Below, piece after piece: positions 1-64,000 of a DNA stretch of 64,000 bases; the stretch's first letter is position 1, and each line of letters begins with the position of its first letter. The notes beneath the pieces are model-generated. The model saw only the letters and a program-made list of their open reading frames with translations, made no database searches and was not told where the DNA came from. The stretch is from positions 1 through 64,000 of the forward strand of contig JAHQWL010000001.1 of NCBI GenBank assembly GCA_029856155.1, in the 5' to 3' direction. This DNA is from Promethearchaeia archaeon (GTDB lineage Archaea; Asgardarchaeota; Lokiarchaeia; Sigyniarchaeales; SOKP01). The translations under genes and the position numbers were made by a program.

Positions 1-2
1 AA

Positions 3-488
3 TTTGTACAATCTAAAACTGGATATGGCCAACCAGTAGAAGTTGGAAATATTATGCCTTTAAAAAAGATACCTTTGGGGACATTGGTATTTAACGTCGA
101 GGCCACTCCACAGGACGGAGGCAAATTCGCACGAGCTTCAGGCGTTGCTGCAATTGTGAGAAACAGATCTGGCAATAAGGTCGAACTACTTTTTCGATCC
201 AAAAAAACGAAATGGATAAACGAGAAATGTTTAGCTACCATAGGTGTTGTTGCCGGTGGGGGAAGAACTGATAAGCCTTTCCTTAAAGCCGGAAATAAAT
301 TCCATTACGTGAAATCTAAAGCGAAAAAGTGGCCTGTGGTTAGAGGGGTCGCTATGGTTGCAGCAAGTCATCCCTACGGAGGAGGCGCTAAACAATCTCC
401 TCACAAATCTACAACAACTAGCAGAAATGCTCCCCCAGGTAGAAAAGTTGGTCAGATTGCGGCAAGAAGAACAGGACATCAAAACTAA
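3..488 (+). CDS. rpl2: 50S ribosomal protein uL2, C-terminal part (5' truncated by window edge)
   Basis: Motifs GGKFARASG, GGGRTDKPFLKAG, WPVVRGVAM..HPYGGG, APPGRKVG.IAARRTG; frame is open back to the window start. Confidence 0.96.
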   Translation, partial: FVQSKTGYGQPVEVGNIMPLKKIPLGTLVFNVEATPQDGGKFARASGVAAIVRNRSGNKVELLFRSKKTKWINEKCLATIGVVAGGGRTDKPFLKAGNKFHYVKSKAKKWPVVRGVAMVAASHPYGGGAKQSPHKSTTTSRNAPPGRKVGQIAARRTGHQN

Positions 489-516
489 ATTCATAAAATT
501 AATCTGGTTAAAAAAC

Positions 517-1809
517 TTAGTCCCAATGGTAATAAACAAACATAAACCAATTATATCTTTCTTCTGATACTTGATTTTTTAAATCTTTAAGGTTTACTGG
601 GAATTTGTAATCTTTCCCAAATAAATTTGAATTTACATAAATTCTATTATCCCTTATATCAATTTTAATATCTGCAATATAATTCCTTAGCTTATAATCA
701 GAAAAAAAATAATCATAGTTTTTAGTCAAATCAATGAGGATTTGAAGGAATGTCGTCAACCGTTGAAGAGCATTAATTGACCATGAATCATATTCATTCA
801 AGATAAAATCTAAAAGATCTGAAAATCTTCTTTGTAATTGTTGAAAAAGTTCCATTTCTGGTTTATCTCTAAATATATTGAGAAAATTTAATATAACTAA
901 GAACTCATTTATCAAAGGGTAAACATTAGATTCATTTTTCATTCTATTATAAATCTTGACAAAATCCTCCTCACTACTTAATTGAAAAAAGTCTGAATAG
1001 TTTCGAACTAGCTCTAGGATATCTCTAACTAACTCACCTTCTTCAATTTTTCCACTTATTTTTTTTTCAACATGATTTTGAGATTTTTTTAATTCTTCAC
1101 TTGAAATGATATTTCCGAATAAACTTAATTGCTTTAAATTTTTAGGAGGTTTTTTTTCTAATTTTAGACTTTCTGCTTTTTCTTCCAACCTTCTTCTTAG
1201 AATTGATTTTTCATAGAGTAAAGAATGCGATCGTAGATAAGGATATTTATTACTAATTTGAGTTTTTATAGGAGATATGATTTCTAGAGGTTTAAGAAGT
1301 TCATTTAGCTCTTTAAACAACCAATCAAAATATTCAAATTCATTTTGAATCCGAATTTCCCTATTTTCTGTAATTTCTAAAGTAGGGATTAACATACGAT
1401 AACATTCTTCTTTACTCCTCTCTCCAACGGGGGTATCTTTAATCATGCTAAATGAATCGCCAATATAGTGATAAAGTTTTTCGAGATCTTTAAAAAATGA
1501 GTAAAATAAATTTATGAGATATCCTGATTTACTATTAAAATCTTTTTTAAATATCAATTCTAAATAAACCTTGACAAATTCCTCACTTAAAATGTTTTCA
1601 AGCAAAAAATTATCATGTATCAAACTACTTAGAAGAGATGATAATTGTTGTGTTAATAATAATAATTTATTTAACTCACTCTTTTTAATGGCTTGTTCTA
1701 ATATCTTTCTCATATCTTGTGTAAGATATGAGTATCTAGGGTCCAATCCAAACAAGTAATTAAATGATATTAAAATGTCTTCTTTCTCTAAATTAACTTC
1801 GAATCTCAT
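517..1809 (-). CDS. hypothetical protein (430 aa, predicted helical)
   Basis: Long ORF in AT-rich DNA; no family motif recognised. Confidence 0.7.
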   Translation of the reverse strand: MRFEVNLEKEDILISFNYLFGLDPRYSYLTQDMRKILEQAIKKSELNKLLLLTQQLSSLLSSLIHDNFLLENILSEEFVKVYLELIFKKDFNSKSGYLINLFYSFFKDLEKLYHYIGDSFSMIKDTPVGERSKEECYRMLIPTLEITENREIRIQNEFEYFDWLFKELNELLKPLEIISPIKTQISNKYPYLRSHSLLYEKSILRRRLEEKAESLKLEKKPPKNLKQLSLFGNIISSEELKKSQNHVEKKISGKIEEGELVRDILELVRNYSDFFQLSSEEDFVKIYNRMKNESNVYPLINEFLVILNFLNIFRDKPEMELFQQLQRRFSDLLDFILNEYDSWSINALQRLTTFLQILIDLTKNYDYFFSDYKLRNYIADIKIDIRDNRIYVNSNLFGKDYKFPVNLKDLKNQVSEERYNWFMFVYYHWD

Positions 1810-1945
1810 AACCTAGATTTTCTCTTCATATTAGGTAATTATAGATTATAATATTTTTATCTCTTATATATAATTTCATGCCTCCTCCATATGGGTGTGA
1901 GGAATTTTAATAAGGATTTTAAAACCATTATTTTAATAAAAAGAA

Positions 1946-1976
1946 GTTAAGAGATTGAGCCCCCTCAATCCTTAAC
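1946..1976 (-). terminator. stem-loop followed by T-tract downstream of tfb
   Basis: Minus strand reads GTTAAG-GATTGAG-GGGG-CTCAATC-T-CTTAAC then TTCTTTTT, about 30 nt after the tfb stop. Confidence 0.55.
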
Positions 1977-2008
1977 ATTAAAAAAAAAATGGAAAAGAAA
2001 AATTTAGC

Positions 2009-2905
2009 TTAATTAAGATTTACATTAAAATTAAAGGTAATATTTTGTAAAAATTCCTTGTACCTAGAGCGAAGAGTTACCTCTGTGACCCCAATTACTC
2101 TTGAAATGTCTTTTTGACTTATTTTGTGATTTTTTAGCTTTGATACTAAATATATCGATCCCGCGCATAGTCCTTTTGGATCTTTGCCACATATGGATGT
2201 GTTTTCAATGAAATTCTTTAAAATTTTTATCGCTTCCTTCTCAACATTAATGTCCAAACCTAAATCCGCACAATAGCGTGGTATAAGGGATACAGGATCA
2301 ATATGAGGTGATTTTAAGTTCAATTCTCTAACTAAGATCTTATAGCATTTTTTCACGATATTATCGTTTATCGATGCTTCTTCTAATATTTCTTGAAGAG
2401 TTATCGGAACTCTCTCTTGTTTACATACATAATATGCACATGCTGCAATCATACCATTTATAGATCTGCCCCTTAAGAGATTTTTTTTAAATACTTCTTT
2501 ATAAAGACGAACAGCTGATTTCTTTACCCTCTCCGGAAAATTTAAATTGCCCCCGATTCTTTTTAATTCAGTTATAGCAATAAGCATATTTCGCTTTTCC
2601 CATGATAAATGAGTATTCCATTTTGCTGCTCTTCTTAAATCAGGATTTTTAATTTTTGTCCTATCAATAATTGTACTTAAGCCTATATCAGGCATCAAAA
2701 TTGAAATTGGACAACCTGTTCTTTCTTTTTTATCTTTCTCTTGCTTTGAATAAGCCCTTATACCACTGTGACTTACATCAACTGCCTTTTCGGAAATAAC
2801 CAAACCACAGTGCTGACAGACAATCTCCCCTCTTTGATGACTATCAATTGTGGAACCGCCACATTCGGGACAAAAACCTGTTTGCGTTGATACTTCTACA
2901 ACCAT
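2009..2905 (-). CDS. tfb: transcription initiation factor IIB (TFB) paralog
   Basis: N-terminal Zn ribbon CPECG..CQHCG; cyclin repeats with LLRGRS and SQKDISRVIGVTEVTLRSRYKE. Confidence 0.95.
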   Translation of the reverse strand: MVVEVSTQTGFCPECGGSTIDSHQRGEIVCQHCGLVISEKAVDVSHSGIRAYSKQEKDKKERTGCPISILMPDIGLSTIIDRTKIKNPDLRRAAKWNTHLSWEKRNMLIAITELKRIGGNLNFPERVKKSAVRLYKEVFKKNLLRGRSINGMIAACAYYVCKQERVPITLQEILEEASINDNIVKKCYKILVRELNLKSPHIDPVSLIPRYCADLGLDINVEKEAIKILKNFIENTSICGKDPKGLCAGSIYLVSKLKNHKISQKDISRVIGVTEVTLRSRYKEFLQNITFNFNVNLN

Positions 2906-2936
2906 GAATCATAACCCTTATAAAAAATGACTAATA

Positions 2937-3251
2937 TTTGTGTTATTAGAAGTTTTTTACACACAATTTTTGTAACAATAGTTTATTTGTTGTAAAAAAC
3001 ATTTTTTTTTTGTTATAATAATAGATGACATTTGCATATTTAAATCTTTTCGTTGTAAAATTTTCTTTATAAATGCGTACCTTTTGTATAAAAAGGTGTT
3101 TAAGTAATGCACACAAAAAACTTTGTTAGTAAAAAGTATTAATTAATTATTATAAAGTATGTATAATATTCAGATTATATTTCTTTTGTTATAATAGATA
3201 CAAAACTCGTTTTTGGTTTTTTAATATTAATCTTTAAAATATTACACACAA
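2937..3251. promoter_or_regulatory. divergent promoter region with short ACACAA/TTGTT(A/G)TAA repeats and a palindrome
   Basis: TACACACAA (~2958, ~3243), GCACACAA (~3109), TTGTTATAATA (~3010, ~3186), GTTGTAAAA (~2989, ~3052); inverted repeat ACCTTTT-GTATA-AAAAGGT at 3079-3097. Confidence 0.4.
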
Positions 3252-3412
3252 ATAGATCTTGACTCGAACTAAAAAAAAATAAAAAAACGTTAAATAATAG
3301 TTCTTTTATTATGGTTTCAAGCCAAAATTAGTTTGAAATTAGTGGTACAAAAATTAACGACCTTAAGAAAAACGAGGAGCAAGACAACAAAGATAATGAT
3401 GATGAGTTAAAT

Positions 3413-4285
3413 ATGAGTAACAATAATAATTCTATTGATAAAACTGATGAGATGAAAAAATATGAAAAGGAAACTGGTAGATATGCTATTTGGCGCGGAA
3501 ATGTTACTGAAGGATTTAAAAAGTGGCAAAAAGGAGAAAAAGTGTATCAAAGAGATAAAGAAAGAATATCTCTATACGTATCTGACGATACTAAAAATAA
3601 GTGGAAGGCATATATTGAAAGTAATGGCGAATTAACAATTTCTAAGTTAATTAGAGAAGCAGTGGCAGCATTCATTGAAAGTAAATCAAATAGTCCAAGT
3701 CATAAATTATCAAAATTAAATCCTCAAACAATTTCAAATATTTCCCATACATTAAAAGAACCATTAACTTCAATCAAAGGGTATTCACAGTTATTACTTG
3801 AAAATTATAGGGAGAAATTGAATGATCAGGTTTTAGAAACTGTAAAAAATATCTTCGAGCAGAGTATTCTTCTTGAAAAAAAAATTATAAATATTCTCGA
3901 CAATATAAAAGTTGAATCAAAATATGATGTTCTATTGGTTGAAGATGATCTCGCGACCATTCGATTAATAACAAGTTACTTCGACAGTAAAGGGTTTAAA
4001 TGTAAAGGTGTTGTTAGCGGTTCAAAAGGGTTAGAGGAATTAGGAAATACAATTCCTAAAATGATATTGTTGGATATTATTTTACCTGATTTAAGTGGAT
4101 ATGATATATGTAAAACTATAAAATCAGATAAGGAGTGGGCGAATATTCCAGTATTTTTCTTAACTGCAATATCGGGATCGGAAGTCGAAAAGAATTTAGA
4201 CGATACAAAAGCCGATGGTTATATTTTAAAGCCATTTAATTTTTCTGATTTCGAAATAATTTTCGATATTTTGAAGAAAAACTAA
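3413..4285 (+). CDS. RHH + HisKA(DHp)-like + receiver-domain response regulator
   Basis: RISLYVS..TISKLIREAV (ribbon-helix-helix); ISHTLKEPLTSIKGYSQLL (H-box); LLVEDD, LLDIILPD, LTA, YILKPF (receiver); no HATPase domain. Confidence 0.85.
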   Translation: MSNNNNSIDKTDEMKKYEKETGRYAIWRGNVTEGFKKWQKGEKVYQRDKERISLYVSDDTKNKWKAYIESNGELTISKLIREAVAAFIESKSNSPSHKLSKLNPQTISNISHTLKEPLTSIKGYSQLLLENYREKLNDQVLETVKNIFEQSILLEKKIINILDNIKVESKYDVLLVEDDLATIRLITSYFDSKGFKCKGVVSGSKGLEELGNTIPKMILLDIILPDLSGYDICKTIKSDKEWANIPVFFLTAISGSEVEKNLDDTKADGYILKPFNFSDFEIIFDILKKN

Positions 4286-4637
4286 ATCTATAACTTAATT
4301 TTTTAGATCACTTTTTTATTTAAAAATTAATTTAGTAAAATTTCAAATATTTGGGCATAATCTTGATAATACAATAATTTTATAATAAAAAACATTTATA
4401 AATGGATAAAAAACTAAACATTATTGTAAATAATAGAAATTTTTTGAGAGTTTTTTATTAAAAAAGATGGTGGAATAAATTTTAGAAGGTTCAGTTCTCA
4501 ATTTTAATATAATTTTTTATAACGAGAATGCTCCAGATATCTAAATTTTTACAAAATAATAAGTATTAGATAAAAAAAGAGGGATTAAAATTTCTAATAA
4601 AAATAAGAATAACGAAAATGAAGAGAATCAAAAGGAA

Positions 4638-5555
4638 ATGGCCGATGAATCTGAAAAAAGAAGTATGACTGATGAAGAGATCGCTAAGCTCGATTTGAAT
4701 AGTAAAAAAATAAAAGAATTAATGAAGGAATATGAAAGCGAAACGGATAAATATGCAAAATGGCGTGGTTCTATTACTGAAGGATTTAAAAAGTGGTTAA
4801 AAGGTGAAAAAATCTATGATAGAGACAAAGAAAGAATCTCTTTATATGTATCTGAAGATACAAAGCACCAATGGCAGGAATTTAAAGATTCACATGATTA
4901 TTCGACAATTTCTGCTCTGATTCGGGATAGTGTTGATTACTATATTGAACAAAAATCGGATACAATAGGTGAGAGTCTCCGTAGAATGGATGAGAAGACT
5001 ATTTCTAACATTTCTCACGCATTGAAAGAACCTCTCACTTCTATAAAAGGCTTTAGCCAACTACTTCTGGAAAATTATAATGAAGAGTTGAATGAAGAAG
5101 TTCTCGTGACAATAAAAAATATCTTTGATCAGAGTTTACTCCTTGAAAATAAAATTATTAACATCTTAGATAATATTGCTACTGAAGAACCTCACCCTCA
5201 GTATGATATTCTCTTGATTGAGGATGATTTAGCAACAATCCGCTTACTTACTAGCTATTTTGAAAGTAAGGGTTATAAGTGTAAGGGAGTAGTAAGCGGA
5301 ACAAAGGGTTTAGAGGAATTAAGAGGAGGTATTCCTAAGCTTATCCTATTAGACATCATCTTACCAGATATTTCAGGCTATGAAATTTGTAAAATGATTA
5401 AAGATCATAAAGTATACCGTGAAATTCCTATATACTTGTTAACTGCGATACCGGGAAGTGAAGTAGAAAAAAAAATGGATGAAACTAAAGCAGATGGTTA
5501 CATATTAAAACCATTTGATTTTTCAGATTTTGAGATAATTTTCCAATATTTATAA
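4638..5555 (+). CDS. RHH + HisKA(DHp)-like + receiver-domain response regulator (tandem paralog)
   Basis: Same architecture as 3413..4285 and clearly similar (RDKERISLYVS, ISHALKEPLTSIKG, EDDLATIRL, LLDIILPD, KADGYILKPF). Confidence 0.85.
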   Translation: MADESEKRSMTDEEIAKLDLNSKKIKELMKEYESETDKYAKWRGSITEGFKKWLKGEKIYDRDKERISLYVSEDTKHQWQEFKDSHDYSTISALIRDSVDYYIEQKSDTIGESLRRMDEKTISNISHALKEPLTSIKGFSQLLLENYNEELNEEVLVTIKNIFDQSLLLENKIINILDNIATEEPHPQYDILLIEDDLATIRLLTSYFESKGYKCKGVVSGTKGLEELRGGIPKLILLDIILPDISGYEICKMIKDHKVYREIPIYLLTAIPGSEVEKKMDETKADGYILKPFDFSDFEIIFQYL

Positions 5556-5604
5556 ATGCTTTTTGATCAATAATAGTAGGTTTTTAATAATCTTTGAAAA
5601 AAAA

Positions 5605-5678
5605 CGGGCTATGAGGGATTTGAACCCCCGACCTGCCGGTTAAGAGCCGGTTGCGCTACCTGCCTGCGCCAATAGCCC
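5605..5678 (-). tRNA. tRNA-Lys(CTT)
   Basis: Reverse complement GGGCTAT...ACCGG-CT-CTT-AA-CCGGC...GGTTCAAATCC...ATAGCCCG forms a cloverleaf. Confidence 0.93.
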
Positions 5679-5717
5679 ATTCAATTAACCTTACCCTAGT
5701 GATTGAGACCTTTAAGA

Positions 5718-5819
5718 CGCAGATGGAGGGACTCGAACCCCCGAGCGCTCACGCGCACCGGCTCACTTGATTATTAATCATTCTCAAGGCCGGCGTCTTA
5801 CCAGCTAGGCTACATCTGC
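5718..5819 (-). tRNA. tRNA-Ser(TGA) with 19-nt intron at position 37/38 (intron 5764-5782)
   Basis: GCAGATG/CATCTGC acceptor stem; CCGGC-CT-TGA-G[AATGATTAATAATCAAGTG]A-GCCGG; long variable arm; BHB helix CTTG/CAAG with bulges AGA and TGA. Confidence 0.92.
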
Positions 5820-5988
5820 AAATTTTAGATATTATGTAAAATATTAATATTAAATAATTATTGGCTATTAATTTAGAGAATATGCTATAAAATAAATTTT
5901 TTTGCATTTTTTATTGCCTTTCTTATTATTTTCAACTTGTATATAGAGAAAACTATAAATTTTATGTTATATTTTAGATGGTGTAGAA

Positions 5989-6477
5989 ATGAGCGGAGCA
6001 AAGGATTTTCGTTATTTAATACCAGAAAGTTTGTTCAAGGAGATTACCCAAAAAGCCGCAGAAGAATATCCGCAGATAATACACGGTTGGTTATTTGCTG
6101 ACAGAAAAGAAAATTTCGGGATCTGTACAAAGTTTATAATGAATCCAGATCTACGTAAAAGCAAAGTTCATGTTAAACCAAGAAGCTGGATGCGGTATAA
6201 AAAATCAAAAATCTATAATATGCGTAAATTTAAAGCCGAAGTGGGAGTGGATATAGTTTGGATGTGGCATAGCCACCCTTCTGGAAATGAAAAGCTCCAT
6301 ACTATTGATAAGAGAATCCTGAAATATTTATCAAATGGTGTTATGATAATTGTAGTTCCTCCAGTACCTAATAAAACCCCGGAACAAAAAGCCCATCTTG
6401 TGGGATGGTATTATGATAAAAGATATACAAAAAAACCAATTATCGAAAAAATGCTTTTCGAGATAATATCTGAATAA
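5989..6477 (+). CDS. JAB/MPN (Mov34) domain protein, possibly catalytically degenerate
   Basis: WHSHPSG...ID JAMM-like motif; N-terminal YPQIIHG lacks the usual catalytic Glu. Confidence 0.75.
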   Translation: MSGAKDFRYLIPESLFKEITQKAAEEYPQIIHGWLFADRKENFGICTKFIMNPDLRKSKVHVKPRSWMRYKKSKIYNMRKFKAEVGVDIVWMWHSHPSGNEKLHTIDKRILKYLSNGVMIIVVPPVPNKTPEQKAHLVGWYYDKRYTKKPIIEKMLFEIISE

Positions 6478-6624
6478 ATTGTATTTATTCTTCTTTTTCT
6501 CCTATTATTTGGATTTTTTAAAATATAATAGTTAATTCAAGTAAAATTTATTATAACTCTAGAAATTTGGTAGATATTAGTTTATTTTCTAACGAAAAAA
6601 TTTATAGAAATTAGGTTCAAAAAT

Positions 6625-7794
6625 ATGAAAGAAGATAATTTATTAAATCAAGAATTAGATGTAGTGGAAATAAACAATCACCACTATTTTCAAGTAGATC
6701 TTTTGAAAGCTGTGATGATTTTATTAGTTATATTTGATCACACATATCCTTGGGATTTAAAAGATTTCCTGGGTGTTGCTTTATGGGAAAGAATCTCAAT
6801 CCCTATGTTTTTGATAATTATGGGTTTTAATATGGGGCTTTCGTTTAAACAAACTGGTGAAACTTCATTAAAAAACCTATATTCATGGAACTATTTCAAA
6901 AAGAAATTTTGGCGTTATATCTTTCCATTTTTTGTATTATATCTATTTTCAACTTTAATAGGATTAGCTATTAACGGTTTCGATCTTGATGCTCTTAATC
7001 AATATCAATATAGGTTTGATTTTGCACATCTTTTTATCGGAATCATGCCTTTCTACGGTCCAGGAAATTGGTTTTTACCCGTTATTTTTTGGTCGATATT
7101 GATAATGCCTTTAATATACAAGGGATTTTCAGGAAAATTAAAGTGGAGAATTACAACTTTAATCCTATGTTATGCTGTAGAATTATCAATTCATCTGGCA
7201 GTCTTGTTTATTCTTATTCCTAATGTTACATCTGCACCTGAATTTTATTTTTATTATAGTTTTATCTCTACTACACCCTTCTTCATGTTATCTGCTATTG
7301 GATTAGGAATGTGGTTTTCTAGGAATCCTGATATCTTTGCAAAACAAAATCTGTTCATGTGGATTCTATTTCCTTTAAGTTTTGTCTATCTTATCGCGTA
7401 TCAGTTCTTTAGGGTCGATCTTATCTTCATGTTTGGTGATTACCACTTATTTGTTTTTCCCTATTCTGCGTTCTTAATCTTAATTGTATTAAAGTTATTT
7501 CCAAAAGAAGTAAACAATAAGAATTTATTCTTTAAGGGAATCAGAATAATTAGTAAATCGACATATCATATTCTATTGACACAGATATTATACTTCGCAA
7601 TTACTATAAGTTTATGGGGAGATCATTATGGTGCAAGCATTGTTGGAATTAACTCTGGATATGAACCTCTTACAGTTTTTCTATATCTCTTAGTAAATTG
7701 GGTGATATGCATTCCTCTCGGTGCCTTATGGTACTATGGTGAATCTAAATTACGAGATTATCGATTAAGGAGGAGAAGATCCGATATCAAATAA
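6625..7794 (+). CDS. acyltransferase 3 family membrane protein (OafA-like)
   Basis: VDLLKAVMILLVIFDH, IPMFLIIMG, GNWFL, SKSTYHILLTQ; multiple TM helices. Confidence 0.82.
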   Translation: MKEDNLLNQELDVVEINNHHYFQVDLLKAVMILLVIFDHTYPWDLKDFLGVALWERISIPMFLIIMGFNMGLSFKQTGETSLKNLYSWNYFKKKFWRYIFPFFVLYLFSTLIGLAINGFDLDALNQYQYRFDFAHLFIGIMPFYGPGNWFLPVIFWSILIMPLIYKGFSGKLKWRITTLILCYAVELSIHLAVLFILIPNVTSAPEFYFYYSFISTTPFFMLSAIGLGMWFSRNPDIFAKQNLFMWILFPLSFVYLIAYQFFRVDLIFMFGDYHLFVFPYSAFLILIVLKLFPKEVNNKNLFFKGIRIISKSTYHILLTQILYFAITISLWGDHYGASIVGINSGYEPLTVFLYLLVNWVICIPLGALWYYGESKLRDYRLRRRRSDIK

Positions 7795-7936
7795 TTATCA
7801 AAAAAGAAATTGAAAACTTAAAACTAAAATTTTTTATATTTTTCTTTATTGTTTAAAAGCCTATATTTTATAATAAAATATTAAAATTTTAAATCGTTAT
7901 ATTGAAAATGTAGTATTTAAAATCTTAATTAAATCA

Positions 7937-8019
7937 GCAATCGTCGCTTAGCCTGGTAGAGCGCCGGTCTGCTAAACCGGTGTCCAACGGACTCGTGGGT
8001 TCGAATCCCACCGATTGCG
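7937..8019 (+). tRNA. tRNA-Ser(GCT)
   Basis: GCAATCG/CGATTGC acceptor stem; CCGGT-CT-GCT-AA-ACCGG; long variable arm; GGTTCGAATCC. Confidence 0.94.
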
Positions 8020-8028
8020 CTCAATCAA

Positions 8029-8105
8029 GGGCCAGTGGTCTAGACTGGTATGACGTCTCGCTTACACCGAGAAAATCGGGAGTTCAAGTCTCTCCTGGCC
8101 CACCA
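8029..8105 (+). tRNA. tRNA-Val(TAC), CCA encoded
   Basis: GGGCCAG/CTGGCCC acceptor stem; TCTCG-CT-TAC-AC-CGAGA; ends ACCA. Confidence 0.94.
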
Positions 8106-8106
8106 T

Positions 8107-8901
8107 TTACTTATCTGTTTCAAATAGTTTTTTAATTTTTTTCGGACGTAAAGCACTTAATTTACAATTTTTAAGTTTGTTACCTATATGTGCAATTATT
8201 CCAGGGGCATCAGATCCCTCTTTTAATAAGACTAGATTTTCTAAAAATCCGAATCTTTTGACAGTAATAATATCCCTGAAGTGCCCTTTTTGAGTTAGGA
8301 TTTTTTTGAATTGACCCTTAGTTTCTCCACTTAAAAACACACCTTCAATATTCTCCTCTAAAATTTTTTTAAAGAAATTTAAAGTTCTTGGTGTTAACTC
8401 ACCTAAAAGTTTATTTTTGATTGAATCTATTTCAGTTATTTTAATATATACTGGAAAATGATCGATAAAATTATAAGCGTCAATAATTTCTGTTAATGAT
8501 CTTTCTTTTCCTTTACATAATTGTTTTCTTAGAGTGTGTAGATTTATAAGTACATCCATACTTGGATTCATAATAGCACAATCAACAAATAATCCGAATC
8601 CAACTTTTCCTACATCCACAAGAGAGCCTTTGTATTCCCTATCAACTTTAATATCATTAAATTCATTAATAGATCCTATATCTTTTTTTAGGATGTTAAA
8701 AACAAATTGTTCTTCGGGACCCGAGATGATTATCTCAAACCTTTTGTCAAATTTTCTTAATTTTTTTATATTAATCGAAGTATCAGGAAAACCCTTGATG
8801 TGCTCTTTTAAATATTTAAAATATCGAAGGTAAATATCTTCTTTTTGTCCTCTATTTGCTACATTATAAATCTTGTCGCATAAAACTAAATTTTGCACCA
8901 T
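8107..8901 (-). CDS. DUF2110 family conserved archaeal protein
   Basis: GSLVDVGKVGFGLFVD, FIDHFP, GHFRDI, DAPGII; usual neighbour of the proteasome/exosome locus. Confidence 0.75.
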   Translation of the reverse strand: MVQNLVLCDKIYNVANRGQKEDIYLRYFKYLKEHIKGFPDTSINIKKLRKFDKRFEIIISGPEEQFVFNILKKDIGSINEFNDIKVDREYKGSLVDVGKVGFGLFVDCAIMNPSMDVLINLHTLRKQLCKGKERSLTEIIDAYNFIDHFPVYIKITEIDSIKNKLLGELTPRTLNFFKKILEENIEGVFLSGETKGQFKKILTQKGHFRDIITVKRFGFLENLVLLKEGSDAPGIIAHIGNKLKNCKLSALRPKKIKKLFETDK

Positions 8902-9075
8902 ATAAAAACACTTAAGTGTTAGTATCTATCAAAATTTAAGTACTTTAACATCATTAAATTTGTTTTTTTTCTCAAATTTTAAAATGGAGAATCTATTATT
9001 CTAAAAAGATTTAAATTTCAAAATTTTTATCTTTCTATAAAAATAAAAACAGATTGATACATAAGATGGAGAATT

Positions 9076-9447
9076 ATGGAAGAACAAAGATTTAATCATC
9101 TAGTTAACGCACTAAATGAATTTGAAGGAGTAGAAGAAGTTTTTCTATTAAATAATGAGGGAAATATCGTTTTCAAATCCGAAGATTTTCCTCTAACGAA
9201 TGAAGAAGCTAAAGGGATACTAAATGCTTGGAAAACAAAAGAAGCTGCTCTTATATTTCAGAATTATCGATTTGCAATTTTAAAGAATGATGAAATACAA
9301 TTAGCTGCAAAAAATATTGGTGCTGGGAAAGGCAATATTATTGGGTCAATTACAAAGGAAGGAGATTATCTTGTTGCTCATACCAGAGATGAAGGTATGA
9401 TATTATTGGAATGGTCAATATTTATAAATAAAGTTGCATGGTCATAA
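9076..9447 (+). CDS. Asgard profilin-like protein
   Basis: 123 aa; pattern VFLLNNEGNIVFKSEDF..LNAW..LIFQNYRFAIL..LAAKN..GKGNIIG matches the Asgard profilin layout (recognised by eye). Confidence 0.72.
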   Translation: MEEQRFNHLVNALNEFEGVEEVFLLNNEGNIVFKSEDFPLTNEEAKGILNAWKTKEAALIFQNYRFAILKNDEIQLAAKNIGAGKGNIIGSITKEGDYLVAHTRDEGMILLEWSIFINKVAWS

Positions 9448-9694
9448 AAGAGTCATAAACAGAGAAGATTGAAATACACCAGTTCTATTTTAATTTTTAT
9501 ACTCTCTTTTTAAAATATTTAAAAAAAATATAAATTCACTCATTTATTAATTCTTTTTAAGATATTAAAAAAAAAATAACCTATAAAAGAAATAGTATAA
9601 ATAAGAAAAATTAAAATCTTAATTTTAGTTGATTTAACTAAAAAATAAAGGATTTTAATATTTTTAAAATAAATAAAAAGGAGGATGATTAAAT

Positions 9695-10449
9695 ATTTTT
9701 CAAGGTCAAGGTCGTGGCTATGATATGGCCATAACGCAATTCTCGCCAGAGGGGCGGCTTTTTCAAGTAGAATATGCTATTGAAGCTGTCCGAAGAGGGA
9801 CAACCGCAATTGTATGTAGAAACAAAAATTCTGTAGTGTTTGCAGTTGAAAAGAAAGGTTCTGAGCTTCAAGAACAAAGTATAGGTTCAGAAAAAATTTT
9901 TAAGATTGATGATCATATTGGAGTAGCCATTGCTGGTTTAACCGCTGATGCAAGAGTGCTTATTGATCGTGCACGGGTTCAAGCTCAAGTTAATATATTG
10001 AATTATGATGAACGAATTTCTGTTAAGGATAGTACGCTAAATATTTGCGAATATAAGCAAGTATTTACTCAAAATTAAATGGAATTTATCCATTAATGAG
10101 ATATGCTGGCGTACGTCCTTTTGGAGTTTCATTTCTGATCGCTGGAATAGATAATGACGGCAATACCTCCTTATATTTAACTGACCCAAGTGGAGCAATG
10201 TGGGGTTATAAAGCTTTTGCTATAGGCTCACAAGCAACTGAAGCAAGAACTTACCTTGAGGAACATTATAAAGAGGATATAAGTGATGAAGAATTGAAAT
10301 TATTACCATTAAGAACATTAAAAGAATTGATGGGAGATAATTTAAATAAAAATACGTGTGATGTTGCTTATATTTTAAAAGAAGATAGAACTTTCAAGTT
10401 ATTAAATTTGGGAGAAAAGGAAGAATTATTAAATAAATTGACTTCCTAA
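9695..10449 (+). CDS. psmA: proteasome alpha subunit, interrupted by a 29-nt BHB intron; probable ATT start; spliced product 241 aa
   Basis: GYDMAITQFSPEGRLFQVEYA in the first ORF and AGVRPFGVSFLIAG..DPSG in the second; removing 10074-10102 gives contiguous FTQNAGVRPFG; GGAGG at 9680-9684. Confidence 0.9.
10074..10102 (+). other. putative mRNA intron with bulge-helix-bulge motif in psmA
   Basis: 4-bp helix CTCA(10068-71)/TGAG(10097-100); 3-nt bulges AAA(10072-74) and ATA(10101-03); inner hairpin TTAAATGGA/TCCATTAA; contains TAA stop; 29-nt removal restores frame. Confidence 0.82.
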
Positions 10450-10564
10450 AAATTTTATTAAAAATCAAGGTAAAACCCCTTTATATTTATCTTTTAACGG
10501 AAAGACAAAAGAAATAGGAAAAAAAAACGAGATAATTCAATCATTTAAATTGTGAACGTATAAC

Positions 10565-11356
10565 ATGATTGATAGAGCAAGAATTGATTTAGGCGGATAT
10601 ATCATAGGACGTATTGAGAACTCAGGCAGAATTTTTGAGATGTTAATGGATCCCGAGAAAGCATGGGAAGCAAAAAAAATTATTCGGGAAGAAATCAACG
10701 AGAGATTAAAAGCAGGGAAAGAAAAATCACGATTTACTGTAGAAGAGATAATAAAAAATCAGAAAATTGATTTAGAATTAATTTTTGAGAGTTTTTCGGT
10801 ATTTGAAGATTTAAGAAGAGGAAAAAGAGCAACAGATGGAGATATGGAAGTGGTATTCAATACTACAGATGGAATGACTATCGCTGGTAGGATTCTATTA
10901 GAAGGAGAAATACATTGGACAAAAGCCCAAAGAGAAGAAGAAAGACAAAAAAAATTAAAACAAATTATAACAATTATTAGTAAAAATGCTATTAATCCAC
11001 AGAATAAAAAACCTCATCCAATCCAACGAATAGAAAAGGCAATTGAAGAAGCAAATGTTAAAGTTGATTTAATGAGAAGTGCTGAAGAACAAGTTGATGA
11101 TATTGTTAAAAGTATTCGAGCTATAATTCCTATTAGAATTGAACAAGTTGAAATGGCTATCAAGATTCCAACAGCTTTTACAGCAAAGGGTTATAATATT
11201 GTCGCCCAATATGTACAAATTAAAAAAGAAGAATGGCAATCTGATGGATCTTGGGTTGCTGTTGTAAGTTTGCCTGCAGGATTGCAAATGGAGTTAATTG
11301 ATAAATTAAATAAATTAACACATGGGAGAGTTCAGACAAAAATATTAAAATCCTAA
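10565..11356 (+). CDS. sdo1: ribosome maturation protein SBDS/Sdo1
   Basis: FEMLMDP, ILLEGEI, NAINPQNKKPHP..RIEKA, EEWQSDGSW, PAGLQ; superoperon position. Confidence 0.93.
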   Translation: MIDRARIDLGGYIIGRIENSGRIFEMLMDPEKAWEAKKIIREEINERLKAGKEKSRFTVEEIIKNQKIDLELIFESFSVFEDLRRGKRATDGDMEVVFNTTDGMTIAGRILLEGEIHWTKAQREEERQKKLKQIITIISKNAINPQNKKPHPIQRIEKAIEEANVKVDLMRSAEEQVDDIVKSIRAIIPIRIEQVEMAIKIPTAFTAKGYNIVAQYVQIKKEEWQSDGSWVAVVSLPAGLQMELIDKLNKLTHGRVQTKILKS

Positions 11357-11435
11357 CCTAAAATGGGTTAATTAATTCTTATTTATATTTATTTTTTAGG
11401 CATAGGTTAGGAGTATAGGAAAATTTTAGAAGAAT

Positions 11436-12227
11436 GTGAGTAGTATTATGGAAGAGAATGAAGAACATATAGATGATGATTTCGAAGATTTTGAAGAGGA
11501 TGATGCTTCTAGAGCTGTAGTTGTACCTGGAGAAGTGTTAACTGAAGATGTTAATAACTTTTTACCCGGGAGAGGAACTATTTTAAATAAAGAGAAGAAT
11601 AAAATTATTTCTTTGAATATTGGGTTAAAACAAATAAAAAAGAATTATATCAATGTAATTCCTCTTAGGGGATTTTATACACCTCGCCCTGGAGATAAGG
11701 TAATCGCATTAGTAGTTGATAAAAATCCAGTTAAATATAAATGTGATATTAATTCTAAAGATTTTGGTCAACTTAAACCAAAGAATACAATTAAAAGAGG
11801 TAGAACAAGAGGATTCAGAGGCGGTGATGTTGATCGGGAAGATAGTAGCACCGAAAGATTTGATATAGGAGAAATTTTAATTGTGAAAGTTCTCTCTGCT
11901 GATCGTTTAAATAAACCTGAATTGACAACTGTTGGAAAATATTTAGGTAAAAAAAGTGGTGGTATTGTTATTACGATAGATCCACCTAAAATTCCAAGAG
12001 TTATAGGAAGAAATGGTTCAATGATTAAAATGTTGAAGTCCTTAACCGGTTGTAATATCTTTGTAACACAGAATGGCCGTATATGGCTGAAAGGTGAAGG
12101 TATTGCTCATGAAAGGTTATTAATCGAATCTATCCATAAAATTGCTTCTGAAGCCCATACTGTGGGGTTAACAGATAGAATGCAAGAATTTATAATAAAT
12201 GAAAAAAAGAAGAGAGGTATTGAATGA
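11436..12227 (+). CDS. rrp4: exosome RNA-binding subunit Rrp4
   Basis: VVVPGE, YTPRPGDKVI (S1), KIPRVIGRNGSMI..QNGRIW (KH), EAHTVGLTD. Confidence 0.93.
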   Translation: MSSIMEENEEHIDDDFEDFEEDDASRAVVVPGEVLTEDVNNFLPGRGTILNKEKNKIISLNIGLKQIKKNYINVIPLRGFYTPRPGDKVIALVVDKNPVKYKCDINSKDFGQLKPKNTIKRGRTRGFRGGDVDREDSSTERFDIGEILIVKVLSADRLNKPELTTVGKYLGKKSGGIVITIDPPKIPRVIGRNGSMIKMLKSLTGCNIFVTQNGRIWLKGEGIAHERLLIESIHKIASEAHTVGLTDRMQEFIINEKKKRGIE

Positions 12228-13012
12228 TGCCGTTAATAATTAAAGATGAGTATCCTGAGAAGTTATTTCGTGAAGATGGAAAAAGACTCGATGGTCGCAG
12301 TGAAAAAGAGCTAAGACCTATAAAAATGGAAGTTGGTGTTATACAAAATGCAGATGGATCTGCATATCTTGAATGGGGTAACAATAAAATTTATGCTGCT
12401 GTATATGGCCCTCGAGAAGTACACCCTCATCACTTAGCTAAACCAGATAGGGGAGTTCTAAGAGTTTTTTATAGAATGGCTACTTTTTCTGTTTTTGATA
12501 GAAAAAGACCCGCCCCTGGACGTCGTGAAAAAGAAATTTCTATGATTGTAGCAGACTGTATCGAACCTGTACTTTTTCTTGAACTTTATCCTGGTACTAG
12601 TTTTGAAGTCTTTATTGAAGTTATGGATGCAGATGGCGGAACTAGATGCGCAAGTACTACAGTAGCAGCATTAGCTTTAGCTGATGCGGGAATTCCTATG
12701 AAAAGTCTTGTATCTGCGGTTGCTGTAGGAAAAATTGATGGAAAGAAAGTTGTCGATCTCTCTGGTATTGAAGATAAAGCTGGAGAAGCAGATTTGCCAA
12801 TTGCTATAACGTGGTATAATGAGGAAGTCTCATTATTACAATTTGATGGAGATATGGATTTGAGTGAGATGAATGAATTCCTGATTGATGCAAAAGAAGC
12901 ATTAGAAAAAATTCATAAAATTCAATTAGATGTTTTAAAAAGGAAATACTTAAAATTACAAGAAGAAACTAAAAATGAAGAGGAGAAAGAAGGTAAAAAA
13001 GGTGATGATTAA
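12224..13012 (+). CDS. rrp41: exosome exonuclease Rrp41
   Basis: RLDGR..ELRP, ADGSAYLEWG, VYGPRE, ADGGTRCA, ALADAGIP. Confidence 0.96.
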   Translation: MMPLIIKDEYPEKLFREDGKRLDGRSEKELRPIKMEVGVIQNADGSAYLEWGNNKIYAAVYGPREVHPHHLAKPDRGVLRVFYRMATFSVFDRKRPAPGRREKEISMIVADCIEPVLFLELYPGTSFEVFIEVMDADGGTRCASTTVAALALADAGIPMKSLVSAVAVGKIDGKKVVDLSGIEDKAGEADLPIAITWYNEEVSLLQFDGDMDLSEMNEFLIDAKEALEKIHKIQLDVLKRKYLKLQEETKNEEEKEGKKGDD

Positions 13013-13014
13013 AA

Positions 13015-13848
13015 ATGATGGACATAAAACGAATTATTTCAAAAATTGAAAGAGACTATATAATATCAAATTTGAAAAAAGAAGAAAGAATCGATGGTAG
13101 AGGTCTCTGGGAATATCGTAAATTTCAAATTGAGTCTGATATTATAGCTTCAGCAGAAGGCTCTGCGGATGTTTCTTTAGGTGACACAAAGATAATAACA
13201 GGTTTAAAATACGAAGTTGGTGAACCCTTCCCAGATTTACCTAATGAAGGAGTATGTACAGTAATGGCCGAACTGCTTCCATTAGCATCTCCATTATTTG
13301 AAAGAGGACCTCCTGATGAGCAATCAATTGAATTAGCCCGTGTTGTAGATCGAGGTATTAGACACGCAGATTGTGTTCAAACCAAGAAACTTTGTATTAA
13401 AGAAAGAGAAGCAGTTTATATACTTTTTGTTGACATGTACGTAATAAATTATTCTGGGAATTTAATTGATGCTGGTGGTGTAAGTGCTTTAACTACATTA
13501 ATTTCAGCACATATCCCTGAAGGAGTTTGGAATGAAGATAAAGGTGAGACGGATTGGACTGGGAAATATATAACAGGCGAAACTCTTGTAAAAGAATTAC
13601 CTTTTGTAATTACTTATGGGAAAATTGATGATATAATCTTCTTAGATCCTAGTTTACCAGAAGAATTAGTTTGTGATGGTAAAATTTCTATTTCAGTTAC
13701 AGAAGAAAAAATTACTTCAATTCAAAAAAGTGGTGCCGCTACATTTTCAATTGATGAGATTAAAACTTTAGGCGAAAAATCTTTAGAAATTGGTAAAAAA
13801 CTTAGAAAGGATTTAAACTTTTTACAATATTTAAGCAAAATCGATTAA
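13015..13848 (+). CDS. rrp42: exosome subunit Rrp42
   Basis: RIDGR..EYR, AEGSA, PFPDLPNEG, FERGPPDE, ELARVVDRGIR, IQKSG. Confidence 0.95.
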   Translation: MMDIKRIISKIERDYIISNLKKEERIDGRGLWEYRKFQIESDIIASAEGSADVSLGDTKIITGLKYEVGEPFPDLPNEGVCTVMAELLPLASPLFERGPPDEQSIELARVVDRGIRHADCVQTKKLCIKEREAVYILFVDMYVINYSGNLIDAGGVSALTTLISAHIPEGVWNEDKGETDWTGKYITGETLVKELPFVITYGKIDDIIFLDPSLPEELVCDGKISISVTEEKITSIQKSGAATFSIDEIKTLGEKSLEIGKKLRKDLNFLQYLSKID

Positions 13849-13952
13849 TTTCTTAAATAATTTTTTTCTTATTTTATTTAACTTTTTATATTTTTTTTAT
13901 AGATATACAATACATACTACAATTGCATTAATGTTAGATAAAAAGTATTGAA

Positions 13953-14921
13953 TTAATGATTTTTAACTCTTCTAAGTGTTTCGAAGGAACCGTAACCTCC
14001 CGCTTTACCGTCCAATTCAAAAGTACCCATTGATTGAACTAAAATTGATCGATTACCTTCATTATCTTTAAATGGAACGGGAATAATTGGACCAACATTA
14101 GCTTTTAATGTATGTTTATCACCTAAACTATCAATAAGTTCTAGTTCTGAACTTATAGGTAGTACTCCATCTTCTCGAAATTGTTGATCGACTATACGTA
14201 TATTTTTTAGTGGAATATTTTTTCCGTTTTTAAATAGGAAACCGCCCGTAGATAAACTTCCATCATTAATAATAATAGCCGCTGGATTTATTGCCAAGTT
14301 TTTATTGAACCAAACTACATAATATAACCAATTTCCAATACCTGTCCAATCACGAACTCCAAAAGTATGGTCTCTCTGACCTAAAGCATTAATTATATAA
14401 TTTTGATCACCTAATTGGATATTCCCAGACAGAGTAGCAATTTGCTCCCAGTGTTTATCTCCTGCTCTTTTTCCAATTTCTAGGGATTCAGGAGTCATAT
14501 ATTCACTATACTCGTAGGTCTGATTGATTGGTTTAAAAGTAATATTCATATAAACTTTTTGAGTTTCTGAAATTAATTTAGGGTGGTCACGTACTTCAGG
14601 TAAATCTTCGGGATTTTTGACAATAATCATATTTCCTTTAAATAAATAATTCCATTTTGATTGAGAATAATAATTATGATTAACTCCTCCGACTTTCAGA
14701 GATTTCGTATAATCTTTAACTTTTTGATCTCTATAATATCCTGCAGCTGAACCATCTGGGAGAAATAAAAAGAAAAATGCCATTCCTTCCTGTTTATTGG
14801 GCTTAAAACCTAATCGAGTCATCCCTCCAAGATTGAGTTTTTTATCATAAAACACAAAATAATATGATTCATTCCATTCAAGATGATCTGTACAAAGTTG
14901 TGGATGTCTTAAGGGTTCCAA
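13953..14921 (-). CDS. hypothetical beta-barrel protein (lipocalin-like/CrtC-tocopherol cyclase-like)
   Basis: WNESYYF, HWEQ..SG, GQRDHTFGVRDW motifs typical of this family. Confidence 0.6.
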   Translation of the reverse strand: MEPLRHPQLCTDHLEWNESYYFVFYDKKLNLGGMTRLGFKPNKQEGMAFFFLFLPDGSAAGYYRDQKVKDYTKSLKVGGVNHNYYSQSKWNYLFKGNMIIVKNPEDLPEVRDHPKLISETQKVYMNITFKPINQTYEYSEYMTPESLEIGKRAGDKHWEQIATLSGNIQLGDQNYIINALGQRDHTFGVRDWTGIGNWLYYVVWFNKNLAINPAAIIINDGSLSTGGFLFKNGKNIPLKNIRIVDQQFREDGVLPISSELELIDSLGDKHTLKANVGPIIPVPFKDNEGNRSILVQSMGTFELDGKAGGYGSFETLRRVKNH

Positions 14922-17653
14922 CTTAGTTTCACCTCAGGCTTTTTTTGTGGTCTAGCAATACCACTAAAACCATTTAATTCAATAATTTGACCTGTTTTAA
15001 AGATTTCACACGCGTTTGTAATGTTTGTAACGGCGGGGATTCCATACTCTCTCGAAACTACAGCACCATGAGAAAGAATTCCACCAGTTTCAGTAATTAA
15101 ACCCCCAATTTTAGAAAAAACTGGAGTCCAGCCAGGATCTGTTCTTGGTACAACTAGAATTTCTCCTGCTCGGACTGTAGCGATAAGTTCAATATCATGA
15201 ATAACACGTATAGGCGCTGTTATAGTTCCTTGACTTACGGGTATACCATGGAATATTTTACTTTTTTTATTGTGCTTTGACATATCATCAAATTCTCGAG
15301 AACCCAAAAGGAATTTTGGAGGTATCTTGTTTTCATATCTTTTAAAATCTTCATAACGTTTTGTAACTTCAGTTGAAATTTTTTGAATTTCTTGATGATT
15401 ATATTTATTAAATGCTAAGTTTTTAATTTCGTGTTTATATAGAAAAAAAATCTTATTCTCATCCGATATAATTCCTTCTTTCACAAAAATTTTTCCAAGT
15501 TCTAAATATAAGTTTCTATTCCTTGTTATCCATCTATCAAGGTTAAATCGTTGATCTTCCCTAAATTTAATATATTTCCTACTATTTTTTAAAATTGCTG
15601 AGAAAAATTTCCATATCATTAATCCAAATCGTTGTGATTTAATCTTAGTTTCCACAATTTTTTCATTTAAATCTCGTTTTCGCAAATTTTTACTTTTTAA
15701 TTTTTCCAGTTCATGCAACTGGTCTGTCACTAGGGATTTTAAGATATCAAATACATTTGTCATTGGAGGCTCTCTCCATCGTGGATAATACGCTTCCCTC
15801 GTAAAGCCGCGATCTCCATAATCATCTAAAAATTTCTCAAATTCAATAAGAAAATTCTTAATTGAGAGATTATTTTCTGTCGAAAGAATATTATAAATCT
15901 CTGGAGATACTTGGTTAATGAATATTGACTTTAATTCAGGAATTTTATTTATAAGGGATGCTAAATAATGAATACGATCATTAGTTTCTGTTAACCTATG
16001 TTTAAGTCCAGAAACTAGAATTGGATAAAATCGCGGGCATTCTTCTTTACTCAGAAACCGATTAAGAAGATATTGTACTAAAAGATTCATCCCTATATTA
16101 TGTACGGGAATCCCATAGCGAATAAGTCGAAAGTGAGCAATCATTATTTTATCCAATTCCTCCGCTAAGTTAATAAAATCCGATAGTTCACCAGATTCGA
16201 TAATCTCATGTAATTTTATATCAAATTTTTTACAATAGGGATTAAATGTCTTTTGATCCCAATTTTCATAAGCTTCAGCAGTCTTGGACATTGAACCATT
16301 AGGATCATGAAGCATTATTCTAAGTTCAGCAACTATCCGCTTAATAAGATGAAAAGGGAGTTCTTTCATAGTGATTTTGCCATAAGATCCCGAACCTCTC
16401 GGGAAATAATTTAATACATCCTCATTCCTCATGAAAGTAGGAATTTCATTTTCTATCTTTCTTTTTATAACTTTGAGGTTGAAATAAGCATGGGCTTTAT
16501 ATAATTTTAATAATTGAGTATCCATTTCTGTATAGCCCATTATACTGTTTAATTCTATATTTACAATTTTTGTTATTTGATCTCCTAAAAGTTCAAAATA
16601 AAGTGGTGTAACATTATCATTCCAATAATCATCTGAATACCCTCTACTCCATAAAATCTCTGTTGGTTTAATTTCAGTTTTTAGGGCTGTAATTGGTCGA
16701 GTTTGTAAAATATGAATATCATTGTTATGATCTATAGCCCATTCAATATCTTGAGGAATTCTATTAAAATTTTTTTCTACATGTAATCCTATTTCTGCAA
16801 GTTTTATTATTTCTTTATCTGTTAATGATGGTTGTTCATTTAACTCTTCTGATAATTTCACGTATTCAATCCCTTCATCAATTGGTTTTGCTACGATATT
16901 CTTCTTTCCTATTCGTTTACTAAGAATCTTTATTGATTTTTTCTTTAATTTTTGAACAAAAAATTGATCTGGACTACTTTTTCCTGAGACAATAGATTCT
17001 CCTAACCCAAAATTAGATTCAACTAACATTTCTGCTCTGTTAGAAGTTACTGGATTTATAGTAAATAATACACCTGCAGATTTAGCAAATACCATTTTTT
17101 GAATAATTACTGCTATTTTTACCTTATCATGTGGTATTTCATTTTTATGACGATATATTATTGCTCGATTCGTCCATAATGATGCATAACATTTCTTAAT
17201 ATGGTGAGTTACTTGCTCGAAAGATTTCAAATTCAAATAAGTATCATATTGACCTGCAAAAGATGCTGATGGTAAATCCTCTGCTGTAGCCGAAGATCTA
17301 ACTGCTAATCCAAAGCTAAAATACTGCAAATATTTTGACTTTATTTCATCAATTAATATATTCGGTATTGAACTATTCTCAATAGATTTGCGGATTGTGA
17401 GTGCCCAATGATCAACTGAATCCATATTACTATAATCAATAGATGCTAATGATCTTTGTATAAATTCCATGAGATCATTACTCGAAAGAAAGAGACGATA
17501 AGCATTTGTCTTTATAACAAAACCTTCTGGAACAAGAAAATTACTATGGATCAATTTGCCAAGGTTTGCGGCTTTATTCCCCACTTCTAAGTTCTTAGGG
17601 TGTATTTCGGTTAGTTCTATAGTTAGAGATTCTTCTTTCGTCATAATTTCCAT
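14909..17653 (-). CDS. PEP-utilizing phosphotransferase with rifampin phosphotransferase-like architecture (ATP-grasp + central domain + His swivel domain)
   Basis: VGNKAANLG, AVRSSATAEDLPSASFAGQYDT, QDIEWA..LQTRPIT; C-terminal TDPGWTP..GGILSHGAVVSREYGIPAV; no PEP-binding TIM barrel. Confidence 0.88.
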   Translation of the reverse strand: MEIMTKEESLTIELTEIHPKNLEVGNKAANLGKLIHSNFLVPEGFVIKTNAYRLFLSSNDLMEFIQRSLASIDYSNMDSVDHWALTIRKSIENSSIPNILIDEIKSKYLQYFSFGLAVRSSATAEDLPSASFAGQYDTYLNLKSFEQVTHHIKKCYASLWTNRAIIYRHKNEIPHDKVKIAVIIQKMVFAKSAGVLFTINPVTSNRAEMLVESNFGLGESIVSGKSSPDQFFVQKLKKKSIKILSKRIGKKNIVAKPIDEGIEYVKLSEELNEQPSLTDKEIIKLAEIGLHVEKNFNRIPQDIEWAIDHNNDIHILQTRPITALKTEIKPTEILWSRGYSDDYWNDNVTPLYFELLGDQITKIVNIELNSIMGYTEMDTQLLKLYKAHAYFNLKVIKRKIENEIPTFMRNEDVLNYFPRGSGSYGKITMKELPFHLIKRIVAELRIMLHDPNGSMSKTAEAYENWDQKTFNPYCKKFDIKLHEIIESGELSDFINLAEELDKIMIAHFRLIRYGIPVHNIGMNLLVQYLLNRFLSKEECPRFYPILVSGLKHRLTETNDRIHYLASLINKIPELKSIFINQVSPEIYNILSTENNLSIKNFLIEFEKFLDDYGDRGFTREAYYPRWREPPMTNVFDILKSLVTDQLHELEKLKSKNLRKRDLNEKIVETKIKSQRFGLMIWKFFSAILKNSRKYIKFREDQRFNLDRWITRNRNLYLELGKIFVKEGIISDENKIFFLYKHEIKNLAFNKYNHQEIQKISTEVTKRYEDFKRYENKIPPKFLLGSREFDDMSKHNKKSKIFHGIPVSQGTITAPIRVIHDIELIATVRAGEILVVPRTDPGWTPVFSKIGGLITETGGILSHGAVVSREYGIPAVTNITNACEIFKTGQIIELNGFSGIARPQKKPEVKLSWNP

Positions 17654-17855
17654 ATAAAATTGTTAGTACTGTTTTTTATGTTTTATAATTAAACTTTTCA
17701 ATTTTAATAAATTTAAAAATTCGCTTATTGGTCATAAATTCTAAAATTTTGTTAGGAGAAATGAATAAACGCAATATGTTTATATTTAGAAAAATTTATA
17801 GTTTATCCTATTTTTAATAATAACATATATTATTCAATACTAATTTTGAAGTAAC

Positions 17856-18137
17856 ATGACAAAGAAGGTTGGTATAACAGGAAAATACGGCGCAAGATAT
17901 GGAAGTACACTAAGAAAAAGGACTCGTCTTATTCTGGAAAAGATGAAAGGAGATATAAAATGCCCCAGATGTATTACTAAGGGTTCTATCTATAGAGTTT
18001 CAACGGGTATTTGGCATTGTAAAAAATGTGATGCACGATTTACAGGTGGAGCTTATTACATAGAAACTCCTAGAGGTGCCGAATCTTTCAGAATAGCAAA
18101 ACGAAAGCAGCGCGAGTTAGAAATTATAGAGGAATAA
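17856..18137 (+). CDS. rpl37ae: 50S ribosomal protein eL43 (L37Ae)
   Basis: TKKVGITGKYGARYGSTLRK, CPRC..GIWHCKKC, FTGGAY. Confidence 0.95.
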   Translation: MTKKVGITGKYGARYGSTLRKRTRLILEKMKGDIKCPRCITKGSIYRVSTGIWHCKKCDARFTGGAYYIETPRGAESFRIAKRKQRELEIIEE

Positions 18138-18409
18138 TGAGTATTAATAACTACTTTTCAATAGAATCTACAATCGAATTAAAATTTGATTCATCTCAAA
18201 TGCGAGATATTTCTTACAAATCCTTTTTACCAGAGTTTAATAAAACACAAACTAAACGATCTCATATTTCGATGGAAAAAAAAAATGATAATAGTATTTT
18301 ATTTGTGATAAAAAGTAATGATATTACTGCTTTTCGCGCATCAGTTAATGAAATTATTAGTTTTGGGAAAGTAATTACAAACACAATGAAAATAATCGAT
18401 AATTCATAG
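18137..18409 (+). CDS. pcc1: KEOPS complex subunit Pcc1
   Basis: 90 aa; PE..RS..I.SNDITAFRASVN pattern; lies between rpl37ae and pfdB. Confidence 0.82.
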   Translation: MSINNYFSIESTIELKFDSSQMRDISYKSFLPEFNKTQTKRSHISMEKKNDNSILFVIKSNDITAFRASVNEIISFGKVITNTMKIIDNS

Positions 18410-18472
18410 AAAAAAATATATTCTTTACAATATAAAATAAATTATTAAATAAATACATCAAAATGACATGAA

Positions 18473-18826
18473 ATGAGTTTAGATCTCGAAAATTTGAACG
18501 AAGAACAAAAAAAGAAGATATTAAATCTTAATAATTTACAACAATCTTTTGAATTTATTACATCTCAAAGAATACAACTTGAGAGTAATTTAAGAGAATC
18601 TGAGTTGGCCATTGAGGAATTAGAAAAGATAAACACAAATGATGCTGTCTATAAAGCAATTGGAGGACTTTTAGTTAAAAGTGAAAAAAATAAGTTATTG
18701 GATGAGAAAAAAAGTCTAAAAGTCACATTAGAAATGCGGTTAAAAACTTTAAAACAAAAAGAAGATAGGGTAAAAAACCAAATTGAAACTATGAGAAAAT
18801 CTCTTCAAGCTGATTTTCAAAAATAA
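18473..18826 (+). CDS. pfdB: prefoldin subunit beta
   Basis: Coiled coils flanking VYKAIGGLLVK hairpin. Confidence 0.92.
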   Translation: MSLDLENLNEEQKKKILNLNNLQQSFEFITSQRIQLESNLRESELAIEELEKINTNDAVYKAIGGLLVKSEKNKLLDEKKSLKVTLEMRLKTLKQKEDRVKNQIETMRKSLQADFQK

Positions 18827-18843
18827 AATTCAAAAAAATTTTT

Positions 18844-19854
18844 ATGTTGAAATCCAGATTTGATAATTTTATAGCCTTTATTCAAAATAAAAATATCAAA
18901 ATTCTAACTCATGATTTAGTAGATATTGATGCGTTAGCCTCTTGTTTAACTTTAAAATATTTTTTAACTCAGTACTTTAAAGAACAAGAGATATCAATAT
19001 ATTTTTCAGAATTTGCTAAACCAACGATAAATTATCTTAGAAATATCACCGAAAAGTTTCCCTCATTTGATTTTTCATACAGCAAAAAATTCAACGCTTC
19101 AACTTCTGATGTCGTTTTAATAGTAGATACAAATAATTTAAACCAAATTGAATTAAATAGTAATTTAGATCTCGTGAATTTAGGCATTCCTCTTATATTT
19201 ATAGATCATCATTATCTCGGGGAAAAACCAAAAAATAATACTCTAGAAATTTCACATTTAATATTTGAAAATTATTCTTCAACAGCAGAAATTATCTTAA
19301 AATTCTTCGAATTTTATAATATTCCGTTAACCATTCCTTTGAAAATACTTATTATTACAGCAATAATAACTGATTCGGGCTTTTTTAAACATGGAAACAA
19401 CAATACAATTCAAAATGTAAGTAACTTAATAGGTGAAGATATCGACATTCAAGACATTTTTTTATTATTGAAAAAAAATGAAACTGACATCTCAGAAAAA
19501 ATCGCGAAAATCAAAGGTATGCAGAGAGTTAAATTGATTCGAGAAGGGGATTTTTTAATTGGAATTACAAAAGTTAGCAGTTATGGGGCAAGTATTGCCA
19601 CAAAATTAATTAATTTAGGTTTTGATATTGCCATTGTTCTCTCAAAAGAAGAAAATCAATACAGAGTTAATACACGTGCTAAAAAAGTGGTATGTATAAA
19701 AACGGGATTACATTTAGGAAAAATTTTAGAAGAAATCTCAATAAAATACAAAGGGAGCGGTGGGGGACATGATGGTGCAGCATCCTTAACTATTAGCATA
19801 GAATCAGATACAATTACCACTCAAATTATTGAAAAAATTAAAAACTATTTATAA
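18844..19854 (+). CDS. DHH/DHHA1 phosphoesterase (NrnA-like)
   Basis: TH..DIDA, IVDT, IDHH, ITDSG, GGGHDGAA. Confidence 0.9.
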   Translation: MLKSRFDNFIAFIQNKNIKILTHDLVDIDALASCLTLKYFLTQYFKEQEISIYFSEFAKPTINYLRNITEKFPSFDFSYSKKFNASTSDVVLIVDTNNLNQIELNSNLDLVNLGIPLIFIDHHYLGEKPKNNTLEISHLIFENYSSTAEIILKFFEFYNIPLTIPLKILIITAIITDSGFFKHGNNNTIQNVSNLIGEDIDIQDIFLLLKKNETDISEKIAKIKGMQRVKLIREGDFLIGITKVSSYGASIATKLINLGFDIAIVLSKEENQYRVNTRAKKVVCIKTGLHLGKILEEISIKYKGSGGGHDGAASLTISIESDTITTQIIEKIKNYL

Positions 19855-19916
19855 TCTAAGTTTTAAATAATTATAAATTATAAGAGAATAAGATCGGTAT
19901 TGGATTAGTTCTTATC

Positions 19917-20756
19917 ATGGATTTAATACGATTTGAGAGTTTTTATTATCGATATAAAGGAAATGAAGAATATACTCTAAATAATATTAATTTAAAAATT
20001 GAAGGTAATAACTCTAAATTCATTTTGTTAGCAGGTGAAACTGGTTCTGGGAAAACTTCATTAATTAGATGCATGAATGGTTTAATCCCACAATTTTATG
20101 CTGGTTTTTATAGAGGAAAAGTAGAGATACAAGGAAAAAACACAATTGAAACATCAATAGCAGATTTATCTACTGAAGTAGGAATTGTTTTTCAAAATCC
20201 AGAAAATCAGTTAATATCTATGAATGTCGAACATGAAATTGCTTTTGGTTTAGAGAATTTAGGAGTTTCACCAAAAGAGATTTTGAGCCGAATAAAGCAA
20301 ACTGCTTCAATAACTGAAATTGAAGATATTTTAGATAAAGCACCTTTCGAATTGAGTGGTGGGGAACAACAACGAGTTGCTATAGCATCGATCCTGGTAT
20401 TGGAACCGAAAATTTTGATTTTAGATGAACCTACTGCTTTACTAGACCCTTATATGGCTAATAAAATAATTAATTTATTACAAGAGATAAGAAGAGATAA
20501 AAATATTACAATTTTAATTAGTGAACACCGTCTTGATCTAATTTTACCATTTACAGAACAAATAATTTTGATGAAGAAAGGCAGTATTGTTGAACATGAT
20601 TCTTGTGAAAAAGTCATAAATGGAGATAATTTTCAAAGATTAAGATTAAATAAACCCGTAATTTTCTCAATTTTTAATCAGCTCAAAAAAGAAGATGTAT
20701 ATAATAAAAATATCCCTATTTCCATTTCAGAAGCCATAAAAACTTTAAGATCCTAA
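19917..20756 (+). CDS. ecfA1: ECF transporter ATPase (EcfA1)
   Basis: GETGSGKT, FQNPENQ, LSGGEQQR, LDEPT. Confidence 0.9.
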   Translation: MDLIRFESFYYRYKGNEEYTLNNINLKIEGNNSKFILLAGETGSGKTSLIRCMNGLIPQFYAGFYRGKVEIQGKNTIETSIADLSTEVGIVFQNPENQLISMNVEHEIAFGLENLGVSPKEILSRIKQTASITEIEDILDKAPFELSGGEQQRVAIASILVLEPKILILDEPTALLDPYMANKIINLLQEIRRDKNITILISEHRLDLILPFTEQIILMKKGSIVEHDSCEKVINGDNFQRLRLNKPVIFSIFNQLKKEDVYNKNIPISISEAIKTLRS

Positions 20757-20768
20757 TTACTAAATTTA

Positions 20769-21635
20769 TTGATGATAAAAATGATTAGAGAGATACCTTT
20801 GATTATGATGAAAGAAATTGGATACACCTATCCAAATGGAGCTAGGGCTTTAAAAAATATAAATTTAAATATTTTTTCAGGGGAATTAATTGGAATCATG
20901 GGAAAAAATGGAGCGGGTAAAACTAGTCTTATTCGAACCTTAAATGGCTTAATTCGACCAACTTATGGTAATATATATATTAAAAATGAAAATATTAATT
21001 CTAAAAGTATTGCAAGTTTATCTAAGATTGTAGGAATTATTTTTCAAAACCCCTTCCATCAACTTTTTGCTAATTCTGTTGAAGAAGAAATTAACTTTTC
21101 TTTGAGAAGTTTAAATCTAAGTAAAGAAGAAGTCCAAAAAAGAACTGGGCAAATATTAAGTGAATTTGATCTTGAGAAGTATAGAAAGCGCTCTCCCCTC
21201 AATTTATCTGGAGGAGAATCTAAAAAGCTTGCAGCTGCTTCAATTATTTGTAGAGATCCTGAAATTCTAGCCTTCGATGAACCAACCTTAGGTCAAGATG
21301 CGAAAGAAATTGAATATTTTATTAACCTAATTAATAATGAAAGGAAAAAAAGAAAGACAATAATTATAATTACTCATAATATTGAATTTGCTTATGAATA
21401 CATACCTAGGACGATACTAATGACTGATGGACATATTATTGCTGATGGACCAACAAAAGAAGTATTGAATAATGAGTTTTTAATAGAAAAAACATCCTTA
21501 ATTTTACCACAAATTTGCCAATTTTCTTTAGCATTAAAACAGTTAGGTCTGCAAGAAATAAACAAAATATCTTCAAAGAATGATATGATAAATTATTTAA
21601 GGAATTTTCTAAAAAATAAATCTTCAAAAACATAG
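20769..21635 (+). CDS. ecfA2: ECF transporter ATPase (EcfA2)
   Basis: GKNGAGKT, FQNP, LSGGE, DEPTLGQD. Confidence 0.9.
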   Translation: MMIKMIREIPLIMMKEIGYTYPNGARALKNINLNIFSGELIGIMGKNGAGKTSLIRTLNGLIRPTYGNIYIKNENINSKSIASLSKIVGIIFQNPFHQLFANSVEEEINFSLRSLNLSKEEVQKRTGQILSEFDLEKYRKRSPLNLSGGESKKLAAASIICRDPEILAFDEPTLGQDAKEIEYFINLINNERKKRKTIIIITHNIEFAYEYIPRTILMTDGHIIADGPTKEVLNNEFLIEKTSLILPQICQFSLALKQLGLQEINKISSKNDMINYLRNFLKNKSSKT

Positions 21636-21650
21636 GAGGAATACTAATAC

Positions 21651-22418
21651 ATGTCTTTAGAATTTCTAAATGCTTTTAAATTTATGAAAAAACAATCTTT
21701 TTTACATAATTTGGATCCACGTGCAAAACTAATATTCTCGATTATATATACGATAAGTGCTTTATTATTTACTCAAATTATACCTTTAATCTTCATTTTT
21801 TTGAGTTTAATTCCTTTAATTCTTCTAGGAAAAATATTTAGACAATGGGTTAAAAGCATTCGTGGTCTATCATTCTTGATTCTCTTCATAGTAATTCTAA
21901 ATACATTGTTCATTTCCTTGTCATTCGCACTAGCTATGATATTAAGAATTTCTATTATGGTGTCTGCTTTTTCAATCTTTTTTTTAACTGTTGATCCAAA
22001 TGATTTAGCACTATCTTTGATTTCAATGAAATTACCATATGAATTTGCATTCTCATTCTCATTAGCTTTTAGATTCGTTCCAACTATTGCAATTGAAGCA
22101 CAAAACATATTAGATGCTCAACAAAGTAGAGGATATGAAATGCAAAAAAAAGGACTTATTAATCAAATAAAAAATCTTTTTCCCCTCTTAGTTCCTTTAA
22201 TAATTAGTTCAATCAAAAGAGCCTTTAATGTTGCAGAAGCTCTTGAATCACGAGCTTTTGGTAGCAGAAAAGAGCGTACGTATTATTACAGTATAAAATA
22301 TTCTTTTAAAGATTATGTATTTACTCTTTATTTATTAGTGTTTTTAGCATTTGTAATTTTTATTAGAGTTCAATTTAATTCGATGCCTGATTTTCTAATG
22401 TGGAGTTTACCGGTTTGA
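21651..22418 (+). CDS. ecfT: ECF transporter transmembrane component T
   Basis: LDPRAKL, FRFVPT, AQQSRG, EALESRAF. Confidence 0.9.
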   Translation: MSLEFLNAFKFMKKQSFLHNLDPRAKLIFSIIYTISALLFTQIIPLIFIFLSLIPLILLGKIFRQWVKSIRGLSFLILFIVILNTLFISLSFALAMILRISIMVSAFSIFFLTVDPNDLALSLISMKLPYEFAFSFSLAFRFVPTIAIEAQNILDAQQSRGYEMQKKGLINQIKNLFPLLVPLIISSIKRAFNVAEALESRAFGSRKERTYYYSIKYSFKDYVFTLYLLVFLAFVIFIRVQFNSMPDFLMWSLPV

Positions 22419-23101
22419 TCATAAAAGAATTTAATATTAAAGATTTAAATTTGCACTTTTTTGTTGGGATTAATCAAATTAAAATAAATTTAGACGAGTT
22501 TTTAGATTTTAATAAAATTAATGATGAAGAAAATGCTTTGAATCAATTTTTTAAAATGGTTGCAGAACTCCAAGATAAAAATGAAAATTCTATGCTACAA
22601 TTTGTTAAGAATGAGTATATCTTGAACTATAATCATATATTTATGGCATGCTACAATTTGCAGAAAGCATTTCAACAAAATATTAATATTTCAAGCAAAA
22701 AAAAGATCGAGTTGTTATTATATTTAGCAACTAATAGGCAAATTAGCAAGAGTATTGAAGCTTTTGGAATTGATTATTCTGATTTAAATAAAGAGATTTG
22801 TACTTTTTGCATTATCTCTCCGATTGACAATTTAAATAGTATTAACGGCGAGTTGCTACAAATCCTCAATGCAGTTGAGACTTTAATAACTCTAAATAAT
22901 CAAACACTAAATAAATTTAATAAAATAAAAGAATTTTTTAAAATATCTGAAGACCAAATTAAAATAATCTTAAATTCTTATGGGATAGAAAATAACAAAA
23001 CAGAAATTAATTTAAATTCTAAATATTCTGCGTTAAATGACTTAATTTGTGAAAAAATGGCTTTATTGAGTTTGGAACAAGTTAAATTCAAGAAAGACTA
23101 A
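22400..23101 (+). CDS. cgi121: KEOPS complex subunit Cgi121
   Basis: IELLLYLATNRQISKSIEAFGI and C-terminal EKMALL; exact start uncertain. Confidence 0.78.
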   Translation: MEFTGLIIKEFNIKDLNLHFFVGINQIKINLDEFLDFNKINDEENALNQFFKMVAELQDKNENSMLQFVKNEYILNYNHIFMACYNLQKAFQQNINISSKKKIELLLYLATNRQISKSIEAFGIDYSDLNKEICTFCIISPIDNLNSINGELLQILNAVETLITLNNQTLNKFNKIKEFFKISEDQIKIILNSYGIENNKTEINLNSKYSALNDLICEKMALLSLEQVKFKKD

Positions 23102-23622
23102 TTTTTTTCATTTTTAACCTTAATTATCTCACTTTCTTTCAAAAAAGATATTCCCGTAATATTTCCTAAAATTTCAACCCTAATTATTTTATCTGGATTT
23201 TCAAGATCGACTTTGTAATCAATAACACTAGCTATAGCTTCAATAAAATGATCCCTTTCAATTTTTTTATGATGTCTTCGTTTTAATATTATTTTAAAAG
23301 ACTCACCTTCATTAAGAAAATCTTTATGATGTTCTTGTATAAGGTGTTTAATTGTTTTTGTATCTGTTTCGCAAGTAAAATCAATTGGTACAATTTTTAG
23401 AATAAATTGGAAACAATTAGGATTTTTTTTCTGTAATTTTTTTATTTTAGAAAGAACGTGTTTTGAATTCAAATTGGTTAAAGCAGTAATTAATCCAGGA
23501 AACTGAATTCCTGAAATGATTGGGTAAGTATCACCACACATTAATAAAATAAACCATAATTCCGATTTTGCATTTGTTTCATTGTATCGAGAAGTTGAGA
23601 CTAATAGATTGAAATTTTTCAT
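23098..23622 (-). CDS. THUMP domain protein
   Basis: FNLLVS, KIVPID, SFKIILKRR, KVDLENPDKIIRVEILG. Confidence 0.85.
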   Translation of the reverse strand: MKNFNLLVSTSRYNETNAKSELWFILLMCGDTYPIISGIQFPGLITALTNLNSKHVLSKIKKLQKKNPNCFQFILKIVPIDFTCETDTKTIKHLIQEHHKDFLNEGESFKIILKRRHHKKIERDHFIEAIASVIDYKVDLENPDKIIRVEILGNITGISFLKESEIIKVKNEKN

Positions 23623-23636
23623 TTATATCACTTCTT

Positions 23637-24296
23637 TCATTCTGATAAATACTCTGCTACCTCTTCCTCAGAAATCTCCCCAATTCGTAAAAACTTTATC
23701 TTTTGAGTGGTGCAATCAACGATAGTAGTAGGGAGTTTCGATTTTGACTTACCTCCATCAATAATAAAGTCTATAGGACTTAATATTTTTTTTGTTACTT
23801 CTTCTCCACTAATTGAGGGAGGTTCTCCAGAATAATTAGCAGAAGTCCCTATAATTCCACCGAAATGCCCTTCTGCTTTTAATAGATGTAGAATACTTAA
23901 AATTATTTCATTTTCGGGGACTCGTAAGCCTATTGTATTTTGAAAGGCAGTAACTTCTGGAGGAATAATACAAGGCTCTTTTTTTTTAAGTATCATTGTT
24001 AATTGACCTGGCCAATATTTGATTGCGAGTTTTCTTGCGATGTCATTGAATTCAGCAATTCTAGTAGCCTCTTCATAATCTGAAACTAATAATAATAATC
24101 CTTTTGATCTATCTCGAAATTTAATATCATAAATTCTATTTATAACATCTAAATTTTGAGGGTCTCCTCCAATTCCATAAACAGAATCGGTAGGAAAAGC
24201 AATAATTTTGCCTTCAATTATATTCTCGACTGTTATTTTTAGATAAAACTCAATCTCCTTTAATTCCTTCCCAGCTAGTTTTATTAAAAATCCCAT
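23637..24296 (-). CDS. tsaC: L-threonylcarbamoyladenylate synthase (YrdC/TsaC-type, no SUA5 C-terminal domain)
   Basis: FPTDSVYG, KFR, WPGQLT, GLRVP, TSANYSG, PTTIVD. Confidence 0.88.
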   Translation of the reverse strand: MGFLIKLAGKELKEIEFYLKITVENIIEGKIIAFPTDSVYGIGGDPQNLDVINRIYDIKFRDRSKGLLLLVSDYEEATRIAEFNDIARKLAIKYWPGQLTMILKKKEPCIIPPEVTAFQNTIGLRVPENEIILSILHLLKAEGHFGGIIGTSANYSGEPPSISGEEVTKKILSPIDFIIDGGKSKSKLPTTIVDCTTQKIKFLRIGEISEEEVAEYLSE

Positions 24297-24356
24297 GTGA
24301 GCCCTTTAAAAATTTAAAACTTATACTAACAATTCAGATAATATAAAATATAAAGA

Positions 24357-25298
24357 TTATTTTGGATATTGTTCTTGACAACTTAAATCCGCTTCTAGCC
24401 GTTTCCAAGTGTGATCTAAATATTCTTGGAGTTCGATTAAATCCTTTTCTGATATATTGGCAAATCTTTTTTGTTTTGAAAGATAATCCATAAGTGATGT
24501 TCTCTTAGACGGATCTAATAGTGGTTTACTTGCTTTTGATAACGTCATGATTCCATTTTCTACTTCATAAAGAATCCATGAACCAGTTTTTACTGCTAAT
24601 CTAGCGATTTCTATGGTATCTTCTGAATTAAATCCCCATCCTGTACAACAAGGAGCCATAATATGGATATATCTACATCCTTTAATCGATTTAGCTTTTT
24701 TAAATTTATCATATAAATCAAGTGGTTCACTAATAGAACAAGTAGCTACATAAGGCATATCATGAGCGGCCATAATTGCGGGAAGATTCTTTTTAAATCG
24801 ATCCTTTCCTTTTGTTGTTGTGGTTGTCCATGCACCATGTGGTGTACTTGAAGATCTTTGAATTCCTGTGTTCATATATGCTTCATTATCGTAGCATACA
24901 TAAATCTGATCAGAATTTCTTTCTGCCGCTCCACTTAAACCTTGAATTCCAATATCAGCAGTACCACCATCTCCAGCAAAGGTAATTGTGGTCATCTCAT
25001 CCCAAACTTTACCGGGAAATCTATATGCTTTCGCTTTAAAAGCGGCAGACATACCCGTTGCAGCAGCTGCACCTGCTGCAAAAGCCATATTAATAAATGG
25101 AAAATTTGGCGCAGTTTTAGGCCACAATCCTACTACAACATTTAAACAGGAAGCGGGCGTTACAAGAGCTGTATTAGGTCCTAACGCTTTTATTGCCCAT
25201 CTAATGGCGATTTCTAAACCACATCCCGCACAACAAGAATTTCCCGGAAGGAAATATTCTTCTTGGCAAGATTGTAAAGCTTCTTTTAATTTAACCAT
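24357..25298 (-). CDS. porB: 2-oxoacid (pyruvate):ferredoxin oxidoreductase beta subunit
   Basis: CAGCG, GDGGTADIG (TPP motif), YDNEAYMNTGIQRSSSTP; probable start MVKLKE. Confidence 0.92.
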   Translation of the reverse strand: MVKLKEALQSCQEEYFLPGNSCCAGCGLEIAIRWAIKALGPNTALVTPASCLNVVVGLWPKTAPNFPFINMAFAAGAAAATGMSAAFKAKAYRFPGKVWDEMTTITFAGDGGTADIGIQGLSGAAERNSDQIYVCYDNEAYMNTGIQRSSSTPHGAWTTTTTKGKDRFKKNLPAIMAAHDMPYVATCSISEPLDLYDKFKKAKSIKGCRYIHIMAPCCTGWGFNSEDTIEIARLAVKTGSWILYEVENGIMTLSKASKPLLDPSKRTSLMDYLSKQKRFANISEKDLIELQEYLDHTWKRLEADLSCQEQYPK

Positions 25299-25302
25299 TC
25301 CT

Positions 25303-26559
25303 TTATTCAACCTCCAATAAACCATCCCAGAGAGTTCCATGAATCATATCTTTCGGAAATTCTCCAGTTTCATTATATTTAACTAACTTTATTAATTGGT
25401 TTTTCTGTTGTTCAAGTGAAACTTCTCTTCCTCCCAATCCATTAATTATTGGCAATATCTTTGCAGTTCCTTTAGTTTCATGTAGAGCAGCTTTCACTTC
25501 ACAACTTATAGGACCTCCAGTTTGACATCCAAATGCTGTAGCTCTATCTATCACTCCAAAAACTTTCACCTTTTTTGCAACTTCAATAATATCTTCCGTT
25601 GGAAAAGGTCTAAAATGACGAAGCTTTACCATCCCAACTTTATATCCTTCATCTCTCAAATCATCTACAGCTTGTTCCATTTGTAAAGCTAGATCTCCAT
25701 ATATAATTACTCCAACATCTGCATTATCCATTTTATATTCTTGAATTAATCCATTACCATAATTTCTCCCAAAAATTTTCTCAAATTCTTTAGCAACGTT
25801 TTTAATTTTCTCTTTTGCTCTTATATTTGCATCATGAATTTTTAGTCTAAATTCGTAATAAAAACTGGAGGGCATGATAAGATTGCCAAACATCATTGGT
25901 CTTTTTGGATCAATCCAGATATGTGGCCAACCTTCCTCACTTGGTAATGGTGGTAAAAATTTATCCACAAGATCTTGGTCTTCTAAAATAACTGGTTTTG
26001 ATGTATGTGACAGAATAAACCCTCCATAAGATACAAACTTAGGTAAAAGAATATCTTGATCTTCACAAACCTTATATGACATTAAAATTTCATCATAAAT
26101 TTCTTGATGTTCTGCGCAGAAACAACTCATCCACCCTGTATCTCGTTGGCTTATCACATCAGTGAAATCTGCCCATATGTTCCAAGGAGGAGCAGGTCCT
26201 CGAGATGCTATAGCGACAACGATGGGAAGTCTAGCTCCCGCAGCCCAATGAATCATTTCATGGGCATAAAATATCCCTTGACCTGATGTAGCTGTAAACG
26301 TTCTAGTTCCTGCTGTACTAGCACCAATAACAGCGGCAAAAACACTGTGTTCTGACTCCATTTTTATATATTCAGTTCCTGGCATTAGCCCATTATCTAC
26401 AAATTCAGATAATTTTTCAACTACTGTAGTTTGCGGAGTTATAGGATAGGCGCTAATTACCTGAACTCGTGCTGATTTTGCTGCATACGCAGCTGCTACA
26501 TTTCCTTTTATAATGATAGATTCTCTCTTTTGGACAAAATCTTTCTGAGCTTCAGTCAT
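25303..26559 (-). CDS. porA: 2-oxoacid:ferredoxin oxidoreductase alpha subunit
   Basis: [30 protein letters not shown]. Confidence 0.94.
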
Positions 26560-26902
26560 CTTTTATATCACTCTCTCTGATCATTTCTATATTTTTTGTT
26601 GGGCATTCTTTAGCACATATACCACAACCTTTACAGTAACGCAAGTCAATTTCAAATGTACCATCTTCTTTCCTTTTAATTACACCCTCTGGACAATACA
26701 TCCAGCATATTCCGCATTTATTACAACCTTCTTTAATAATTGGTCTAAAAGTTCTCCAATCACCAGTCGTTCCTATATTTCCATCAATGGGTAATGAAAT
26801 TGGAATTGGGGATAATTCCTTCCAATTCTTATATTCTTGAACCTTAGGACGTTCTTTTACTGATTTATTAATTTTCTTCCATTTTTCAGATTCTGACATC
26901 AT
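26552..26902 (-). CDS. porD: 2-oxoacid:ferredoxin oxidoreductase delta subunit (2x[4Fe-4S])
   Basis: [33 protein letters not shown]. Confidence 0.94.
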
Positions 26903-27489
26903 TATATCTCTCTTACTGATTCGTAAGCGTCATTTGCAACACTCATATTTTTTTCTAATCTACTTTCTCCAAATTCTTTTTTAATTACTTTTTCCATCGT
27001 TTCAAGGTTATAATAACCAGTAATCTTTCCAAAAGCCCCTAACATAGGAATATTCAGAATTGGTCCACTAGCATGCATAAAATTTCTCTTGATGCAAATT
27101 CCTGTGGCATCCACAATAAAGATCTTTATGTTATTAGGGAGATCACTTTTATTTATAGGATCTGGACTATTAATTATTAGATTTACACCTTCCTTTATAG
27201 AGGCTTTTATCTTTGGTATGTCTAATAATGAGGTATCAAACATAAATATATAATCTGGATTTACTACACTGTCATATGTTTTAATTTGCATACTCTTAGA
27301 AACTTTTGTGAATGCCTGTATTGGAGCACCCCTTCTTTCAGCACCTATTATTGGGATCGCGATTGTATCTTTAAAACCTTCTTCAAATGCCATTTCGGCT
27401 AATAACTGACTTGCAGTGATACAAGTTTGACCACCTCTACAATGCATTGATATTTCTACAATCTTTTTATTGCTTGACAATTCATTCAA
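26902..27489 (-). CDS. porG: 2-oxoacid:ferredoxin oxidoreductase gamma subunit
   Basis: [24 protein letters not shown]. Confidence 0.92.
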
Positions 27490-27720
27490 CTGACTTTTTT
27501 ATTTCTATTGAGTGCAATATGTCCAATAAAGGCACAATGAATAAAAGTTCTATTGATTTTCCTTATATAACTGCAATATGAAACAATAATATAGAATTTA
27601 TAATTATAATTGTTATAAATATTAATTTAATTTAAAAAAGGTGCCTTCGGACATCGATCTTACGAAATAATGTAAAAAATTCATCCAAATTTAAAAAAAT
27701 TGAATCTAGGAAATAATTAT

Positions 27721-28290
27721 ATGGATAATGAGAAAAGAAATAATGAGATTATATATTCCTTCAAATGTCCCTCATGTCAAGAAGGCACAATCGATATAGT
27801 TAAGAGCATTTATGATCTTCCTGATGGTGACAAAATGCTCATATTAAAATTTGAATGTAATACATGCAATTTTCATAAAAATGATGTTATCCCTCTAACT
27901 ACGAATATTGAACCTGGAATTATGACTTTACAAATTTTAGACGAAATTGACCTTAATTCTAAGATTTACCGTTCACCAACAGGTAAATTGGAGATTCCTG
28001 AACTAGAATTAATAGTAGAACCAGGTCCAAGAGCTGATTTCTATTATACTAACGTACAAGGGATCTTATTCAGATTTGAAAATGCAGTTTCAATTTATAG
28101 AAATAATCTTGAAGAAAACGATCCAGAAAGAAGCGAAATTGACGCAATTATGTGTAATTTAAGACAAGCTATAGATGGGAAATTTAAGTTTACTTTAAAA
28201 ATCACCGACCTACAAGGAGGAAGTTATATTCTTCCCCAAGATAAATCAAAATTCATTTTTGAAAAAATTGAGAAAAAAGATTTAGAATAA
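27721..28290 (+). CDS. ZPR1 zinc finger domain protein
   Basis: CPSC..CNTC, IPELELIVEPG, TNVQG, ITDLQGGSYI. Confidence 0.88.
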   Translation: MDNEKRNNEIIYSFKCPSCQEGTIDIVKSIYDLPDGDKMLILKFECNTCNFHKNDVIPLTTNIEPGIMTLQILDEIDLNSKIYRSPTGKLEIPELELIVEPGPRADFYYTNVQGILFRFENAVSIYRNNLEENDPERSEIDAIMCNLRQAIDGKFKFTLKITDLQGGSYILPQDKSKFIFEKIEKKDLE

Positions 28291-28367
28291 ATCTAAAATA
28301 CGAAATATTCATAAAAAATTATTATAATTATTTTATAAACCTCACAAAATCATAAGTGTGAAACAAA

Positions 28368-29522
28368 ATGGGAAATCAAATTAAAAAAGTTGGAATTCTA
28401 ACTGGAGGAGGAGATTGCCCTGGTTTAAATTCTGTAATCTATGGAATAATGCTAAAAGCATATGATGCGAGTATTGAGTGTGTGGGAATTCTTAAGGGGT
28501 GGAAAGGATTTTTAAAAAACCAAACAATTCCACTTGATATTGCAGAACACGATGATTTACATACTGTTGGTGGAACCATCCTGTATACAAGCAGGACTAA
28601 TCCATTTAGGGAAGTAAGTTCAAAAGAAGAAAGAGCGAAAGAATTAGCTAAAAAATTCGAGGAATTAGGAATTGATGCTTTAATAGCCATTGGGGGAGAC
28701 GATACTCTTGGAGTGGCCGATAATCTTTACAAACTTGCTAATGCAAAAGTAGTTGGCGTTCCAAAAACAATTGACAATGATTTAGCTGGAACTCATTATA
28801 CATTTGGCTTTTGGAGTGCTGTACAATTAGCTTCAAACACAATAGACAATTTAACTACTACAGCACATTCTCATCAAAGAGTATTTGTAGTCGAAATTAT
28901 GGGAAGAGATGCAGGTTTTTTAACAATGTATAGTGGGATTTCCGCAGGAGCAGATATAATTTTAATTCCAGAAACTCCTTTTGATTTAGAAAGAGATGTA
29001 ATAGAAGTTTTGAAAAAAAGAGTAAATGCTGGCTACAAGTATCATATACTTGTTACATCAGAGGGAGCATATCCAAGTTTAGAATCTCTAAATCAAGATT
29101 TTAAGACAATATCAAAGGAAAATATAGAAAAGCTTCCTAAAGATACATTTGGTAATCCATTACTTTCAACATTAAAAATATCTCAAATAATTGTTGATGA
29201 ATTAAATTTAAGAGATGATTTAAAAGAGGAATTTCAAAAAAATGATGTAGATTTTGAATGTCGCAGTGTTGTACTTGGACACACTATGCGTGCTGGAACT
29301 CCTAACTCTTTTGATAGAATCCTTGGTTTAAGATTTGGTTTAGCAGCAATGAAACTGGTTTTAGAAGGCACATTTGGAAATATGGTATCACTACAAGGAA
29401 ATAAAATTAAAACGGTTCCTTTATCAGAAGGAGTTAAAAAGAAATATATCACTCCTGAGAATGATAAAATGGAGCTTCGAGATTTACTCGTGAAGATTCG
29501 CTATTTATCAAAACAAAAATAA
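28368..29522 (+). CDS. pfp: 6-phosphofructokinase, PfkA family, PPi-type signature
   Basis: LTGGGDCPGLN, GGTILYTSR, GGDDT, PKTIDND, EIMGRDAG, LGHTMRAG. Confidence 0.88.
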   Translation: MGNQIKKVGILTGGGDCPGLNSVIYGIMLKAYDASIECVGILKGWKGFLKNQTIPLDIAEHDDLHTVGGTILYTSRTNPFREVSSKEERAKELAKKFEELGIDALIAIGGDDTLGVADNLYKLANAKVVGVPKTIDNDLAGTHYTFGFWSAVQLASNTIDNLTTTAHSHQRVFVVEIMGRDAGFLTMYSGISAGADIILIPETPFDLERDVIEVLKKRVNAGYKYHILVTSEGAYPSLESLNQDFKTISKENIEKLPKDTFGNPLLSTLKISQIIVDELNLRDDLKEEFQKNDVDFECRSVVLGHTMRAGTPNSFDRILGLRFGLAAMKLVLEGTFGNMVSLQGNKIKTVPLSEGVKKKYITPENDKMELRDLLVKIRYLSKQK

Positions 29523-29543
29523 ATATTTTTATGGACTTAATGT

Positions 29544-29804
29544 ATGAATGAAATTAGAGGAATTCTCTTTACTATAATAAAAGGAAAGGGGACACGATCG
29601 GAAGGACCTGAATATTTCATTAAACCATTAGATGATTATAAAAAAAGATGGTCGGAAATTCTCGTCAGGAAAAAAACTCACTTATGGGAAAAAGATCCTG
29701 AATTGCATAAATTTCTTGATAAAGAAGTCTTGATAATTGGAGAAATAATCGAGACAAAGCATACGATTACTGTTGACTATTCGAAAATTAAGGAACTAAA
29801 ATAG
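29544..29804 (+). CDS. hypothetical protein (86 aa)
   Basis: ORF directly downstream of pfk with normal composition. Confidence 0.6.
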   Translation: MNEIRGILFTIIKGKGTRSEGPEYFIKPLDDYKKRWSEILVRKKTHLWEKDPELHKFLDKEVLIIGEIIETKHTITVDYSKIKELK

Positions 29805-29887
29805 TTATTGAGTTATTTTCAGTCAATTAAATCTTATAATAAAGATTAAGATTTTTTTACTATTTTAGAAGATATTCTCGGTCTATC

Positions 29888-31132
29888 TTATCCATAATTC
29901 TTTTCCTCTTCTCGCTCTGCATCGAGTGCATCCATCTCAATATCACGACCTAGCCATTTATCACTTAAAATTTCTTTATAATATTCATGTTGGATAATTA
30001 AATTCATAATCTCTGTTGTTCCCGTCCAAATCTCACCTATTCTAGCATCTCGCAATAATCTTTCAATTGGATAGACAGTTGTATAACCAATTCCTCCTAA
30101 AATTTGCATTGAATTATTAATAACTTTCCAGCACGATTTTGTTGAAAACTTCTTTGATTCGGATACTAATCTTCTTTGAAGTGCTGGTGGTGCTCCAGCA
30201 TCAATACTTTTAGCAGTATTATAAACAATAGCTCTTACTGCGTCTAAAAGTGTGATACTATCAGCAATTAAAAAGCTAACTGCTTGAAAATTTCTAATAG
30301 GTTGTCCAAATGCTTTTCTTTTGGTACTATATTTTGTAGCAATTCTTAAACAAGCACGAGCCAAACCTATGAACCCCGATGCAGTAGTTAATCGCTCTGG
30401 AACCATCATTTGATAAAATATCTTTCCACCAGCACCCTCCTCTATAATTATATTTTCCTTTGGAACTTTAACATTATTAAATTTTATTCTACCCGCACCA
30501 CCACCTCTAGTTCCAAGTATACCATAAATATATTCAGTATTAACACCTTCAGTTCTATCCACTATGAATAAACTTAACGTTTTATGAGGATCTGCTTTTG
30601 GATCTAAATTTGTTTTCGCATAAACTAAAAAGAAATCTGCACCCTCTGCTCCGACTACAAAACGTTTTTCTCCATTTAAAACATAATAATCCCCTTCTCT
30701 AACAGCGGTAGAAGTAGCTCCGAAGAAATCTGAACCCCCTCTTGGTTCAGTTAAAGCTTCAGCCGTAAATTTTTTCCCCTCACACATAGGTTTAAGATAT
30801 TTTTGTTTTTGTTCTTCAGTGCCAAACATATTTAGTGCTTCCCCACATATACTCGGTAACGAAAATAAACACGCAAGTGAACTTCCCAATACCCCTATTT
30901 CTTCTTGAGCAATGATTTCACATTCCCAATTCAATCCCCGTCCTCCATATTCTTTTGGGAATCTTATTCCTATTAGATTTTGGTTAGCTAAAGCATTTAA
31001 CCATTCAGAGGGATATTGGATTTCATCCTTATCCATTTTTTTTAATAATGAAGGGGGAACAGCACTTTTTACGAATGTTTGAACTTCTTCTCTAAACTTT
31101 TTGTTTTCTTCAGTTAGTAAATAATTATACAT
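29888..31132 (-). CDS. acyl-CoA dehydrogenase
   Basis: [52 protein letters not shown]. Confidence 0.93.
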
Positions 31133-31377
31133 TTTTAATACTCACTTATTGATACATAATGCGTTTAAATAATGATAGGTTCAATAAAAATAATGATTTA
31201 ATTCAACTCATATTGGTTTACTTTTTTAGTTTAAATTTAAAGTTCCATTGTAGTTCAACAGTTTAAACTATATATATTTTAAATTACTTATCTTATACAC
31301 TGAGTAGCAATTTTATGGTAATTTAAAAATCATAAATCTCTACCTTAATCACTTGAACTCTTAATAGATGACTTCCT

Positions 31378-32646
31378 ATGTTCACTAAAATTAAAAATAC
31401 ATATAAGGAATATCCCAAAGCATTTAAAGTGCTGACTCTCGCCACTTTTATTGACATGCTAGGAAGCTTCTTGTTATATCCTTTTTATGCACTGTATATA
31501 ACCGAACATTTTGGTGTTGGGATGGTTGAAGTAGGGTATCTATTTTCGATCTTATCGGTAGGAAATATAATTGGCGGTGTGATTGGAGGAGCCTTAGCTG
31601 ATAAATATGGCCGTCGTGCTATGGTTTTAATTGGTTTAGTTGTAAGCGGGATAGGGAGTATCTTGATGGGATTAGTTAATAATCTGAATATTTTTTATCT
31701 ACTCGCAGCATTTTTAGGTTTGATAGGAAATTTTGGAGGTCCCGCACGACAAGCAATGGTGGCGGATTTACTTCCAAAAGAGAAACAAGCAGAAGGATTT
31801 GGGATTCTACGAGTGGCATTTAATCTTTCAGCAGTGATTGGTCCTCTTCTTGGTGCACTTATAGCAACCCAATCCTATATGTTATTATTTATTTCGGATG
31901 CTGTTAGCAGCATTATTACTGCTGTTATTGTATATCTTGTCATTCCGGAGACTAAACCTCAAAAGCATGATGATAAACCAGAAGAAACAGTAATAAAAAC
32001 ACTTATAGGATACAAAGAAGTCTTAAAGGATTCGGTATATGTATTGTTTCTATCTGTGTCTGCATTAACGGTGTTAGTATATATGCAAATGAATAGTACA
32101 CTTTCAGTATTCTTACGGGATGAATATGGATTCCCCAAGCAAGCCTTTGGTTTGTTGTTAAGTATGAATGCGGCAATGGTAGTGCTCTTTCAATTATGGA
32201 TAACAAGGAAGATCTCAAAGTTTGCTCCCATGAAGGTGATGGCTTTTGGCAGTATATTTCTTATGATTGGTTTTGGGATGTATGGTTTTGTTTCTGAGTC
32301 ATACCTGTTTTTTATTGCTATGGCTATAATTACAGTGGGGGAAATGATTGTATTCCCCATTGGACAAAGTGCAGCTGCATCATTTGCTCCTGAAGATAAA
32401 CGAGGACGGTATATGGCAGTATATTCTTTTCAATGGGCGATCCCAAATCTGTTTGGGGTTTTAGTCGCGGGATTAATTATGGTTTATATTGGACCAAACT
32501 GGGTATGGTATATAGGAGGGATTCTGTCTTTGATTTCAATGATTGGATTTTGGCTACTTCATGGGGTTACGAAAGAACGTTTTTCTAAAGAGAAAAAATC
32601 TGCGAATGAAGAATTACTTGAATTTACCGTTTCTTCAATTGAATGA
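31378..32646 (+). CDS. MFS transporter (drug:H+ antiporter-like)
   Basis: GGALADKYGRR motif A; about 12 TM segments; APEDKRGRY. Confidence 0.92.
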   Translation: MFTKIKNTYKEYPKAFKVLTLATFIDMLGSFLLYPFYALYITEHFGVGMVEVGYLFSILSVGNIIGGVIGGALADKYGRRAMVLIGLVVSGIGSILMGLVNNLNIFYLLAAFLGLIGNFGGPARQAMVADLLPKEKQAEGFGILRVAFNLSAVIGPLLGALIATQSYMLLFISDAVSSIITAVIVYLVIPETKPQKHDDKPEETVIKTLIGYKEVLKDSVYVLFLSVSALTVLVYMQMNSTLSVFLRDEYGFPKQAFGLLLSMNAAMVVLFQLWITRKISKFAPMKVMAFGSIFLMIGFGMYGFVSESYLFFIAMAIITVGEMIVFPIGQSAAASFAPEDKRGRYMAVYSFQWAIPNLFGVLVAGLIMVYIGPNWVWYIGGILSLISMIGFWLLHGVTKERFSKEKKSANEELLEFTVSSIE

Positions 32647-32721
32647 GAGATTTCTATCTTCTTCTCTCAATAATAAACAAGCATTTAATATCTCGTCAAG
32701 ATCAAAAATTTAACAGTAAAG

Positions 32722-32745
32722 ATCGTGAAACGCATCTTTCACGAT
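32722..32745. terminator. 9-bp inverted repeat between convergent genes
   Basis: ATCGTGAAA-CGCATC-TTTCACGAT. Confidence 0.4.
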
Positions 32746-32794
32746 ATATTATACATTTTAATATATTACATAATAATAATAATAATAAGTGAAA

Positions 32795-33090
32795 TTAGAC
32801 TTCAAAAATTTCTTTTGCTTTCTCTTCTATTATTTTATTGGTAACTAAATTCCATATCTCTGAATAATAAAAATCTTTATCGTCTTTCACGATTAATGGT
32901 ATTCCTTCAACACACGCACTCATATCGCAATAAAGTGCATTGAAAGTCTGATTCTTCATGATTGGATCATCGAAATCTTTAGGATCTTGTAATCTAAAAT
33001 TTTAAAATCAACATCTTTACCAGCAAGCCATTCCAGAAGCTTATTACAGAAGAAGCAGTCTCGTTTAGTTATTATTTTAAATTTTGCCAT
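32795..33090 (-). pseudogene. glutaredoxin-like protein (CFFC) with 1-nt frameshift near 32989; not in ORF track
   Basis: MAKFKIITKRDCFFCNKLLEWLAGKDVDFKILDY continues in another frame as QDPKDFDDPIMKNQTFNALYCDMSACVEGIPLIVKD...EIFEV*. Confidence 0.7.
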
Positions 33091-33172
33091 AAAAAAATTT
33101 ATTTTTAGCGATTTTTAAATATTTTATCTATAAAATATATGCGATAATTAGGATTCAAATAGGATTAACTGA

Positions 33173-34324
33173 TTAAGATTCAATTTCAAATATAATTTTA
33201 AGATATTCATATTTGGAATTGAGTAATTTCAAGACCCTTTTAGCAAAATCTTTAAGATTTTTTGCATGAATCAGCTTTTCGTCTTTCTGTTCAATTAAAA
33301 ATTCATATATCATATTTCTAGTACTATCAGGACCGTTTTCCTCTAAAAATTTCATCCAATGTATTGACATCCTACATATTTTTTTTAATTTTTCGTTTGT
33401 ATACTCCTCTTTATCAAGAATTTTCTTATTATATTTAATTATAGCATTACTAACCCTCTCTAAATAATCAGCAGTACCCAATGAATATCGACATAAACTT
33501 ATAAGATTTGAAGTAATTCTAGAATTTCTTGTATTAGTCGCTGCTTCAAAAGAAATCCATTTTTCATCCCATTCCTCCTTATTTCGACCTACTAGACCAT
33601 CATTATGTAAAGCTACGTTCATTATATCACTGAGATCGACATCGTGCCCTCTTTTTAATTTTTTATTAAAAATCTCTGCAAGCTTAGTTCCTTCAAGATA
33701 ACTTCCTGCACCAAAATCAAGCAATTGATTTAAATTATTTGCAGCACAAAGTGCTTCATGTCTTATTTCACCTGTATCTGGATTAGTCCACTGAATAGTT
33801 TTTTCGAATTCTCCCGTTTCTTTATTTTTTACCCAACCCAATTCTCTTAAGACATGGTCTAATAAATGAACTTTAAACACCCAGAAATCCAAATCATCTG
33901 TGAAGCGTTTTCTCCTCCAATCTCTTGAGGTATACTTACCTAAATATAGTTTTAACGTTCCTCGAATTAAGGAAAACTTTCCCTCTTTAATAGCATCGCA
34001 AGCATCCTTAAAATATATATGCCTAGGATCTTTTGATATATCGACGATTCTATTTATGATTTCTCTTGCTTCTCCAGCAACTACATCACAGGGTATCTGT
34101 CCATCAGAAGGATATGCCCTAGATCCTCCATCTAAGAATTTTTTAAACAAATCCAATTCATCGGCAGGAATTTTATACCATGGATTATTAAACATAATCT
34201 TTGAGAATACATAATGAGTAAAACCATTTTCATCTACTGTAGTTTTTTGTATCAATGGAGAGACATCTCTTAGATTATCTCCTTTATTGACAGCATCTGC
34301 TCTTGTATCCCAAACTAAAGTCAT
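33173..34324 (-). CDS. hypothetical protein with nucleotidyltransferase (AbiEii-like) motifs
   Basis: LIRGTLKLY...RFTDDLDFWV and KLKRGHDVDLSDI resemble the GG...R.T.D.D and K...R..D..D patterns. Confidence 0.5.
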   Translation of the reverse strand: MTLVWDTRADAVNKGDNLRDVSPLIQKTTVDENGFTHYVFSKIMFNNPWYKIPADELDLFKKFLDGGSRAYPSDGQIPCDVVAGEAREIINRIVDISKDPRHIYFKDACDAIKEGKFSLIRGTLKLYLGKYTSRDWRRKRFTDDLDFWVFKVHLLDHVLRELGWVKNKETGEFEKTIQWTNPDTGEIRHEALCAANNLNQLLDFGAGSYLEGTKLAEIFNKKLKRGHDVDLSDIMNVALHNDGLVGRNKEEWDEKWISFEAATNTRNSRITSNLISLCRYSLGTADYLERVSNAIIKYNKKILDKEEYTNEKLKKICRMSIHWMKFLEENGPDSTRNMIYEFLIEQKDEKLIHAKNLKDFAKRVLKLLNSKYEYLKIIFEIES

Positions 34325-34411
34325 ACGAGATATTATATTGAATGTAATTTTTAAAAATTGCTAATTTAAAATATAAAATTAATTTTTAAACATAGACTCT
34401 ATTGATAATAT

Positions 34412-35095
34412 ATGAGTATTTTTTTTAGTATCTTCACTTTAACTCCCTGGGATTCACTTAATCTAAAGACTTTAACTGAAGTGAAATTATATTCATTGAA
34501 AAATATATTTAAGACTTTTCCCGTAATTGAACCTGAATTTTTCGATGATCTACTTTCAAATTTATATAAATTCAATCATTATTCCTTGATTGAAAGCATC
34601 AAACGGATTGTTGGTCCTAAGAATGAGGATTATGATATAAAACTATGGAATTTTGTGTGGGGAATGGATAATGAAAGAAGAATTTTTCAATTTTTATTTC
34701 AAAAAGTTACAAATGAATTAAAAGGTTCTCAAGCAACATTAGTAGCTCTAGCACCTCCAGAATTAAGTAAATTATTTAATCAATATAAAAAAGAAGCTAT
34801 ACTAAGGACTTTATCTTTACTAAATAATCCAAAAAAAATGAAATTTGTAATGGTTTTGGCACCTAAAGGAAAATCTATCATCGAAGAACAGCAGTTGCTT
34901 CAAGTAAATAAGAAAGATTTAGAAAAATTAAAATTCAAAAATATACTCAAGCAAATACCGAATATCAAAGGGCAATGGTTTATTGCTAATTCACCATGTT
35001 GTCCCAGTTGTAAAAAGGAGATTACAGAGATAAAGGGTTTGAATGTCGAGTTTCTTAAATTTAAATGTCCTTACTGTGGGTTTCAAAAAAAATAA
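34412..35095 (+). CDS. hypothetical protein with C-terminal zinc ribbon
   Basis: CPSC...CPYCG at the C-terminus. Confidence 0.7.
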   Translation: MSIFFSIFTLTPWDSLNLKTLTEVKLYSLKNIFKTFPVIEPEFFDDLLSNLYKFNHYSLIESIKRIVGPKNEDYDIKLWNFVWGMDNERRIFQFLFQKVTNELKGSQATLVALAPPELSKLFNQYKKEAILRTLSLLNNPKKMKFVMVLAPKGKSIIEEQQLLQVNKKDLEKLKFKNILKQIPNIKGQWFIANSPCCPSCKKEITEIKGLNVEFLKFKCPYCGFQKK

Positions 35096-35197
35096 GTAAA
35101 AAATACTTTTTTTATAAATCTTTGATAATGATTTTTATAAAATAATTCGATATATAACTTATATTTAAAAATAATAATAATAGGAAGAATTTCTATA

Positions 35198-36721
35198 ATG
35201 TTTGTAGCTGCTTTAGATTTAGGAACAACTGGTTGTAGAACTTTTATTTTTGATTTAGCTGGGACAATTATTGCTAGTGATTATCAAGAATGGCAGAGTT
35301 TTTATCCTTCTCCCTCATATGTTGAACAAGATGCCAATACATGGTGGAATTCAATTAAAATAACAATAGAGAAAGCAATAAAAAAAAGTGGAATTGATAA
35401 AACTGAGATTGTAAGTCTTTCAGTAACTAATCAGAGGGAAACAATTGTACCCGTAGATGTAAGTGGAAATCCACTTCATAATGCATTAGTTTGGCAGGAT
35501 AGAAGGACGATAGATCAAGTAGAGTACATTAAAACTAAAATTGGCATTGATAAAATCTATGAAACAACAGGATTAACAATTGATCCTTATTTTTCTGCGA
35601 CGAAAATTCTTTGGTTTAAAGATAACAAACCAGAGATATATCAAAAAACTCACAAATTTTTACTTGTTTCAGATTTTATTATTCATAAATTGACGGGTAG
35701 TTACTACACAGATTTTTCAAATGCTTCACGAACCATGTTATTCGATATTAATAAATTAGAATATTCAGAAGAAATTGCCTCTGAATTGGAAATTGATTTA
35801 GATAAAATGCCAGAAGCTTTAGAAAGTGGAGTTGATATAGGAGAAATTGTTACTGAGGAAACTCTATTTGATAAAAAGACATTAGTAGTAACTGGTGCTG
35901 GAGATCAGCAATCTGCAGCCCTAGGCGTAGGAGTTGTTTCTCCTGGAGAAATTAAATGCACCACGGGAACGGGAAGTTTCATTTTAGCCTTTTTATCTCA
36001 ACCTAAATTCGATCCTGAAAAAAGAGTCTTATGTAGTTGTCATGCAGTTCCCGGTGCTTGGGTCCAAGAAGCAAGTATTTTTACGACCGGAGCAGTATTA
36101 AGGTGGTTTAGAGATCAAGTAGGGTATGCAGAGTGTGCAGCGGCTCAAGAAGGTCAAGATCCTTATGATTTAATGACCGCAGAAGCAGAAAAATCACCTA
36201 TTGGAGCAAATGGAATACTTCTTATTCCCCATTTCGTAGGTTCTGGAGCACCTCATTGGAATCCGCTTGCGAAGGGGATAGTTTTTGGATTATCTTTGGG
36301 ACATGAACGCAAGGATCTTTATAGAGCGGTACTTGAGGGTGTAGCCTTCGAAATACGAAAAAATATTGAAATATTTAAACAATTGGGAATTGAGCCAAAA
36401 GAATTAATGTTGACTGGAGGAGGTTCTCGCTCTGATTTTTGGAATCAAATCTGCACTGATGTATTAGGAATCACATGTGTTAGGAATATTATTGAAGAAT
36501 CCACTTCACTAGGAGCTGCAATATTAGCCGCTTCAGGAGCAGGGATTTTTCAAGATATTTCAAAAGCAGCCGAGAATTTATGTAAAGTTGATAAAAAATG
36601 GATTCCCAATGATGAACGTCATATATTTTATGAAAAATTATATAATTTTTCATATGATCTATATAAACTTATTAACAGCAAAAATTTATATCAAAAATTC
36701 AATGATATAAATTTAAAATAA
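35198..36721 (+). CDS. FGGY family carbohydrate kinase (xylulokinase/glycerol kinase-like)
   Basis: ALDLGTTG, TNQRET, WQDRRT, GAGDQQ, GSGAPHWN, AVLEGVAF. Confidence 0.93.
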   Translation: MFVAALDLGTTGCRTFIFDLAGTIIASDYQEWQSFYPSPSYVEQDANTWWNSIKITIEKAIKKSGIDKTEIVSLSVTNQRETIVPVDVSGNPLHNALVWQDRRTIDQVEYIKTKIGIDKIYETTGLTIDPYFSATKILWFKDNKPEIYQKTHKFLLVSDFIIHKLTGSYYTDFSNASRTMLFDINKLEYSEEIASELEIDLDKMPEALESGVDIGEIVTEETLFDKKTLVVTGAGDQQSAALGVGVVSPGEIKCTTGTGSFILAFLSQPKFDPEKRVLCSCHAVPGAWVQEASIFTTGAVLRWFRDQVGYAECAAAQEGQDPYDLMTAEAEKSPIGANGILLIPHFVGSGAPHWNPLAKGIVFGLSLGHERKDLYRAVLEGVAFEIRKNIEIFKQLGIEPKELMLTGGGSRSDFWNQICTDVLGITCVRNIIEESTSLGAAILAASGAGIFQDISKAAENLCKVDKKWIPNDERHIFYEKLYNFSYDLYKLINSKNLYQKFNDINLK

Positions 36722-36871
36722 AGATTTTAAATGAGGACAAGACTTTCCTCAGAATAAACAATTTTATATATGTTAAATGTTATCTTTTAGATAATCAAAA
36801 CTTCTTGGTATTATATGGAGTAAAAGTTCTTCTATAATACTGATAGAATTAGAGAACAAAAAGCATATAGT

Positions 36872-37489
36872 GTGAAAAAAATGGAATATAATTCTTCAAG
36901 TGTAGTTAAAGAATTTACAAAGAATCAGAAAATAGTAGCTTTAATTTTTTACATCTTAATAGTTAGTGCGAGTCTAGTTACTATAGGAGGAGTAGTATGG
37001 ACATTAGCAGATATCTTCATCGGAACATCTGGTAAATGGGAGTCATTTTTAACACTTAATTTAGGATATAAAATCGCCATTATTGGAGGTCTTTTAGCAG
37101 GTTTGTTTTTCCTTTTGATTTTCTTTTTTGGGTTATTTAAGAAGACTTCAAAATCATTAATACAATTTATTTATAGAAAGAGAGAACTTGAGCAAAAGTA
37201 TAAAGATCGTATTGATGTAAAAATTGCAGCTGGTGGATTAATAATCAGTCTAATAGCTATTATTATTGGAGTTATTTTTGCAGTTATCTTAGACGTATTA
37301 AATGTTTCTTCTGAGGGATCCTCCTCACTGCTGGCATTTTTAGGAAGTACAGGACCTTGGGTTTTATTTATTGGCATTGGGCTCTTTACCATTGTCGGGG
37401 TTGCTCTCTTTATGATATATTTTTGGAAGAATGGACATTATCTTATTCTTCGCCTTATTGGTGCCATAGAAAAAGAACAGAAGCAATAA
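36872..37489 (+). CDS. hypothetical membrane protein (4 TM)
   Basis: Four hydrophobic segments arranged as two similar hairpins. Confidence 0.7.
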   Translation: MKKMEYNSSSVVKEFTKNQKIVALIFYILIVSASLVTIGGVVWTLADIFIGTSGKWESFLTLNLGYKIAIIGGLLAGLFFLLIFFFGLFKKTSKSLIQFIYRKRELEQKYKDRIDVKIAAGGLIISLIAIIIGVIFAVILDVLNVSSEGSSSLLAFLGSTGPWVLFIGIGLFTIVGVALFMIYFWKNGHYLILRLIGAIEKEQKQ

Positions 37490-37610
37490 TATCTCTTATT
37501 TTTTTGATTAAATCAGAAATTTTGTGCTCTTATATTTTTTTTATTTAATTGTATTATCTAATAATTTCAAACCATTATGTTTATCGATTTTATATAGTCT
37601 TCTTGATAAT

Positions 37611-39137
37611 ATGGCAATTAAAGTTGGAACTGTATTTAATTACTTACAACTACCCAATGTATCTAAATTCCCCTTTGTTATAAATAAAAGACAAGATGGA
37701 ATACTTATTCAAAAGGGGTTATTTGTGTATACAAAATCTAATGAGGGATTTTTAATCGGTTTAATTGAAGAAATTATCTTATTAAATGAATATTTTACTG
37801 ATGCGTTAACGATTAAAGCCTATAATAATAGTTATAATCCTAACATCATAAAAGGACTTTTTCCAAGTAAGGATTTTGAATTTGCAATAGCGATTGTAAA
37901 ATGCTTAGGTTTAATTAAGTTCAAGGATGAAAACTCTAAAGAAATCGATAGAGTTCAACGGATGACCTATCCTGCGAGTCCTGGAGATGGTGTTTTTATT
38001 GTGGAGGAAGAAATACTTTTTAAATTTCTTGGTTTTAATTCTGAATATGGTTTAGATATAGGTCACGTAAAAATTATAAATTCCAGTGCAAAAATAAGTA
38101 TGAATAGGTTGTTAAATAAGCATTTTGCTATTCTCTCAATCTCAGGTGGAGGAAAAAGTTATCTTACCTCTATTCTTATAGAAGAACTACTATCTAGAAA
38201 AGAGAACTTTGGTACGCCCGCAATAATACTTTTTGATGTTCATGGAGAATATATTTATTTAAAAGATATCCCTGAATTAAAAGATAAAATTAAAATCCAA
38301 GATATTTCATATTTTCAAATTGGAGTACCGGAATTATCAGCTTATTCCTTTAAGAAATATCAAGAACAGATTTCACATGTTCAAGTAAGAGAACTTTCAA
38401 AGTATATAAAAAAATTAAAAAGAGATAAAGACAAAAAGAATCAATATTCATTAAAGGATATAATTGAACAGATCGAAAATGAATCTGATGGAAATCGAAG
38501 TACAAAACAAGCATTATTAGGCTGGTTGTCAGAATTAGAACGATTGACTCTCTTTGGAAGCCAAGAAAATCCAATACTAGAGAAGGTTTTGAATAAACAA
38601 GAAATTACAATCTTTAACTTTCAAAAAGAAATAAGTATTAGGAAAAAGCAAATTATTGTTGATTATATTTGCAATAGGTTATTTTATCTCCGAAGAATAA
38701 ATAGAATTCCTCCTTTTCTACTAATAGTAGAAGAAGCGCATCAATTTTGTCCTGAAGCTGCCCATTCAAAAGCAATTTCAAAACCCATTATTGAGACGAT
38801 TGCTAGAGAAGGGAGAAAATTTATGGCTTGCTTATGCTTGATTAGTCAGAGACCAAAAAAATTGAGTACTACCGCTTTATCTCAATGTAATTCTAAATTA
38901 GTTTTAAGTATAAAAAATCCATATGATTTAAAACATTTAATGGACAGTTCAGAAGCAATTACAAAAGAATATGCTAGTATGATTTCTAGTTTAGGAGTAG
39001 GAGAAATGTTATTAATGGGAAATGCCGTCAATTATCCAGTATTTATCGATGTAAGGCAGAGAAAATTTAAATCAAGGAGCGAGGAGATTACTTTAGCTCA
39101 ATTTTGTTTAAACTGGCAAAAAAAAGAATTAAACTAG
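37611..39137 (+). CDS. HerA/DUF87-like ATPase
   Basis: N-terminal HAS-barrel-like region; Walker A SISGGGKS; FDVHGEY; Walker B IVEEAHQF; IAREGRKF; SQRP; start taken at MAIKVG. Confidence 0.88.
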   Translation: MAIKVGTVFNYLQLPNVSKFPFVINKRQDGILIQKGLFVYTKSNEGFLIGLIEEIILLNEYFTDALTIKAYNNSYNPNIIKGLFPSKDFEFAIAIVKCLGLIKFKDENSKEIDRVQRMTYPASPGDGVFIVEEEILFKFLGFNSEYGLDIGHVKIINSSAKISMNRLLNKHFAILSISGGGKSYLTSILIEELLSRKENFGTPAIILFDVHGEYIYLKDIPELKDKIKIQDISYFQIGVPELSAYSFKKYQEQISHVQVRELSKYIKKLKRDKDKKNQYSLKDIIEQIENESDGNRSTKQALLGWLSELERLTLFGSQENPILEKVLNKQEITIFNFQKEISIRKKQIIVDYICNRLFYLRRINRIPPFLLIVEEAHQFCPEAAHSKAISKPIIETIAREGRKFMACLCLISQRPKKLSTTALSQCNSKLVLSIKNPYDLKHLMDSSEAITKEYASMISSLGVGEMLLMGNAVNYPVFIDVRQRKFKSRSEEITLAQFCLNWQKKELN

Positions 39138-39212
39138 ACCAGAATATAATTCTTATATTAATTATAAGTTGAAATTATTAAAAATTACGTAAATATCTCG
39201 ATATTGTTCAAA

Positions 39213-39482
39213 TCATAGTTGATCAAGAATATCTTCTCTTATAGCTTTGCCTCTTTTATTTAGAACAATCATTTTCTTATTCTTGGAAACACGGAACACG
39301 TTTATTATAGCCATACTTTCCAACTTCAAAAAGATTTCTTCTAACATTAATGAATTCACAAAGGGAAATTCCTTTTTTAGAAGTTCTTCAAGTCTTTTAT
39401 CTAAAATTTCTCCCTTATTTTTAATTAATATATCAATAATAGAATTTAATATTGGTTTTTGGTTCCAACGATAAGATTCAAT
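39213..39482 (-). CDS. small winged-helix-like protein downstream of cdc48 (~89 aa), ATT start; not in ORF track
   Basis: (M)ESYRWNQKPILNSIIDILIKNKGEILDKRLEELLKKEFPFVNSLMLEEIFLKLESMAIINVFRVSKNKKMIVLN...; SD AGGTGA at 39489-39494, whose TGA is an in-frame stop bounding the ORF. Confidence 0.72.
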   Translation of the reverse strand: MESYRWNQKPILNSIIDILIKNKGEILDKRLEELLKKEFPFVNSLMLEEIFLKLESMAIINVFRVSKNKKMIVLNKRGKAIREDILDQL

Positions 39483-39561
39483 AATAATTCACCTTTATAA
39501 AAAATTAAGTAATAGAGATTTATAGTATAAAATAATTATTCTCTAATTAATTTTATTAGTC

Positions 39562-41805
39562 CTAAACAAACAGTCGATCTTCTTTGGATTCTTCTATTCT
39601 TCTGCTTTTTAATTTTTCACCGAATTTTTCATACCATGCTAATATTTCTGTAGATAATGTAGGATTAGTAAATTCTCTTGCTTCTTTAAAATGTTCTAAT
39701 GACACCTTTCTTGCTCTAATATTCTCTCTTAAGGCAATCATAGCAGCTTCACGACACCATGTTTCAATATCTGCTCCAGAAAAACCATCAATTAAACGAT
39801 TCAAATCTTCTACTTTTACATTGCTAGTTAAAGGCATATCTTTAGTGAATATTTTTAAAATTTCCAATCTTCCCTTTTCATCTGGAGCAGGAACAAGCAA
39901 TATTCTATCAATTCTCCCAGGGCGAATTAATGCTGGATCTAAAATATCAGGACGATTAGTAGCTGCAATTACAACAATATCTTTCATTACTTCCAAACCA
40001 TCTAACTCTGTTAAAAATTGAGATAAAACTTTCTCTGATACACCAGAATCTGAGGTATGTCTTCCTCTACTTGGAGCTATCGAATCGAACTCATCAAAAA
40101 AGATAATACACGGAGAAGCCATTTTTGCTTTACGAAAGACTTCTCTTATTGCCTTCTCAGATTCACCTACCCATTTTGATAAGAGTTCTGGACCCTTTAT
40201 TGATATGAAATTTGCGTTACTTTCGGTTGCTACTGCTCTTGCTAACAAAGTTTTACCACAACCTGGTGGACCATAAAGAAGAATTCCCTTAGGAGGTGTA
40301 ATTCCCATACGTTTAAATATATTAGGATGTGATAGTGGCCATTCTACAGCTTCATTTAATTTTTGTTTTAAAAGATCTAATCCTCCAACTTGATCCCATG
40401 GAACATTTGGGACTTCTACAAATACCTCTCTTATTGCAGATGGGAGAATTTCTTTTAAAGCTTCTTCAAAATCCTCTTTGGTAACTTCTATTTGTTCTAA
40501 TAATTCTGGATCAATTACTTCTGATTCCAAATCAATTTTAGGTAAATATCGACGTAATGCTGACATAGCAGCCTCTCGACAAACAGCAGAAATATCAGCT
40601 CCTACGAATCCATGAGTTATTTGTGAAAATTCTTTTAATGAAATCTTTTTATCAAGGGGCATATTTCTCGTGTGTATTTGAAATACTTCTCTCCTGCCTT
40701 TTTCATTTGGTACTTTTATCTCAATTTCACGATCAAATCGTCCTGGGCGTCTTAAGGCAGGATCTAAGCTATTCGGTCTATTTGTTGCTCCTATAACAAT
40801 AACTTTACCTCTTCCATGCAGTCCATCCATCAAGGCGAGTAATTGTGCTACAACTCTACGTTCTACTTCTCCTGTAACAGTTTCTCGTTTTGGAGCAATA
40901 GCATCAATTTCATCTATAAAAATAATAGACGGGCTCTTTTCTTCCGCTTCAATAAAGAGTTTTCGCAGCTTTTTTTCCGATTCTCCATAAAACTTACTCA
41001 TAATTTCTGGACCATTTATTGAAATGAAATGTGCTTCACTTTCATTAGCCACTGCTCTAGCTAATAAAGTTTTTCCACAACCAGGTGGGCCTCTTAGAAG
41101 AACTCCCTTAGGAGGATCAATTCCTAAACGTTTAAACAACGAAGGATGTCGTAATGGCAATTCTACCATTTCTCTAACTCTCTGAATCTCTTTATCTAAT
41201 CCACCAACATCTTCATAAGTTATATAGTGAAGCCCTCTTTCTGCTTCTTCCGTAATTTTATCGCTAATATTAAGTATGGTGTCTTGTTTAATAATACAAA
41301 CTCCACTAGGTCGCATGCTTAAAACTTTAAATGTGATCTCTCTACTAATACCAATAGAGATAAATATAAAATCGTCTACTGTTATTGGGTAATTATTTAA
41401 TTTTCTTTTTACAAAGCTTTCAAATCTAGGATTATTTTTTATCGGAAAATTTGATGGAGCCAAAACAACATTTTGAGCAACTTCAGCTTTCACTTTTCGA
41501 ATTTCAACGGTATCATCAATCCTAGACCCAGTGTTTTTCTGAAGTCTAGAATCTACGCGCACAATTCCCAGTCCATTATCTTGTGGATAACTAGGCCATG
41601 CAATTCCGGCGCTTTCCTTCTTACCATTAACAGATATAACATCACCAGTCTGAATTTTTAACTTTTCCATTGTTTTTGGATCAATTCTTATGATATTACG
41701 TCCTATGTCTCTTTTTTTGGCCTTCTGAACCCGTAAAGACACATTAGGTATATCTTTATCTTTTTTATCATCTTCTTCTTTACCATTATTGCCACTTGAT
41801 GACAT
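39562..41805 (-). CDS. cdc48: CDC48/VCP (VAT) AAA+ ATPase
   Basis: N-domain plus two AAA modules (GPPGCGKT twice, [17 protein letters not shown]); C-terminal HbYX-like RLFV. Confidence 0.97.
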
Positions 41806-41904
41806 GATATATCGACATTAACAAAGTTTTATTTAGATAATTTAAAGAAATCTTAATTTCGTAAAAATTTTTGTATTTATATTTTAAAATAAAAATTTAA
41901 AATC

Positions 41905-42954
41905 TCATTTAAAAAAATCATCTAAGGAGACCTGAACTTTAGCGTCATTTAATTTTCTTAGCCTGTCAAACGCATTCTCAACTCTTTGTTTTGAAAAATT
42001 ATGTTTTTCAATAAGTAAATCTTCTAATTTTTCAAAATCGATCTTCTTTGGTTTTGGAATCTTATAATCTTTTTTTAAATCAGGATCAAGAAATATTTTT
42101 CTAATCTGAGTAACTAATTCCATATCTAATAAAATCTCTTTTCCTCCTATCATAACATTATTTTTCAGAATGGACTCTATCGTATCGTATTTTTTAATCA
42201 AGTCTAATGCTGTTTTCTGACCAATCCCTTTAATTCCCGGGAAAAAATCTGTACCAATCAATATTCCCATATCAATCAATTGTTCTCTGGTTATTCCAAG
42301 ATTATTTAAAAATTTATTTAATGAAACATATTCAATATCTAAAGTAACTGTTGTATCTCTTACTTTTTTAGTTCGACTTATAGCAAAATTTCGAAGTAAT
42401 CGTTCCCCTCCAAATAATAAGGTATCATAATCTTGGGAAGCACATGCCCATGCATCATTATTTTCAACTAAATATGCAGATTGAGCTTCTCCTTCAGAAC
42501 TGGCTTGCACTATCGGAATTCCCATATACTCAATCAATTTTTTACTCTCTTCAATCATCCCAGAATCAAGTTTAGAAGTTAATTGAGCAAATTTTTTAGC
42601 TTCTTTAAAATCTTCATCATCTTGTGCTTTAATCATTTTCTCCCTAGCTTCTTCTTTAATTTTTTTCCTTTCTTTTACAGTTTCTATTTTCAATTCAGAA
42701 GGAATACCGTCAAAAACATAAATTGGTTTAATATTGTGCTCTAAAAAGTTAATTGTTCTATAGAAAAGTCCTGAAAGATGTGATGTTACATTTCCTTGAA
42801 AATCTTTTAAAGGAGTTCCATCTTTCTGACGTATTATAGCTAGGAATTGATAAATGGTATTAAATGCATCAATGGCTATACTTTTCTTAAAGAGATTTTC
42901 AAATGTAATTGTTCTTTTAACTTCATTTACTAATTCATTTATTTTTACGCCCAT
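41905..42954 (-). CDS. fen: flap endonuclease 1
   Basis: MGV, IDAFN.IYQFL, TSHLSGLFYRT, SEGEAQ, SQDYD, GTDF, PIP box QVSLDDFF. Confidence 0.97.
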   Translation of the reverse strand: MGVKINELVNEVKRTITFENLFKKSIAIDAFNTIYQFLAIIRQKDGTPLKDFQGNVTSHLSGLFYRTINFLEHNIKPIYVFDGIPSELKIETVKERKKIKEEAREKMIKAQDDEDFKEAKKFAQLTSKLDSGMIEESKKLIEYMGIPIVQASSEGEAQSAYLVENNDAWACASQDYDTLLFGGERLLRNFAISRTKKVRDTTVTLDIEYVSLNKFLNNLGITREQLIDMGILIGTDFFPGIKGIGQKTALDLIKKYDTIESILKNNVMIGGKEILLDMELVTQIRKIFLDPDLKKDYKIPKPKKIDFEKLEDLLIEKHNFSKQRVENAFDRLRKLNDAKVQVSLDDFFK

Positions 42955-43020
42955 ATCTAATTTATTCCCTATCTTCTACATCTTCGATAAATATTTGTGA
43001 TACAACTTATATAATTTCCA

Positions 43021-43569
43021 CTAATATATTATATTACTTTTTGGACGCCTTTTCAATGTTGATCCACACATTTCACATGTTTTATTTAAATCTTCAGCTT
43101 CATGAATACTTTTGCAATATGGACAATAAACTTCCCAGTTTATTTTAGATTCAATCCCATCTTTATATAAAGAAGAAAAAGGAATATTTAACTCAGAACA
43201 TACATTTTCAATGGAATAATCATTAGAGTACATTTTCACGTTTTGATTTGATTTTTCCTTCAATTCTAAAGCCAATGCTATTAATTCCTTATCTGCATCT
43301 GATAAATATTTGAAATCTCCGGTTTTTTTTGATATCTCCCTTATCTTTTCAATGAATTTACTTTCAGGATTTATTACCGTTAACTTTTTAGTTTCAATTG
43401 CAGCATTTACCTTATTTAAAATATTTCTATTTTTTTCCGTGTATCTATAATCTTTTATTTCCTCAATTATAGAAAGAGTTGTATAAATCTCAAATTCAAT
43501 TAGATTAATATCAATTCCCGTAAGGAAAATATTAGTATCAAAAATATAAATTGAAGCTTTTTCTTTCAT
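43021..43569 (-). CDS. nob1: Nob1 PIN-domain endonuclease
   Basis: DTNIF, TGD..LSDAD, NDYSIENV, C-terminal CPYC..CEMCG. Confidence 0.9.
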   Translation of the reverse strand: MKEKASIYIFDTNIFLTGIDINLIEFEIYTTLSIIEEIKDYRYTEKNRNILNKVNAAIETKKLTVINPESKFIEKIREISKKTGDFKYLSDADKELIALALELKEKSNQNVKMYSNDYSIENVCSELNIPFSSLYKDGIESKINWEVYCPYCKSIHEAEDLNKTCEMCGSTLKRRPKSNIIY

Positions 43570-43629
43570 AGCACTTATCTTCAGTAATGAGTAATGAAAA
43601 ATAATTTTTAGTCATATTATTAAATGAAG

Positions 43630-44529
43630 TTATTCTTCAGGAGAATCATCAATAGGGACTCTTCTTATAGTACCAATTATTTTCTTTCTCAAACGAGTAT
43701 AGTAACTTCCTTTAAACCGAATAAATTTATTTTGAGAATTTGCTTTACGAATTCGAATTTTAGTATTAGGTGCAATTCTTTTAATGATTTGCTGTCCATC
43801 TATTACAATTTTAGCATCCAATCGAGGTCTTAAAAGTTGAATCTCAATTTCAGAATCAATAGGTACAATTAAAGGTTTTAAACCAGATCTTGCAAAGCTG
43901 TTTAACGGAGTTATCTGCATAATTGACATATTAGGATTTACTATTGCTCCACCGGCACTTAAATTATAAGCAGTAGATCCGGTAGGGGTTGATATTATCA
44001 CTCCGTCTAAATAACTACGATTAAGAAAAATTTTATCAATTTTAATAGATATCTGTAAAACTTTTGAACTTTTAGAAGATATTATTAAAACCTCATTTAA
44101 TGCATTACTCAGCTTAATCTCTCCTGAATTTTTCACAATATAAGCTGTTATTTTGGAACAAACTTCTAAACTGTATTGACCATTTAAAACTCTGGATAAA
44201 TCTTTGAAAATTATTCTTTCATTAGACTCATCTAAAAAACCTATAGATCCAACATTTACTCCCAGAATGGGAGGTGGACTTTTTTGAGATAATCCATTAG
44301 CAACTCTTAATATTGAGCCATCTCCACCTATAATTATTATGAATTTAATATTCTCTTCATTCATTTCACCGAGATCCATACCATTATGCGGAAAAATTTT
44401 TGGAGCTATTCTTGTCTCTAAATATACAATTTCACCTTTTTGAACTAAGAATTCGAAAATTCTCCGTGATAATTTAATTGCTCTTTCGGAATCCAATCTA
44501 CATGCTAAAGCAATCGGTTTTTTTTCCAT
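43630..44529 (-). CDS. nadK: NAD(+) kinase
   Basis: GGDGS, GVNVGSIGFL, NE, DG.IISTPTGSTAYNLSAGG. Confidence 0.95.
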   Translation of the reverse strand: MEKKPIALACRLDSERAIKLSRRIFEFLVQKGEIVYLETRIAPKIFPHNGMDLGEMNEENIKFIIIIGGDGSILRVANGLSQKSPPPILGVNVGSIGFLDESNERIIFKDLSRVLNGQYSLEVCSKITAYIVKNSGEIKLSNALNEVLIISSKSSKVLQISIKIDKIFLNRSYLDGVIISTPTGSTAYNLSAGGAIVNPNMSIMQITPLNSFARSGLKPLIVPIDSEIEIQLLRPRLDAKIVIDGQQIIKRIAPNTKIRIRKANSQNKFIRFKGSYYTRLRKKIIGTIRRVPIDDSPEE

Positions 44530-44604
44530 GACCCTCGGTTTTTCTATTCAAATGCTCCAAAAAAATAATGGATAATAAAAATAATACTTAGTTTTAATAT
44601 TTAC

Positions 44605-45033
44605 TTAAATACCGAAAACTCTATTTATAAGTGTTTTACCTGCTAATTGCCAATACTCTACTTGAGTAGTTGAAATTTTGCTAGGACTTGCTTGAAGCTC
44701 CCTTAATTTATTCTTTAAATCTTCATCTTGAGGCCAATCAACATCAAATGATTCGTATGATTCTAAATTCATAATGTTAATCGAGATATCCTCTATAAAG
44801 TTAATTTGAGCGTTCCCCTTCATAATTTCCGGAACTTCAACCATATGACCACTTGGAATGGTGAGTGAACGTTTATTATTATCAAATATTCCAACACATA
44901 CAACTCTAACTTTAGCATGACCATGTTTTCCACTTTTTGATCGCTCAATACTCTTAATAATACATGGTTCTTCCTCCACCATTATATATTGTCCCGTTTT
45001 TAATTTTTGTATCTCTGTTCTTCTAATAGACAA
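44605..45033 (-). CDS. eif5a: translation factor aIF-5A
   Basis: Hypusine loop SKSGKHGHAK. Confidence 0.95.
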   Translation of the reverse strand: MSIRRTEIQKLKTGQYIMVEEEPCIIKSIERSKSGKHGHAKVRVVCVGIFDNNKRSLTIPSGHMVEVPEIMKGNAQINFIEDISINIMNLESYESFDVDWPQDEDLKNKLRELQASPSKISTTQVEYWQLAGKTLINRVFGI

Positions 45034-45186
45034 TTACTTTTACACCTTTCTTTAATTATTTTTATCCAAAATATTTTTAATTTTGACATTTCTTTTAATT
45101 TATAATATAATATATTTTTTCAAAAAAAAATATTAGTTTTTAAGAACTAATTCAAGTACAGAAAAAAAAATTAAAACTGGGATGTA

Positions 45187-46560
45187 ATGGTATTAGAGAA
45201 ATTAGGAAGATCGCTAGACACTGCCATCAGAAAGATCAGACGACTTCCATCAGTAGATAAAGATGCAATTAATGCCCTTATCCAAGAATTGCAGAGAGCC
45301 TTGCTTAGTGCTGATGTAAAAGTAGAGTTAGTATTTGAAATGACCGAAAATATCAGAAAGGAGGCCATGAACACCAAACTCCAGAAGGCAAGACGGAGGG
45401 ATTTCGTGATTAAATTAGTACATGATGAACTTATTAAACTTTTAGGTGGAAAGCCCGCTCCAATACGAATAAAACCTGGAAAAAAGAATGTAATATTGCT
45501 TGTTGGTATCCAAGGTTCAGGAAAAACAACTACAATTGCTAAAATAGCGAAATTTTATAAAAGTAAAGGCTATAAGGTTGGAGCATTAACAACTGATACT
45601 TGGCGACCAGGAGCTTATGAACAATTAGTACAATTATCAGAACAGGTGGGTATAAAATGTTATGGAAACCCAAATGAAAAAAATGCCATAAAAATTGCCA
45701 TTCAAGAAACAAAAAGAGCAATAAATGATGGAAATGAAATAATAATCGCAGATACTGCTGGTAGACATAAAGAAGAAAAAGAATTGATGAAAGAAATGGC
45801 AATTCTAGAACAAAAATTAAAACCAAATGAGATAATTCTAGTAATTGATGGTACTCTGGGTCAACAAGCATTTAACCAAGCTGAAGCGTTTGCGCAGACA
45901 ACTAATTTGGGTTCAATTATAGTCACAAAATTAGATGGGACCGCTAAAGGGGGTGGAGCTTTATCAGCGTGCACAGCATCAAATGTGGGTATTCGTTTCA
46001 TTGGAGTAGGCGAAAAAATCGACGATTTTGAAGAATTTGATCCATCTAAATTTGTTGGAACTTTACTTGGTATTCCAGATATCGAATCGTTAGTTCAAAA
46101 AGTACAAGAAGCTGAAGTAGATATTGAACCAGAAATGGTTAAAAGAATGGTTCACGGAAAATTTACTCTTGATGATTTATACCTACAATTAAAAAGTATA
46201 AAGAAAGTTGGAAAATTCAAACAAATATTATCCATGATGGGTGGCGGAAATATTCCAGATGCTTTAAAGGAGGATGCTGAAGCAAATCTAGCAAAATGGG
46301 AAGTTGTTCTTAATTCTATGACACAAGAAGAAAAAGAGAACCCAAAAGTCATTAAAAAGACTAGAAAAAGACGGATTGCTATAGGGAGTGGAACTAATTA
46401 CTCAATAATTAATAAAATGTTGGATCAATTTTCACAAATGAAAAAATTCATGAAAAAATTTCTTCAAATGCAAAAAAAAGGGAAAGGGATGCCCGGGATG
46501 CCTGGTCTTCCAGGTGGAAAAGCTGGATCTGACTTTATGAAGAAACTAGGTAAATTTTAA
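45187..46560 (+). CDS. srp54: signal recognition particle protein Srp54
   Basis: GIQGSGKTTT, DTWRPGA, DTAGRH, TKLDGTAKGGG, M-domain SMTQEE. Confidence 0.97.
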   Translation: MVLEKLGRSLDTAIRKIRRLPSVDKDAINALIQELQRALLSADVKVELVFEMTENIRKEAMNTKLQKARRRDFVIKLVHDELIKLLGGKPAPIRIKPGKKNVILLVGIQGSGKTTTIAKIAKFYKSKGYKVGALTTDTWRPGAYEQLVQLSEQVGIKCYGNPNEKNAIKIAIQETKRAINDGNEIIIADTAGRHKEEKELMKEMAILEQKLKPNEIILVIDGTLGQQAFNQAEAFAQTTNLGSIIVTKLDGTAKGGGALSACTASNVGIRFIGVGEKIDDFEEFDPSKFVGTLLGIPDIESLVQKVQEAEVDIEPEMVKRMVHGKFTLDDLYLQLKSIKKVGKFKQILSMMGGGNIPDALKEDAEANLAKWEVVLNSMTQEEKENPKVIKKTRKRRIAIGSGTNYSIINKMLDQFSQMKKFMKKFLQMQKKGKGMPGMPGLPGGKAGSDFMKKLGKF

Positions 46561-46582
46561 AATTTAATGATAACCCTCATAT

Positions 46583-47251
46583 TTGATTAATTTGGTTAAT
46601 TTCTTATTACTAATAGAAAATATTTCAAACTATTCTAAAAAAGATATTGATATAGGAAGAACCCCATTTGATATATATAGACTCAGTTCTTATATAAGAG
46701 AAACATTCTGTTTATCATATAATCTTAGAAAAGATAATAATCTTTTTTTATATATCCAAAAAGACCATCATCTAATTGAATTTAAAGGAAAAAAATTAAA
46801 ATATTTAGGTCCCGATGAAAGATCTGAAACATTACTTTTAGAGAAAGTGTTAAATAAAATAAAGGGATCTATTATTTATGAAGATGGGTGGAGGAAATCA
46901 ACGCCGGGAATTTTCATCAGAAGTTTTTTTGATAATATTTCGTTCATTAATTATTATCGATTAATCGCAAACCATCTGAGTTTTCTTATCATAGATACTT
47001 TACATGAGGTTAATAAAAAAGTAGAATTTTTCAAATTAAATCAAAATCCTATAGAGATTTTAGACGAAGACTTCTTTATAATTCCGACTTATACTTTGCG
47101 AAGTGAGAGTTCTATTTTTATTGAATTATTTAAAGAATTGAAAAACACAAAACTTATCTCTCTTTCAAAAATTAAAGGTGTAGAAAATAAAATTTTATAT
47201 ATTAATTTTATAAAAGATCAACAAAGAACTCATAAAAACCTAGTTAAATGA
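46583..47251 (+). CDS. TrmY-like (tRNA pseudouridine-54 N1-methyltransferase family), divergent
   Basis: FCLSYNLRKD, GPDERS, STPGI; located after srp54; C-terminal SPOUT knot poorly recognisable. Confidence 0.6.
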   Translation: MINLVNFLLLIENISNYSKKDIDIGRTPFDIYRLSSYIRETFCLSYNLRKDNNLFLYIQKDHHLIEFKGKKLKYLGPDERSETLLLEKVLNKIKGSIIYEDGWRKSTPGIFIRSFFDNISFINYYRLIANHLSFLIIDTLHEVNKKVEFFKLNQNPIEILDEDFFIIPTYTLRSESSIFIELFKELKNTKLISLSKIKGVENKILYINFIKDQQRTHKNLVK

Positions 47252-48642
47252 TATTAAAGAATGCTAAGATTTATAATGACGGTTTGATACATAAGGGAGT
47301 TATACATATTGATAATGGAATAATTAGAAATGTAATATTTGAGCCAAAAGACCAAGAATTTAAGAAATTAGTCAAAAAGAATCAAGATGGTAAAGAAATC
47401 GATTGTCAAAATAAATTAATTCTACCAGGAATAATTGATATTCATTCCCATTTACGAGATTTAGGTCAGAGCGAAAAAGAAACATTTTTAACTGGAACTA
47501 AAGCAGCAGCATTCTCTGGAATAACAACTGTTTTCAATATGCCGAATACAGAACCTCCTGCTATTTCTTCAGAACAAATTAAGATTTGGATGAAAAAAGC
47601 AGAGAAAAATATTTATGTGGACGTGGGATTCATAGCTGGAGTCCCAAAAGGAATAGATGAAGATGAGATAAAACGTATCATTAATTTAGGAGTTATAGGA
47701 TTTAAGATTTATTCTCTTAATTCTATTAATGAAATAGATTGGAAAGACTCAAAAAACTTTCAAATTATTCTTGATATATCATCTAGATACCAAATTCCAT
47801 TATTTATACATGCATCTTATCCTTTATCTGATGATGAAAAAAAGCCTATTCACCAAGAATTCAAAGTAACAAATAAAAATCCTTTAATTTATCATAATAG
47901 ATTGGATCCAATTAAAGCAGAAGAGAAATATGTTAAATTTGTTATTGAGAATTATAAAGAATATATTGATGTGAATCACTTAAATCCTAAAAATTATCCA
48001 GTAATTCATTTTTGTCATATAAGCTGTATTGAAAGTTATCTAATAATTAAGAAAGCACAGAATTCAAATAAAGATTTAAAAATAACCTTTGAGGTTACAC
48101 CACATCATCTACTTTTGTCTAATAGGATTATATTAACCAATGAGAATTTTGGAAAAGTTTTACCTCCCTTAAGAGAAGAAAAACACCCTAAATTTTTGTT
48201 TAATGAGCTAAAAAAAGGAGCTATAAAATTAATAGGAACAGATCATGCCCCACACACATTAGAAGAAAAATCTAAGAATTACTTTGATGCACCTTCTGGA
48301 TTCCCCGGGTTTGAAACGTATCCTTTATTAATTATCAACAAGATATTTAATTATCAACTATCTTTAGAAAAATTTGTTGAAGCAGCTTCAGAAAATCCAG
48401 CAAAAATCTTCCATTTAAACAACAAAGGTTTTATTAAAGAAGGATATTGTGCTGATTTACTAATTGTTGATAAAATTCCAGAATACACGATTAATCCTCA
48501 ACATTTTAAAACCAAAGCAAAATTTTCTCCATATGAGAACTTTATTACAAATGTTCAAATTTGGAAAGTCTTTCTACGGGGGATAGAAATCAATATTGAA
48601 AATAATATTCCAAGTGGAAAAATTATTAAACGTATGCTATAA
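47248..48642 (+). CDS. pyrC: dihydroorotase (amidohydrolase family)
   Basis: PGIIDIHSHLR, MPNTEP, EVTPHHL, PPLR, TDHAPH. Confidence 0.88.
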   Translation: MILKNAKIYNDGLIHKGVIHIDNGIIRNVIFEPKDQEFKKLVKKNQDGKEIDCQNKLILPGIIDIHSHLRDLGQSEKETFLTGTKAAAFSGITTVFNMPNTEPPAISSEQIKIWMKKAEKNIYVDVGFIAGVPKGIDEDEIKRIINLGVIGFKIYSLNSINEIDWKDSKNFQIILDISSRYQIPLFIHASYPLSDDEKKPIHQEFKVTNKNPLIYHNRLDPIKAEEKYVKFVIENYKEYIDVNHLNPKNYPVIHFCHISCIESYLIIKKAQNSNKDLKITFEVTPHHLLLSNRIILTNENFGKVLPPLREEKHPKFLFNELKKGAIKLIGTDHAPHTLEEKSKNYFDAPSGFPGFETYPLLIINKIFNYQLSLEKFVEAASENPAKIFHLNNKGFIKEGYCADLLIVDKIPEYTINPQHFKTKAKFSPYENFITNVQIWKVFLRGIEINIENNIPSGKIIKRML

Positions 48643-48701
48643 AATATATATGTCTGAACAGTATAATTATACTTAAATTAAATGATTATGGGAATACTAA
48701 A

Positions 48702-49334
48702 ATGCCTGATAATGATGAATTTAGTCAAGAAGATGGTAAAATGTTAATAAAATTTGCACGAGACAACATTGAATTTTTTTTAAAAAATAATAGAAAGATT
48801 CCCATTACAGATACAATAAAAGAGAAATTTTCTGATAAATATGGTGCTTTCGTAACATTAAATAAATACAATGTAATTGGTAATCCTCTAAGGGGATGTA
48901 TCGGCTATATTGAACCTACTTATTCTTTATATGACGTAATCCACCGTGTGTCAATAAGTTCAGCAATTGAAGATCCACGATTTTCTTCTGTATCTCTGGA
49001 TGAGATGGATGAGATAATAATTGAATTATCAATTTTAACTCCACCAAAATTGCTTGAAGTAAATGATCCAAAAGAATATCTCGATAAAATTGTTATTGGA
49101 AGAGATGGGCTTATAGTAGAGAAAGGAATGAGAAGAGGTCTACTTCTTCCTCAAGTTCCTATAGATCATGGAAGAAATTGGGATGTTGAAACTTTTCTTT
49201 CTCAAACATGTTCAAAAGCTTGGCTTGAAAGTAATGCTTGGAAAAAAAAAAGTACTAATATATACTCTTTTCAAGCTATTCTTTTTGAGGAGAAAGAACC
49301 ACGTGGTGAAGTAGTAAGAAAATATCTTAATTAG
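48702..49334 (+). CDS. AMMECR1 domain protein
   Basis: GAFVTL, LRGCIG, AIEDPRF, GRDGL, GLLLPQV. Confidence 0.93.
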   Translation: MPDNDEFSQEDGKMLIKFARDNIEFFLKNNRKIPITDTIKEKFSDKYGAFVTLNKYNVIGNPLRGCIGYIEPTYSLYDVIHRVSISSAIEDPRFSSVSLDEMDEIIIELSILTPPKLLEVNDPKEYLDKIVIGRDGLIVEKGMRRGLLLPQVPIDHGRNWDVETFLSQTCSKAWLESNAWKKKSTNIYSFQAILFEEKEPRGEVVRKYLN

Positions 49335-49415
49335 GAAATTATGTTTATTTAAAGATCTTACTTATTTTTTCTATGAAAAATGAAGCTTAAAAATGGTTTA
49401 TTGAGATAATTGCTT

Positions 49416-50921
49416 ATGGAAAACTCAGATAAAATACTTTCAGTTGATATTTCTTCTAAGAAAGTTAAAGTCGGTATAATTTCTGATAAATTGGAATTAG
49501 AAACTGTTTCAGTTCAAGAATATGATACTATTGATGAGGATATTAATGGTTTTGCTAAGAGATTTAATATGAAGGATATTTGGAAAAAAGTTAAATTAGG
49601 TATAAGAAATGTTATAAAAGAAAATAAACCGGAAAATATCATTGGGATTTCTTCATGTGGACAGAGAATGGCCACAGTTTTCTTAGATAAAAAAGGAAAT
49701 GAGATTTATGGAGGTCCTAACACTGATATGAGAGGCATCGATTCTGCCTATCTCATTGAAGATGAATTTTCAGAAGAAGGATTATTCAATATAACAGCGC
49801 ATAGTCCATTCTTTATGTTCACGCTAGCTCGCTTATTATGGTTTAAAGAAGAGAAGGAATTAGAATATGAAAATATTAATAAAATCTTAATGTTAGATGA
49901 TTGGATTGTCTATAAACTTACTGGGGAGTTTTATACAGATTACACCTCTATCGGAGAATCTCTCCTTTTTAACATAACTAAGAAAAGATGGAGTTCGGAA
50001 ATTATTGAAGCTTTTGATATAAATCCTGGAATACTCCCAGAAATTATTGAACCAAGCACAATTATTGGAGACATAAAATTAGATTTAATAAAGGAAATTG
50101 GCATAAATCAACAAAAACTCCCTGTTTTAAAAGGATGTGGAGATACACAGGCTAATTTATTAGGTATGGGTGTGATTGAGAATGGAAATATCGGAATTAG
50201 TTTAGGAACAACTGCCCCTGTACATTTAGTAGTAGATAAACCTATTATTGATCCTGACTTAAATTTTTGGACAGAATGTCATGTGATTCAAGATAAATGG
50301 TTGATTGAAGCTAGTACTGGAGGTACAGGTAGGGCTTATGATTGGTTTAAAAATGCGTTTATTTCAGATTCCAAAAGAGATGCAGATGAGATTATGAATG
50401 AATTTTTAAGTAAAAATAGTCCTGGAGCAGGTTCTACTTATGCATTTCTTGGGCCAGAGCTCATGGCAATTAAAAATCAAACTTCGATCAAGCGAGGTGT
50501 ATTTATTTTTCCACCACCTAGTATGATAGGGGAGGAATTACCAAAATTAGACAATTTTGCACAAAGTGCTATGGAGGGTATTTGTTTTGGAATTCTTGAA
50601 AACTTTAAAGCTTTACGTCAATTTGTCTCATCAGAAATCAAAACATTTTGTTCTGGAGGAATGGCTAAATCTTATGAATTCTGTAAAATGTTAGTAAATG
50701 TTCTAGATCAAGAGATAAATGTTCCTCAATTTAAAGATTCAGCTTTTATTGGATGTGCAATAAATGCATTATTCGGTCTAAAATTATATCAAGATTATCA
50801 AAGCATAATAGATAATCTGATTAAATTCGAGAAATATTCAATTGATTCCCAGATCTCAAGTGATTATAGGAAAATCTTTCGGGAATGGAAAAATTTAAAA
50901 GACAAAATAAGTAAATTATAG
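49416..50921 (+). CDS. FGGY family carbohydrate kinase (LsrK/XylB-like, divergent)
   Basis: SSCGQR, DMRG, LARLLWF, GCGDTQ, SLGTT, AMEGICF. Confidence 0.85.
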   Translation: MENSDKILSVDISSKKVKVGIISDKLELETVSVQEYDTIDEDINGFAKRFNMKDIWKKVKLGIRNVIKENKPENIIGISSCGQRMATVFLDKKGNEIYGGPNTDMRGIDSAYLIEDEFSEEGLFNITAHSPFFMFTLARLLWFKEEKELEYENINKILMLDDWIVYKLTGEFYTDYTSIGESLLFNITKKRWSSEIIEAFDINPGILPEIIEPSTIIGDIKLDLIKEIGINQQKLPVLKGCGDTQANLLGMGVIENGNIGISLGTTAPVHLVVDKPIIDPDLNFWTECHVIQDKWLIEASTGGTGRAYDWFKNAFISDSKRDADEIMNEFLSKNSPGAGSTYAFLGPELMAIKNQTSIKRGVFIFPPPSMIGEELPKLDNFAQSAMEGICFGILENFKALRQFVSSEIKTFCSGGMAKSYEFCKMLVNVLDQEINVPQFKDSAFIGCAINALFGLKLYQDYQSIIDNLIKFEKYSIDSQISSDYRKIFREWKNLKDKISKL

Positions 50922-50938
50922 ATATTTGATTTAAATCT

Positions 50939-51733
50939 TCATAAATTTCCCTTCTTTATGATAGAATTGATATTAGTGCCTTTATTCCAATACCAGTCAA
51001 ACAAATCTTTTGACCACTGTATAAAATTCTCATTATCATCATATAAACATTCACTATAATCTATTTTTCCTTCGCTACTTAAAAATAATATAGCTCCTTT
51101 ATCAGTAACTAAGAGAGAGAAAAGAATTTGCATTAGCATACGAATATTCTTTAAAATGTTTATCTTTTGATAAAATGCATGACGGTCTTCTAGTTTTTCA
51201 TATCCTTTTGATGTTAACACATTTTTATCTACTAGAGCTTTTATCTTAATAGACATATTATTAATTTTTCGTTCAACTGCAGGTAATATTGAATCCTGAA
51301 ATTGATCTGAGATTGCTAAAATAAAATTTTCTGATTTTTTAATCATTTCTGACCAAAGCTCTATATTTTGCATTGTTCCACTGTTAATTCTAATACTTTT
51401 TAAATTTCCTAGCTGTAAGATTAAATTTAAGGGAAAAATATCAATATCATGATTGTTAAAAAATTTCTCATATTTTAATGACACTTCAAAAAGCTCTAGT
51501 ACATCCAAAAACATTTTTCCTATATTTGTAATTGTATATTTATTATCTATTGTTTTTTTAACTAAATTTTTCTTTATAAGTCTTTTTAAATGACGAGATA
51601 TTTCAGATCCTCGAATACTCAATTCTTTTTCTAATTGGTTGTGTCGTTTTCTTCCCTTATATAAACTTTTAAAAACGTCAAATCGACTTTCATTTGAAAA
51701 TTCAAAAAATAAATCGTTAATTCTCAATATCAC
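50939..51733 (-). CDS. winged-helix transcriptional regulator (ArsR-like HTH + C-terminal DUF1724-like domain)
   Basis: FSNESRF, EISRHLKRL..LV.K..YTITNIG; FIQWSKDLFDWYW. Confidence 0.82.
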   Translation of the reverse strand: MILRINDLFFEFSNESRFDVFKSLYKGRKRHNQLEKELSIRGSEISRHLKRLIKKNLVKKTIDNKYTITNIGKMFLDVLELFEVSLKYEKFFNNHDIDIFPLNLILQLGNLKSIRINSGTMQNIELWSEMIKKSENFILAISDQFQDSILPAVERKINNMSIKIKALVDKNVLTSKGYEKLEDRHAFYQKINILKNIRMLMQILFSLLVTDKGAILFLSSEGKIDYSECLYDDNENFIQWSKDLFDWYWNKGTNINSIIKKGNL

Positions 51734-51945
51734 TCAGTAAATTTTCTATTCTTAATACTTAAATATTAATTCTTAATAGTAAATGAATTTAGATCAATTT
51801 AAAATTGTTTTTATCATTCAAATTTTTTTTCTATTAGTGAAATTGTTTTTATAGATATTATAGGGATTGTTTATTACATCTTTATGTCTTTTTATAATTA
51901 GAAACAAAATAATAAATTCTAGTATATAATTAAAATGTGAAAAAA

Positions 51946-52296
51946 ATGACAGAGTACAATGCAATTGAAGATTGTTTAGAAGAAATAAAGAATAGATATA
52001 ATAATAATGAAAAAGTAAGAAAAAAATTAGCTAAATATAATGCTTCTATCCAAATGAAATTTCTAGATACTGACAGGAAAGTATTACTTTTGATTAATAA
52101 TGATCAGGGCATAGAAGTAAAAGATAAAAGTGGAGATGATTCAGCACCTGTAAAAATTGATTTTGCAGGAGAATATGTAATAATTGATTTATTTAATAAA
52201 GAATTAGGTGCTGTTAAAGCATATTCTGATGGGAAAATAAAGATCGTTGAAGGAAATATAAGAAGTTTAATGAAACTTCGAAGTTTAATGTTTTAA
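51946..52296 (+). CDS. SCP2 sterol/lipid-binding domain protein
   Basis: LF..EL.AVKAYSDGKIKIVEGNIRSLMKL pattern. Confidence 0.75.
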   Translation: MTEYNAIEDCLEEIKNRYNNNEKVRKKLAKYNASIQMKFLDTDRKVLLLINNDQGIEVKDKSGDDSAPVKIDFAGEYVIIDLFNKELGAVKAYSDGKIKIVEGNIRSLMKLRSLMF

Positions 52297-52375
52297 CTAA
52301 GTTTATTTTATTTAAAATTTATTTTTAATATATTGTTTATAATGGTTGATTTATTTATAAAAAAGAGAATATATT

Positions 52376-54058
52376 ATGAAAGCTTTAATAACAGCTAAAA
52401 TTACAGACTTTTGCTTAAAAGAATTAGAAAAATTAATGGAAATAACATATGAACCATGGAGAGAAACGGGGATTATATATTTTGACGTAAGAGAACTTGT
52501 TGAAAAACTAAAGGATTATGATATTTTTATAACTGAAGCGGATGATTTGAAGAAAGAAGATCTATTTGAGAATACTAATCTGAAACTTATTATATCATGT
52601 AGAGGCGATCCATTTAATGTTAATTTAGTATCAGCAACTAAAAATAACATTCCTGTTCTATTTACTCCTCTTAGAAATGTCGATGCTGTAGCAGAATTAA
52701 CAATAGGCTTGATGTTGATGCTAGCTCGCAAATTACATAACGTTGATCGAATCATTCATTCTGATGACTTTGAAATAATTGAATTTGAAGATTTTGTTGA
52801 ATATTTAAATAAATTTCAAGGTATTGAATTAAAAGGTAAAACAATTGGTATAATAGGGTTAGGGCAAATTGGTAGAAGAGTAGCAGATAGACTAAAGCCC
52901 TTTGGAGTTGATTTTCTAATATATGACCCATATTTAGATGAAGAGACTTCTAGGCAATATGGCAAAAGAGTTGAAATTGATGATTTAATGAAAACTTCTG
53001 ATTTCATCACTATACACGCAATAGCATCTGATGAAAATGAGAATCTTATCAATGAAGACCGAATTTCTATGATGAAAAAAACAGCCTTTCTAATTAATAC
53101 GTCAAAAGGGAGTATAGTTGACTATGATTCTTTACAAAAGGCACTAGAAGAGGAGAAGATAGGAGGTGTAGCACTAGATGTATTTCCTCTTGAACCTATT
53201 GATGAGGATAATGAATTCATCGCATTGAAAAATGCTATAATCACACCCCACATTGGTGGAGATACCGAGGAGGTAGTAAAAAGACAATCAGAAATTTTAC
53301 TAAATGATGTTAAAAGGTGGTTAAATGGGGAAAAACCTCAATATCTTATGAATCCAGAAGTAATTAAAGAAGGAGAAACAAAGAGACCACTAAATGATAA
53401 TAAGGTTAACACAATAAAAAAGGCAATAGTAGATTTATGTAAAGAATTATTAAAAGAAAAACACGTTATTGGCTCTGCTGGTAATGTTAGCGTAAGGATA
53501 AAAGATGAAGATAAAGAATGTGTATTAATAACACCTAGCAATGTTCGTTACGATGAAATGGTGCCTGAAGACATCCTTACAATTGATATGGGGGGTAAAG
53601 TTATAGAAGGAGAAAGGAATCCCTCTGTTGAGAAAAAAATGCACATAAGAATATACAAAGAAAGAGACGATGTAAATGCAATTATTCATGCTCACAGTAT
53701 TTATTCTACTGTTCTTAGTGCGTTAAAACTAAGTATCCCTCCAATTTTTGAAGAATTTGTACCATATATAGGTGGTGAAGTTTTATGCGCTGAGTATGGA
53801 GAAGCAGGTACTGAAGAATTAGCAGATGGAGTATTAGCAGTATTAGAAGAGAGAAATGCAGTTTTACTTGCAAATCATGGAAATTTATGTTGTGGTAGTC
53901 ATCTAGACGGAGCTTATACTGTATTACAATATCTTGAGAGAGGAGCTAAGATATATTATTTAGGTAAGCTTATTAAGGATCCAAATTTATTACCAGAAGA
54001 TACAATAGACTATGAAATGGATATATTTGATATTTTTAAAGAATCTAAAAAAATCTAG
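52376..54058 (+). CDS. fusion of D-2-hydroxyacid dehydrogenase (SerA-like) and class II aldolase (FucA-like)
   Basis: AVAEL, GIIGLGQIG, ALDVF..EP, TPHIGG; then GSAGNVS, ITPS, PSVE..MH, IIHAHS, LLANHG. Confidence 0.9.
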   Translation: MKALITAKITDFCLKELEKLMEITYEPWRETGIIYFDVRELVEKLKDYDIFITEADDLKKEDLFENTNLKLIISCRGDPFNVNLVSATKNNIPVLFTPLRNVDAVAELTIGLMLMLARKLHNVDRIIHSDDFEIIEFEDFVEYLNKFQGIELKGKTIGIIGLGQIGRRVADRLKPFGVDFLIYDPYLDEETSRQYGKRVEIDDLMKTSDFITIHAIASDENENLINEDRISMMKKTAFLINTSKGSIVDYDSLQKALEEEKIGGVALDVFPLEPIDEDNEFIALKNAIITPHIGGDTEEVVKRQSEILLNDVKRWLNGEKPQYLMNPEVIKEGETKRPLNDNKVNTIKKAIVDLCKELLKEKHVIGSAGNVSVRIKDEDKECVLITPSNVRYDEMVPEDILTIDMGGKVIEGERNPSVEKKMHIRIYKERDDVNAIIHAHSIYSTVLSALKLSIPPIFEEFVPYIGGEVLCAEYGEAGTEELADGVLAVLEERNAVLLANHGNLCCGSHLDGAYTVLQYLERGAKIYYLGKLIKDPNLLPEDTIDYEMDIFDIFKESKKI

Positions 54059-54088
54059 AATATTATTTTATTTTGTTTGGATCCATTT

Positions 54089-54856
54089 TTATATGCCATT
54101 AAATGAGTTTAGGGCTAATATTGTTGATTCCTCTGCTTGTTGCTGAGTAACCATCCCAATTGTTACAGCACAAATATTATGATTAGTTATGTATTGAAAA
54201 GCATAGTCTGGTTTTATCTGACCTGCTGCAAGTGTTTTCATACCAATGAAATAGAAATTTTTTGTGTTATCTACAAGTTCTTCTAAATCTTTTTTATTTC
54301 CCATCAAAAATCCATTCGCATTAAAGGGTATTAAAAACACTCTCACATTTAGAGAATTTTCTAAACAATATCGAATAGTTGGAATTGGATCATGAGTTGC
54401 TATCCCTGGAATAATTCCATTTCTAGAAATATCATCTAAAAGACTCAATAATTCATGTCCTCTATTATCAGAAATCATTCCATGTACAAATATCAATTTT
54501 GCCCCAATTTTAATTAATGCATCAATACCAGGATCTTTTCCAGGATAAGTTGATCCTGTTATCACATAATCGCTATATAAGTCACTCATCATATTTGCAG
54601 CTTCTAAAATTCTTCCACTTGGTATGGCTTCAATTCCTCGCGCTCCTTTTGCATAACTGATCTCTAAAATTTCTAAAATTGCCTTTGGGTTGTTCAAAAA
54701 TTTCTTACGCCATTCATATGCTTTAAATCCGAATTGTCCAGCCCCTATAAATGGAGAAGTTCCCGTGGAAACTAACGGTATATCTATATCATCTATTTTA
54801 CAAAAAATTTTAAACTCCTCATTTCCAATACTATAAAATTTATCATAATTTGACAT
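54089..54856 (-). CDS. conserved archaeal TIM-barrel protein (aldo/keto reductase-like)
   Basis: GTSPFIGAGQFG, PGIATH, PFNANGFLM, GMKTLAAG. Confidence 0.65.
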   Translation of the reverse strand: MSNYDKFYSIGNEEFKIFCKIDDIDIPLVSTGTSPFIGAGQFGFKAYEWRKKFLNNPKAILEILEISYAKGARGIEAIPSGRILEAANMMSDLYSDYVITGSTYPGKDPGIDALIKIGAKLIFVHGMISDNRGHELLSLLDDISRNGIIPGIATHDPIPTIRYCLENSLNVRVFLIPFNANGFLMGNKKDLEELVDNTKNFYFIGMKTLAAGQIKPDYAFQYITNHNICAVTIGMVTQQQAEESTILALNSFNGI

Positions 54857-55003
54857 GTGATTATTGTTAAGAGAATTATAAAATTTTAAGTCTATTCCTA
54901 TTGAAATTAATCTACAAAAATCATATTAAATCATAAAGATTATTATTCATTAAAAGCAAATTAAATACAATTTTGCTTCTGATTTATAAAAGAGGAGACT
55001 AGA

Positions 55004-57082
55004 ATTCCACAAATTAATGGCGTTATATGTAATGCTCTAACGTTTTATAATAAAGATCTTGAAATGATCGAAAGTCTGAATTCTCTTCTTCTTCGACATA
55101 TTCTTACAAATGATGCAAATTCTCTGCTTCTTTTTGGAAACACTGGTGATGGTGTGTTATTTTCAATGACAGAAAAAATTAAATTTATCGAAATTGCGAA
55201 AGAGATTACAGAGAAAAAAGTACCTATGCTTGTTGGAATTTATGGTAATCAAGTAGATAATATTATTGATCAGATTGAAAATATAGGTAAAAAATTTATA
55301 GATCTTAATTTTATGATCTCTCCTCCTATTTCAGAAAAAAAATCTACAGATTCTATAAGATCTTATTTTGAAAATATCTTAGGTTCAGTCAACCCTAAAA
55401 ATCAGATTTATTTGATAAATGATCCCCTCCAATTTGCTGGAAATGAGATAGAATCAGAGTTGCTGCAAAATTTAATGGAATTCACTAATTTGAAGGGTTT
55501 AAATGATTCATTTTATAATATTAAAAAATGCAGATCTTATATTCAACTTTTAAACAAAAATTTTTCTGTAATTTGTGCATTAGAAGAAAATTTTCAAACT
55601 TTTTTTCAACTAATACCCTTGAATCAGAGAAAATATAGTGGAATTGTTTCTAGTATTAGTAATCTTGGCAATATGTGCTCAAAATTATATAGGTATGCAT
55701 TAGAAGATAATATCTTAGAACTTTTAAAAATACAAGAACACATAAATGACATTAGAAGTAAAATTTATGAAATTAAAAGCAATGAAATTAGGGAAAAAAT
55801 TGGTTTGAAGTATGCTTTTTTACATTTATATAAGGATTTAATATCAAACATTAAAAATGATATATATCATATTGATGAAATATTAGAAACTCAAATTGAT
55901 CCAATTAGCAAAGAAAGAATTGAAGCCACTGTTAATTATTTATTAAACCAGAAACAAATTTATCAATTGTATTTTGTAAGTAAAAAGGATCTTTACCGAT
56001 TTGATGAGATCATAAATATGTTTTCAAAAATCGACGTTTTAGTTAAACAAGGCAAAGTTAAAAAAATTAAAGGGCCTTATATTGTTGATATCAATACACT
56101 CTATAGAGTAAAATTTGAAAACAACCAACTAGTCTTCAGATTTCGCACAAGTCAATCTTATCAATTTGAAAATTCAATTAAAGAAAAGCTATTATATCCC
56201 TTTTTAGATAAAACATTAAATCCAAATGATATTGAATTAAGACAGAAAGTAAAAGAGGTTTTAAATAGAAGATCAGGTACTTATCTCTTCACTAAAGAAA
56301 ACCCTCCTATAATTCCCGTATGTAATCTTATATATTATGATGAAACTAAGGAAATTATTCCTTATATGTTCTCAGTACAAGATTATATACGAGGAAAACC
56401 TCTCTTTCAGCTTATAAACCAATATATAAATGACGGAAAAAATTTATCTACAAAAAAATTTCTTGATTTATTTAGTAATTTAGGCGATCATTTAGGACAT
56501 CTTCATGAAATAAAATTTAATTGTTTCTATAAAAAAATTGATAATATTGGAAAAAAGATGAAGATATCCTATATAGATCTCCTCGAAAATGAATTTGAAG
56601 AAAAACTTCAGATGGCAAAGAAAAATAAAATTGATTTCACTGACGAAATTAAGGCTTTCTTTAAAGATAATAAGGTATTAATTGAAGATGAAACAGAATA
56701 TGTTCTTTTACATAATAATTTTAAAAGCCAGAATATTATTGTGAAGGAAGAACTCGGTACTATTAAAATTAATGGTATTGTAGATTTTGATAAATGGTAT
56801 ATTGGCAGTAGAGCTCAAGAGTTCATTAAAATTGATTATTGGATTTTAAAACCTTTAAATAATCCTTCATTTTATAGCTCATTTTACGGTACATATTCTA
56901 AATTTTATACTATAGATAGTGATTTTAAAAAAAAAATTGAATTATATAAATTATTTTGGCTTTTGGACGAATATAATTTTGAATCAGAATTAATAAGAAA
57001 GTCCGATCAAATGAATATTATAAGAACACCCTCAACAGTATTAGAAAATTATTTGTTTGAAATCAAAGCAATAATTCGATGA
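55004..57082 (+). CDS. fusion of DapA-like TIM barrel and aminoglycoside phosphotransferase-like domain, both degenerate; probable ATT start
   Basis: Upstream in-frame PQINGVICNALTFY is the DapA first strand; GNTGD, GLNDS; C-terminal LGHLH, LHNNFKSQNI, IVDFD; SD GAGGAG at 54992-54997. Confidence 0.75.
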   Translation: MPQINGVICNALTFYNKDLEMIESLNSLLLRHILTNDANSLLLFGNTGDGVLFSMTEKIKFIEIAKEITEKKVPMLVGIYGNQVDNIIDQIENIGKKFIDLNFMISPPISEKKSTDSIRSYFENILGSVNPKNQIYLINDPLQFAGNEIESELLQNLMEFTNLKGLNDSFYNIKKCRSYIQLLNKNFSVICALEENFQTFFQLIPLNQRKYSGIVSSISNLGNMCSKLYRYALEDNILELLKIQEHINDIRSKIYEIKSNEIREKIGLKYAFLHLYKDLISNIKNDIYHIDEILETQIDPISKERIEATVNYLLNQKQIYQLYFVSKKDLYRFDEIINMFSKIDVLVKQGKVKKIKGPYIVDINTLYRVKFENNQLVFRFRTSQSYQFENSIKEKLLYPFLDKTLNPNDIELRQKVKEVLNRRSGTYLFTKENPPIIPVCNLIYYDETKEIIPYMFSVQDYIRGKPLFQLINQYINDGKNLSTKKFLDLFSNLGDHLGHLHEIKFNCFYKKIDNIGKKMKISYIDLLENEFEEKLQMAKKNKIDFTDEIKAFFKDNKVLIEDETEYVLLHNNFKSQNIIVKEELGTIKINGIVDFDKWYIGSRAQEFIKIDYWILKPLNNPSFYSSFYGTYSKFYTIDSDFKKKIELYKLFWLLDEYNFESELIRKSDQMNIIRTPSTVLENYLFEIKAIIR

Positions 57083-57183
57083 CTTTTAGTTATATTATCC
57101 ATAAAACTATTTAGAAATTCTGATTTATTATATTTGTCTATACTTATTAAAAAAGAGATTTTATGAAATAAATAAAGTAAAAC

Positions 57184-58110
57184 ATGTCGAGATTTAAAAA
57201 AGAATTAAAGTTTGCAGTTAAATTGGTCAGTAAAGCAACAGAGATTACAGAATGGTTTAGAAAACATGGATTTGAATCATTCTTAAAGTCAGATCAATCA
57301 CCTGTTACATTAGCAGATTTTGCATCTCAAATATATATTATATCAAAGTTAAAGCAATTCTTCCCAAATGATGAAATAATAGCAGAAGAAGGAGATATTG
57401 AATTTATAGATTTAAAGGCAGAAAATCTGATAAAACGGTGTTTTAATGAACTAAATTTCGAAAAATTAAAGGTTATAAAAGAAATTATTGGCTTTAGAGG
57501 TAAATCTTCAGCACGACAATGGACAATAGATCCCATTGATGGCACAAAGGGGTACCAAAAGGGGTTGTCTTATGCTGTAGGTATTGGATTTATGGTAAAA
57601 TCTAAACCTAGAGTATGTGCTATTGCAGTACCAAATTATAATGAAAAATTATTAGCTATTTTTGCGGCTGAAGAAAATCAAGGTGCGCAAGCTAAATATG
57701 ATGACAATGATTTTAAGCAGATAAGAGTCAATCAAAATGAAGATATACAAAATATTCGTTTATGCCACTCATTACATTATGATCAACCCTGGGTTCTTAA
57801 TTTTGCAAAGAAAATTGGTATAAAACGCTTCATTCAAATTGATAGTATGGCAAAATTCTGTATGGTAGCTGAAGGAACTGCTGACCTTTATATTAAACCA
57901 TTAGATGAGGACCATTCATTTACATGGGATTTCATGCCAGGAGATTTAATTGTAAAAGAAGCAGGCGGTGAAGTAACAGATTTAAATGGTGCCCCTTTAA
58001 AATTTAATAATGAAAGGTGCCTATGGACAGCGCCCGGTATAATTACGTCAAATAGTATTCTACAAAAGAAAATCTTAGAGCTATATAAAATTAATCAAAT
58101 AAGTGCATAA
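57184..58110 (+). CDS. inositol monophosphatase / 3'(2'),5'-bisphosphate nucleotidase (HAL2-like)
   Basis: KSDQSPVTLADFASQ, AEE, WTIDPIDGTKG, DSMAK, WD..G..IVKEAGG. Confidence 0.9.
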   Translation: MSRFKKELKFAVKLVSKATEITEWFRKHGFESFLKSDQSPVTLADFASQIYIISKLKQFFPNDEIIAEEGDIEFIDLKAENLIKRCFNELNFEKLKVIKEIIGFRGKSSARQWTIDPIDGTKGYQKGLSYAVGIGFMVKSKPRVCAIAVPNYNEKLLAIFAAEENQGAQAKYDDNDFKQIRVNQNEDIQNIRLCHSLHYDQPWVLNFAKKIGIKRFIQIDSMAKFCMVAEGTADLYIKPLDEDHSFTWDFMPGDLIVKEAGGEVTDLNGAPLKFNNERCLWTAPGIITSNSILQKKILELYKINQISA

Positions 58111-59183
58111 TTTAACAAATTTGTCTGTCGAGCTTTTTGATTTCTTTCTAAATTTGATAATTTTATACCTACAAGCCTAACTTTTTTTGTATTATTTGAA
58201 AACTCTTTAAATAAATCTAAAATTATATTTAATACAAATTTCTGATTCTGAATATGAAAAGAAAGAGTTTTTGAACGAGTATATGTGTGAAAGCCTTCAA
58301 ATCTTATCTTTAGTGAAATTGTCTTATAAGTAATCTGGTGCTTTAACACGGATTTATGTATTCTTTCATTAATATCTTCAAATCTTGATACAATTTCACT
58401 AAAATTATCGGTATCAGAATAAAAAGTTCTTTCTGCGCTAATTGATTTCCTATCTTCATTAAACTCCTTTACTTTACGATTATCTAATCCATTCGCAACT
58501 TTCCAGATCCATTTCCCATGTTTTCCAAATAACTCCATCATTTTGGATAAAGGAGTAGAAATGATATCTCCGATTTTTTTTATCCCATTTTTATAATAAT
58601 AGACTTTAGATTTCTTACCAATACCAGGGATACGTGTAATATCCATATCTTTTAGAAAGCTACGTATACATTCAGGTCTTACCATCGTAATACCATTAGG
58701 TTTGTGTTCATCAGAAGCAATTTTAGCTAAAGATTTAGTTGGTGCAATACCTATTGATATTGTTATACCGACCTTATTTCTAACTTCCTTTTGAATTTCT
58801 TTTGCAATTCTTTCTGCTTCAACATAATCATTCGTGATATTTGTTAATTCTAAATATGCTTCATCTATTCCTACTCTCTGGAATTCATCACTATATGTTT
58901 CAAGGATATACATCACTTCTTTAGAAACTTTATAATATTTTTCACCATTTGGTCTTAAATAAATGCCATGAGGACATCTTTTGTAAGCTTGAGATATTGG
59001 CATGGCTGAACGCAGTCCGTATTTTCTTGCTTTATAATTACAAGTTGCTATTACTCCTCTTCCCTGACCTTCTTTTGGATCTGCTCCTATTATAACAGGT
59101 TTATCTTTATATTGTGGGTTGTCTCTAATTTCTACAGCAGCAAAAAAACAATCAAGATCACAGTGTAAAATAAGACGATTCAT
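58095..59183 (-). CDS. dinB: Y-family DNA polymerase IV (DinB/Dbh)
   Basis: HCDLDCFFA, NYKARKYG..SAMP, GIDEAY, LAKIAS..KPNG, PIP-like QTNLLNY. Confidence 0.95.
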   Translation of the reverse strand: MNRLILHCDLDCFFAAVEIRDNPQYKDKPVIIGADPKEGQGRGVIATCNYKARKYGLRSAMPISQAYKRCPHGIYLRPNGEKYYKVSKEVMYILETYSDEFQRVGIDEAYLELTNITNDYVEAERIAKEIQKEVRNKVGITISIGIAPTKSLAKIASDEHKPNGITMVRPECIRSFLKDMDITRIPGIGKKSKVYYYKNGIKKIGDIISTPLSKMMELFGKHGKWIWKVANGLDNRKVKEFNEDRKSISAERTFYSDTDNFSEIVSRFEDINERIHKSVLKHQITYKTISLKIRFEGFHTYTRSKTLSFHIQNQKFVLNIILDLFKEFSNNTKKVRLVGIKLSNLERNQKARQTNLLNYALI

Positions 59184-59366
59184 TATTTAACAAATGAGAG
59201 TTATTTGATTTTAAATTGTAGTTAACAAATGTGATATTTATAATTACTATTTAAAAAAACAGACTTTCAAGATTTATTGGAAATAAAAAATTTTTAACGT
59301 TTAAAGGTAAATCACGGAATTTAATTTTCAAAATAGATTTTTAATTGAAATTTAATTATTAAATTT

Positions 59367-60050
59367 ATGACCTTAAATAAAGAAGATCAACTTCGCATGG
59401 AAGTTGTTAAAGGAGCAAAAGCAATTTTCTCAAAGGGATTAGTGGAAGCTGGAGAAGGTAATGTAAGTGTGAGAAATGGTAAAAAAGAAGAATTATTTAT
59501 CACACCTTCATTTAATCAATATGATACTCTCAAAAAAGACGAAATCGTCCATCTAAATTTTGAAGGGACACCTTTAAGTGCTGGAAAATTACCCTCAACT
59601 GAAGCAAAGATGCATACTGCAATATATAAATCTAGACCAAAAGTTCAAGCAGTAATTCATACACATTCCCCTTTTGCAACTATGCTCTCACTTGTACGAA
59701 AAAATATTCCAATAATAATGGAAGAGATGTTTATCTTTTTAGGTGGTTCTGTTGATGTTTCTGAATTTGGAGAAGCCCATACAATAGAGATTGGTGAAGT
59801 AGCTTTAAATGCATTAGGTATAAAAAATGCTGCCCTATTAGCAAATCATGGTGTTATTGTTTGTGGAAAATCATTAGATCATGCTGTTAAGTTTGCTGAA
59901 TTAGTTGAAAAGCTCGCCAAAATGTATTGGGGTGCCTTGCAAATAGGGAAACCCAATATAATTTCTCAAGAACATCTAGAACGATTTCAAAAACTTTTTG
60001 AAAGCCTTTTCGCCAATTATCCTCGAAGCATGCGGAAAAAACAGGAATAA
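59367..60050 (+). CDS. class II aldolase (L-fuculose-1-phosphate aldolase-like)
   Basis: GNVSVR, ITPS, PSTE..MH, VIHTHS, LLANHG. Confidence 0.9.
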   Translation: MTLNKEDQLRMEVVKGAKAIFSKGLVEAGEGNVSVRNGKKEELFITPSFNQYDTLKKDEIVHLNFEGTPLSAGKLPSTEAKMHTAIYKSRPKVQAVIHTHSPFATMLSLVRKNIPIIMEEMFIFLGGSVDVSEFGEAHTIEIGEVALNALGIKNAALLANHGVIVCGKSLDHAVKFAELVEKLAKMYWGALQIGKPNIISQEHLERFQKLFESLFANYPRSMRKKQE

Positions 60051-60073
60051 ATCATAATAACTGAGTGAATTTT

Positions 60074-60904
60074 ATGAAGTTAGGTATAAGTGCCTTAGGA
60101 CATATAATTGATTTAGCCCTTACTCGGAAAATTAAAGATCTTAAAGAATTACAACTTAAAGCTTCAGTAGCATGTCTCAATTTCGCTGAAGACCAAGGAA
60201 TAGAATATGTAGAGTTAGTGATAGATCCCCCTGAGGTCTTTGATAATGAAAGTGAACAGGAATTTATTGAACTAGTGAATTCTTATAACTTAAAAAAACA
60301 AATTCATGGACCTTATGTTGATTTGAGTTTATGTTCTTTTAATAACCATATATCAGAAGCATCAATAGAATCATATAAAGCGACTGCAAAGATATGTTAT
60401 CAAATTGATGCTAGAATAATGACAATTCATCCAGGTTATGCAAACTTTTTGTTGTCTTCAATTCGAGAATTTAATAAGAAGCAATTAATCCATGCTATTC
60501 ATGCATTACTAGATTCTATAAATAATCAGAAATTAAAAATTTGCTTAGAAAATATGCCTCAAGATGCTTATATTATGACTGATAACAATAATATCGAAGA
60601 AATATTTGAGATAATTGATCGTGATGATCTATTTATCACTTATGACACTAGCCATTTCTACACGTGTGATGGAGATGTGAAACATTTATGGGAAAAATTC
60701 CATAGAATAATAAGAAATGTTCATATTGTAGAAAACTTTAGCAAGAAATCAGATACACATCCACCATTAGGGACAGGAAAAATCAATTTTAAAGACATTT
60801 TTGATGTCATTAAAGGTTGGAATTATGACGGGCCATTAATTATTGAATTGTCTTCAGCAACATCATTAAATCAAAGTATTAATTTTATAAACAAGTTTTT
60901 ATAA
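60074..60904 (+). CDS. sugar phosphate isomerase/epimerase (xylose isomerase-like TIM barrel)
   Basis: IHGP, IHPG, LENMP, DTSH, DTHPPLGTGKINF, IIEL. Confidence 0.85.
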   Translation: MKLGISALGHIIDLALTRKIKDLKELQLKASVACLNFAEDQGIEYVELVIDPPEVFDNESEQEFIELVNSYNLKKQIHGPYVDLSLCSFNNHISEASIESYKATAKICYQIDARIMTIHPGYANFLLSSIREFNKKQLIHAIHALLDSINNQKLKICLENMPQDAYIMTDNNNIEEIFEIIDRDDLFITYDTSHFYTCDGDVKHLWEKFHRIIRNVHIVENFSKKSDTHPPLGTGKINFKDIFDVIKGWNYDGPLIIELSSATSLNQSINFINKFL

Positions 60905-60948
60905 GTAATTTATAAGTAAAAAAAAAATTCCAATTTTAATGATTTAAA

Positions 60949-61341
60949 ATGCCAATAATCTCCTTGCAAGTAAGTGATGATTTGTTAGAAAGATTTGAGA
61001 AAGTTCGGAATCTTAGTGGATTTAGTTCTAAAAGTGAAGCTTTAAGGGACTCTATTGTCAGTTTCATTGAAAAATATGAGAAATTTGAAAATCTAGAAGG
61101 ATACAAATTAATGACCGTTAGTTTAGTTTATCCCTTTAAAGAAATTATCATTGATCAAATAACCGAACTCTATTCTCGATACCACCAAACTATAAAAACA
61201 GTAACAGATTGGCGTATTGCAGAAAAAAAGATTGAAATGCTATTGTTAGTGGGTGAATTTGGAACTATTAAAGATCTTTATAAAGAGTTAGCTAAAATTA
61301 AAGATGTAATCTGTTCCATCCGTGAAATAGTAATTGATTGA
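60949..61341 (+). CDS. NikR-like RHH transcriptional regulator
   Basis: IISLQVSDDLLERF..SKSEALRDSI plus ACT-like C-terminal domain. Confidence 0.8.
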   Translation: MPIISLQVSDDLLERFEKVRNLSGFSSKSEALRDSIVSFIEKYEKFENLEGYKLMTVSLVYPFKEIIIDQITELYSRYHQTIKTVTDWRIAEKKIEMLLLVGEFGTIKDLYKELAKIKDVICSIREIVID

Positions 61342-61350
61342 GAATTAGTT

Positions 61351-62205
61351 TTAATCAAAACGAAGCGAAAAATCCACTTGTTCAGAAGGAAATTGAGTTA
61401 TCAAACCAGAACTTATCACATCAGGTTCCGAGAGTAAATAATCCATAAAATTTTCTTGAGTTATTCCACCAGAAACTTCCACTATAACATTATCTCTAAG
61501 CCTATGTTTCTTTAATAAATTAATGGCATCTTGCACCTGATCTGGGCTCATATTATCTAACATTATAATATCTGCTCCATTTTTTGCAGCTATTAACACA
61601 TCATCCAATTTCTCGATTTCTATCTCAATTTTTTTCGAAAAACTATTCCTCCTCTTAGCTTCTTTTAACAGTTTTTCAATATCTCCGTTGTAGTATCTTA
61701 AATGAGTATCTTTTAATAATACCATGTCATCAAGAGAGAATCTATGTACATCTGCTTGTCCTAGTTCTGCTGCTTTCTTTTCAAAAATACGAATTCCGGG
61801 AGTTGTTTTTCTAGTACAAGCGATTTTAACTTTCTTGCCAGAATTTTTAATTAATTTAACATATCTTCTCGCAGTAGTTGTGATTGCACTCATGTGAGTA
61901 ATTAAATTTAATCCTACTCTTTCTCCTAGCAGTATATCTCTTGTATTTCCCTTCAATTCTACAATAATATCTCCTTTACTAACTTCCGCTCCATCTTCGA
62001 TTTTAAAAGTCGTGGAAATGTTAAGAAAACTATAAAGTAGTTTTAATTCTTCTAATCCTGAAACATAACCAGCACTTTTTGTTAAAATCTTTGCTGAAGA
62101 GTTTGCATTCTCTGGAATAACTTTAGAACTCACATCAATAAACATGCAATCTTCCTGCAAAAACTCTCTAATTTTCTGCTCAATCACAATCTTGTTATAG
62201 CTCAT
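61351..62205 (-). CDS. nadC: nicotinate-nucleotide pyrophosphorylase (quinolinate phosphoribosyltransferase)
   Basis: GER..LN, CTRKTTPG, HR..L.D.VLLKD.H, IIMLDN, EVSGGI. Confidence 0.95.
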   Translation of the reverse strand: MSYNKIVIEQKIREFLQEDCMFIDVSSKVIPENANSSAKILTKSAGYVSGLEELKLLYSFLNISTTFKIEDGAEVSKGDIIVELKGNTRDILLGERVGLNLITHMSAITTTARRYVKLIKNSGKKVKIACTRKTTPGIRIFEKKAAELGQADVHRFSLDDMVLLKDTHLRYYNGDIEKLLKEAKRRNSFSKKIEIEIEKLDDVLIAAKNGADIIMLDNMSPDQVQDAINLLKKHRLRDNVIVEVSGGITQENFMDYLLSEPDVISSGLITQFPSEQVDFSLRFD

Positions 62206-62260
62206 ATTTCGCACTTTCTTGTATAGTATTATTATTATAATTTAAAAATTAATTAAAATT

Positions 62261-62899
62261 ATGGTAGAAAAAGAAAAATTATTCATTAATAATAATGGAC
62301 TAATACTTGAAGCTGAATATTTTGAATCAAAATATAACCAAAAGAATCCAGTAGTTCTAATTTGTCACCCTCATCCCCAATATGGTGGCAATATGTATAA
62401 TAATGTCGTATCTGGAGTGTTTGATAAATTAACTAAAAACACTATTCCTTGTTTACGATTTAACTTTAGAGGTGTTGGAAGATCAACTGGAAATCATTCC
62501 CATGGAACCGGTGAATTGAGTGATGTTAAAGCTTGTATTGATTTTTTAGTAAAGGATAAAAATTCTGAGAGAATAATTATATGCGGTTATTCTTATGGCG
62601 CAGCAATAGGGTGTTCAGTAATCAATTACTCAGGAAAGATTATTAGTTATATAGCTATATCATTCCCTTTTGATTTTATGGGATTAAAATATAGAGAACT
62701 CTCTCAGTCTAACAAACCAAAATTATTTATTCAAGGTAATCAAGATACAGTTGCCTTTTATGAAAAATTTGAGGAGAATTATAGCTTTTATCATGATCCT
62801 AAGAGAAAAAAAATTATTAATGGAGCAGATCATTTTTATTGGAATTATGAAGAACAAGTAGCTGATGAGGTATTAAAATTTTATAATGATTTCATTTAA
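62261..62899 (+). CDS. alpha/beta hydrolase
   Basis: CHPHPQYGGNM, RFNFRGVG, GYSYG, G..D, ADHF. Confidence 0.92.
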   Translation: MVEKEKLFINNNGLILEAEYFESKYNQKNPVVLICHPHPQYGGNMYNNVVSGVFDKLTKNTIPCLRFNFRGVGRSTGNHSHGTGELSDVKACIDFLVKDKNSERIIICGYSYGAAIGCSVINYSGKIISYIAISFPFDFMGLKYRELSQSNKPKLFIQGNQDTVAFYEKFEENYSFYHDPKRKKIINGADHFYWNYEEQVADEVLKFYNDFI

Positions 62900-63102
62900 G
62901 AAATCGCTACTAGAACCTTACCAGACTTTTTTTCATTACTTAAATACCTTTCAGCATCCTTAATTTCTTTAAAGAAATGATCAGAAATAAAAGCTACTGT
63001 CTTACAGAATATTAGTTTCCAGTAAGTTTTAGAATTTACTACTTATATTTTAAAAATGATATCGAAGAAATTAATAAAAAAGAAAAAGTAAGGAAAAAAG
63101 AA

Positions 63103-63501
63103 TTATAAACTTGAAAGTTTTTCTAAATCTGCTTGCGAATTTTCAACTGCCCAATCAAGGAGTTGATCAAGATAACGCTCTACATCATCACTTTCGGGAG
63201 ATTTTGTTAAAACTGCTAGAAGAAACTGATTTTTATTATCAGGCATAATGATATTTCTCATAATAATATAATCATTTTTATATTTAATTCTCATACTTTG
63301 AATTTCAGATAGTTCTAGTTCCTCTGCCGCTTTATAGGCAGAATCACTCAATAGTGAACCCATAGCAGCTATTACGCGTTCATCGATCTTTTCTTCTTTT
63401 TGGGATGCTAAAACTAACCCTGTTGATGTTGCAAAAAGTGATGCTCGAAAATTACCATTTTCATTAAGTTCCTTAAGTACTAAATCAAGTCTACTTACCA
63501 A
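63103..63501 (-). CDS. roadblock/LC7 (MglB-like) domain protein
   Basis: ASLFATSTGLVLAS..DERVIAAMGS pattern. Confidence 0.8.
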   Translation of the reverse strand: MVSRLDLVLKELNENGNFRASLFATSTGLVLASQKEEKIDERVIAAMGSLLSDSAYKAAEELELSEIQSMRIKYKNDYIIMRNIIMPDNKNQFLLAVLTKSPESDDVERYLDQLLDWAVENSQADLEKLSSL

Positions 63502-63722
63502 ATCTACACACTCTCTATAAAGATTATTATGATGTTATCTTCAATAAAAATGAATTGTATTGTTTTAACTTATGAATAGTATTAATATGAGTTAATTAAT
63601 ATTTAAAATTATTCAATGTGGATTTTAAATCATTAGTAAATATTTTGCAGATACTTTAAAATGATTATCTAAGTATTTAATCCTAATAGAATCAATTTAA
63701 ACTTCAAAATATCTATCAGAGT

Positions 63723-63998
63723 TTACAGTTTAAGGTTGATAATAAAGGTTGATAAAATATCATTCTCATCAATATTTAATGTAATTACGCTTGGTCTTGC
63801 TATAGGTTTCATAAAACCAGGTCTTTCTATAGGTGCTTTTGGCATCGTTGGGGAACCTGGGTTTAAAAGAAGCACATTGAAGTTTGTTCCTTTAATTAGA
63901 GGTTGATGAGTATGCCCAAAAATTAGTATTTGTATATCCTGCTTTTTAACAAAATCTTCAACATTATCAGGTAAGATATGGATTACTCCAATATTGTA
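63723..63998 (-). CDS. YfcE/MJ0936/Vps29-like metallophosphoesterase, C-terminal part (truncated by window edge); not in ORF track
   Basis: Minus-strand translation ...IGVIH...LIFGHTHQP...LLNPGSPT...FIINLKL*. Confidence 0.85.
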   Translation of the reverse strand, partial: YNIGVIHILPDNVEDFVKKQDIQILIFGHTHQPLIKGTNFNVLLLNPGSPTMPKAPIERPGFMKPIARPSVITLNIDENDILSTFIINLKL

Positions 63999-64000
63999 AG

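Follow-up and report, generated by a model that had tools for sequence, protein, structure and literature searches.

The only spliced protein-coding gene of archaea in the literature searched is cbf5, which encodes a pseudouridine synthase in Crenarchaeota (PMC2738675), in agreement with the statement in the initial annotation that archaeal coding introns are known mainly from this gene. Two papers on introns of Asgard archaea (PMC11291895, bioRxiv 10.64898/2026.10.13.758758) deal with tRNA genes and do not mention protein-coding introns. The proteasome alpha-subunit gene (psmA) of a Lokiarchaeia (Promethearchaeota/Asgard) archaeon, genome G000, is interrupted by an insert that resembles the cbf5 intron (Watanabe 2002; Yoshinari 2006; Yokobori 2009, PMC2738675), because the borders of the cbf5 intron likewise have a bulge-helix-bulge (BHB) structure, which is often relaxed, and its removal restores the reading frame. 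The hosts of the cbf5 intron possess a hetero-oligomeric EndA with broad specificity, as is predicted for G000. However, the two introns are located in different genes, at different sites and in different phyla, have no sequence relation, and are therefore the same kind of element only. Both introns are present in some members of a clade and absent from others, which for cbf5 has been read as gain and secondary loss. The psmA intron is far rarer in its clade, where three of 54 species have it, and the gene tree does not show it as monophyletic. Unlike the cbf5 intron, the psmA intron is not alone in its host, which also contains a BHB intron on C44 and two short inserts in rpl11 that a strict BHB search did not fit. 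Splicing of cbf5 has been shown experimentally, whereas that of psmA is what we infer. The psmA intron belongs to a known kind of element, for which both the gene and the phylum are new.

The non-canonical tRNA introns of archaea (HBh' or relaxed BHB; PMC5829648) resemble the psmA intron in the predicted enzyme, in the cut rule, in the size class of 29-32 nt, and in the combination of one strict and one relaxed site. They also undergo lineage-specific gains and losses, and Asgard genomes are rich in them. The psmA intron differs from them in that its substrate is an mRNA without a tRNA body, the exon parts of the motif are constrained by coding, and the product would be translated after splicing. 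The HAC1/XBP1 mRNAs, which are cut by IRE1 and ligated by RtcB or Trl1, are similar to the proposed case of psmA in that an endonuclease and a tRNA ligase, with no spliceosome, take a short, frame-changing intron out of the mRNA of a proteostasis-related gene, but differ from it in the endonuclease (IRE1), in the paired 7-nt loop motif, and in that they constitute a conserved stress switch. The absence of the psmA intron from most close relatives argues against a conserved regulatory role. Finally, T4 gene 60 and the byps of Magnusiomyces mitochondria share with psmA a short coding gap that contains a hairpin and a stop codon that follows the last decoded codon. In psmA, however, the landing codon is not the same as the take-off codon, and the geometry fits EndA.

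Reading frames and boundaries of the interrupted psmA gene

The psmA gene is present in two pieces within 9600-10560 of the window (the whole stretch of 64,000 nt that was analysed). All the sequence features listed in the initial annotation are located at the positions given there. The upstream ORF (9725-10078) encodes a polypeptide that ends with ...KQVFTQN and is followed by TAA, and the downstream ORF (10096-10449), which starts with MRY-AGVRPFGVSF..., is in a different frame. As described in the initial annotation, the split lies within the TQ...GVRPFG motif, and the two halves match complementary spans of PF00227 (Table 1). The coding content is complete apart from the junction codons. 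When 10074-10102 is removed in silico, the sequence around the junction (slash) reads CAA A/AT GCT GGC, which encodes TQNAG, and the product is 241 aa long if it starts at the in-frame ATT 9695 and 231 aa long if it starts at ATG 9725. The conserved FQGQGRGYD is encoded 5' of ATG 9725, the orthologues have ATT, ATA, GTG or ATG at the position of ATT 9695, and the N-terminal peptide is conserved. The GGAG upstream of the gene is retained in the orthologues of G076, G083 and G005. The most likely start of psmA is ATT 9695 rather than ATG 9725.

The orthologues were collected by a DNA search among 40 relatives, followed by alignment of the 19 orthologues from the same genus. All 19 are aligned with psmA of G000 with a single gap of exactly 29 nt, which corresponds to 10074-10102, and the site in all of them is ACN CAR A/AY GCN GG (TQNAG). 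This gap is identical to the interval obtained when the EndA rule, which places the cut in either bulge behind its second nucleotide, is applied to the predicted fold. Thus, the proposal that this rule removes 10074-10102, deletes the TAA and gives a product of 241 aa agrees with the gap defined by the orthologues and with the restoration of TQNAG. In the G000 genome, which has a G+C content of 30%, the frequency of a strict BHB of fixed length at a fixed position is 7.3e-5, and the chance that the sites predicted by the EndA rule coincide with the orthologue gap is ~1.5e-4. Across ~33 kb that is syntenic with G005, the closest relative, the 29 nt represent the sole insert of at least 12 nt in the window. 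No second copy of the 29 nt is detected when the whole G000 genome is searched by blastn-short.

Table 1. Positions of the features of psmA in the window and of the genes for the putative splicing enzymes elsewhere in G000
Feature	Position	Strand	Basis and remarks
Shine-Dalgarno-like GGAGG	9680-9684	+	direct reading; 10 nt 5' of the likely start
psmA exon 1	9695-10073	+	PF10584 and PF00227 positions 1-96 (Pfam); last base is the first of the Asn codon
Outer exon-exon helix, 5' strand (alternative register)	10057-10064	+	MFE fold; partner is 10103-10110
Central 4-bp helix H, exon strand CUCA	10068-10071	+	pairs with UGAG 10097-10100 in MFE fold; 100% paired in 5 sequences
5' bulge AAA	10072-10074	+	MFE fold; predicted cut after A10073; invariant in 5/5 intron-bearing sequences
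29-nt intron (very probable)	10074-10102	+	exact gap in 19 orthologues; 10075-10103 is equivalent via the flanking A
Inner hairpin h', UUAA-A-UGGA / UCCA-UUAA, loop AUUUA	10075-10096	+	MFE fold, 10075-78 and 10080-83 with 10089-96; 8 bp
In-frame stop TAA	10076-10078	+	adjoins the Asn codon in the unspliced reading; TAG in G083, TGA in L032
Central helix H, intron strand UGAG	10097-10100	+	MFE fold and pairing in 5 sequences
3' bulge or internal-loop nucleotides AUA	10101-10103	+	predicted cut after U10102
psmA exon 2	10103-10449	+	PF00227 positions 99-189 (Pfam); begins with AT of the Asn codon, continues as AGVRPFG... and ends at TAA 10447-49; collinear with orthologues
EndA alpha (catalytic)	C13:3758-4351		Tyr/His/Lys kept; closest to Aeropyrum pernix alpha subunit 3p1z_B
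EndA beta-like paralogue	C52:106867-107472		Ser in place of the catalytic His
RtcB	C83		present in G000

Fold, occurrence and covariation of the insert

The MFE fold of 10050-10120 has an energy of -12.6 kcal/mol (z = -1.9). Of the BHB proposed in the initial annotation, this fold contains the helix CUCA/UGAG, the 5' bulge AAA and the inner hairpin, but not a clean 3-nt bulge on the 3' side. Instead, a 3x2 internal loop with 10065-67 is present at this side, and the helix 10057-64/10103-10 is formed. The canonical outer helix consists of only two pairs, A67-U104 and U66-G105 (bases of pairs are numbered here and below with 10000 subtracted), of which 80% are paired among the five sequences that carry the insert; one pair is broken in G076 and L033. 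The alternative register, in contrast, consists of seven pairs, with 88.6% of the cells paired in the five sequences and one double change at synonymous sites (G57-C110 versus A-U). The exon-side pairing is therefore as weak as had been supposed, and the alternative register is better supported than the canonical one. At 10101-10103, the first two positions are AU, AC or CC among the five sequences, with an invariant A at the third. The motif is thus HBh'-like rather than a strict hBHBh', and its 5' site is best regarded as strict and its 3' site as relaxed. The corresponding insert of G083 has an MFE fold without a BHB (z = 0.0), and the inner stem of the insert of L032 is formed only when two additional nucleotides are left unpaired.

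When 154 genomes of the order are scanned for the pattern of the site, the insert is also detected in G076 and G083. Only the absences at the genus level, which come from alignments, are firm, because the scan at the order level uses an exact degenerate pattern, from which genes with divergent flanking codons would escape. The carriers are three of the 54 species (G000, G076 and G083) of one Lokiarchaeial genus. The sequence of G076 is identical to record NJBH01000015, 'Loki_b32'. Among the 57 species representatives of a second sample, only Loki_b32 is split, and 52 have a frame that reads across the psmA site. Two JGI metagenome contigs also contain the insert, L032 as a 31-nt variant and L033 in a form similar to that of G076. 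The contig L086 was considered as an equivalent of L032 and rejected, because it contains a different, intron-less gene. Likewise, the closed chromosome of G006 appears to lack the 5' half of psmA only because the record contains a run of N. The idea that a core protein-coding gene of Asgard archaea contains a BHB intron is thus favoured by the comparative tests, but the intron is not a general feature of Asgard archaea.

All 12 pairs of the central helix and the inner stem (four and eight, respectively) are paired in all five sequences. Compensatory double changes are observed at U75-A96 and U80-A92 of the inner stem, both of which are C-G in G083, and at the exon-intron pair U69-A99, which is C-G in L032 through a synonymous change in the exon (ACU to ACC) and a change from UGAG to UGGG in the intron. 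At two further pairs of the inner stem, A-U is replaced by G-U. When the partner columns are slid by one to three positions, only 29-47% of the cells are paired, and when the columns are shuffled, three of 500 shuffles match the observed pairing. The loop and bulge bases vary freely among the five sequences, except for the 5' bulge AAA. The alignment of psmA from related genomes, which had been proposed as a check for the intron and for compensatory changes, thus gives 19 genes that lack the insert, four others that carry it, and three double changes.

When the four full-length carriers are spliced in silico, uninterrupted proteins of ~240 aa are obtained; L033, which ends at a contig edge, is incomplete and is left out of this set. 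No further stop codons or frameshifts are found in the four genes, except for a second BHB insert in G083. The dN/dS values among the exons of intron-bearing psmA genes are 0.06-0.10 at dS values of 0.8-1.5, and are the same as those of intron-less pairs. The exons of intron-bearing psmA are under strong purifying selection. An intact second alpha-subunit gene of G000, located on C26, encodes a protein of 238 aa with 45% identity, and weaker second matches point to a second alpha copy in most relatives as well. The interrupted psmA gene is one of two maintained paralogues and not a decaying duplicate, and the copy on C26 is not a replacement for it.

The second BHB insert of G083 is located in exon 1 of psmA (L031:1367-1398) and is 32 nt long. 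Its fold consists of GUAC/GUAC, a pair of UAA bulges and an inner hairpin, and the same cut rule restores ...ADARVL/IDRARVQ... The exon between the two inserts of G083 consists of 38 codons, contains neither ATG nor TTG, and has its sole GTG ~18 codons before its end. Production of a split protein is therefore ruled out in G083, because the middle exon does not have a usable start codon, and three separate polypeptides from this gene are not credible. On both sides of the 32-nt insert lies an 11-nt direct repeat, AGAGTACTAAT, which points to a duplication as the origin of the helix and of the two bulges.

Proposed processing and alternative explanations

The 29 nt at 10074-10102 are very probably a spliced archaeal BHB (tRNA-type) intron in the psmA pre-mRNA. 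A BHB-type mRNA intron is favoured because the boundaries of the insert coincide with the sites predicted by the EndA rule, compensatory changes are present, the exons are under selection, and the genome encodes EndA alpha and beta as well as RtcB. The EndA genes of G000 are two PF01974 genes, one on C13 and the other on C52 (Table 1). The EndA of Asgard archaea is reported to be (alpha-beta)2 with an L1 loop that gives broad specificity, so that relaxed motifs are allowed (PMC5829648), and the pair of genes in G000 matches the (alpha-beta)2 arrangement. In the transcript, the exon sequence CUCA (10068-71) would pair with the intron sequence UGAG (10097-100), and the remaining part of the intron would form a hairpin stacked on this central helix. 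The 5' splice site would be placed in a canonical 3-nt bulge, and the 3' site in a relaxed bulge or internal loop beside an exon-exon helix. A heteromeric (alpha-beta)2 EndA would then cut the RNA after A10073 and after U10102, and RtcB would ligate the exons to give ...FTQ-N-AGVRPFG... of the 241-aa alpha subunit. Translation of the unspliced RNA would end at TAA 10076. The junction predicted for the spliced RNA is ...TTTACTCAAA followed by ATGCTGGCGTA, with the junction word GTATTTACTCAAAATGCTGGCGTACGTCC, the predicted junction peptide is QVFTQNAGVRPFGVSF, and in a circular intron ...AATGAGAT would be joined to ATTAAATGG... In the metatranscriptome runs X15 and X16, the only parts covered by RNA contigs are 9678-9806 and 10275-10800; among the three runs X15, X16 and X18, no contig covers 10058-10104, and X18 gives no psmA contig. 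Because the RNA contigs do not span the junction, cleavage and ligation of the psmA transcript are what we infer from the structure of the insert, its conservation and covariation, its exact boundaries, the selection on the exons and the enzyme genes.

The interruption may also be explained without splicing. If psmA has undergone fission, the insert is a stop-restart cassette, and the two products, ...FTQN and M-R-Y-AGVRPFG..., assemble as one alpha subunit. This explanation is consistent with the presence, in every variant, of TAA, TAG or TGA directly after the Asn codon and of an in-frame ATG (GTG in G083) that corresponds to 10096, and with the location of the split point between two secondary-structure elements, in the TQxxGVRPFG loop. 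However, no Shine-Dalgarno sequence is found 5' of 10096 and the ATG sits inside a helix, neither the covariation of exon U69 with intron A99 nor the upkeep of the hairpin by compensatory changes is explained, and the 38-codon middle piece of G083 does not have a usable start although the whole gene has a dN/dS value of 0.06. Fission is therefore very unlikely. Slightly less probable still is an inactivating insertion, by which psmA would have become a pseudogene that is redundant with the alpha paralogue on C26 and the hairpin would be a small inert insert. The frame is indeed broken, loss of psmA might be survivable with an intact second alpha gene, and the insert is rare (3/54 species). A pseudogene is not expected, however, to share the insert with lineages separated by dS values of ~1 or more while its exons remain intact with dN/dS values of 0.06-0.10, or to keep its stems by compensatory changes, and both alpha paralogues are found across the genus, as far as the weaker matches suggest the second copy.

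Translational bypassing, as in T4 gene 60 or the mitochondrial byps, would require that the ribosome leaves the message at the Asn codon, skips the hairpin and lands before GCU. The stop codon adjoins the would-be take-off codon and the hairpin starts there, as this explanation demands, and in the 32-nt insert of G083, CUA precedes both ends owing to the 11-nt direct repeat. Nevertheless, the codon that precedes GCU or GCN is UAU, CAC or CAU and never matches the take-off codon AAU or AAC, the exon-intron helix H covaries although it is not needed for bypassing, and recurrence of the BHB geometry in another gene (C44) is not predicted. The ribosome is thus highly unlikely to skip the insert. 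The least probable explanation, with hardly any weight, is that the 29 nt are absent from the DNA of the organism and result from assembly or binning. G000 is a metagenome bin of 104 contigs with 5.7% contamination, which leaves room for such an artefact. However, the public DNA run X3 yields a Logan contig of 715 nt, the assembly of which was separate from that of the genome bin and which is identical to 9620-10334, insert included, and homologous inserts with their own substitutions are present in four other assemblies. The question of misassembly raised in the initial annotation is thereby settled at the contig level.

Other introns, history of the psmA intron and implications

The insert at C44:81452-81481, in an AIR-synthase-related gene, is a canonical BHB of 30 nt with the central helix ACGU/GCGU, a 9-bp inner helix and a 10-bp outer helix. 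It is carried by 10 genomes of the genus with compensatory changes in the stems, and G003 and G011 lack exactly the 30 nt predicted by the EndA rule. By these comparisons of sequences, it is confirmed as a second BHB intron of G000. The essential single-copy gene rpl11, also on C44, contains inserts of 37 and 36 nt around a 21-nt micro-exon, which are absent from at least 12 relatives. These inserts are not called BHB introns, because a strict BHB search did not fit them. ARAGORN identifies only 23 tRNAs in G000, which is 97% complete, and 11 of them have introns; this count agrees with the extensive interruption of tRNA genes in Asgard archaea (PMC11291895, bioRxiv 10.64898/2026.10.13.758758).

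The G000 genome was also scanned for strict BHBs (H of 4 bp, inner helix of at least 4 bp, outer helix of at least 2 bp, length of 12-100) that fuse two frames of at least 50 codons. The true rule gives 385 matches and six controls with shifted cuts give 385-420, indicating that matches to the true rule are not enriched and lend no statistical support to a large number of such introns. The insert of the AIR-synthase-related gene on C44 is among the matches. Such a scan cannot count the introns of G000, because tandem gene boundaries dominate the matches. One of the matches, (-)25329-25359, was rejected, because it is an overlap of two adjacent oxidoreductase subunit genes without a gap in G005. 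When three neighbours of psmA are examined in ~75 relatives, only one ambiguous case of a similar split (G005) is found.

The carriers are not monophyletic on the psmA tree, where G000 falls together with G005, G008, G021 and G022, all of them intron-less. The sister of G076 is G024, which is likewise intron-less (bootstrap 100), and that of G083 is G004 (bootstrap 94). The introns of G000 and G076 differ only at four unpaired positions, and the dS value of the exons is 1.2. No obvious co-conversion tract is found in the flanks of psmA. Either an old intron has been lost many times, or recombination has carried the intron from one species to another. In view of its rarity and patchy distribution within the genus, the psmA intron is probably an insertion that is tolerated and close to neutral, and not a conserved device for regulation, such as a switch for proteasome synthesis.

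These results, as far as sequences can tell, suggest that the use of the tRNA machinery for splicing of mRNA is no peculiarity of Crenarchaeota and that it is active in the archaeal lineage closest to eukaryotes. It is rather likely that the tRNA-splicing machinery (EndA and RtcB) routinely splices mRNAs in this Lokiarchaeial genus and that short BHB introns come and go in many coding genes, for which psmA (one or two introns) and the AIR-synthase-related gene are examples; short inserts, not fitted by the strict BHB search, are found in rpl11 too. Standard gene callers split or truncate such genes, so that the proteomes and completeness estimates of Asgard archaea would be slightly wrong. Gain and loss of introns would become testable, given the patchy distribution and an intron that is apparently born by duplication (11-nt repeat). 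If mRNAs are spliced in this manner, close relatives of eukaryotes would already live with interrupted coding genes, and their cells, which have no nucleus, would require some other means of preventing ribosomes from engaging unspliced transcripts. The conflict between coupled transcription-translation and unspliced mRNA is the same argument as that used for the origin of the nucleus.

Intron-like inserts in psmA and other protein-coding genes

Further inserts located in the genome of the window (G000) and in its relative G083, another genome carrying a psmA intron, are listed in the table below. The central helix of the canonical bulge-helix-bulge (BHB) intron of the AIR-synthase-related gene is ACGU/GCGU, and its inner and outer helices are long. 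This intron is present in 10 genomes of the genus, with compensatory changes, and is exactly absent from G003 and G011. In the second psmA insert of G083 the central helix is palindromic (GUAC/GUAC), and the direct repeat that flanks this insert is 11 nt long (AGAGTACTAAT). The splice motif of this insert looks as if it was born by duplication. The two inserts of rpl11 are separated by a 21-nt micro-exon encoding ASGGPPI, and neither fits the BHB motif in a strict search. The rpl11 gene is uninterrupted in at least 12 genomes of the genus, and contains a single insert or a different insert in others.

Inserts in protein-coding genes of G000 and G083
Feature	Length	Location	Gene
Canonical BHB intron	30 nt	G000 C44:81452-81481 = L095:1053-1082	AIR-synthase-related gene
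Second BHB insert	32 nt	G083 L031:1367-1398	psmA
Two inserts	37 nt and 36 nt	G000 C44 about 135,990-136,050 = L098:1397-1470	rpl11

Start codon of psmA and the compared records

The probable start codon of psmA is a non-canonical ATT at 9695, which lies 10 nt downstream of a GGAGG sequence (window 9680-9727). The first ATG is located at 9725, and the conserved peptide FQ(G/Q)(Q/A)GRGYD is encoded 5' of it. The codon equivalent to ATT 9695 is ATT, ATA, GTG or ATG in the psmA orthologues.

Near-identical psmA orthologues of this single genus are found in records L034-L090 under Hermod-, Odin-, Thor- and Hodarchaeota titles, and one such record is titled 'Nanopelagicaceae bacterium'. The MAG taxonomic labels among these records are unreliable. 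The psmA gene of L084 (CP070831.1, G006), which is named 'chromosome', contains a run of N, and the sequence upstream is unrelated; this interruption looks like a scaffold gap or misjoin.

Extra nucleotides in G005 and tRNA genes

Comparison with contig C15 of the closest relative, G005, indicates that G005 is longer by 17 nt in tRNA-Ser (window 7942/7943), by 15 nt in ORF 6625-7794 (7397/7398) and by 26 nt where ORF 34412-35095 starts (34417/34418). These surpluses could represent introns of G005 that are missing from the window genome. The 263-aa gene downstream of psmA (window 11436-12227) is divided into two reading frames in G005 (L008:3223-3730), with about 7 surplus nucleotides within the acidic N-terminal region; possible causes of this frame change are a frameshift, an error in sequencing and a very small insert.

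ARAGORN detects only 23 tRNA genes, 11 of them with introns, in the whole 97%-complete G000 genome. A 102-nt tRNA matched by Rfam in the window (5718-5819, minus strand) is absent from these calls. Many tRNA genes of G000 are probably hidden from detection by non-canonical introns.
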